Positions 1-38,952 of a DNA stretch of 38,952 nucleotides are shown one piece after another. Within the stretch, counting starts at the first letter, position 1. Each line of letters opens with the position of its first letter. Position numbers and translations under genes: made by a program. The stretch lies in the sequence record SRR20825019_867. One strand, written 5' to 3'. Under the pieces are notes generated by a model. The model saw only the letters and a list, made by a program, of their open reading frames with translations. It searched no databases and was not told where the DNA came from.

Positions 1-1
1 T

Positions 2-181
2 AGGAGTCCAAAATATAATGGTGGTGTAGAGAGGTCATATAGGATATTTAGAGAGGAATTTTATACTATACGCAGACTTACTGGTGATTCCATTGGAGAA
101 ATGAGATTTGAGAAAAAAAGCAGTGATAAATTAGTAATTGTAGATCTCATTAGACTTGTTATAATAGTACAACTAAGCTAG
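2..181 (+). mobile_element. Degraded 3' end of an IS481-like transposase (integrase core), truncated by the window edge
   Basis: Frame 2 reads RSPKYNGGVERSYRIFREEFY..GDSIGEMRFEKK, matching the P-x-x-N-G-x-V-E-R-x-x-R-x-F-R-E-E-F-Y end of IS481/IS3-type DDE cores. The expected YN..RPH segment appears only as a shifted, decayed SNCRSH*. Confidence 0.7.
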
Positions 182-193
182 AAAAATATAGTT

Positions 194-1780
194 ATGAATC
201 CTTTAATTGAAAGAGTAATAAAATTAATAGAAGAACAAAATTATACTAGTGCATATAGTGTATTAGATAATGCTTTATCAAAAGATCCAAATAATGCTGA
301 ACTATATGCATATCAAGCACGTATTCTACAAAAGAAAGGTGAATATGAGAGATCTGAAAAGATTTTGGATATTGCTTTTAAATTAAATAACAAACTAGCT
401 ATTAATTATTTTTTAAAAGGTAATCTATCATTACATTATAATAATAATTTAAAGGCTATAGAATTCTATAAAAATGCCATATCAATAGATCCTAAATATC
501 ATTTAGCATATCATAATATGGGAAATTCCTATTCAAAGTTAAGTAAAAATATAGAAGCTGCAGATTGCTTTAAAAAAGTTATAGAGATAGATCCTGAATT
601 TCATTATGCATATGCTTCTTTAGGGAACGTTTTGTCTTGCCTCGGACAAAAAAGTGAAGCAGTAAAGATATATAGTAAAGCAATAGAACTAAATCCAAAA
701 GATATAGGTTCGTATAATAATATGGGCACGGCATTATATGATTTAAACAAATCCGAAGAAGCTATTGAGATTTATAAAAAAGGTCTTGAAATAGATCCTA
801 AATTTACTTTTCTTCATTATAATATCGCTTTATCGCTCTTAAGGTTAGAAAAATATAGTGAGGCTACTCAAAGCTATAAGCAATGTTTAGAGTTAGATCC
901 TAAACGTGATAAATCATATCATAATATGGTAATATCTCTTAATAATTTAGAAAAATACGAAGAAGCAATAGATAGCTTCAGAAAATTAGTAGAACTTGAT
1001 ACTAAAAATGCATTATTATATAATTCCGAAGGAAATTCATATAGAAATTTAGAAAAAGTTGACGAAGCGATAGATAGCTATAATAAGGCTATAGAAATAA
1101 ATCCAAATTTTGTAACAGCTTATAATAATTTGGCTTTGTCATATATAGTTAAAGGTGACTATTTAAAAAGCCTTGAATATATTGAAAAATCCTTAAAAAT
1201 AGATTCTGAACTTTCAGAAACTTGGTATATAAAAGGATCAATTAATTATATATTGCTTGATAAAAATAATGCAATGATTAATTTCACTAAATCTATTGAC
1301 CTATTTCATGAATACCCATTAGCCTACTGCAAAAGAGGTATGTTACTTAAGGAAAATGGTCATATAGAAGAAGCTAAAAGGGATCTTAAAAATGCATATG
1401 AGTTATATAAAGAACAAAATTGGGGAGGAGGAAAATATAATATTTTTAAATCTGATAAAGAATATATAAAAAAGATAATAGAAAATAATTTAGATTTTAT
1501 TGGTTTATCGAATAGCAAAATTTTAACAGAAGATACAAATAATCATTCTATAAAAGATGAAGATAATCATAAAATAGATAATGATAACAAAATAGGAGAT
1601 AAAGATACAACTACTAATAAAGATAAATTAGTTCAACAATTTACAAATAAGATTTCTGAACATAGTTATTCTCTTGATACAAGTACTAATATATCTGATA
1701 TGCAAAAACAATTTGAACCTGTACTTGATAAATTTGAAGTTTTAGAATTATCAGTAACTGGAGAATCAAGCAATTCATAA
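194..1780 (+). CDS. Tetratricopeptide-repeat protein (about 11 TPRs) with an acidic low-complexity C-terminal tail
   Basis: Repeated 34-aa AYxNxGxxxxxLxxxxEAIxxYxKAIELDP units followed by a D/N/K/T-rich tail. Confidence 0.9.
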   Translation: MNPLIERVIKLIEEQNYTSAYSVLDNALSKDPNNAELYAYQARILQKKGEYERSEKILDIAFKLNNKLAINYFLKGNLSLHYNNNLKAIEFYKNAISIDPKYHLAYHNMGNSYSKLSKNIEAADCFKKVIEIDPEFHYAYASLGNVLSCLGQKSEAVKIYSKAIELNPKDIGSYNNMGTALYDLNKSEEAIEIYKKGLEIDPKFTFLHYNIALSLLRLEKYSEATQSYKQCLELDPKRDKSYHNMVISLNNLEKYEEAIDSFRKLVELDTKNALLYNSEGNSYRNLEKVDEAIDSYNKAIEINPNFVTAYNNLALSYIVKGDYLKSLEYIEKSLKIDSELSETWYIKGSINYILLDKNNAMINFTKSIDLFHEYPLAYCKRGMLLKENGHIEEAKRDLKNAYELYKEQNWGGGKYNIFKSDKEYIKKIIENNLDFIGLSNSKILTEDTNNHSIKDEDNHKIDNDNKIGDKDTTTNKDKLVQQFTNKISEHSYSLDTSTNISDMQKQFEPVLDKFEVLELSVTGESSNS

Positions 1781-1877
1781 AATATATTGATTTCGGAACT
1801 TAAAGTAAATTTAGCATTATATTACTTAAATAAGTATAATTCCTATATATATATTAATGAGTGTCTGATGGATGCTT

Positions 1878-4136
1878 CTACTGATTCACAAATTCTACAT
1901 TATCCCCAAGAAGATTATCTAAGTCAGTTTGTTCTTGAAGAACTTCATGTGTATTGGACCCTATATAATCAGAACTTGCTCCTTGGTTATCATTTTCTGG
2001 ATTAAACTCATTATATTTCCTTTTATTACTATTTTCTCCTATTTTATATATTAAATCATCAATATTAGTTTTTTCTTCAAATAAATCAACAAAATTACTT
2101 ACATGACTTATATTCAACTTATCAAAGAATGAATTTTTAATTTTTTCAGCATTTCTACTTTTATTTCCTAATTGTAAGATCTCAATAACTTTTTTGTTTT
2201 GCATGAATTCTACAATCTTTGTAGCTTGATTTAATTCTATATCCTTCTCCCCTATTTGTACGTTCCATGCTTCACCATTCACATCTTTAATTAGCAGTAC
2301 CCCTCTGATGCATATAGTTTTAAAAAAATATTTTTTTGGGTGCACACTGAGTTTAGCAAGAGGTTCAGACATATAATTTTTTTCAAACGCCTGCCATATT
2401 GCTGATTCTAGCATCTCTTCATGCTTACCGTCAGTTTTATCTAATTTTTTATATTCATGTATTATTACACTATTGCTAGGTTCTTCATTATTAATTAATG
2501 GATAAAATATATTATCTATTCTACCTCTCTTGCCAATTGTTTTCTCTATACCAGTATAATATTTAGCACTTTGATTATTGTATAATGAATAGAGTTCTAT
2601 TGCACCCCCTATTATAGATTGGAAATACATCTCAGACTTCTCTCCTTTTTGTATCTTGTTTATTAATTTATCTCTTAATATTTCTAGAAACATAGTTGTG
2701 TTATAAAGATTCTGGCATAAATCATGACCTAGATGATTAATGTTATAACTTTCATCTATTACACAACCATCTAATTGTTTTGCTAACCATATTTGTAATA
2801 TTCTATCATTAAAATACTTTTCTATCTCTTTATTAGGTATCTTGAGACTTCCTTCTTTTTCATTCAGATACCCATAATGGATTAGTAGATAACTTACCAA
2901 CATACTTTTTGCATTGTTATTATCTATGTTACCCATAAAACTAAAATCCCTATCAGGTATAGGAAGTTTTACTTCTTCTCCCCTAGATAATCTAAATAGT
3001 AAGCTTATAAAATCATTATCAGCTCCCAAATTACTAATATTTTCAAAAATGTCATTCATGGCAGAATTAGACCAGTAACTAATAGGGGTTACTTCTATCC
3101 CTTCAGACATAACTTTATTTACATGATTGATTACAGACCATATATTATATTTGTATATTAAGTTATTCTCATGATCTTTTGTTTCGTAACCATCATACCA
3201 TTCTTTAAGTTGTAAAAACAAATTCTCTTTATCTTCCCCATGATAACCTGCTTTATCCAACAAATCTCTAACTTCCTTATCTGTCAATCCGTAATAATTT
3301 GAAAAATTCATGTTATTTAAATCATAGATTTCAGATACATTATTAAAACCAGAACCTTCATCTCTTACTATAAAATCTGTTACACCTGTTAAAATTGTTT
3401 TTTTTACAAATTCACTATCTTTTGCGCAATTTGATATCATGGATGTAATGAAACTAGTTATTACTTTCCTATCCTCCACCAAACCTTTATAATTCCCCAA
3501 AGTTAAGAAATGACTACCAGGTTTATCATGTTCGTCTACCAATAACCACACAGCTTTATTATAGTGTTTGTACAAACATTTAGCTAAAAATTTTAAACTA
3601 TGTTTTAATTGATCGTCTATAAAAACCCCTTCAAGGTGATTTAAAAATCTTCTTTTAGAAGACACAATTAATTTACTGCTCTCAGATAAGTACGCGTAAT
3701 CTTCATATAGTTCTTGAATGTGAGTCTTAATAGAATTCATAGCCTCTTCTATATTATTTCCTTTACATTCTTTTAAATTTAATAAAATTACAGGCTCAGT
3801 TCCCTGTCTATCCATTATATTTCCCTCATCTACTTTTGATATTTCAAGTGGTAATAACTTTTTACTCTCTTTGCCATTTTTCAGCTCCCCTCCTTTAAAT
3901 AATATTTTATTAGAGTTAACATCTTTTATTTCATAATTTTCATCAACCTCAATATTTAAAAACCTCTTGAGCATATCTAAATTCGTGCTTTTGCCCCATC
4001 TTCTTGGCCTTATGATTATCATAGCCGCATGATTATTATCAATTACCTCTTTGATAAAAAGGCTTTTATCAATAACAAAATCACTCTCCATAACTAACTG
4101 ACGAAAATTGCTTGTTCCTATATGAATCTTTAACAT
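1878..4136 (-). CDS. AAA-ATPase-like domain fused to a PD-(D/E)XK-type nuclease domain
   Basis: N-terminal IGTSNF..IDKS, Walker A RPRRWGKS, Walker B LLVDEHD, WYDGY/YNIWS motifs, and C-terminal GRID...IIHEYK. Confidence 0.85.
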   Translation of the reverse strand: MLKIHIGTSNFRQLVMESDFVIDKSLFIKEVIDNNHAAMIIIRPRRWGKSTNLDMLKRFLNIEVDENYEIKDVNSNKILFKGGELKNGKESKKLLPLEISKVDEGNIMDRQGTEPVILLNLKECKGNNIEEAMNSIKTHIQELYEDYAYLSESSKLIVSSKRRFLNHLEGVFIDDQLKHSLKFLAKCLYKHYNKAVWLLVDEHDKPGSHFLTLGNYKGLVEDRKVITSFITSMISNCAKDSEFVKKTILTGVTDFIVRDEGSGFNNVSEIYDLNNMNFSNYYGLTDKEVRDLLDKAGYHGEDKENLFLQLKEWYDGYETKDHENNLIYKYNIWSVINHVNKVMSEGIEVTPISYWSNSAMNDIFENISNLGADNDFISLLFRLSRGEEVKLPIPDRDFSFMGNIDNNNAKSMLVSYLLIHYGYLNEKEGSLKIPNKEIEKYFNDRILQIWLAKQLDGCVIDESYNINHLGHDLCQNLYNTTMFLEILRDKLINKIQKGEKSEMYFQSIIGGAIELYSLYNNQSAKYYTGIEKTIGKRGRIDNIFYPLINNEEPSNSVIIHEYKKLDKTDGKHEEMLESAIWQAFEKNYMSEPLAKLSVHPKKYFFKTICIRGVLLIKDVNGEAWNVQIGEKDIELNQATKIVEFMQNKKVIEILQLGNKSRNAEKIKNSFFDKLNISHVSNFVDLFEEKTNIDDLIYKIGENSNKRKYNEFNPENDNQGASSDYIGSNTHEVLQEQTDLDNLLGDNVEFVNQ

Positions 4137-4328
4137 AACTTACAATAACCATTAAATACTATAACTGTCCACATTATATAATTTTTTGAAGATCAAACAA
4201 ATTAATACAGTTATTATTATTTGTTTTAGATCTAGGAGATTTTAGATATTTTTTGTAATATAATAATATAAAATAAAAGATTTTCTAAAAAAAGAATTAA
4301 ATATAAAATTTAATATAAATATTAATTA

Positions 4329-5615
4329 TTACCTGTTATTCAATTTAATAAAATCTCTTTTAGGCTCACCAATATATAATTGTCTTGGTCTACTAATTTT
4401 ACAGTTATTACTTTCTGTCATTTCTTTCCATTGGGCCATCCAACCAGCAGATCTTGCAACAGCAAACATAACTGTAAACATCTGCTCAGGTATTCCCATT
4501 GCTTTGTACATGATTCCTGAATAGAAATCTACGTTGGGATATAATTTTTTTTCTATAAAGTAATCATCTTTTAATGCTATATCTTCAAGTTCAATAGCTA
4601 TTTGAAGTAAAAGATTATTATTCATGTCTAATGAATTTAATAATTCTTTACAAGATTTTCTTAAAATCTCTGCTCTTGGATCATAATTCTTATATACTCT
4701 ATGGCCAAATCCCATTAATCTAAATGGGTCAGATTTATCTTTAGCTTTATTAATATATTTTGGAATATTTTCAGGTTTTTTGATTTCCTTTAACATATTA
4801 ATCACTTCTTCATTAGCACCTCCATGAGCTGGACCCCATAATGAAGCTATTCCTGCTGATATACATGCAAAAGGATGTGCTCCTGATGAGCCTGCTACTC
4901 TAACTGTAGATGTAGAAGCATTTTGTTCATGATCAGCATGCAATATAAGAATTTTATTAAGCACCTTACTTACTATAGGATTTACAATATATTCTTCTGA
5001 TGGAGTTGCAAACATCATATGTAAAAAATTCTCAGAAAAACCAAGTTCGTTTCTTGGATATATAAAAGGTCTTCCTATAGAGTATTTATATGACATTGCT
5101 GCTATTGTTGGAATTTTTGCAATTATTCTTGTTGCTGCTAAATCTCTATCTTTTGGGTTATTAAGTTCTAAATAGTCTTGATAGAATGCTGATAAAGAGC
5201 CGACTGCAGAAAGCATAATAGCCATAGGATGGGCAGAGTGACGAAATCCTAAAAATAAATTTCTAAGTTGTTCATTCACTAAAGCGTGTAATTTTATACT
5301 TCTTGAGAATTTTTCTAATTGTTCTTGATTAGGTAGATCTTTATATAAAAGTAAATAAGCAACTTCTACAAAACTACAATTCTCTGCTAAATCTTTTATA
5401 TCATAACCTCTATGTAAAAGTTCACCTTTATTGCCATCAATATAAGTAATACCTGACTTACAAGATGCTGTTGATAAATATCCAGGATCTAAAGTGCAGT
5501 AACCTGTATCTTTTTTAAGTCCAGATATATCGATCACTTTTTCTCCTCTAGAACCAACAGTGATAGGCAGAATATATGTTTTATTTCCTATTTTTAATTC
5601 AGCTTTTTCACCCAT
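4329..5615 (-). CDS. gltA: Citrate synthase
   Basis: [45 protein letters not shown]. Confidence 0.98.
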
Positions 5616-5840
5616 ATTTTATATGTTTTTTAAATTTTTAGTTTTAATATTAATTTAGCAATTATTTATTTTAAAAATATTTAAATCTTATAATTAGTAT
5701 TTTTTAAATACTGAATCAATAAAAATATTGATAAATATTTAATAATTACTAAATTTCACAAAATAATAGTAATTTATTTTTAATAAAAATAGGTTTCTTT
5801 TTTTGAAATATAATTGAAAGTTAGTTATATTTTATATATG

Positions 5841-6758
5841 TCATGCAGCTTTATCAGAAGTCAAATATTCTTTTATTTTAAGTAGATCATACCAAGTAGA
5901 TTTTTTTTGCATGGGCTGCCTTAAAAGATAAGCTGGATGAAATATTGCAGTTACTGGTATTTCTTTTTGTAAATATTTATTGCTATACTGAAAATAAGTT
6001 TGCCTGATTTTTGATATCTGAGCATGTTTTCCTAGTAAACTTGTAGCTGCTGTACTACCTACTAAAACTAGAAGTTTTGGATTAATTAATGCAATATGTT
6101 TTTCAACAAAAGGTTTGCATGCAATTATTTCTTCATCAACTGGTCTTCTATTAGCAGGAGGTCTCCAAAATACTGTATTTGTTATATATGCATTTTTTTC
6201 TCGTGAGATTCCAATAGCTGATAACATCACATCAAGCAATTTACCACTATCTCCACAAAATGGTATACCTTGCTCATCTTCTTTAGCTCCTGGTGCTTCA
6301 CCTATAAACATCAAATTAGCATTATTAACTCCTTGAGCAAATACTGTATTTTTAGCAGTTTTTTTAAGATTACATCCATTAAAACTAAAAACTGCATTTT
6401 TAAGTTCTTCAATAGAGCTTGCTTTATCAGCTAGTTTTCTGGATGCTATATTATCTTCGCTATGATTTTTATCTAAAATTGTGTTATAATTTTTACTATT
6501 CATTTCAGTAATTTCTGTTTGTTTAATTTGGATATGATCACTTTTATCATTTTTTATTTCTTCATTTTGATTAATATTTAATAAATCTTTTCTATCTTTT
6601 AAATTATTAAGTTTTTTATTTTCATTAATTTCATTATTTTTTATTTCAAACTCAGATAATGCATAATTGACAGTTTTAATATCAGGAGCTAGAATATCAA
6701 CTCCTATCGATTTATACCAGTTAATTATACTTAAATAGTTATTATTTAAATTTTTCAT
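5841..6758 (-). CDS. Uracil-DNA glycosylase, family 4
   Basis: IGEAPG motif, TVFWRPPANR, FHPAYLLR. Confidence 0.92.
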   Translation of the reverse strand: MKNLNNNYLSIINWYKSIGVDILAPDIKTVNYALSEFEIKNNEINENKKLNNLKDRKDLLNINQNEEIKNDKSDHIQIKQTEITEMNSKNYNTILDKNHSEDNIASRKLADKASSIEELKNAVFSFNGCNLKKTAKNTVFAQGVNNANLMFIGEAPGAKEDEQGIPFCGDSGKLLDVMLSAIGISREKNAYITNTVFWRPPANRRPVDEEIIACKPFVEKHIALINPKLLVLVGSTAATSLLGKHAQISKIRQTYFQYSNKYLQKEIPVTAIFHPAYLLRQPMQKKSTWYDLLKIKEYLTSDKAA

Positions 6759-6780
6759 ATAACATGTACATTTTATCTTT

Positions 6781-7746
6781 ATGAGTGATTATAGTTTTAC
6801 TGTAACAAAAAATCTAGAAGGAATAAGAATAGATAAAGTATTAGTTTCATTATCTGGATTTACTAGAAGTTCTATATTAAAATCTATCAAGAATAATTCA
6901 GTTAAAATTAATGATCAATTAATCACTCACGGAAATATTAAGGTAAAAGATCAGGATATTATAAATATAGAACATCCAGAAAAAGTTAATGAAGATGTTA
7001 TAAAAGCTGCCAAAATGAATCTTGATATTATATATGAAGATCAAGATATAATAGTAATAAATAAAAATTCTGGCATTTCTGTTCATCCAGGACCTGGTAA
7101 TTATGATAATAGTTTAGTGAATGGCCTTGTTTATCATTGTAACTGGAAACTATCAGATATAAGAGGTTATACAAGACCTGGAATAGTACATAGGCTAGAT
7201 AAAGATACTACAGGTTTAATGGTGGTTGCAAAAAATAACAAAGCGCATTTGGATTTAGCATTACAAATAAAAGAAAGAAGTTTAACAAGGATATATAAAG
7301 CTTTAGTTTGGGGCATACCTAATAAAGAAAATGACATTATTAATAAAAATATAGGAAGAAGTAATATTAATTACCAAAAAATGAGAGTTTTTAATTTTAA
7401 AGGTAAGGAGTCTGTAACTGAATATAAAACAGATAAAATACTTAATAATAATCAAATAAGTCTCTTAACTTGTAAATTACAAACAGGTAGAACACATCAG
7501 ATTAGAGTTCATTTAAGTAGTATTGGCCACTCTGTAGTAGGAGACCAATTATACGGTCATAATAAAAGAAAAATACTATATAATATTAATGGGGATTTAA
7601 AAGACTATTTACTTAATGATTTTAAAAGGCAAGCTTTACATTCCTCATATTTAAAATTAAAGCATCCAACTCAAAATAAATATATGGAATTTGAATGTAA
7701 AATACCAGAGGATATGAGTAAAATTATAGATATGAGTATTGATTAA
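6781..7746 (+). CDS. rluD: RluA/RluD-family 23S rRNA pseudouridine synthase
   Basis: N-terminal S4 domain, RPGIVHRLDKDTTG, LQTGRTHQIRVH, RQALH. Confidence 0.9.
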   Translation: MSDYSFTVTKNLEGIRIDKVLVSLSGFTRSSILKSIKNNSVKINDQLITHGNIKVKDQDIINIEHPEKVNEDVIKAAKMNLDIIYEDQDIIVINKNSGISVHPGPGNYDNSLVNGLVYHCNWKLSDIRGYTRPGIVHRLDKDTTGLMVVAKNNKAHLDLALQIKERSLTRIYKALVWGIPNKENDIINKNIGRSNINYQKMRVFNFKGKESVTEYKTDKILNNNQISLLTCKLQTGRTHQIRVHLSSIGHSVVGDQLYGHNKRKILYNINGDLKDYLLNDFKRQALHSSYLKLKHPTQNKYMEFECKIPEDMSKIIDMSID

Positions 7747-8037
7747 ATTTCATTATTTATACCAGTTTCAAATTTAACAATGCAGGCAAGAAATAGAAAA
7801 AATAATTCAATTAATAGGAGAAAATGAATTCTAATATTTGATATTTATAGTTTAGTAACATCAAATTAAAGAATATTTTATATTTAGTTATATATTAAGT
7901 ATAAAAACATTATAAAATAAATATTTTGAAATATAAAACTTAAAAATTATACTAATTGAGTAAAATACTTGATTAATCTTAATAAATACTTTAGAAATCA
8001 AGCATTTAGAAATTCAGCTTCATATAATATAAATATC

Positions 8038-9744
8038 ATGGAAAATAATAATTTAAATTTAATAATTACAGTAATATTATCAATACTTATAATAGTTGGA
8101 TGGCAGCATTTTGTGGAAGGACCAAATAGACAAAATATAAAGAATAAATCTAAAATTGAACAAAATCTTAATTCTTTAAAATCAAACGAGATAAATAACT
8201 CATCTATTTCTGATTTTAATTCTCAAATTAACAATAAATCTCAATCTATCAAAAATTCAAAACCTTCTAAAAGAGTAATGATACAGACTCCTGAACTTAA
8301 AGGTACATTAAATACGAAAGGAGCTAGAATTGATGATTTAAGATTATCAAAATATAAAGAAAATATAACTAAAGATAGTGAAGCTGTAAGGTTACTATCT
8401 CCTACAGCTACTGAGAATGCTTATTTTACTGAAATTGGATGGATTGGAGATACTGAATCAGAACTTCCTAATTCCTCAACAATATGGGAAGATTATGGAA
8501 ATAGTCTTACTGCAAAAAGCAATCTTACTCTTAAACATGTGAATAAAAATGGTGTAGAATTTATACTTGAATATAGTATTAAAGAAGATTCTCTTATAAA
8601 TGTTAAACAAAAAATAATTAATAATAGTAAGAGAGTAATAAATGCAAGACCATATGGTTTAATTAATAGAAATTATATTTCAGATGGACAAAATTTATCT
8701 ATTGTTCATCAAGGGCTAATTGGAAATATTGCAGGAGAACTAAAAGAAATCACATATGATGCCCTTAAAAGTAATAAATATGAGAAATATTCTGATCAAA
8801 ATCTTGAATGGATTGGTATGACAGATAAATATTGGTTATGTGCATATATTCCTGATCAAAATTATAAATACACATCAAATTTTAATTATGTAGAAATTAA
8901 TAATTCAGATAAATATCAAGCTGATTTTATAGGAAGTTATATATTAGTGCCTCCAGGAGCTGAAAAATCAGTAAGCCATAATATTTTTATAGGTGCAAAA
9001 AAAGTTGATATTTTAGAGAATTATGCAAAAAAATATAATATAGCCTTATTTGATAGAGCAATAGATTTTGGAAATTTATATATATTAACTAAACCATTAT
9101 TTTATACTTTAAATTTTATAAATAATTTTTTAGGTAATTTTGGCCTGAGTATACTAGCTATTACAGTTCTTATTAAAATCTTAATGTTTGGTTTTGCTAA
9201 TAAATCTTATAATTCTATGAAAAAAATTAAGGCTTTACAGCCTGAAATAGAAAGAATAAAAACTCTATATTCTGAAGATAAAGCTAAATTAAACCAAGAA
9301 ATGATGTCCTTATATAAGAAAGAAAAGGTAAATCCATTCTCTGGCTGTTTACCTATATTAGTTCAGGTACCGATATTTTTTGCTATTTATAAAGTACTTA
9401 ATGTCACTATAGAAATGAGACATGCACCATTTTATGGTTGGATCTCAGATCTTTCAGCTAGGGATCCATTATGTGTAGTAAATTTATTTGGTATTTTAAA
9501 ATTTACTCCACCTGAGTTTTTACAAATTGGTATATGGCCTATTTTAATGGTTATTACTATGTATATACAGCAATTAACAAGCCCTCAACCTGCAGATCAA
9601 ACTCAAGCACAAGTTATGAGGTTAATGCCTATAATATTCTTATTTATGTTTGCAAGTTTTCCTGCTGGTTTACTTATATATTGGACCTGGAGTAACTTAC
9701 TATCAATAGCTCAGCAATATTATATTAATAAAATCAGTAATTAA
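8038..9744 (+). CDS. yidC: Membrane protein insertase YidC (ATG at 8038 preferred over TTG at 7969)
   Basis: N-terminal TM, WIGMTDKYW, AIDFG, GCLPILVQVPIFFA, PAGLLIYW. Confidence 0.96.
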   Translation: MENNNLNLIITVILSILIIVGWQHFVEGPNRQNIKNKSKIEQNLNSLKSNEINNSSISDFNSQINNKSQSIKNSKPSKRVMIQTPELKGTLNTKGARIDDLRLSKYKENITKDSEAVRLLSPTATENAYFTEIGWIGDTESELPNSSTIWEDYGNSLTAKSNLTLKHVNKNGVEFILEYSIKEDSLINVKQKIINNSKRVINARPYGLINRNYISDGQNLSIVHQGLIGNIAGELKEITYDALKSNKYEKYSDQNLEWIGMTDKYWLCAYIPDQNYKYTSNFNYVEINNSDKYQADFIGSYILVPPGAEKSVSHNIFIGAKKVDILENYAKKYNIALFDRAIDFGNLYILTKPLFYTLNFINNFLGNFGLSILAITVLIKILMFGFANKSYNSMKKIKALQPEIERIKTLYSEDKAKLNQEMMSLYKKEKVNPFSGCLPILVQVPIFFAIYKVLNVTIEMRHAPFYGWISDLSARDPLCVVNLFGILKFTPPEFLQIGIWPILMVITMYIQQLTSPQPADQTQAQVMRLMPIIFLFMFASFPAGLLIYWTWSNLLSIAQQYYINKISN

Positions 9745-9751
9745 ATAGATA

Positions 9752-10357
9752 GTGGAAGAAAAACATAATATTTCCCCATTTAATAAAGATATTACTTTCT
9801 TGGGAGGTTCTGATTCTATTAAAACTTTGCCAGTTAATATATTGCCTGAATTTGCTTTTATAGGTCGTTCTAATGTAGGTAAATCTAGTATAATTAATTT
9901 AATTTGCCTTAGAAATAAACTAGCTAGAACTTCTCATACACCAGGAAGAACTAGTCAAATAAACTTATTTAATGTTGATAATCAATTAACATTAGTGGAT
10001 TTACCTGGATATGGTTATGCAAAAACCTCTAAGCAAAATAGATATAACTGGCATAATTTTACTCAAGAATATTTAATCAATAGACCAAATTTGTTAATTA
10101 TATATTTATTAATTGATTCAAGAAGGGGTATTATGGATATAGATATTAATTTTATGGATATGTTATTTTTAAATAAATTAGATTTTCAGGTAATTTATAC
10201 AAAATGTGACAAGCAGATATCTAAAGATCAAGAAAAGAAAGATTGCCAAATACTTAGCAAAAGATATAATTACAGTAAATCTATTATAAAAACCAGTAGT
10301 AAGCATAAATATGGAGCCAAAGAAATTCAACTTAGTATTAGAGAATTTACCAGGTAG
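9752..10357 (+). CDS. engB: Ribosome biogenesis GTPase YihA/EngB
   Basis: FIGRSNVGKSS, TPGRT, DLPGYGY, TKCD; follows yidC as in other alphaproteobacteria. Confidence 0.95.
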   Translation: MEEKHNISPFNKDITFLGGSDSIKTLPVNILPEFAFIGRSNVGKSSIINLICLRNKLARTSHTPGRTSQINLFNVDNQLTLVDLPGYGYAKTSKQNRYNWHNFTQEYLINRPNLLIIYLLIDSRRGIMDIDINFMDMLFLNKLDFQVIYTKCDKQISKDQEKKDCQILSKRYNYSKSIIKTSSKHKYGAKEIQLSIREFTR

Positions 10358-11246
10358 TAAGTCAAAGAAATTTGATGAGGATAGTAATTCTTCTGCCGAT
10401 CTTATTACTAAAATAGCAGGTGCTACTTCAAGGTTACAAGGAGAAACTATAGTAATAAAAATATCAGAGAATGTTATTGAATCTCAAGAATTGCTAGAGA
10501 GTTTTGCAAATAATGTGAAAACTTTATCATCATCTGGTGCTAACATAATTATTATTCATGAATATATGGGACTAATTGATAAATTGTTATTAGAAATAGG
10601 TGTTAAAAAAATTCATAAAAATGTAACCCATTATGGATCATTTGAATTAATTGAAATGATTGTATCTGGTATTATTAATAAAAGAATAGTTTCTGCATTA
10701 TGCAAAGCACAAAATAACGCTATAGGAATTTCTGGAAGGGATGCTAATCTTATACATGCTAAAAAGAAAGAAATTATAGCAAAAGATAATAAAACTAAAA
10801 ATAATATTCTTGGATTAAATATGATGGGTGAGCCTATACTTGTTAATCCAGAAATAATTATAAATTTCGAAGAATCTGGTTTAATACCTGTTATATCTCC
10901 TGTTGCAAGCTCAGAAACATCCGCTCCATACTTAGTGGATTCAGATTTAGCTTCTTCTTTGTTAGCTTCTTCCGTTTCTGCTAAGTATTTAGTTTTATTT
11001 TCTAAAGATGGTCAAATTACTCAAGAAGGGAAAAAAATTGATATTTTTGAAAATAACAACCTAAATAAATTACCTTCTTCTTTTAAAAATACGAATTTAC
11101 ATTCAGAAATTTTATCAGCTTGTAAAACAGCTTATGAAAATAATATTGAAGAAATTATTATTGCTGATTCTAATGTTAAGGATGCATTAATTTTGAGTCT
11201 TTTTCTTAAGCAAAACTGTACAACAATATATAATTCTTCATATTAA
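10311..11246 (+). CDS. argB: Acetylglutamate kinase-like protein with degenerate catalytic motifs
   Basis: TIVIK, GIINKRIV, GISGRDANLI, IPVISPV, and position after engB; glycine-rich loops are lost. Confidence 0.75.
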   Translation: MEPKKFNLVLENLPGSKSKKFDEDSNSSADLITKIAGATSRLQGETIVIKISENVIESQELLESFANNVKTLSSSGANIIIIHEYMGLIDKLLLEIGVKKIHKNVTHYGSFELIEMIVSGIINKRIVSALCKAQNNAIGISGRDANLIHAKKKEIIAKDNKTKNNILGLNMMGEPILVNPEIIINFEESGLIPVISPVASSETSAPYLVDSDLASSLLASSVSAKYLVLFSKDGQITQEGKKIDIFENNNLNKLPSSFKNTNLHSEILSACKTAYENNIEEIIIADSNVKDALILSLFLKQNCTTIYNSSY

Positions 11247-11319
11247 TATTAATACTTATCATAATAGCTAATCATTATTTGTTTACTATTTTCTTCTTAT
11301 AAATTAGACCTAATAACCG

Positions 11320-11754
11320 TTATGGCTTTAATATAACTACTATTACGGATATAATCATTAATATAGTAGGTATTTCATTTATAATTTTATAAAATCTTGC
11401 TGTTTTTTTATTCTTTCTGTAATAGAAATCCCAATATATCTTAGCATAATATGCGTGTAAAAAAATCAACAATATTATTGCAGAGGATTTTATATGGAAC
11501 CATACTCCTAAAAACTCTACTCCATAAGTAAGGCTGCAAATAATTCCAAAAATATAGGATAAAATCATTGCTGGAGTTGTTATGAATCTAATTAATCTTC
11601 TTTCCATAGTTAAGAATATATCATAAGTATTATTTTTAATATCTATAGAACAATGATAAACATATAGTCTTGGAAGGTAGAGCATACCTGCCATCCATGA
11701 AATCACAGCTATTACATGAATTGCTTTTATCAAGTCATAATATTCATCAAACAT
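11320..11754 (-). CDS. hemJ: Protoporphyrinogen oxidase HemJ
   Basis: KAIHVIAVISWMAGMLYLPRLYVYH, MERRL, NEIPT..VILKP. Confidence 0.95.
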   Translation of the reverse strand: MFDEYYDLIKAIHVIAVISWMAGMLYLPRLYVYHCSIDIKNNTYDIFLTMERRLIRFITTPAMILSYIFGIICSLTYGVEFLGVWFHIKSSAIILLIFLHAYYAKIYWDFYYRKNKKTARFYKIINEIPTILMIISVIVVILKP

Positions 11755-11809
11755 AATTATTAACTTATTTTATCTTTTTTAAGTATAACTATAATTTAAT
11801 ATAATTAAA

Positions 11810-12868
11810 TTATATATTTTTTTGATTATTATTTATATTTTTATTATAGCAAGGGCATAATTTAAAATTACTGCTACATATTTTACTATAATTTTTACTT
11901 ATTAAGCTATTATTTTTAATATTTAATTTAATCATTTCTGATAGAGATTCTATGTATAACTGTTGAGTTCCTAGAGTTTTGATTCTTACATATTTTCTTT
12001 TATATTTTTCAGCTATTAATTTATATTCTATATCTAATTCTACTAAAGTTTCTGAATGCTCTGAAACGAATGATATAGGAATTATAATCAAATCTTTTTT
12101 TTCTTTGCTTGCTTTTTCTATTTCATCTTCTGTTGATGGACCTATCCATTTCATTCTTCCTACTTTACTTTGATATGTAAGAAGGGTATCTAGATTATAT
12201 TCATAAAAAGCTTCTTTAATTTTTTTATAACATTCTTCTATCTGCATCTGGTAAGGATCTCCTTTTTTAATTATTATTTCTGGTAGACTATGAGCTGAAA
12301 ATAATAATCTATAATTACTTAAATCTCCTAATTTTGTAATTTCTTCCTTTATTATTTTAACATGAGATTTTATAAATTTTTTATCATCATAATAACAACA
12401 TATATGAGTTAAATTTATATTTTTATGCTTTTTTAGTAAGTTATTTATTTTCTCTATTGCTTTACCTGATGTTACATATGAAAATTGAGGATATAATGGA
12501 AGTGAAATAACATTTTTATAGCCTTTTGATATAATTTTATTAACTACATCTTTTAAGTATGGGTTTGAGCATTGCATAGCAGTAAATACTTTAATATTAT
12601 ATTTCCCATCTTTATTAACATGCTTTTCTAATTTCTCTGTTTGTTTTATTGTTTCTTCTAAGATAGGAGATTTACCCCCAAGATAATCATAAATTTCTGT
12701 AGCTGTTTTTTTCCTCATTCTTGCTATAAATTTTGCTAATATCCATCTAAAGGGATTAGGTAATAGTAAAACGTCATAAAAAAGATTAAAAAGAAAATCG
12801 CCAATTTCTTCTTTTTTATTCGGACCTCCCAAATTATATAATATTACTGCTATTTTTTTATCTTCCAT
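11810..12868 (-). CDS. hemH: Ferrochelatase
   Basis: NLGGP, PLYPQFS, LFSAHSLP, YQSKVG, FVSEHSETLVELD. Confidence 0.97.
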   Translation of the reverse strand: MEDKKIAVILYNLGGPNKKEEIGDFLFNLFYDVLLLPNPFRWILAKFIARMRKKTATEIYDYLGGKSPILEETIKQTEKLEKHVNKDGKYNIKVFTAMQCSNPYLKDVVNKIISKGYKNVISLPLYPQFSYVTSGKAIEKINNLLKKHKNINLTHICCYYDDKKFIKSHVKIIKEEITKLGDLSNYRLLFSAHSLPEIIIKKGDPYQMQIEECYKKIKEAFYEYNLDTLLTYQSKVGRMKWIGPSTEDEIEKASKEKKDLIIIPISFVSEHSETLVELDIEYKLIAEKYKRKYVRIKTLGTQQLYIESLSEMIKLNIKNNSLISKNYSKICSSNFKLCPCYNKNINNNQKNI

Positions 12869-13877
12869 AATTTTTTACATAATCTACTAATATTTGAACT
12901 TTTTCTATGCTAGTTTCTGGAAAAATTCCATGCCCTAAATTGAATATAAAAGACCCGTTTTGCATTGCATTAATTATTTTACTTGCTGACTCTATTATAT
13001 CTTCTTTTGATCCCATTAAAACTGATGGATCTAGGTTCCCTTGCACAGCAACTTTGTCCTGAAATTTTTTCATTTCTTTTATATTTACTGTATAATCCAC
13101 TCCTATTACATCTATTTTAGTTTCACTTATATAGTCTTCATATAAATATCCAGATCCTTTAGGAAATCCTATAATTTTTACTTCTGGAAATTCTTTTTTT
13201 ATTTCATTAACAATTTTTTTATTAGGTTTTATAACATATTTATAATAATTATCACAAGAAAGTGTTGATGCCCAAGATTCAAATATCTGAACTATATCTG
13301 CTCCATTTTTAATTTGATTTTTTAAATGTTTAATAGTTTCGTTTGTAAGAATATCTATTAATATATCTACAAGCTCTCTATTTTGATATATTAGACATCT
13401 TGGAGTTTTATTATCTCCTTTTCTTTTATTTTCTAGTAAGTATGTAGCTACTGTCCAAGGTCCTCCTGCAAAACCTATTAGAGTTTTATTCTTTTTTAGT
13501 AATTTTCTAACTTTACTTATAGATTCATATACTTTTGATATTTTACCATTATCTAGTTTTAATTTTTTTATTTCTTCTATTTGATTTATTATTTTTACTT
13601 GAGGGCCTATATCTTTTACAAATTTTATGTCCATCCCCATACAAAAAGGTAATACTAATATATCTGAAAATATAATTGCAGCATCAAGATCAAATCTATT
13701 TAAAGGCTGCATAGTAATTTCAGAAGATAGGGTTGGATTTAGACAAACTTTTAAAAAATCTTTATTTTGAATTCTTATATTTCTATATTCAGGTAAATAT
13801 CTTCCTGCTTGTCTCATTATCCAAATTGGGATATTTTTATTATTTCCGTATTTAATTGTATTTATTAGATCTGTCAT
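12858..13877 (-). CDS. hemE: Uroporphyrinogen decarboxylase (start reassigned to ATG at 13877)
   Basis: PIWIMRQAGRYLPEY, DAAIIFSDIL, QGNLDP, FNLGHG. Confidence 0.97.
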   Translation of the reverse strand: MTDLINTIKYGNNKNIPIWIMRQAGRYLPEYRNIRIQNKDFLKVCLNPTLSSEITMQPLNRFDLDAAIIFSDILVLPFCMGMDIKFVKDIGPQVKIINQIEEIKKLKLDNGKISKVYESISKVRKLLKKNKTLIGFAGGPWTVATYLLENKRKGDNKTPRCLIYQNRELVDILIDILTNETIKHLKNQIKNGADIVQIFESWASTLSCDNYYKYVIKPNKKIVNEIKKEFPEVKIIGFPKGSGYLYEDYISETKIDVIGVDYTVNIKEMKKFQDKVAVQGNLDPSVLMGSKEDIIESASKIINAMQNGSFIFNLGHGIFPETSIEKVQILVDYVKNYGR

Positions 13878-14130
13878 ATTAGAAATATCAATATAATAAT
13901 ATATAGTTAAGGTAGTTATTGTAGTAGTAGTGTTTATATTGTGTATAAATAATATTATACACATAGTTATCAACATAATATTATGTTAAAGAAGATACTA
14001 ATATAAGCTATCAATATAATCAATAGGAAGTTATAAATACAATCAATAATTAATGTGTATAAGTATGAGTATAAAAAATAGGAAAAAGGTGATAAAAAGA
14101 ATTAACAAAATTATCCACAGATAATCTAAC
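13878..14130. other. Probable chromosomal replication origin (oriC)
   Basis: Intergenic region between divergent hemE and the COG1806 gene, the established oriC location in Caulobacter and Rickettsia. DnaA boxes: TTATCCACA 14111-14119, TTATACACA 13955-13963, TGTGTATAA 13940-13948 and 14054-14062, near-match TTATCAACA 13967-13975. Confidence 0.88.
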
Positions 14131-14946
14131 ATGGTTATAAATGATTCAGTAATTAGTATACATCTAGTATCTGACTATACAGGTCAAACTGTAAAGGCAG
14201 TTTCAAGAGCAGTAAAACATAGATTTAAAGGTAAAAGATTTAAAGAATATGGATGGGTTATGATTAATAGCATAGAAGCTCTTAACAAAATTAAAGAAGA
14301 GATAAAAAAAACTAGAGGAATAGTAATATATACTATATCTGATAAAAAACTTAGAAATGAACTTAAAGAATTTTGTTTTAAAATAAATATAGCCTGTATT
14401 TCTGCTATTAGTCACGTAACTAGAAAATTTGCGGCTTATATAGGGGATACTATGCAAGAATGGGAGGATTATTCTAGCAAATTTGATGAAGATTATTTTG
14501 ATAAGGTCGAAGCAATAGAATTTAGCTTAAAGCATGATGATGGACAAAATGAAGAAACTATTAAAGATGCAGATATACTTATATTAGGGCCATCTAGAAC
14601 TTCTAAAACACCAACTTCTGTATATTTGGCGTATAGTGGGTATAAAACTGCAAATATTCCTTATATAAGAGGTGTAGGAATAAAAAAGGAATTTTTGGAT
14701 AAAAAAATATTTACTGTTGGATTAATTATAGAGCCTAGTAGGCTAGTTCAAATAAGAAATAATAGAGCAAAATATCTTAATATTTCAAATATTGATTATA
14801 CAGATATAGAAAATGTAAAACAGGAATATATAGAGGCAAAAAGACAATTTTTGGATAATAAAATTCCAATAATAGATGTCTCTAAACTTTCAATAGAAGA
14901 AGTATCTGCAAGTATTATATCTATGTATTTAAGATCAAAAATATAA
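14131..14946 (+). CDS. Pyruvate,phosphate/pyruvate,water dikinase regulatory protein (COG1806/DUF299)
   Basis: HLVSDYTGQT, AIEFSLKHDDG, GPSRTSKTPTSVYLA, SIEE. Confidence 0.93.
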   Translation: MVINDSVISIHLVSDYTGQTVKAVSRAVKHRFKGKRFKEYGWVMINSIEALNKIKEEIKKTRGIVIYTISDKKLRNELKEFCFKINIACISAISHVTRKFAAYIGDTMQEWEDYSSKFDEDYFDKVEAIEFSLKHDDGQNEETIKDADILILGPSRTSKTPTSVYLAYSGYKTANIPYIRGVGIKKEFLDKKIFTVGLIIEPSRLVQIRNNRAKYLNISNIDYTDIENVKQEYIEAKRQFLDNKIPIIDVSKLSIEEVSASIISMYLRSKI

Positions 14947-14954
14947 AGGATAAG

Positions 14955-15558
14955 TCTTTAATTATAAGTATTCAGGTGGAATTTGTTCAGGTATAACTAA
15001 AGCTTTAAAATTTTTTCAAAATAAAAAATATGAAATTTATTCAGCAGATATAGAAATCAAGAAATTATATCAAAATAACATAGTTAGAAATAAAGTTATG
15101 TCATTATTAGGGATAAAACATGATTTTGACAAAAATGAAATTGCTAGATTAATCTATAAAAATAGTAATTTAAGAGATAAACTAGAAAAAATATATTCAT
15201 CCTTTGGTAAGAAAAAGATTTTTGAAAAAAATAAATGACGTACGTCAAAATCATGGTATATTATTTTCAGAAATTCCGCTTTTATATAAAACTGGTGCTT
15301 ATAAATTATGTGATATAAAAATTTTTATGGATTGTAATCAAAATATTAGAATATATTAGAATAGAAAGGATTCTAAAAAATAAAAGTTATGATTTAGAAA
15401 CCATAAATAACATAATTAAAGTAGAAGAAGAAGAAATAAAATTAGCAAGTAAAGCAGATTTTATTATTGATTCTAGTAAAAATATAGAGTACTTTTTAAG
15501 ACAACTTGTAAATTTAGAAGAAAAAATATTATATGAGAGAAATAGTATTAGATACTGA
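14955..15558 (+). pseudogene. coaE: Dephospho-CoA kinase pseudogene (at least three frameshifts; 5' end approximate)
   Basis: Pieces in alternating frames: LIISI/SGGICSGIT..SAD, KLEK/YIHPLV..EIPLLY..CD, RIERI..ADFIID..*. It sits directly before dnaQ, the usual coaE position. Confidence 0.88.
15344..15363 (+). repeat. 10-bp tandem duplication TATTAGAATA x2 that frameshifts coaE
   Basis: Directly visible; removing one copy restores NIRIERIL in frame. Confidence 0.9.
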
Positions 15559-16210
15559 AACTACCGGATTAGATCCTGCATTTGGACACAGAATAGTTGA
15601 AATAGGAGCTGTTGAAATAGTTAATAAGGTTATAACAGGAGGTAAATTTCATACATATGTAAATCCAGAAAGAGATATGCCACAAGAAGCATTTAGAATT
15701 CATGGAATATCTCAAAGTTTCTTAAAAGATAAGCCCTTATTTAAAGATGTAGAAAAAGAATTTATAGAATTTATAGGTGATAGTAAACTTGTAATTCATA
15801 ATGCAGCATTTGATATGAAATTTTTAAATTATGAGTTATCTCTTATTAAAAAAGCATCTTTAGATATGAATAGAGCTATAGATACATTAGCTATTGCAAG
15901 AAAAATGTTTCCAGGTGCAAGAGTTAATCTTGATGCATTATGTAAAAGATATAAGGTAGATAATTCTTCTAGAAAATATCATGGAGCTCTTAAAGATGCT
16001 AAGTTGCTTGCAGAAGTATATGTTGAAATGAGTGGGGGCCGGCAAACAAAATTTAATTTCAAGGAAGAGCAGAATGGCAAGAAAGAAGTAGAATATAAGT
16101 CTAATGATGGACATACAATTACAACTAAGATAGTTTATCCAACAGAAGAAGAAATAAAAGCTCACAAAGAACTTTTACAAAAGATAGTAAATCCATTATG
16201 GAAAAGCTAA
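15533..16210 (+). CDS. dnaQ: DNA polymerase III epsilon subunit
   Basis: LDTETTG, HNAAFD, HGALKDA, GGRQ. Confidence 0.97.
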
Positions 16211-16219
16211 AAAGAGATC

Positions 16220-16248
16220 TTGATATTTGTTAATTATTTCTCTAGTAT
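16220..16248 (+). promoter_or_regulatory. Putative sigma70 promoter for rplY-pth-ychF
   Basis: TTGATA-17 nt-TAGTAT; weak evidence in AT-rich DNA. Confidence 0.45.
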
Positions 16249-16275
16249 TGCCCCAAATTAAAGAATTTTAAGGTT

Positions 16276-16890
16276 ATGAGTAAGTCTTTTATTAAATTAA
16301 ATGGAGAACTAAGAAGTATTATGGGCACAGGTCCTTCGCGTTCACTTAGAAGAGAGGGTAAAATACCTGCTATTATATATGGCAGTGGTAAACAAAATAT
16401 GCAAATAAGTGTTCAAGAAAAAGAAATAACTAAGCTTTATAAGCAAGGAGGTATTAGTACAAAAATTCTTGATATAGAAATAGATGGAAAAAGTCATAAG
16501 GTGCTTACTAAAAAGGTAGATATTCATCCTGTTAAAGAAATTGCAAACCATGTAGATTTTGTATATTTAGAAAGTAAAAATCAGAAAGTTTCTGTTCCTA
16601 TTGAGTATAAAAACAAAGAAAATGCTCTAGGTGTAAAACGTGGAGGCTTTTTTAATATAGTAAAAAGAAAAATTTTATTATTATGTCCAGTAGATGCAAT
16701 TCCTGGTAAAGTTTCTATTGATGTAAGTAAAATGCGTGTTGGTCAATCAATAAAAGCATCTGATTTGTTTCTTGAAGGAAAAATATCTTTAGTTGATAAG
16801 GGAAACACAATTATTGCATCTATTACAGGTAGAGGTAAAGATCAAGAGGAAACATCTCAGGAAGCTAATCAAGAAGAAGATTCTAAATAA
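16276..16890 (+). CDS. rplY: 50S ribosomal protein L25/Ctc
   Basis: SRSLRREGKIPAIIYG, HPV..HVDF, GVKRGG. Confidence 0.96.
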   Translation: MSKSFIKLNGELRSIMGTGPSRSLRREGKIPAIIYGSGKQNMQISVQEKEITKLYKQGGISTKILDIEIDGKSHKVLTKKVDIHPVKEIANHVDFVYLESKNQKVSVPIEYKNKENALGVKRGGFFNIVKRKILLLCPVDAIPGKVSIDVSKMRVGQSIKASDLFLEGKISLVDKGNTIIASITGRGKDQEETSQEANQEEDSK

Positions 16891-16892
16891 CA

Positions 16893-17459
16893 ATGTTTTT
16901 AATATCCGGTCTTGGAAATCCGGGTGAAGAATATTCTAATACAAGGCATAATGCTGGCTTTATTATTATTGATTATTTAGCTCAAAAACTAGGTCTCACA
17001 TTTACAAATAGTAGCAAATTTAATGCAGAGTTGTTAAAATTTGATTATAAAGGAGATAAAATAGTTTTTGCAAAACCACTAACATATATGAATAATTCAG
17101 GTATAGCTTTAGGAAGTATTGCAAGATATTACAGAATAGATTTGGATTCTATTATTGTAGTTCATGATGAGCTAGATCTGAAATTTGGGGAAGTTAGATT
17201 TAAAATAGGAGGAAGTAGTGCAGGTCATAATGGTATTAAGTCAATAGATAGTCATATAGGGAAGGATTATAGTAGAGTAAGAGTAGGTATTAAAGAGGAA
17301 GATAGAGATAATGCCAAATCTTTTGTTCTTTCTCGTTTTAGTAAAGATAAAATTGATAATTTAGAAGAAAATATAGCAGCAAAATTGCTTAAAAATTTTT
17401 CTTTATTATTAAGTTCTGATTTGGTAAATTTAAATAAAATATTTAAAGGAATAAATTAA
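16893..17459 (+). CDS. pth: Peptidyl-tRNA hydrolase
   Basis: GLGNPG..TRHNAGF, KPLTYMNNSG, HDELD, GHNGIKSI. Confidence 0.97.
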   Translation: MFLISGLGNPGEEYSNTRHNAGFIIIDYLAQKLGLTFTNSSKFNAELLKFDYKGDKIVFAKPLTYMNNSGIALGSIARYYRIDLDSIIVVHDELDLKFGEVRFKIGGSSAGHNGIKSIDSHIGKDYSRVRVGIKEEDRDNAKSFVLSRFSKDKIDNLEENIAAKLLKNFSLLLSSDLVNLNKIFKGIN

Positions 17460-17484
17460 TAAAATAAAGCTTAGATATTAGATT

Positions 17485-18570
17485 ATGGGAATAAAATGTG
17501 GAATAGTTGGGCTTCCTAATGTAGGTAAATCAACATTATTTAATGCACTTACTAGTTCAAACATAGCGCAAGCAGAGAATTATCCTTTTTGTACTATTGA
17601 ACCAAATATAGCAAATGTTGAAGTTCCTGATGAAAGATTAAATAAGTTAGGAAATATGGCAAGTTCAGCTAAAATTATACATGCAACTATAGAATTTGTA
17701 GATATAGCAGGTCTGGTTAAGGGAGCTAGTAAAGGTGAAGGGCTTGGTAATAAATTTTTAGGAAATATAAGGGAAGTTGATGCAATTATTCATGTTGTTA
17801 GGTGCTTTGAGAGTAAATCTATTAGCCATGTTTATGGGAATATAGAGCCAGTAAGAGATATTGAGATAATTGAAACTGAATTAATGCTTGCAGATATAGA
17901 ATCTTTAGAAAAGAGAATAACTACTGTTGAGAAAAAGGCAAAAACTAAAGATGAAGAAGCGATGCAAGAATTCTCACTGATGAAAGAAGCTTTAAAGATT
18001 TTGCATGATGGAAAACTTTTATATAATTCAAAAGATAAAGATAAATTTCAAAAGCTACAATTAATTACTTCTAAACCTACTTTATATGTTTGTAATGTTT
18101 CTGAAGAGGATATTAATAAAGAGGGTAATTATGTAAAAGAGGTGAATGATAGAGCAAAGTTATATGGTGCAAATATTGTTAAGTTATGTTCAAAAATAGA
18201 ACAAGAAATTTCTAACCTAGAAGATGCAGAAAAAAATGAGTATATGGAGGCATTAGAATTAACAGAACCAGGATTAAACAAGGTTATAAGAGGAAGTTAT
18301 AATTTACTTGGTCTTAGCAGTTTTTTTACTATCGGTCCTAAGGAAGCAAGGGCTTGGACATATAAAAAAGGATCTTTAGCTCCGGCATGTGCTCGAGTAA
18401 TACACACAGATTTTGAAAAAGGTTTTATAAAGGCAGAGATTGCATCTTATAGCGATTATATAAAATATAATGGAGAAGTTGGAACTAAGAATGCTGGTAA
18501 ATTAAGAATAGAAGGTAAAGATTATATTGTGGAGGATGGAGATGTTATTCATTTTAGATTTAATGTTTAA
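17485..18570 (+). CDS. ychF: Redox-regulated ATPase YchF
   Basis: GLPNVGKSTLFNALT, NYPFCTIEPN, DIAGLVKGASKGEGLGN, FRFNV. Confidence 0.98.
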   Translation: MGIKCGIVGLPNVGKSTLFNALTSSNIAQAENYPFCTIEPNIANVEVPDERLNKLGNMASSAKIIHATIEFVDIAGLVKGASKGEGLGNKFLGNIREVDAIIHVVRCFESKSISHVYGNIEPVRDIEIIETELMLADIESLEKRITTVEKKAKTKDEEAMQEFSLMKEALKILHDGKLLYNSKDKDKFQKLQLITSKPTLYVCNVSEEDINKEGNYVKEVNDRAKLYGANIVKLCSKIEQEISNLEDAEKNEYMEALELTEPGLNKVIRGSYNLLGLSSFFTIGPKEARAWTYKKGSLAPACARVIHTDFEKGFIKAEIASYSDYIKYNGEVGTKNAGKLRIEGKDYIVEDGDVIHFRFNV

Positions 18571-18582
18571 AAAAGTGAACTC

Positions 18583-19803
18583 ATGAAAATAATAGCAACA
18601 GTACCTCAATGGTTATTATTGCTCATGTTTACTGTTCCTTTTATGACTGAAACTATTTGTAGTTCAGCAATGCCTGCTTATTCAGCTGTTACTTTAGCTC
18701 CTAGTATAATTGTTCAAAAAGCATCTGGATTTTATTTTCTTGGTTTTGCAATAGGGATTTTATCTTTAGGCAGAATATCAGATATAGTAGGAAGAAGGCC
18801 AGTTATGCTTTTTGGAATGCTTTTATATAGTATTTCTAGTTTGTTATGTTCTTTAATATCTAATATTTATATTGTTTTATTTTTAAGATTTATTCAAGCA
18901 TTTGGCGCAAGTGTTACTTCTGTTGTTACTCATGCTATGACTAGGGAGTCATATAAAGATCAAGAGCTTGCATATATATATATTAATGCAGGATTTTGTT
19001 TTGCCGTTAGTCCGTCAATAGGCTCTTTTTTAGGAGGATTTTTAGCTGAATATTTGGGTTATGAATATAATTTTATATTTCTATGTATTTTTGGTGCCTG
19101 TATATTTATAACTTGTTATTTATTATTAGAGGAAACAAACCCTTATTTAGGTGAAACTTTACAAACGAGTTATTTATCAGTTTTAAAAGTGATATTAAGA
19201 GATAGAGTAGTTCTTTTATATGCAGTTATTGTAGGCTCTCATATGGGGATTATGTTTAGTTTTTTTATGAAAGGGCCTTTTATATTTAAAAAAATAATAC
19301 CTATATCAACCTTAATTTATGGGTTAATGATGTTTGCTGTAACTATTTTTAATATTATAGGTAATGTGTTAAATAGGCATTTAATTAAGAATTATGTGCC
19401 TAGTAATAAAATATTTCTTTTAGGATTAAGTACGAGTTTTATTGGTATAATGTTATTTATGATAAATTCTAGCAATATAAATATAGGAGTTAGTTATAAA
19501 TATTTACCTTTGTTAGTATTTTTTATACCTTTAATATTACATATGATGTCATATAATATGGTAACTTCCCATATACTCAGATTTGCACTTGAAGATTATG
19601 GTAAAGTTTCTGGAACTGCTGGTGCGATTTTTGGAAGTACATATTATATTTTTGCAGCTTTTATAAGCTATATAGTATCTAGGTTAACTCCTGATGATAT
19701 AAATGCTTTTTCTTTAATGATTTTTTGTTTTAGTGCTTTGAGTTTATTTTCTGCTTTTTTAATATTCCTAATGGAAAGGGATAAGTACAGTGTTGAAAAT
19801 TAA
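18583..19803 (+). CDS. Bcr/CflA-like (DHA1) MFS transporter
   Basis: About 12 hydrophobic segments, motif A GRISDIVGRRPV, RFIQAFG. Confidence 0.88.
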   Translation: MKIIATVPQWLLLLMFTVPFMTETICSSAMPAYSAVTLAPSIIVQKASGFYFLGFAIGILSLGRISDIVGRRPVMLFGMLLYSISSLLCSLISNIYIVLFLRFIQAFGASVTSVVTHAMTRESYKDQELAYIYINAGFCFAVSPSIGSFLGGFLAEYLGYEYNFIFLCIFGACIFITCYLLLEETNPYLGETLQTSYLSVLKVILRDRVVLLYAVIVGSHMGIMFSFFMKGPFIFKKIIPISTLIYGLMMFAVTIFNIIGNVLNRHLIKNYVPSNKIFLLGLSTSFIGIMLFMINSSNINIGVSYKYLPLLVFFIPLILHMMSYNMVTSHILRFALEDYGKVSGTAGAIFGSTYYIFAAFISYIVSRLTPDDINAFSLMIFCFSALSLFSAFLIFLMERDKYSVEN

Positions 19804-20139
19804 TTATTTTTCGAGCTTCTTTTATATATAGGATTTAAATAGATAAAGTGCTAAATTGCAACAAAAAAACAGAAAATATAAATTTATTTAAGTATTTTTT
19901 AGTTTTTTTACTCCTTTTATACTACTTGTTTATTAAGTTATATAAATAATAATACATATAAGTATAAATAAAATAATCAGTATTTAATAGCTGTATTTGT
20001 AGAAATGTTGCGTAGCGTAATATATCATAAACATATGTTGCTACTTAATGGTTGGACATAAAAAATAGTTAATGTATTTAATTAAATCTTATAAAACTTT
20101 TTTATAACTAATTAGGAAATAATTAGAGCTAATTTGTGC

Positions 20140-20207
20140 CTAGGTAATTTTTACTTAAGAAAATTATCATGAACTTAGCTGATTAGCTTCATTATATTTG
20201 TTATTAA
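20140..20207 (+). promoter_or_regulatory. Upstream element with imperfect palindrome TAGGTAA-TTT-TTACTTA (copy 1)
   Basis: Homologous copy at 36915-36986 upstream of the paralogous gene. Confidence 0.65.
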
Positions 20208-20234
20208 AGAGTTTTTTAAAATATTTTAATTTAT

Positions 20235-23200
20235 ATGTTTATTGATGAAATGTCATATAACAAGGTAAAGGAGATATATAGTTTACATTTATCTGAAATA
20301 GGGGGCATTAAATTCACTAACAGAGAGATAGATGTTGTTGCATGTGTTTTACATAATAGAGGAGAAAAAAAGATAGCTTCTTTGCTTTCTATTTCGCCAA
20401 GGACTGTTGGTACCCATACACATAATATCATGCTCAAATTATCTTGCAGTTCTAAGGAAAATCTAATAGATTTTGTTGAAAGATCAGGTAAGTTATTATT
20501 TTTTAAGCAATATTATTTAAATTTGCTTGTAAATAGATATTACATAGCTGAACTATTAAAAATCTCTTCATATAATAAAGATGGAGTTGAAATAAATGTT
20601 GTATATGGAGATATTGATGAAAATTCAACTCAGTTACTTCAAAATATTAAAGAGGATTTACAAAAGGTTAATATTCTTTTTAGCTCTCAGAAAGAAGATA
20701 AAGATATAGGCAAGAATATAGTAGAGATTACTATTAAAGATAGTAATGATTTAATCTCATTAAGTCTTGATACTGATAAAAAGAATAAAAGTAAAAAATC
20801 TCAATTAATTGATTTTAGAGGAGGAAGGAATTTTTATGACAGTATATTTAGTTTAATAAACTTAATACTTAAAAACCCTGTAGTAGAAGATGGTAGAAAA
20901 GAGTTTCATAAAAATAGTCAGGCACTTGAAGAGCCATTAATAGAAACTGGTAAAAAAGTTGATACAGTAAGTAAAAAAAATAATAATTCAAATATTACTT
21001 TCTTTAAAAGAAGAAATACTTATTTGTTAGCTGCGCTAATACTAGTTTTTCTAGTTGTAACTAAACCTTTTATGAAGTTTCAAATTAATAATTCTGACTC
21101 TGTGAGAGCTCAGTTGTTAGTACCTCATTCTGGAATAATATTAGAAAGACCAAATATTATGAAGGTTCTTTATAAGACTTTATCTGGTAAGGATCCTATA
21201 AATACTGTAGCTATTGTTGGTATTGGAGGTTCAGGTAAAACTACGATAGCTAGGATGTATGCTAGAATGCAAAAAATACCTGTTATTTGGGAAATTAATT
21301 CTGAAAGTCATGAAACTATTATTTTTTCTTTTGGTCAGCTTGCATATTCTTTATCTGATGCTCAAGGTAAAAAAGAATTAGCTGTAATACAGAATTTAGA
21401 AAATAAAAAAGAAAGGGAAGATAGGTTATTATTATTTCTAACAAGAATACTTAAATCATATAAAGATTGGATAATACTTTACAATGATGTAGTTAGTTTT
21501 AAGGATATTAAGCGCTATTTACCACAAGATCCTCAAGTATGGGGAAGGGGTAAAGTAATAATTACTACAAGAGATAGTAATATAGATCATAATAATTATA
21601 TACCAGCTTCAAATATTATAAAATTAGGAGAATTAAATCAGGATGAAAAATTAAAGTTATTTAGTAATATTGTTGGTACTGACATAAAAAAGCCAGATAC
21701 TATAGTATCGCGTAAAAAATTCTTAACTAATTTACCTCCATATCCGTTAGATATTTCTTTGGCAGCTTATTATATAAGAGAAGAAAAAACATCCTATTCT
21801 GATTATTTGTTACATCTTAAAACTCAGGATGATGAATTTTCATCAATGCAGCAATCTATTCTTGGAGATGTTGGAGAGTATACTGATACAAGATGTAATA
21901 TAGTAAATTTATCAGCAAAACATATTATTAACTCAAGTAAGGATAATAAATCGTTATTATTAATGATTAGTGCATTAGATCCTAAAAATATCCCTAAGAA
22001 ATTTTTAAATGATTATAAGGGTGAAGTCGCTGTTAGTAAGTTTATGCATGATCTAAAGAAATTTTCAGTGATAGAAGAAAAATATGAGAATGATGAAGTA
22101 GGAACAATTATATCTATTCATAAAAGTATACAGGATCTTCTTATGGCTTATATGATCAGATTTTTCAAACTGAGTGATAATACTAAATTTTTAGATGGAA
22201 TATATAATGTAATAGAAACTCATCTTAAAACAGAATTATCTAAAAATGTGGACCCAAGAATTCCAATGATATTTTCTAATGCTAATACTTTACTAAAGCA
22301 TGAGAAATATATGAGCAAGACTGTAGTTTCTAAATTATCTTATAATCTGGCTAGTTATTATTTTGATATGACTAATTATCCAGATTCTATTATTATGTTT
22401 AATAAATCATTACAGATTACAGAAGATATATATGGAAAAGATAGTATAGAGGCTTCAAAAATTGCTGTAAGACTTGGTAAGGCTTATAGAAATTCAGGTA
22501 AATATTTTGCTGCTCAGACGCTTCTTACTAAAGCATATGAATTTTATAAGGGTTATTATGGGGAAGATCATCTTGAAACTAATTTGACTGCATTTAATTT
22601 AGGAACAGTTTATAGAAATGTTGGTGAGTTTGATAAATCTATAACTATTTTGAAAAAAGCTTTATCAGTTTTTGAAAATAAATTAGGAAAAAATCATATT
22701 AAAACTGCTACTGCATCTATGCATATAGGTAATGCTTACGCTAATATAGGTAATTATATGCAAGCAAAAAAATATTTAATGTATGATGCTGAGATTTATA
22801 TATCAAATTATGGTAAGGATAATGTGAAAACAGCTTGGGCTCTTACAAGACTTAGTTGTATATATAGATATTTAGGAGATAATCTTAGAGCTAAAGAGTT
22901 AATTCATCAAGCTAAGGAAATTTATGAAAAATTAGCTGGTAAAACTTCTACAGAAACAGCTTGGACTATGGTTAAGCTTGGAAGTGTATATAATGAACTT
23001 GGCGAATATAAAAGGGCTAAATCATTAATTGAGGATGCTTTAAAAATATACAGAAAATATTTACCTGATGATCATGTGATTTTAGCATGGAGTAAGTTAA
23101 AATTAGCATTTACATTGCAAAATTTAAGGGATTATAAAAATTCTATTTCTTTAATAGAAGATAGTGTAAGAATTTATCAAAGTTATTACGGCCCTAATCA

Positions 23201-23468
23201 TATTTATACAGCTAAAGCTTTAAGGGATCTTGGATTAACATATTATGCAAAGGGTAGTTTAGATAAATCTGCATATTTTCTTGAGAAAATAGTACCTATG
23301 TTATCAAAAGTAAGACATCATAGCTATTATAAATGTTTAAGGTCTTTATCAGATATTTATATGAGAAAAGCTCAGCTAGCTAATACTCAAGATGAAAGAA
23401 TGAAACTTCAAAAAGAAGCTTCTGAATATTTAAAAAGTTCAGCTCAGCTAATAAATAAAGATTTATGA
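20235..23468 (+). CDS. LuxR-type HTH / transmembrane / NB-ARC (STAND) / TPR protein
   Basis: FTNREIDV..KKIASLLSISPRTVGTHTHNIMLKL (LuxR HTH); KRR then YLLAALILVFLVV; Walker A GIGGSGKT; WIILYNDV; IITTRD; PPYPL; ~42-aa YGxDHxxTA TPR repeats. Confidence 0.88.
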   Translation: MFIDEMSYNKVKEIYSLHLSEIGGIKFTNREIDVVACVLHNRGEKKIASLLSISPRTVGTHTHNIMLKLSCSSKENLIDFVERSGKLLFFKQYYLNLLVNRYYIAELLKISSYNKDGVEINVVYGDIDENSTQLLQNIKEDLQKVNILFSSQKEDKDIGKNIVEITIKDSNDLISLSLDTDKKNKSKKSQLIDFRGGRNFYDSIFSLINLILKNPVVEDGRKEFHKNSQALEEPLIETGKKVDTVSKKNNNSNITFFKRRNTYLLAALILVFLVVTKPFMKFQINNSDSVRAQLLVPHSGIILERPNIMKVLYKTLSGKDPINTVAIVGIGGSGKTTIARMYARMQKIPVIWEINSESHETIIFSFGQLAYSLSDAQGKKELAVIQNLENKKEREDRLLLFLTRILKSYKDWIILYNDVVSFKDIKRYLPQDPQVWGRGKVIITTRDSNIDHNNYIPASNIIKLGELNQDEKLKLFSNIVGTDIKKPDTIVSRKKFLTNLPPYPLDISLAAYYIREEKTSYSDYLLHLKTQDDEFSSMQQSILGDVGEYTDTRCNIVNLSAKHIINSSKDNKSLLLMISALDPKNIPKKFLNDYKGEVAVSKFMHDLKKFSVIEEKYENDEVGTIISIHKSIQDLLMAYMIRFFKLSDNTKFLDGIYNVIETHLKTELSKNVDPRIPMIFSNANTLLKHEKYMSKTVVSKLSYNLASYYFDMTNYPDSIIMFNKSLQITEDIYGKDSIEASKIAVRLGKAYRNSGKYFAAQTLLTKAYEFYKGYYGEDHLETNLTAFNLGTVYRNVGEFDKSITILKKALSVFENKLGKNHIKTATASMHIGNAYANIGNYMQAKKYLMYDAEIYISNYGKDNVKTAWALTRLSCIYRYLGDNLRAKELIHQAKEIYEKLAGKTSTETAWTMVKLGSVYNELGEYKRAKSLIEDALKIYRKYLPDDHVILAWSKLKLAFTLQNLRDYKNSISLIEDSVRIYQSYYGPNHIYTAKALRDLGLTYYAKGSLDKSAYFLEKIVPMLSKVRHHSYYKCLRSLSDIYMRKAQLANTQDERMKLQKEASEYLKSSAQLINKDL

Positions 23469-23528
23469 TGAATTATTTATATTGATTTAATTATAGTTTA
23501 ATTTGTTTATTTCATTTGAGTATTTTTA

Positions 23529-25226
23529 TTACTCTAGGTAATTCATTTTTAGTTTTACAGCCCTAACTTTCGGATGAGACATTTTAACTATACATTCAAG
23601 GTTAGATAAGCTTGCAAGGTCTGATGGTAGAATTACGGGTTTTTTCTTATCTTGCTTTGTAAAGTTAATACCATCTCTTGATTCATGATATCCATACATA
23701 AAATTTTCAGAATGTTGAGAATAGTCTATATGACCAAATATATCAGATAGGTATGATGAGAATTTTTGATCTTCTGTTCTAAAGATAAATTTAGTATTAA
23801 ATTGATCAAGCATAGCCATAGCTTGGTTATATCCGTATATATTATATAGTTGGCTTGGTGACTGTACTCCTGCAAGTACACATCCTCCATATTTTCTAAA
23901 TTCAGCAAGAACTATTGGAAGGGATGGTATTTTTTTTAAGGCTGGAAGTTCATCTATTATTAGCCAAATTCTTCTATCTTTTGATGGGCCAAGCTGCATA
24001 ATATTTGCCATTATTAAATCAAGTAATAAGCTATAAAAATTTTTTAATTTTGATCTTTGAATAGGTGATGCTGTTAGAAATAGCCATTTATCATTTTCTT
24101 TATCTATATTTTGGCACCATTGATTAATTGATATTTTATCTTTAAGCTGTTCATATTCATGCCTTGTACATATATTTAGCCAATCTATAAATGATATAGT
24201 ATTAGTTCTAATAGATAGTGCTGTTTTTTCATTTTGTGGATCTAATAAACTTGCTGAAGGGGTATTTTTAAGTTTAGAGTGAATTATATTTATATTTTCT
24301 GTCATTAATATATTTTTAAGTTCTCTTAATGTTTTGGCTGGTTTTTTATTAATATGTGAGACTGCATCTTCAAAGAATATTGAGGATGCTCTATTCCACA
24401 TTGGATCATATTGATTATTAGAATCAAAAAGAGAATTTGCAATAAAGCTAATTGATTCCTGATCTGATGCGTCATTCCAAAAATCCCATTGATAAGAATC
24501 TTTTAGATAAGGATTTATTAATATATCGTGATTTTCTTTGAAATATTTATTCTTAATTTCTCCTGTAAAATCTACAATTACAGCAGTATGTTTTTTATCT
24601 CTTATTTGTTTTATAAAATGTTGAATGCAATTACTTTTACCAGAACCTGTTGTACCTGTAATAAGAGTATGAGAAGTTTCAAAATTTTTTACCATAGGAA
24701 GTTTAGCAATAGTAAAACTAGAAATTTCATTTGATTTTATTAGTAAATTTGTTGCAATTTTTTGAGACATTATATCTGTACCTTTAGATACTGAAGGCTT
24801 TGATTTATTTTTTCCGTATCTTGAGCAAATTCCTACTGAAAATATAAATGATATAAAAGAAATATATAAAGAATATTTTATATTAAATATTTGTATATAT
24901 AGCCATTTATTGAAATTATTCTTAAGTTTTTGTTTGTTACGTAATCCATAATTTTTATATGAATTTTTATAATTACTATAATTATTTAATTTAGTTTTAT
25001 TATTTAAATTATGTAAATTTATATTAAGCCAGTGATATATATTTAACTTTATATATTGTTTTACTAATTTAGTATCTGGTAATTTATTTTTATATGTAAA
25101 GAATATTAGGGAATATGATATGATAAATATTAATATACTAGAATAAAGAGCTGTTTTAAGGGATTGCCTTAGCATTCTCATTTGGTGTATTAATAATTGA
25201 CTGCCTCTTGTATAATCTTTAATCAT
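23529..25226 (-). CDS. traD: F-type conjugative coupling protein TraD (type IV coupling ATPase)
   Basis: N-terminal TRGSQL..HQMRM, two TMs, GTTGSGKS, WLIIDELPAL, RKYGGC..GVQSPSQL, SRDG. Confidence 0.88.
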   Translation of the reverse strand: MIKDYTRGSQLLIHQMRMLRQSLKTALYSSILIFIISYSLIFFTYKNKLPDTKLVKQYIKLNIYHWLNINLHNLNNKTKLNNYSNYKNSYKNYGLRNKQKLKNNFNKWLYIQIFNIKYSLYISFISFIFSVGICSRYGKNKSKPSVSKGTDIMSQKIATNLLIKSNEISSFTIAKLPMVKNFETSHTLITGTTGSGKSNCIQHFIKQIRDKKHTAVIVDFTGEIKNKYFKENHDILINPYLKDSYQWDFWNDASDQESISFIANSLFDSNNQYDPMWNRASSIFFEDAVSHINKKPAKTLRELKNILMTENINIIHSKLKNTPSASLLDPQNEKTALSIRTNTISFIDWLNICTRHEYEQLKDKISINQWCQNIDKENDKWLFLTASPIQRSKLKNFYSLLLDLIMANIMQLGPSKDRRIWLIIDELPALKKIPSLPIVLAEFRKYGGCVLAGVQSPSQLYNIYGYNQAMAMLDQFNTKFIFRTEDQKFSSYLSDIFGHIDYSQHSENFMYGYHESRDGINFTKQDKKKPVILPSDLASLSNLECIVKMSHPKVRAVKLKMNYLE

Positions 25227-25384
25227 TAATAAAATTTAAAATGAAATTGTAAGTATAATAAGTCTAGTAAAATTAAAAATATTAAAACTATAATAGTAGC
25301 TATAGCAAAAGCCTTTATATATAGGAAATTTAATATATTATAAAAAGATAGAAAAAAATTATTTAAATTTTTTTTAATTTGCAT
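25226..25384 (-). CDS. Small (52 aa) hydrophobic protein, not in the ORF track
   Basis: MQIKKNLNNFFLSFYNILNFLYIKAFAIATIIVLIFLILLDLLYLQFHFKFY*; its TAA overlaps the traD ATG (TAATG). Confidence 0.55.
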   Translation of the reverse strand: MQIKKNLNNFFLSFYNILNFLYIKAFAIATIIVLIFLILLDLLYLQFHFKFY

Positions 25385-25627
25385 AACTTGCAATTTTATT
25401 TTTTAAAAATTTATTTTTATTAATACAAATAACATTGTAATTTTAGGTAATTAGCTCTATATTTTATATATATTTTAAAAAAACTTATATAAAGTAAAGA
25501 TAGTAGTAAATTATAATATATACAAATTATTTTACTATATACAAATAATATTAAATATTTAGATAATTATTTTGTAATATAAGTAATTTATTATTTAGCA
25601 GATCCTACAATTTTTACTAAAATTTGG

Positions 25628-25655
25628 TTGCTTTTTCCAAAGATTTTTGTATAGT
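25628..25655 (+). promoter_or_regulatory. Putative sigma70 promoter for the XRE gene
   Basis: TTGCTT-16 nt-TATAGT, with the ATG 7 nt downstream. Confidence 0.45.
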
Positions 25656-25661
25656 GCCCGC

Positions 25662-26078
25662 ATGGAAAAAGTAGCTGAAAAAATTAAAATGCATCTAGCT
25701 TTACAGAATAAAAATGTAAGGCAAATTGCAGCTGAAGCAGGAATATCTAGACATCAAATAGATAATATTCTTTATGGTAGATCATACAGGTATAATGTAC
25801 TTGCAAAAGTTGCTGATGTTCTTAAAGTGCCAGTTGATAGTCTAATTGAAAGAGAGGATAGTACAGATAAGGGTACTAAAGTTGATATATCAACTTTAGA
25901 AGGTCAAGCTCAAGATTTTATTAAAAGTATAAGTCAATCATACAGGTTAGAAATTCCTGAATATAAAGAAACTCAGATAGTAGCAACTCTTTTATCAAAT
26001 TGCTATTTAGTAGATAACAAACAGGACCTTTATTCAATGATTAAAGGTATATTATGTTTTGTTTCTAGTAATCAGTAA
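25662..26078 (+). CDS. XRE/Cro-CI family HTH transcriptional regulator (ATG at 25662 preferred)
   Basis: NVRQIAAEAGISRHQIDNILYG..LAKVADVLKVPVDSLI plus an unknown C-terminal domain. Confidence 0.85.
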   Translation: MEKVAEKIKMHLALQNKNVRQIAAEAGISRHQIDNILYGRSYRYNVLAKVADVLKVPVDSLIEREDSTDKGTKVDISTLEGQAQDFIKSISQSYRLEIPEYKETQIVATLLSNCYLVDNKQDLYSMIKGILCFVSSNQ

Positions 26079-26100
26079 TAAATCATTACTATATTTTAAA

Positions 26101-26982
26101 TTATATATTAAATCTTTCCCTAGATATTAAGCTATATTTAAAGTCACTATTGCCTTCTTTTAGTACTGAGATATTTTTGTAATTACCAAAATATTGATCA
26201 TGTAAATATACCATTATCTCATCTTTTTGAATACTGGATATTAAATCAGTAAATCCTTGATACTCAATCATATCTACTTGAGCTTCTTTACTGCTACTTA
26301 GAGAAACTAATAAGCATTGTTCATTTTTATTTTTATGAACCATTAGATAACTACCTTCCTTGTCCATGAGGTAATATTCTATTACATCATTATTTTTTAT
26401 ATAATTATTAACTATATTTTTATATATTGGATTAGTAAGAGCTGTATCTTCTTGTTTTAGTTGTAAAAGGGAATTTTTAACTATCGAATATTTTTTATCT
26501 AAAAAATAAATCATTCCAGTTTTTACTGATTTTAATATTTCATTATTCAAATCAGAAGTTTTAATAAAATACGAATCAAAATATATAGAGCTATATAATG
26601 AGCAAGATTTTGTTAAAGAACCTACTGAAATAATATAATGGTTTTTACTTAGTTCATTGAGTATATTTTGGTTATCAGAATCTATAGATTTTAAGTCTAA
26701 AATAATAACTGAAATTTCTTGATGTCGCTCTTTTAACTTACGAATATTGATTAATTCTGATATTTTGATTTTAACAGATATATCTATTGGATCATCAGAA
26801 TCTATTTCAATCATATTTTTGATATCTAGAGTTTTTTCTTTGCAGTTTTGCAATAACAAATTTATATCTTTATAAATTTCAACATACTCAAGATTATCTT
26901 TAAATATCTCATTGATATTTTTTATAAACGCATTGTCCTTACTAAAAATAGCTACCGTACTATTGTAATTATATAACAACAT
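26101..26982 (-). CDS. Degenerate LqsR-like response regulator
   Basis: YNSTVAIF, RHQEISVIILD and VIEYYLMDKEGSYLMV resemble Legionella LqsR-family blocks as recalled; not searched. Confidence 0.6.
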   Translation of the reverse strand: MLLYNYNSTVAIFSKDNAFIKNINEIFKDNLEYVEIYKDINLLLQNCKEKTLDIKNMIEIDSDDPIDISVKIKISELINIRKLKERHQEISVIILDLKSIDSDNQNILNELSKNHYIISVGSLTKSCSLYSSIYFDSYFIKTSDLNNEILKSVKTGMIYFLDKKYSIVKNSLLQLKQEDTALTNPIYKNIVNNYIKNNDVIEYYLMDKEGSYLMVHKNKNEQCLLVSLSSSKEAQVDMIEYQGFTDLISSIQKDEIMVYLHDQYFGNYKNISVLKEGNSDFKYSLISRERFNI

Positions 26983-27403
26983 TTGAACCTCCTATAATTC
27001 ATGTGCTACTATTATTAAACTAAATAAATTAATTAATCAACACTTAATTTAATTTTTTTCAGTATTTAGTTAATTTAAAATTTTCAAATTTCTAAAAGAA
27101 AAACCTCTTAAAAAGCATTGTATAAAATAAAAAATGCATAGTTTAAGAACATGAGATGATATAAAAAGTAATATTATTTACAACAAATTTTTGTAAATTT
27201 CTATAAAAAAATTTGTAAATAATATATATTTTGGTGCAAAAATGTCATAGTTTTCAATTCTGTATAATCATATTAACTTCAATATATTTAAATTAATTAA
27301 AAATTTATTTATAAATTATAAGAAATAGAAGGTGATGGAATTATATGTTATAGAATAACTCTAATATTAGATATCTAAAGAGATAGCTAAATTTAGATAT
27401 TTA

Positions 27404-29092
27404 TTAGTTATGAGTATCAATTTCTTTTTTGGAAAAAATTTGAGATATATCAATATCACCTAAATCTGAATTATGAAATTCAGTATTATCTATAGTAGCT
27501 CCTTTAAAATTAGAGTTGTTAAAATTTACATTAGTAAAAACAGAATCTATAATATTTGCTTTAGAAAGATCTGTATTAGTCATATTAGAGCTATTAAATA
27601 ATGAAGATTTAATATTAGTATCTTTTAAAATAGTTGAGTCAAAATTTACATTATTAAAATTTTTATTATCAATATTTAATCCAGTTAAGTTAAAGTTAGA
27701 TAAGTCTTTCCGTGAAAAGAATGAATTTAAATCATAATAGTTGGATAAATTTGAAATTACCTTAATGCCAGTATTACCTATTAAAATAGACTTTTTAATA
27801 TTTCTAATTTTATTTGTAGTTGGTGAAATATGATTAGAAATTAATTGTGAGTTTTTAAAAACTATATTATTAAAATCAATATTTAAAAATAAATTTTTTC
27901 TTAGTGCTGTTTTATATAGGTCTACTAGAGAGATGATAGAGGCTTTTATTTTATTTTGAGAGAATAAGCTTGCAGTAAATTTTGATGTTGAGATTTCAGT
28001 ATTAATGAAATATGAGTTTAATATTTCACTATTTAAAAAATTGTTATTAATTATTTTGCTATTATTAAAGTAAGAATTAGTAACAAGAGAATTATTAAAA
28101 TAACTATTTCTAAAAGCTGAATTAGTTAGATATATTTGAGCTAGACTTGTATTTTTAAAGGATGATCTATCAATAAAACTATTTTTTATTTCAAGTTTAT
28201 TTAAATATGCATTATCAAAATTACAATTACTACATATAAAGTCATTAAGTAAAGTTAAGCTTAAGCTAGCATTTTGGAAAATAACAGAATTTAATATAGA
28301 TCTTTGAAAATCTGCTGTTTCAATAACAGTTGATGAAAAGTTAGCTCTTGATAAATCTGATTCTGTAAAACTAGTTTGTTGGATTATAGCTTTATTAAAG
28401 TCAGCGCCTGATAAGTTACAATCTTTAAGAATTGCTTGTGATAAATCTGAAGATTCTAAATATGCAGAATGCATATTACTTCCTGATAGGTTTGAGCCTG
28501 TAAGATCTGCGCATAAGAAATTTGTATATGACATATATGCATATTTTGCTTGTATATAACTTAAGTTAGATCTATGAAAGCTAGAATTTCTAATTTCAGC
28601 TCCATTAAGTTTTGATTTACATAAATTTGAATGATTAAAATTAAGATTTACCGCTTGAATATTATCTAGGATATTTTCTGGCATTTCATTATGTGTAAAT
28701 AATGCATAATTCATTTTAGATTTACTAAAATCACAATTTTGAATTAATGAATATGTTATTGAAGCTTCTTTAAGATCTACATCTTCTAAGTTACAATTTT
28801 TTAATATTAGGTTTTTAGCAGATATTGATTTTAAATTGGCTCCTTTAAGATTTACGTCAACAAATTCTGCATTATCTAGAATAACTCCTTCAAGATCGAC
28901 AGACTCTAAATTTAAATTATTTAATTTAATACCAGATAGATTTGTACTAAAATGGCTTTTTATATCTACCTTTTTATTAGATTTTAATTGTTCTTGTATG
29001 GAATATGTTAGTATTTCTGAAAAATGTAAATCTGGATCTTGAGAGCAAGAGCTTGTTAATAAAATAATTATTAAAGCTGATACTAATTGCAT
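27404..29092 (-). CDS. Pentapeptide-repeat protein, probable lipoprotein
   Basis: Long A/S-D/N-L/F-x-x arrays; hydrophobic leader ending LTSSC. Confidence 0.88.
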   Translation of the reverse strand: MQLVSALIIILLTSSCSQDPDLHFSEILTYSIQEQLKSNKKVDIKSHFSTNLSGIKLNNLNLESVDLEGVILDNAEFVDVNLKGANLKSISAKNLILKNCNLEDVDLKEASITYSLIQNCDFSKSKMNYALFTHNEMPENILDNIQAVNLNFNHSNLCKSKLNGAEIRNSSFHRSNLSYIQAKYAYMSYTNFLCADLTGSNLSGSNMHSAYLESSDLSQAILKDCNLSGADFNKAIIQQTSFTESDLSRANFSSTVIETADFQRSILNSVIFQNASLSLTLLNDFICSNCNFDNAYLNKLEIKNSFIDRSSFKNTSLAQIYLTNSAFRNSYFNNSLVTNSYFNNSKIINNNFLNSEILNSYFINTEISTSKFTASLFSQNKIKASIISLVDLYKTALRKNLFLNIDFNNIVFKNSQLISNHISPTTNKIRNIKKSILIGNTGIKVISNLSNYYDLNSFFSRKDLSNFNLTGLNIDNKNFNNVNFDSTILKDTNIKSSLFNSSNMTNTDLSKANIIDSVFTNVNFNNSNFKGATIDNTEFHNSDLGDIDISQIFSKKEIDTHN

Positions 29093-29616
29093 AAGTTATT
29101 TTTTTTAATCTTCCCTCCGAGTATTAATCCTAGGGTTAAGGCTTTAAAAAATTCAACAGGAAGAAATATCAAAAACCCTGTATAAAAAGCATTACTATAA
29201 CCAACAAAGAATGTAAGTCTTAAAAAACCTAACGAAAGCATAATAAGATGGGAAAGAAAAAATACTATAATTAGATTTTTTGTGTTATTTGGAAATATAT
29301 TAATTAGCTTTGGTATAATAAAAGTACTAACAAGCATTCCAAATAAATAGCCTCCGGTTGGGCCAAGAAGATGTAAAGAGCTTTTACCAAAATTTGCAAA
29401 CACTCCAAATCCAAATATTCCAATTGTGAGGTAGCTAAGTACTGAAATAAAGCTTTCTCTTGTTGAATAATAGTAGCATATGAGGCTGACTGTCATTGTT
29501 TGTAAAGTAGCAGGTACTGGATATAGAGGCACGTACAGGTAAGAGCTAAGTATTAGACCAATATTTGCAAATAAAACTTTTAAAACAACCTTATTTAGTG
29601 TAGTAGATACATTCAT
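29083..29616 (-). CDS. bioY: Biotin transporter BioY
   Basis: PVPATLQT, GPTGGYLFG, all-hydrophobic 177 aa. Confidence 0.9.
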   Translation of the reverse strand: MNVSTTLNKVVLKVLFANIGLILSSYLYVPLYPVPATLQTMTVSLICYYYSTRESFISVLSYLTIGIFGFGVFANFGKSSLHLLGPTGGYLFGMLVSTFIIPKLINIFPNNTKNLIIVFFLSHLIMLSLGFLRLTFFVGYSNAFYTGFLIFLPVEFFKALTLGLILGGKIKKNNLCN

Positions 29617-29664
29617 GCTTTTTTAAATTATAATTAACATCTTAGTTAAAATTGTAAGCTAGTA

Positions 29665-31086
29665 TTATTTTTTGTCAATAGGTAAAGCTATAAACATACG
29701 TATATTTTTTCTTTTAAGCTGGAGTACAATAGATTTTTTATTTTTTATTTTGCATTCTTCTACTAATTTTTTAAGTTCTGATATTTTTGAAATAGTTTTG
29801 TTATTAGCAGCTACAACAACATCTCCAACTTTAAGATTACTGCTTATAAAAGATTGACTCTTTATAGAGGTAATAACAATATTATCTCCTTCTTCTAAGT
29901 CATATTTTTGTTTAATTTCTGAATTAACAGGACTTAAAATTAAATTTGCAATTTCAAATTTATCTTTATTTGAAGTATCTGTATTTATAACATGATCTTC
30001 ATTTACTATTACTTTTAGAATTAATTTTGTACCATTTCTTATAATGGTTACGTGAGCTAATTTCCCTACAGGATAATTAGCAACTTCTACCTGAAGTTTT
30101 CTTGCGTTAGTTATTTTTACGTTATTAAATTCAGTAATAATATCTCCAGGTTTAATTCCAGCTTTATGTGCAGAACCTCCTTTAATAACTTCAGCAACAG
30201 ATACACCTTCTTTGTCTTTAAGACCGAGACCTTCAGCTACTTCTTTACTGATATCTTGTATTTTAACATTTAAAATACCTCTTTTTACTTGTCCTGATTC
30301 TTTAAGTTGATTTATTACTATTTTAGCAGTCACAGAAGGTATAGCAAATCCAATTCCAACATTACCACCAGAAGGTGCAATTATGATGGTATTAATACCA
30401 ATTACTTCACCTTGAGTATTAAACATAGGTCCACCTGAATTACCTACATTTATTGCCGCATCAGTTTGTATAAGATTATCAACTATGTTAGATCCATCAT
30501 TATATTCAATATCCCTTCCTTTTGATGATATTATACCAGAAGTTACTGTTCCACCAAGTCCAAAAGGATTTCCAATTGTAATTACATAGTCGCCAATTCT
30601 AGATTTTGTGGAATCTCCAAAATTCACATATGGTAAATCTTGTTTAGGTTGTATTTTCAGTAAAGCAATATCTGTTCTTTTATCACTTCCTATAAGCTTA
30701 GCTTGATATTCTTGACTATTATGTAATTTAATATTTATTTCATCAGCTCCTTCAACAACATGGTGATTTGTAACAATATATCCTGTTTTATCAATTATAA
30801 AACCAGATCCCATAGCTGTAACATCTTTTTGAACTGGATTATCAAACTCTTCAAATTTTTTACCAAATCTTTCAAATAATTCGTTAAATTCTTGGAAGAA
30901 ATCTCCTAAATTTTTTTGGCTTTTACTACTTGAAACCTTCTTTTTAGAGTAAATATTTGCAACAGTAGGTAAAAGGGGTTTTACAAGTTCAGCAAAACCT
31001 TCATTTGGAACTAATTTACTAGAAAATGAAATATTAGGTAATAAAACTACTAATAATATAGAAATAATTTTTTTCATAATAAACAC
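29665..31086 (-). CDS. degP: Do/DegP-family periplasmic serine protease with two PDZ domains
   Basis: GSGFII..TNHHV, DIALL, IQTDAAINVGNSGGP; follows hflKC. Confidence 0.93.
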   Translation of the reverse strand: MFIMKKIISILLVVLLPNISFSSKLVPNEGFAELVKPLLPTVANIYSKKKVSSSKSQKNLGDFFQEFNELFERFGKKFEEFDNPVQKDVTAMGSGFIIDKTGYIVTNHHVVEGADEINIKLHNSQEYQAKLIGSDKRTDIALLKIQPKQDLPYVNFGDSTKSRIGDYVITIGNPFGLGGTVTSGIISSKGRDIEYNDGSNIVDNLIQTDAAINVGNSGGPMFNTQGEVIGINTIIIAPSGGNVGIGFAIPSVTAKIVINQLKESGQVKRGILNVKIQDISKEVAEGLGLKDKEGVSVAEVIKGGSAHKAGIKPGDIITEFNNVKITNARKLQVEVANYPVGKLAHVTIIRNGTKLILKVIVNEDHVINTDTSNKDKFEIANLILSPVNSEIKQKYDLEEGDNIVITSIKSQSFISSNLKVGDVVVAANNKTISKISELKKLVEECKIKNKKSIVLQLKRKNIRMFIALPIDKK

Positions 31087-31088
31087 CT

Positions 31089-31943
31089 TTAGTTATTAGA
31101 ATTTAATTTAAGTAAATCTAAAAATTTACTATCTGGAGATAAAATATAATTTGTATTATTTTCAAAGACTTTATTATATGTATCCATAGTACGATAATAG
31201 TTATAAAATTCTTTATCTATGGAATATGCGTTATTATAAATAATAGCAGCACTAGCTTCTCCTTGACCTTTAATTATTTCAGATTTTTTTTGTGCTTCAG
31301 CTAGTAATATGCTTTTTTCTTTATCTGCTGCTGATCTGATTTTTGCAGCTTCTTCTGCTCCTTCTGCTCTTATTTGTTTAGCTTCTTTTTCTCTTTCAGT
31401 CTGCATTCTTCTATAAATAGCTGTACTATTTTCTTTAGGAAGGTCAGCTCTTAATATTCTAACATCTTGGATATTTACTCCAAAATGTTTAGCATCTGAA
31501 TTTACTATATTTTTAATTTCTTGCATAATATCATTTCTTTTACTAGATAACATGGTAATAAGATGAAATTTACCAATAACTTTTCTCATAGCAGATTCAA
31601 GCATTCTATTGAGTCTTACATTAATTCCATCCTGATTATAAACAGTTTTATAAAATTTTACTGGATCAGTAATTGAAAATTTAGTAAATGCATCAACTAT
31701 TATTCTTTTTCCATCAGATGCAGTTAATTCTTTTGCTGCAACATTGACATGCAGAATTCTTTTGTCATAAAATTCTACATTTTGAATAAAAGGAATTTTA
31801 ATATTTAATCCAGGATTATCTATGACTCTTACAGCTTCACCAAATTGAAATATTACTGCATATTTTCTTTGTTCTACTTTAAATAAGGATGATGCAATTA
31901 ATATTAGTAATATAAGTATTGCAGATGTTAGATATATTCTCAT
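31089..31943 (-). CDS. hflC: FtsH modulator HflC
   Basis: SPFH domain, RMQTEREKEA..RAEG. Confidence 0.95.
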   Translation of the reverse strand: MRIYLTSAILILLILIASSLFKVEQRKYAVIFQFGEAVRVIDNPGLNIKIPFIQNVEFYDKRILHVNVAAKELTASDGKRIIVDAFTKFSITDPVKFYKTVYNQDGINVRLNRMLESAMRKVIGKFHLITMLSSKRNDIMQEIKNIVNSDAKHFGVNIQDVRILRADLPKENSTAIYRRMQTEREKEAKQIRAEGAEEAAKIRSAADKEKSILLAEAQKKSEIIKGQGEASAAIIYNNAYSIDKEFYNYYRTMDTYNKVFENNTNYILSPDSKFLDLLKLNSNN

Positions 31944-31952
31944 TTTTTTATG

Positions 31953-33005
31953 TTATTTGTTATTATTTTTTAGTTTATCAATGTCGTAATGCGTAAAAAT
32001 ATTTTGGTTAGTAATGATTTTATTTCCAGAAGACAGAATTTTTTCTATTGTATCTAAATATATACGTTTTTTCATAACATCTTTTGAATTTGAGTATTGT
32101 TTTTGTATAGAAATAAATCTTTGGGCTTTACCTTCTGCTATAGAAACAACTTGTTTTTTATAACCTTCTGCATGTTGAAGCATGATTTCTGCATCACCTC
32201 TAGCTTTAGGAAGTATGTCATTTTTATATGCTTGAGCTTGGTTAATTTCTCTTTCTTTGTCAGCTCTTGATGTTTGAACATCTCTATATGAATCTATTAC
32301 TTCAAGAGGAGGTTCTGCTTTAAGTAGTTGAACTTGTTCAACTATGATACCTGAGTCATATTGATCTAATGTTCTTTGTATTCGTTCTTCTATAGCTTCA
32401 GCTATTTTTTGTTTTTGATTAGATAAAACTGAAGATATAGTGGTTTCGCCTATAACTTCACGTATAACACTTTCAGATACTGCTTTTACGGAGGCTTCAG
32501 GGGCTGCTACGTTAAAAACATATTTTTCTAAATCTCTTATATGCCATAATATGTCACAGTTTAAGTCAACGATATTTTCATCTCCTGTAAGCATTATACT
32601 TTCATCTGGCATATATGATAAATGATTTCTGATTTTACCATAGGATTTTTCACTAGAACGGTAGCCTATTTCTAGTCTTCTAGATTTCAGTACTTTTTCT
32701 ATTATTACTTGTTCTATAGGAGATGGAATTCTATATCTAAGTCCTGGGTCACTAGTTCTTACATATTTACCAAATCTCATAACTATGCCAGCTTCACCTT
32801 CATTAACCATATAAAGTCCAGAAGCAAGCCAAGATAAAGTTAATACTCCAATAATTAAAAATAATATATATTTATTTGCTTGAAAGTTAAAATTAGGACT
32901 TTGAAAATCATTAAAAATATTAAAGGATTTTTTATTTTTAAAAACATTATCATCATCATCCCAAGGAGAGAATTTGAATTTTTTGAAAATTTTGTTTAAA
33001 ACCAT
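31953..33005 (-). CDS. hflK: FtsH modulator HflK
   Basis: MLTGDENIVD, PKARGDA, N-terminal SPW. Confidence 0.95.
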   Translation of the reverse strand: MVLNKIFKKFKFSPWDDDDNVFKNKKSFNIFNDFQSPNFNFQANKYILFLIIGVLTLSWLASGLYMVNEGEAGIVMRFGKYVRTSDPGLRYRIPSPIEQVIIEKVLKSRRLEIGYRSSEKSYGKIRNHLSYMPDESIMLTGDENIVDLNCDILWHIRDLEKYVFNVAAPEASVKAVSESVIREVIGETTISSVLSNQKQKIAEAIEERIQRTLDQYDSGIIVEQVQLLKAEPPLEVIDSYRDVQTSRADKEREINQAQAYKNDILPKARGDAEIMLQHAEGYKKQVVSIAEGKAQRFISIQKQYSNSKDVMKKRIYLDTIEKILSSGNKIITNQNIFTHYDIDKLKNNNK

Positions 33006-33085
33006 TGAAGTTATCTTATATATTTATTCTATTTCTTATATAATAAGTTACAATATTATATAATTATGTTATTAAATAATTCAAT

Positions 33086-34198
33086 ATGCAAAAATCAATA
33101 TTAGAAGAAGCTCTAAGAAAAATATTAGAAAAAATTAATTTAAATGATGGCCAAAAATTAATTGAATTGGTTGAAGGTGTAGTAATTAAGGATAGCCATG
33201 TAGGTTTTAGTATTACAATTAATGAAAATAATATCGAAGAAATAAAAATATTTCAGCCCTTTATAGAGAAGTCTATATTAAATATTGATGGAATATCAAA
33301 AGCAACAATTGTTTATACAAATTATGAAGGTAAAAAAATAGATCATACTGCTTTTTCAAGAAACTCAAATAATCAAAATAATAATTTAGACAATAGTGAA
33401 AAAAGCACCAATAATTTTAATAAAGATAATCAAGAATTCAGAAGTTTAAAAAATGTTAAAGTAATTGCAGTTAGTTCATGTAAAGGAGGAGTTGGAAAAT
33501 CAACAATTAGTGCAAATCTTGCTTTAAATTTATCTAAAGCTGGTAAAAAAGTAGCTATAGCTGACCTAGATATATATGGACCATCTATTCCTTCTATTTT
33601 TAAAATACAAAAGGATATAAAGCCTGAAATTAGTAATAATTATTTTATACCTATTGAGAAATATGGAATAAAAATTATGTCTATAGGATTTTTAGTAAAA
33701 TCAGGATTGGCACTAGCTATGAGAGGTCCAATGATTACTAAAACTTCTCAGCAAATTTTACACTCAACTAATTGGGGGGATTTAGAATATTTAATAATAG
33801 ATACACCTCCAGGAACTGGAGATGTTCATATTAGTATTCTTGAGAAGAATAATTTAGATGGTGTAGTTTTTGTTACAATTCCAGGAGAGCTTTCAATGAA
33901 TGATGTATTAAGAGGGATAGATTTATATAAGAAATTTGATATTTCTTTACTTGGTATTATAGAGAATATGAGTTATTTAGAAACAAAAGATGGAAATATA
34001 AATATTTTTGGAAGTAATGATAAAAAATATAGAGAAGACAAAGCAAACAAAGAAGATATAAATGAAAAAGAAGAAAATATAGTAAATAAGCTTAAAATTT
34101 TAAGTCAAATTCCTATAAAGCCTAATATAATAGAACAATTTCCTGAAATAGTTATCAAGGAGCTCAAAATAGATTTTTTAGATCAAATAAAAAAATAA
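33086..34198 (+). CDS. mrp: Mrp/ApbC/NBP35-family ATPase
   Basis: SCKGGVGKST, DIYGPSIP, DTPPGTGD, GIIENMS. Confidence 0.92.
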   Translation: MQKSILEEALRKILEKINLNDGQKLIELVEGVVIKDSHVGFSITINENNIEEIKIFQPFIEKSILNIDGISKATIVYTNYEGKKIDHTAFSRNSNNQNNNLDNSEKSTNNFNKDNQEFRSLKNVKVIAVSSCKGGVGKSTISANLALNLSKAGKKVAIADLDIYGPSIPSIFKIQKDIKPEISNNYFIPIEKYGIKIMSIGFLVKSGLALAMRGPMITKTSQQILHSTNWGDLEYLIIDTPPGTGDVHISILEKNNLDGVVFVTIPGELSMNDVLRGIDLYKKFDISLLGIIENMSYLETKDGNINIFGSNDKKYREDKANKEDINEKEENIVNKLKILSQIPIKPNIIEQFPEIVIKELKIDFLDQIKK

Positions 34199-34232
34199 AT
34201 AAGAAAGTAGTAAAACAGAAATTTTAGTTAAT

Positions 34233-36755
34233 TTACTCAGATTTAAACTCTAAAGCTTGATCAAGATAAGATTTAGCTTCTTCTTTATAATTTTGTTTTT
34301 GTATTTTATCTTGGGTATATTTTGATTTTATAGTATAAATTTCTGCAAGTGCTTCAAGACATTGAAGATAGTTAGGATGTTTTGTATCTGTAAGAATTCT
34401 TAATGCTTGACCAGTATAATTTTCAGCAAGATCTAAATTATTTATTGATAGATAAACCATTCCTAAATCTTTAAGTACTCCAGCAGTTTTAGTATGATTA
34501 TCTCCATAATAATTACCATATACAGTTAGGCTATTTTCTATTAGTTTTATGGATTTTTGATATTCGCTTAAATTATAATATACATTAGCAAGTTTAAGGG
34601 TTGACCATGATTTAATAATATGGTCATCAGTAAAATAGCTATTATAAATAGTAAGAGCTTTTTCAATTAGTTCAAGAGCAGTTTTATAATTTCCAAGAGC
34701 ATTTTCTATACTACCTAGTTTTGAAAGGGTCCATGCGGTTTCTCTTGAATTATTACCAGTTAACTTACGATAAATATTTAATGATCGTTCAATTAGTTCT
34801 TTTGCATAAACTAAATCTCCAAGATTTCTATATACAGAACCAAGTCTTGCTATTGCCCATGCAGTTTTTACATGTTCTTTACCGTAATATTCTTCATATA
34901 CTAAAACTGCTTGTTCTATAAGCGTTTTTGCTTTTTTATATTGTCCTAGATTTTTATAAACATTACCTAAATGAATTGAGGTAGCAACTGTTCTTATATG
35001 ATGTGATCCATAATGTTCTTTAAATACTTCAAATGCTTTTTGAAGTAGTGTAACAGATTTTTGATAATCTCCTAAATTTCTATAAACTCCTCCTAAGTAT
35101 GAAGATATTAAAATTGTTTCTATATAATCAACTCCATGTTGTTCTTTATATATTGAATGGGCTTCTGTTAGAAGTTCAACAGCTTTTTTATAATCACCCT
35201 GATTTCTTGAAACATTACCAAGTCTTCCAAGAATTTTAGCAACTTCTACAGAGTCTGAACCATAATATTCCCTAAATACTTTTAGAGTATCAGTAAATAA
35301 TGATTCTGCTTTTAAATAATTAGTAACGTTAAAATAATAATTACCTAATTTCCATGATAAGCCTGCTAGTGATATTGGATCTATTAAATTTGCATGGCTT
35401 AAAAAAACATCAGAATGTGAAAATATAGCATGTTTTTTTGGAAGTATTTGTTTTTGCATTTCAAATTCCATAAAAATTTCTAATGCACTTGACATTTTAT
35501 TAATGATTTCAGGATTTTTAACTGTATTTGAATTTAAAGATAGGTAAGATTTAATAATATTTTGAGTACTTCTATGTATAGAAAAATTATATTCTTGGTT
35601 AATACCTTTATCTTCAGATATTAGTGAATATTTACGTAATTCATGAATTAATTTACTTACAGAGATTTCATCTTTAAAAGAAATTAATAGGTTTTTTGGA
35701 ATGTCTTGTGAGTCTATCATACTAATAAATAAAAGCATATCAGCAGCAGAAGGAACTTGTTCAATAATATGTTTGATTGAAAATGTTACTATATCGTATC
35801 TGGTTTTAGTATAATCTCCAATATCATTTAAAATTGCAGCTTGAACTTTTTGAGCTTCTGGGTTTGTGTTTGAAATATATTTTAAATATTCATTACAACT
35901 TATTCTTTCTTCTTTTATATAATTTGCAGCTAGTGAAAGATCTAAAGGGTAAGGAGGAATTTTTGATAAAAAACTTTCTATATTTTCAATATTCTGATTA
36001 TTTTCAGTTAAATTTGAATCTTTGCCTAAGGTTATAGTATTATAAAGAAATAATTTTTCTTCGTCATGTAATTCACCTATTTTTATTACATTACCATGAG
36101 GGATATAGCTACTATATGCTATGTTACTATCTCTTGTTGTAATAATTACATTTCCTACTCCCCAAACTTCTGGGTCATAGGGAAAGTAGTTTTTAATAGT
36201 TTGAAAAGTATCTACATTATTATATATAATTAACCAGTTAGATTTTTTCTTTAATCTTGATGTAATAAATTGAAGTAATCTTCTTTCTCTTTCAGGTTCA
36301 TTGTTAATTGCTTGTATTGCTCTTAATTCTTTTTTTTCTTGTTTATTTTGATAAAGTGCATAAGCAAGTTCTTTAAGAGAATTAACTAAACTATATTTAG
36401 TTTCTGCATTAATTTCCCATATAACTTGAGATTTATTAATTCTTGCATATTGCCTTGCTGTGGTAGTTTTGCCAGCTCCACCAGCGCCAGTAAGTGCTAC
36501 TATATTAATATCAGAGCTATTTTTTAAAATTTTATCCATTTTGGATATGGTATCATGTCTTTCAAGTAATATATCTTTGTGGGGTAGTGGAAGATCAGAT
36601 ACTATTCTATGATTTGTATTTATCTTTCCTATGAATAAATTCATTAAGAACATGGAAGATAATATAATAAAAAGTAAAACAAGTACTATCTTGATTACTA
36701 AACTCCTGTTTTTGAGGATATTTGCCGTAAAGTTTGATATAATTTGAGTATTCAT
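34233..36755 (-). CDS. Membrane-anchored NB-ARC (STAND)/TPR protein, paralogue of 20235-23468 without the HTH
   Basis: N-terminal TM, GAGGAGKT, WLIIYNNV, IITTRD, PPYPL, TPR repeats; many shared blocks (VIWEIN, DPxVWG, KTAWA). Confidence 0.88.
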   Translation of the reverse strand: MNTQIISNFTANILKNRSLVIKIVLVLLFIILSSMFLMNLFIGKINTNHRIVSDLPLPHKDILLERHDTISKMDKILKNSSDINIVALTGAGGAGKTTTARQYARINKSQVIWEINAETKYSLVNSLKELAYALYQNKQEKKELRAIQAINNEPERERRLLQFITSRLKKKSNWLIIYNNVDTFQTIKNYFPYDPEVWGVGNVIITTRDSNIAYSSYIPHGNVIKIGELHDEEKLFLYNTITLGKDSNLTENNQNIENIESFLSKIPPYPLDLSLAANYIKEERISCNEYLKYISNTNPEAQKVQAAILNDIGDYTKTRYDIVTFSIKHIIEQVPSAADMLLFISMIDSQDIPKNLLISFKDEISVSKLIHELRKYSLISEDKGINQEYNFSIHRSTQNIIKSYLSLNSNTVKNPEIINKMSSALEIFMEFEMQKQILPKKHAIFSHSDVFLSHANLIDPISLAGLSWKLGNYYFNVTNYLKAESLFTDTLKVFREYYGSDSVEVAKILGRLGNVSRNQGDYKKAVELLTEAHSIYKEQHGVDYIETILISSYLGGVYRNLGDYQKSVTLLQKAFEVFKEHYGSHHIRTVATSIHLGNVYKNLGQYKKAKTLIEQAVLVYEEYYGKEHVKTAWAIARLGSVYRNLGDLVYAKELIERSLNIYRKLTGNNSRETAWTLSKLGSIENALGNYKTALELIEKALTIYNSYFTDDHIIKSWSTLKLANVYYNLSEYQKSIKLIENSLTVYGNYYGDNHTKTAGVLKDLGMVYLSINNLDLAENYTGQALRILTDTKHPNYLQCLEALAEIYTIKSKYTQDKIQKQNYKEEAKSYLDQALEFKSE

Positions 36756-36914
36756 CCTAAATATCTTATAAATTTAAAGTTATTAGTTATAGTTTCTGGT
36801 TAATAAATATATAAAACTTAAAAGTTTCTTAAAAAAATATACATAAAAAAGCATATAACATAAAAATATAATAAGTAATAGTTTTTTTATGAATTCTTAA
36901 AGGAATTTATTATA

Positions 36915-36986
36915 TTATTAACATATTAAAATAAGTTAATCAGTACTAGGTAGTATTTTTATCTTCTAGGTAAAAATTACTTAAGA
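36915..36986 (-). promoter_or_regulatory. Upstream element with imperfect palindrome TAAGTAA-TTT-TTACCTA (copy 2, read on the minus strand)
   Basis: Homologous to 20140-20207 in gene orientation. Confidence 0.65.
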
Positions 36987-37161
36987 TATATATTTTTTAA
37001 TTTCTATTTAATAAGTAGATTATTATTATTTTATAATCTAAGTAATAAATATAGTGAATTTAAGCATAATTTTTATTAATATTTTGGTATATTTAATTAA
37101 ATAATATTGATATTTTTAGAAAATAATTTACCATTATGTATTAATTAATGAAATTATTAAA

Positions 37162-37536
37162 ATGTATAAAGTTTTTCTTATAATATCTATTTTAGCAATA
37201 TGCTTAGTAGTTTATTATTCTTACTTTACTCAAGATAAGGGTATTAGTAAAAATTATTCAAATAGTAATTCTATATTGATATATACTAAATATTATTGCA
37301 GCTTTTGTACTAAAGCTAGAAATTTGTTATCTTTAAAAGGTTTGAATTTTAAGGAGATAGAATTATCTAATGATCAGGATCTTCATGAAAGGCTTAAAGA
37401 GCAAACTGGTCAAAATACTGTGCCTTATATTTTTATAGATTCTGAGTTTATTGGTGGTTTTACGGAGCTACAAAATCTTGAAGATAGTGGAGAGTTAAAT
37501 AAGAAGTTAAAAATGAAAGTCAGGGATAATGAATAA
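37162..37536 (+). CDS. Dithiol glutaredoxin (Grx3-like) with an N-terminal hydrophobic segment
   Basis: YCSFC, TVPYIFI, IGGF. Confidence 0.9.
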   Translation: MYKVFLIISILAICLVVYYSYFTQDKGISKNYSNSNSILIYTKYYCSFCTKARNLLSLKGLNFKEIELSNDQDLHERLKEQTGQNTVPYIFIDSEFIGGFTELQNLEDSGELNKKLKMKVRDNE

Positions 37537-37627
37537 ATTTCTATCTTTTTAATTCTTTTTTATTTTTTTACTTTTAAAAATTCTCCGTTACACTAATATT
37601 GTTTAATTATTAATTTGGTGTTTGTTT

Positions 37628-38320
37628 ATGAGTTATGAGAATGCTTTAGATGAATTATATTTAATTAAAGATGATGCAATTAAGCTTAAGATAGAAAAAT
37701 TCTTCAAACTAGGAAAAGATCAATATGGTTATAATGATAAATTTTTAGGTATATTTGCTAAAGATATTAGAATTGCTGCAAAAAAATATGATCATCTTAC
37801 ATATGAAGATTTAGTAAAGTTATTAAAATCAGAATATCATGAAGTTAGGACATTTGTGCTTGTAGTTCTATCAAATCAGCTCAAGAAAAAGATTATTACT
37901 ACAAAAGATGCTTATGAGTTTTACATGAGTAATATAGATTATATTAATAACTGGGATTTGGTAGATATTTCATGTCCATTAATAGTTGGGAAATATTTAA
38001 TTGATAAGGATAAGTCAATTTTATATGAATTATCAAAACGAAAAAATATTTGGCATAGAAGAATCTCTGTAATTTCATGTATGAGTTTTATTAAAAACAA
38101 TCAATTTGAGGATTTATTTAATATAGTAGAAATATTACTGAAAGATACTGAAGATTTAATTCATAAGGCTTGTGGTTGGATGCTTAGAGAAGTATATAAG
38201 GTTGATAATGAAGTTTTAGAATTATTTATACTTAAACATAAGAAGAATATGCCAAGAGTTATGTTAAGATATGCTATAGAAAAATTTCCAGAATCTAAAA
38301 GAAAGAGTTTGCTTAAATAA
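37628..38320 (+). CDS. DNA alkylation repair enzyme (AlkD-like HEAT-repeat family)
   Basis: INNWDLVD, IWHRR, DLIHKACGWMLRE, LRYAIEKF. Confidence 0.88.
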   Translation: MSYENALDELYLIKDDAIKLKIEKFFKLGKDQYGYNDKFLGIFAKDIRIAAKKYDHLTYEDLVKLLKSEYHEVRTFVLVVLSNQLKKKIITTKDAYEFYMSNIDYINNWDLVDISCPLIVGKYLIDKDKSILYELSKRKNIWHRRISVISCMSFIKNNQFEDLFNIVEILLKDTEDLIHKACGWMLREVYKVDNEVLELFILKHKKNMPRVMLRYAIEKFPESKRKSLLK

Positions 38321-38663
38321 TTAAGTTAGTTCAAAAATGTCCAAACAAAACTTATTTTATAGAAAAAAGCATGTCGCTTAAACCAAATTTAGGTTCTAAG
38401 GATTAATAATATGTGTGATAATTTTAGTACAGATTCTATATTATAGAATGAGATGAGGAAGTTAGAAGTATTTAGAGTTAAATGAAGTATAAAATATCCA
38501 TAAACAGAAAGTAAGTTAGACACTCAATCAAAAGAATAATATTGAACGTATCTAGTTTTGACTAGAGAAGAATGGGCTAAACAGTAAGTCCAATGTTTCA
38601 AACAAATATTACATTTTCTGATATAAGATAAACTTTAAGTAAATATTTTTAATCTAGTAAAAT

Positions 38664-38952
38664 TTACTCAGAGTCATTTGAATAATTTTCCATTGCACCC
38701 AGTTCTTTAAGCGCGGATTCATATCTATAAGTAAAGCCTTTAAAACCATCGGAATAATTACTACTGTCATAGGTAAAAGCTTTGACTACAGATTCAGTCT
38801 TCAACAGGTTTATATGTTCACCATCTACTTGGGCTAAATTTTGTATAATCTTATAAAGTATATCAGTTGATAAGTCTATAATACTAATATCGACCTCTTT
38901 ATTTTTTGCTGCGTTCCTATCTGTTGAGAACAAGTATTTACATAAGGTTGAT
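38664..38952 (-). CDS. C-terminal part of a hypothetical protein running off the window edge
   Basis: Frame stays open beyond 38933 to the edge (STLCKYLFSTDRN...). Confidence 0.6.
   Translation of the reverse strand, partial: STLCKYLFSTDRNAAKNKEVDISIIDLSTDILYKIIQNLAQVDGEHINLLKTESVVKAFTYDSSNYSDGFKGFTYRYESALKELGAMENYSNDSE

Follow-up and report, generated by a model that had tools for sequence, protein, structure and literature searches.

Switches of the STAND/NLR class are treated as cytoplasmic proteins; transcription regulators that span the membrane are seen as simple sensors free of an NTPase. The window analysed in this study, a stretch of 38,952 nucleotides from sequence record SRR20825019_867, contains a gene for a protein, termed P0001, in whose family the two are united. 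An earlier note, made from the sequence alone, had read P0001 as a membrane-spanning one-component regulator with a cytoplasmic HTH and a periplasmic NB-ARC/TPR part. The locus thus raises two questions: is the hydrophobic segment between the HTH and the NB-ARC domain a membrane span, and on which side of the membrane does the NTPase lie?

Domain organisation of P0001

The gene (20235..23468, + strand) is a single ORF with an ATG start and no internal stops, encoding 1077 aa. Pfam calls bore out the domain order HTH - TM - NB-ARC - TPR given in the earlier note, and the full-length AlphaFold2 model reached a pTM of 0.71 and a mean pLDDT of 90.0.

The output module is a LuxR/GerE-type tetrahelical HTH (aa 27-80; 20313..20474, + strand), recognised by Pfam GerE at 40.8 bits against a curated cut-off of 23.5 (E 1.7e-10). 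Its fold matches those of DegU, VqmA, GerE and NarL (Z 9.9-10.7, rmsd 1.5-2.0 over 65-69 residues), including DegU 7x1k_B (Z 10.7, rmsd 2.0 over 68 residues), VqmA 7dwm_B (Z 10.7, rmsd 1.5 over 69 residues) and GerE 1fse_A (Z 9.9), while T57, H61, N64, I65 and K68 are each retained in 90% or more of 103 family members. On the HTH side of the TM segment, AlphaFold2 places a long helix (aa 87-113) and an alpha/beta domain (aa 118-237), which together occupy 20493..20945 (+ strand); the N-module modelled separately gave a pTM of 0.86 and a pLDDT of 90.9. A fold search with the alpha/beta domain returned no convincing match (best 9d2f_V, Z 5.8), and an atlas search, with a best score of 0.75, left its family unassigned. 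This domain looks optional in the family, to judge from the first 130 residues of P0280 and P0320, where the HTH is followed by a short linker and then by a hydrophobic stretch by about aa 125.

The NB-ARC domain, of the AP-ATPase type of STAND proteins, was called by Pfam at aa 310-488 (21162..21698, + strand; 49.2 bits against a cut-off of 23.5, E 5.6e-13), and its helical and winged-helix parts extend to approximately aa 690. The remainder is a TPR array of the kinesin-light-chain type (aa 695-1076; 22317..23462, + strand), comprising about 20 helices of high pLDDT, with matches to TPR_12 (202 bits, E 1.1e-60) and TPR_10 (136 bits, E 1.7e-40) in Pfam and to the TPR of KLC1/2 in a PDB profile search (E ~1e-40 to 1e-34). 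The array is presumed to be the ligand sensor.

A hydrophobic helix ahead of the NB-ARC domain

On the Kyte-Doolittle (KD) scale, the strongest hydrophobic segment of P0001 is aa 262-276, with mean values of 2.65 over 15 residues (KD15) and 2.10 over 19 (KD19), and it is predicted to form a single TM helix. This core lies at 21018..21062 (+ strand), the earlier estimate being 21021-21059, and is preceded by KRR at aa 258-260. In the AlphaFold2 model a helix at aa 263-284 stands alone, flanked by stretches with a pLDDT below 50 (aa 240-262 and 281-287). An N-terminal DNA-binding domain followed by one predicted TM helix (aa 262-284) gives P0001 the layout of ToxR and CadC. The KD19 of 2.10 exceeds the classical threshold of 1.6; it is below the family median of 2.40, ranking 46th lowest of 215. 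The warning in the earlier note that the core is short was justified, as the uncharged run measures 16 aa in P0001 against a family median of 22.

A hydrophobic window was defined as a KD mean of at least 1.6 over 19 residues situated 40-110 aa before Walker A. Such a window is present in 215/222 relatives and in 102/111 further representatives of 50%-identity clusters, although these and all other family counts derive from related, non-independent sequences. The segment is kept by position while its sequence varies freely, and since the position is retained in so many relatives, the hydrophobic helix is not a chance feature. The second-best hydrophobic window elsewhere in the family proteins has a median KD19 of only 1.27, and no second span was found beside the TM helix, as all 18 second windows lie inside globular domains. 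The segment is therefore conserved and single-pass; loss of conservation, which the earlier note had named as grounds for abandoning its reading, was not what the family showed.

Nucleotide-binding motifs

Family alignment located the Walker A motif GIGGSGKT at aa 329-336 (21219..21242, + strand), with G329, G332, G334 and K335 in 103/103 members and T336 in 95/103. The Walker B strand, IILYND, occupies aa 413-418 (21471..21488, + strand). Its N417-D418 pair is a minority form, given that position 417 is D in 81, N in 21 and E in 1 of the 103 aligned members, and position 418 is N in 90, D in 7, Q in 3 and K in 3. These counts yield a family consensus of hhhYDN, which is compatible with hhhhD[D/N]; the altered Walker B on which the earlier note remarked is thus true of P0001 but is specific to this copy. 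The occurrence of DN rather than DD in the family motif suggests, on sequence grounds, slow hydrolysis.

Further conserved positions are T444 and T445 (both in 101/103 members), R446 (60/103, P0001 included), P501, P504 and D506 of a PPFPLD motif (103/103) and His629 (98/103), from which we take P0001 to possess a sensor-1 (TTR), a GxP-like motif and an MHD-like histidine. The conservation of these nucleotide-binding motifs across the family marks them as being under selection and implies that the NB-ARC domain needs nucleotide.

Relatives, carriers and a paralogue in the window

The family comprises 945 cluster representatives at E<=1e-30 and was followed at 79 genomic loci; more than one family ORF occurs in 18/80 regions, and up to 12 copies are present in one genome, of 1.6 Mb. 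The N-terminal module is exchanged among relatives, being an HTH, a TIR, a lipase-like domain or nothing: P0159 and P0196 carry TIR_2 (E 2.9e-13 and 9.7e-10, respectively), and P0214 has a weak Lipase_3 match (21.1 bits, below the 22-bit cut-off). With interchangeable modules, the family plan is best written as "output – TM – NB-ARC – TPR", so that the term one-component regulator, as used in the earlier note, is too narrow for the family.

Where the carrier is named, it is mostly a Rickettsiales- or Holosporales-like endosymbiont. The bacterium that encodes P0001 is itself a Rickettsia-like endosymbiont, with a GC content of approximately 26% and a gltA 67-69% identical to those of four genomes reached via Rickettsiales-order loci. 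The TLC ATP/ADP translocase (PF03219) was detected in 11/15 carrier genomes and in 0/14 control genomes, and these data fit the endosymbiont setting assumed from the sequence alone. The four carriers without TLC are MAGs, assigned by their labels to Flavobacteriales, Nitrospirota and Gammaproteobacteria, in which the family gene lies on contigs of 3.7-8.3 kb; mis-binning is therefore likely.

Copies also reside on plasmids of Ca. Caedibacter acanthamoebae (L009) and Ca. Megaera (P0010). Several flanks contain ORF clusters that, judged by eye, resemble F-type transfer genes, and a gene for a TraD-type coupling protein adjoins that of P0001. The gene context of the window is otherwise of a housekeeping nature. 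No conserved target, partner gene or operator was found around the family genes.

A second member, P0122 (840 aa; 34233..36755, - strand), is encoded in the same window. It has no HTH: an N-terminal tail of 18 aa leads straight into a hydrophobic helix, whose KD19 is 2.92 at aa 19, and then come NB-ARC (Pfam, aa 68-296) and TPR_12. The protein aligns to aa 252-1072 of P0001 at 41.9% identity. A search upstream for a remnant of an HTH found none (best tblastn match E 3.9).

Membrane topology

In the 15-aa flanks of the TM segment, the mean K+R count is 3.97 before the helix and 2.33 after it. The N side is the richer in 166 of the first set of relatives, equal in 34 and poorer in 15, and the corresponding figures for the further representatives are 75, 16 and 11. 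The positive-inside reading offered in the earlier note for P0001 alone is thereby extended: a cytoplasmic HTH is favoured family-wide. The HTH and TIR_2 modules require cytoplasmic DNA or NAD+. Members without an HTH (P0122, P0203 and P0167) have N-termini resembling signal anchors, with six K/R immediately ahead of the helix in P0167.

Cysteine content was considered in the same light. Among TM-bearing members (n=288), the C-terminal part contains a median of 0.62% Cys, and NB-ARC plus winged helix 0.26%, compared with 1.39% in the N-module and 1.14% in 400 neighbouring non-family ORFs. In four relatives, P0062, P0273, P0277 and P0293, the TM helix is replaced by a hydrophilic linker, and their Cys content of 0.98-1.54% falls at the 86th-97th percentile (one-sided Mann-Whitney p = 0.002, kinship ignored). 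The K+R bias and the Cys-poor C-terminal part both fit a predicted HTH-in, NB-ARC-out orientation.

The periplasmic NB-ARC of the earlier note accordingly gains from charge bias and Cys depletion, but two observations tell against it. The four TM-less relatives are intact ORFs of 954-1114 aa whose closest kin are TM-bearing proteins (42-49% identity), from which it follows that an NB-ARC-TPR part is able to exist in the cytoplasm. In addition, a bias towards even numbers of Cys in the C-terminal part was not seen (101 even and 100 odd, n=201), although DsbB is present in 5/5 carrier genomes tested.

Proposed mechanism and alternatives

Based on these findings, we propose, with a probability of about one half, that P0001 is a bitopic inner-membrane STAND receptor, N-in/C-out, in which ligand-driven oligomerisation is converted into DNA binding by the HTH. 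The HTH module would face the bacterial cytoplasm and the NB-ARC-TPR part of approximately 800 aa would be exported to the periplasm. Upon binding of a ligand by the TPR array, the NB-ARC domain would exchange ADP for ATP and oligomerise, drawing together the TM helices and the cytoplasmic modules, and the paired LuxR HTH domains would then bind DNA from the membrane, as in ToxR and CadC. Several points weigh against this proposal: the periplasm of free-living bacteria lacks ATP, an extracytoplasmic precedent is not known, the hydrophobic core of P0001 is short and its Walker B aspartate is N, four carriers lack TLC, and no conserved target gene or operator was found. The carriers, living in host cytoplasm and importing host ATP, would have a supply outside the inner membrane, since ATP imported across that membrane must cross the periplasm. 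The HTH-less P0122 may, speculatively, co-assemble with P0001 as a modulator.

Pairing of the N-module was assessed by homodimer prediction of aa 1-243, run without an alignment supplied by us, which scored 0.43 (best of three controls 0.00) and so reached the mark of the tool, a mark that was reached by 21/30 proteins solved as same-chain pairs and by 0/23 solved as single chains. The runs agreed in at least 75% of contacts, with a partner pLDDT of at least 79, and the interface involves aa 38-46, 74-98 and 230-233, including the last HTH helix. As LuxR-type HTH dimers have already been solved, this pass may reflect likeness only.

More tentatively, and at somewhat less than even odds, the external NB-ARC-TPR part may represent the first extracytoplasmic switch of the NLR type, a sensor of host adenylates or of a host ligand that signals to HTH or TIR. 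We know of no STAND or P-loop switch ATPase that is extracytoplasmic. Such a switch would be workable only because host cytosol surrounds these bacteria, so that host ATP and ADP would reach the periplasm, where a hydrolysis-poor NB-ARC of the DN form could read the host adenylate state or a host-derived ligand, and its oligomerisation would relay the signal to the LuxR HTH or, in some relatives, to TIR. Such a protein would in effect be the bacterial equivalent of a Toll-like receptor, made from NLR parts.

Two alternatives appear unlikely to us yet deserve attention. In one, the HTH, NB-ARC and TPR are all cytoplasmic and the helix serves only to tether the protein to the inner face of the membrane, unless it is buried or set free, giving a membrane-held version of the soluble AfsR-type STAND regulators. 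All characterised STAND proteins known to us are cytoplasmic, and the need of the conserved NB-ARC for ATP, the intact TM-less relatives nested among TM-bearing ones and the lack of an even-number bias in Cys counts (101 vs 100) would be readily accommodated. This arrangement is difficult to reconcile with a uniformly hydrophobic segment of 19-25 aa, which has the length of one span and is too short for a hairpin; with the absence of a second span, as a single span places its two sides in different compartments; or with the AlphaFold2 model, which leaves the helix unburied between disordered linkers. It also offers no cause for the asymmetric K+R distribution or for the scarcity of Cys in the C-terminal part. 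The other alternative, which we hold to be similarly doubtful, applies to either topology and assigns the family a primary role in conflict or immunity rather than in housekeeping regulation, as NLR-like proteins that detect mobile elements, phages or attack by the host and in which the N-module (HTH, TIR or lipase-like) is the effector, P0001 with its HTH starting a defence or addiction programme. Module swapping (TIR_2 in P0159 and P0196, weak Lipase_3 in P0214), the match of P0159 to PADLOC bSEFIR (E 3.9e-13), paralogue expansion to 12 per genome with multiple copies in 18/80 regions, the plasmid copies, the transfer-like flanks and the neighbouring TraD-type gene all accord with it. However, PADLOC assigned P0001 and P0122 only to a generic TPR model and, weakly, to C3a156 over the TPR, with no match to its Avs or bNACHT models; nearly all members listed carry an HTH, whose output is regulatory and not lethal; the window context consists of housekeeping genes; and no conserved partner gene was found.

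It is very unlikely that P0001 is a decaying member, perhaps devoid of a membrane span or nucleotide cycling, in a family that may keep both. Its short uncharged run (16 aa vs 22), its lower KD19 (2.10 vs 2.40), the change of the Walker B Asp to N and the truncated-looking paralogue P0122 point in that direction, but the ORF of 1077 aa is intact, the other invariant family residues are all present, the KD19 remains above 1.6 and AlphaFold2 models all the domains with high confidence; moreover, N417 occurs in 21/103 members, which means that the family tolerates such a change. Highly improbable, finally, is a secreted eukaryote-like effector seated in a host membrane, its NB-ARC-TPR part acting on host pathways. 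In its favour are the eukaryote-like folds of the NB-ARC and the KLC-type TPR, the intracellular life of the symbiotic carriers, the adjoining coupling-protein gene and the existence of TIR variants. Nevertheless, the most conserved N-terminal feature is a bacterial LuxR HTH with its DNA-reading residues kept, no secretion signal was identified, and an internal helix of strong hydrophobicity would tend to be inserted co-translationally into the membrane of the bacterium itself.

The bitopic receptor proposed above bears on several fields. Reduced genomes retain few other regulators, and this family, which keeps its plan and occurs chiefly among alphaproteobacteria of obligate intracellular habit, is potentially their most expanded sensor family. 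Were the ATPase external, the rule that nucleotide-driven signalling does not occur in the periplasm would no longer hold, bacteria that parasitise host energy would have a direct means of sensing their host, and NLR research would acquire a natural case of membrane signalling by NOD oligomerisation. With an internal ATPase the family would still pose a topological puzzle. The HTH output would allow the regulon to be traced.

Relation to known systems

AfsR and the large SARP regulators of actinomycetes (8k60, 8jke) share with P0001 the order of DNA-binding domain, NB-ARC and TPR and, like it, are transcription factors with a STAND switch at their core. The similarity found by profile searches is confined to the TPR part, both for 8k60_I (E 7.2e-13) and for the NCBIfam AfsR model (E 2.5e-11, aa 736-941), which scores 42.3 bits where 1430 are required. 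AfsR, a soluble protein, combines BTAD with a winged helix of the OmpR type and has its DNA-binding domain ahead of NB-ARC-TPR. P0001 differs in its LuxR/GerE-type DNA-binding domain, its alpha/beta domain of unknown family and the membrane helix before NB-ARC; no Trans_reg_C or BTAD was among its 24 Pfam matches at E<=1. The contrast with MalT and AfsR drawn in the earlier note consequently holds for the membrane helix, which is the new feature of the family, but not for the N-terminal position of the DNA-binding domain, which AfsR already has.

MalT and the LAL regulators likewise join a LuxR-type HTH to a STAND NTPase and TPR-like repeats. They are soluble, with a C-terminal HTH and an NTPase of the MalT clade, whereas the HTH of P0001 precedes NB-ARC. 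With 25.8 bits (E 8.1e-06) the TPR_MalT match is weak and falls short of the 45-bit cut-off, and the NCBIfam MalT model NF003420 reached 15.6 bits against a cut-off of 537, over aa 27-79 only.

Regulators of the ToxR/CadC type share the predicted plan of an N-terminal DNA-binding domain, one TM and a C-terminal external sensor. Their DNA-binding domains are OmpR-type winged helices, unlike the GerE/LuxR-type domain of P0001, and their periplasmic sensors are small and lack an NTPase. Clustering as a theme of activation is described for VtrA, in a passage reporting its activation by oligomerisation (PMC5693285). According to portions of a survey of 50,302 transmembrane regulators, GerE occurs in 4,943 and NB-ARC in 8, both NB-ARC passages shown there being SARP-type, and the supplement text contains no 'GerE NB-ARC' side by side (PMC10269533). 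Our literature search likewise found no published characterisation of the HTH - TM - NB-ARC - TPR architecture, a prior description of which would have undercut the novelty supposed in the earlier note.

Bacterial NLR-like defence proteins (Avs, bNACHT, bSEFIR) follow the same logic of N-terminal effector, STAND NTPase and C-terminal repeats, and have effector exchange and expanded paralogues in common with the P0001 family. In passages of the bNACHT preprint, TM segments are placed in C-terminal regions of NACHT proteins and not in the gap between effector and NTPase (10.1101/2022.07.19.500537). The best PDB match of the full-length P0001 model was 6mfv_A (Foldseek E 4.1e-13, 745 alignment columns), an archaeal STAND-TPR protein of the PH0952 type, titled in its entry as a STAND protein with a tetratricopeptide repeat, whose chain of 641 residues is much shorter than the 1077 aa of P0001.

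Domain organisation and predicted structure of P0001

The protein P0001 is encoded by a single ORF of the window (20235-23468, plus strand) with an ATG start and a length of 1077 aa. Pfam identified a GerE/LuxR HTH at aa 27-80 and an NB-ARC domain at aa 310-488, with scores of 40.8 and 49.2 bits where each model has its cut-off at 23.5, and a KLC-type TPR array that matches strongly (TPR_12, E 1.1e-60; TPR_10, E 1.7e-40). The most hydrophobic segment of the whole protein, preceded by KRR, lies between HTH and NB-ARC at aa 262-276 (nt 21018-21062); its Kyte-Doolittle mean reaches 2.65 in a 15-residue window and 2.10 in one of 19. The Walker A motif GIGGSGKT is located at aa 329 and the Walker B sequence IILYND at aa 413-418. 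ORF, Pfam, hydropathy and motif analysis thus located every element listed in an earlier note where it had been placed, and the observation made there is confirmed, while its interpretation, a cytoplasmic HTH joined to a periplasmic NB-ARC/TPR portion with an altered Walker B, is supported in part. A frameshift or gene-fusion artefact was ruled out, since hundreds of independent contigs carry this plan in one ORF. Scans of positions 19700-23700 for promoters (23 promoter-like sites, 30.5 expected) and terminators (one site, 0.7 expected) yielded nothing usable.

A full-length AlphaFold2 model of P0001, built from a 103-sequence alignment, reached a mean pLDDT of 90.0 and a pTM of 0.71. From the N-terminus, this model shows the HTH helices, one long helix at aa 87-113 and, at aa 118-237, an alpha/beta domain; disorder at aa 240-262 separates these from a lone helix (aa 263-284; pLDDT about 54-62), after which a second short stretch of low confidence leads to confidently modelled NB-ARC and winged-helix parts and about twenty TPR helices. 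The closest structure to the whole model is that of the TPR-containing STAND protein 6mfv_A (Foldseek E 4.1e-13). When aa 1-243 were modelled separately (pLDDT 90.9), the model confirmed an HTH of the LuxR type, for which DegU and VqmA both gave a Z score of 10.7 and GerE one of 9.9. The alpha/beta domain found no match in the PDB by Foldseek at E<=0.001 and no convincing relative in a wide structural search (best Z 5.8; Atlas 0.75), although from these model-based searches it cannot be called a new fold. In the relatives P0280 and P0320, of which the first 130 residues were read, a short linker joins the HTH to a hydrophobic segment, reached by about aa 125, and the alpha/beta domain therefore looks optional in the family.

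A predicted membrane helix recurs across the family

Searches seeded with P0001 and a paralogue yielded 221 relatives. A helix, taken as a 19-residue Kyte-Doolittle window of at least 1.6 situated 40-110 aa ahead of Walker A, was present in 215 of 222 proteins, both window proteins being counted; four of the remaining seven reached 1.40-1.56, two were cut at the N-terminus and one lacked a helix. Further representatives at 50% identity gave a comparable picture (102 of 111), the other nine comprising four borderline cases, three without a helix and two outside the Walker A pattern used. The residues of the helix are not conserved across the family, and its uncharged run has a median of 22 aa in the family set; the core in P0001 is 16 aa long, among the shorter ones, which bears out the suspicion voiced in the earlier note. 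No second transmembrane span or hairpin was found, as the other hydrophobic windows, seen in 18 of the 215 proteins, all lie inside globular domains and never adjoin the helix. Judged by hydropathy, the segment is the signature of a predicted single transmembrane span.

Four relatives (P0062, P0273, P0277 and P0293), all intact, possess a hydrophilic linker in place of the membrane helix. Their nearest relatives bear the helix, at 42-49% identity.

Nucleotide-binding motifs and probable orientation in the membrane

Nucleotide is clearly needed by the NB-ARC: among 103 members examined, the Walker A lysine and the prolines and aspartate of PPFPLD are kept in all 103 and the MHD-like histidine in 98. 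At the position of the Walker B aspartate 81 members have D and 21 have N, and at the following position 90 have N and 7 have D; the deviation proposed previously consequently holds for P0001 itself (YND) but not for the family, which reads hhhYDN.

With regard to orientation, 166 proteins have more K+R residues in the 15-aa flank on the HTH side of the helix than in the other flank, 34 have the same number in both and 15 have fewer (75, 16 and 11 in the second representative set), a bias that argues for an HTH on the inside. The reverse, N-out topology was rejected, since the HTH lacks a signal for export and requires DNA. A TIR domain, which stands in for the HTH in some relatives, needs a cytoplasmic substrate, and this likewise counts for an internal N-module. 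Export of the C-terminal part is favoured by its scarcity of cysteine in helix-bearing members (median 0.62%, n=288), compared with 1.39% in the N-module and 1.14% in 400 neighbouring ORFs, while the C-terminal parts of the four helix-less proteins have 0.98-1.54% (86th-97th percentile). The alternative, in which NB-ARC and TPRs would stay in the cytoplasm, draws on three points that speak against export: the existence of these intact helix-less proteins so near to helix-bearing ones; the lack of any bias towards even cysteine numbers (of 201 C-terminal parts, 101 have an even number and 100 an odd one) despite the presence of DsbB in five of five carrier genomes tested; and the need of the NB-ARC for nucleotide. 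The TLC ATP/ADP translocase was found in 11 of 15 carrier genomes and in none of 14 control genomes, the four carriers without it being MAGs of other phyla in which the family gene lies on short contigs. Endosymbionts of this kind draw host ATP across their own inner membrane, so that an NB-ARC in the periplasm would presumably not lack nucleotide. A plausible external NLR-type ATPase would be the most interesting property of the family.

Output module, proposed mechanism and possible role

In the HTH, conservation of the DNA-reading helix residues is 90% or higher. A homodimer prediction for aa 1-243, made without the alignment compiled for P0001, scored 0.43 (best of three controls, 0.00) and reached the mark of the tool, which 21 of 30 proteins with a solved homodimer structure also attained but none of 23 solved as single chains, although this pass may reflect likeness only because LuxR-type HTH dimers have already been solved. 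Contacts agreed by at least 75% between runs, the partner pLDDT was at least 79, and the predicted interface takes in the last HTH helix.

The N-module is exchangeable. TIR_2 replaces the LuxR HTH in P0159 (E 2.9e-13) and P0196 (E 9.7e-10), and a weak Lipase_3-like region replaces it in P0214, with helix and NB-ARC-TPR kept in each case. In some relatives the module is absent altogether, including the paralogue P0122 (window 34233-36755, minus strand; 840 aa), which consists of an 18-aa tail, a hydrophobic helix, NB-ARC and TPRs and matches P0001 at 41.9% identity, starting at aa 252 of the latter. No trace of an HTH was found upstream of P0122, which may serve as a modulator or as a decoy partner.

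In the mechanism favoured here, the TPR array would take up a ligand, the NB-ARC would exchange nucleotide and oligomerise, helices and N-modules would cluster, and paired HTHs would bind DNA at the membrane; we place the probability of this whole sequence at about one half. A role in immunity or conflict, for which copy expansion, module swapping, plasmid copies and the match of the TIR-bearing P0159 to the PADLOC bSEFIR model speak, may apply to the family; for P0001 itself, PADLOC matched nothing outside the TPR part.

P0001 would work like ToxR/CadC-type transmembrane regulators but is not one of them, since its HTH is of another type and an NTPase is present. Nor is it a MalT/LAL protein, as its HTH is at the opposite end and its NTPase belongs to another clade. 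AfsR has its DNA-binding domain, NB-ARC and TPR in the same order; P0001 differs from it by a membrane span and by the lack of SARP domains. The family represents a new form of STAND and transmembrane regulators. No description of the HTH-TM-NB-ARC-TPR plan was found in full-text literature accessible without subscription, nor was one found in passages of the bNACHT preprint, an eLife 2020 article (PMC7159879) or the survey PMC10269533 with its supplements. A bulk table of the latter lists RBE_0418 of Rickettsia bellii (GerE, 1 TM, 983 aa), a candidate family member.

Carriers and gene neighbourhood

The number of family representatives is 2348 at an E threshold of 1e-3 and falls to 1484 at 1e-10 and to 945 at 1e-30. 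Named carriers are Rickettsiaceae MAGs, Ca. Megaera, Ca. Phycorickettsia, Ca. Paracaedibacter, Ca. Paracaedimonas, Ca. Finniella, Holosporales and Ca. Caedibacter acanthamoebae, the last on both chromosome and plasmid, besides many alphaproteobacterial MAGs; the citrate synthase of the window is 67-69% identical to those of four Rickettsiales-order genomes. In the order of one Rickettsiaceae MAG (G001), 8 of 201 sampled genomes hold a near-full match to the N-module and a further nine shorter matches alone, mostly HTH-only, while 7 of 23 genomes in the order of Ca. Caedibacter acanthamoebae carry the family in 12, 8, 6, 6, 6, 1 and 1 copies.

Species-level genomes provided 93 relatives, kept as 79 loci. 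Across these and the window, no neighbour is universal and no target gene is conserved beside the family, and tandem copies are common (more than one member in 18 of 80 regions). In 11 of the 80 regions the family gene has as its neighbour an ORF of 176-246 aa without a Pfam family, absent from the window, which is mostly divergent and just upstream (L075:5196-5789, minus strand; like ORFs in L011, L015, L045, L046, L054, L065, L067 and L074) and lies downstream in L019 and L053. For one subfamily, this ORF may represent a partner or a target.

In the window, the P0001 gene is convergent with a gene for a TraD/TrwB-type type IV coupling protein (23529-25226, minus strand; TrwB_AAD_bind, E 4.7e-103), beside which the window holds no other transfer genes, and which is followed by an XRE-type HTH gene (25647-26078). 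The start of the window encodes a classical TPR protein of 528 aa (194-1780, plus strand; TPR_1, E 6.4e-60) along with a protein of 752 aa that carries an AAA-ATPase_like domain (1878-4136, minus strand; PF09820, E 7.4e-25), which together represent extra TPR and ATPase content of a small genome. A gene for a 562-aa pentapeptide-repeat protein (27404-29092, minus strand; Pentapeptide_4, E 1.3e-44) lies directly upstream of a BioY gene on the same strand and overlaps it.
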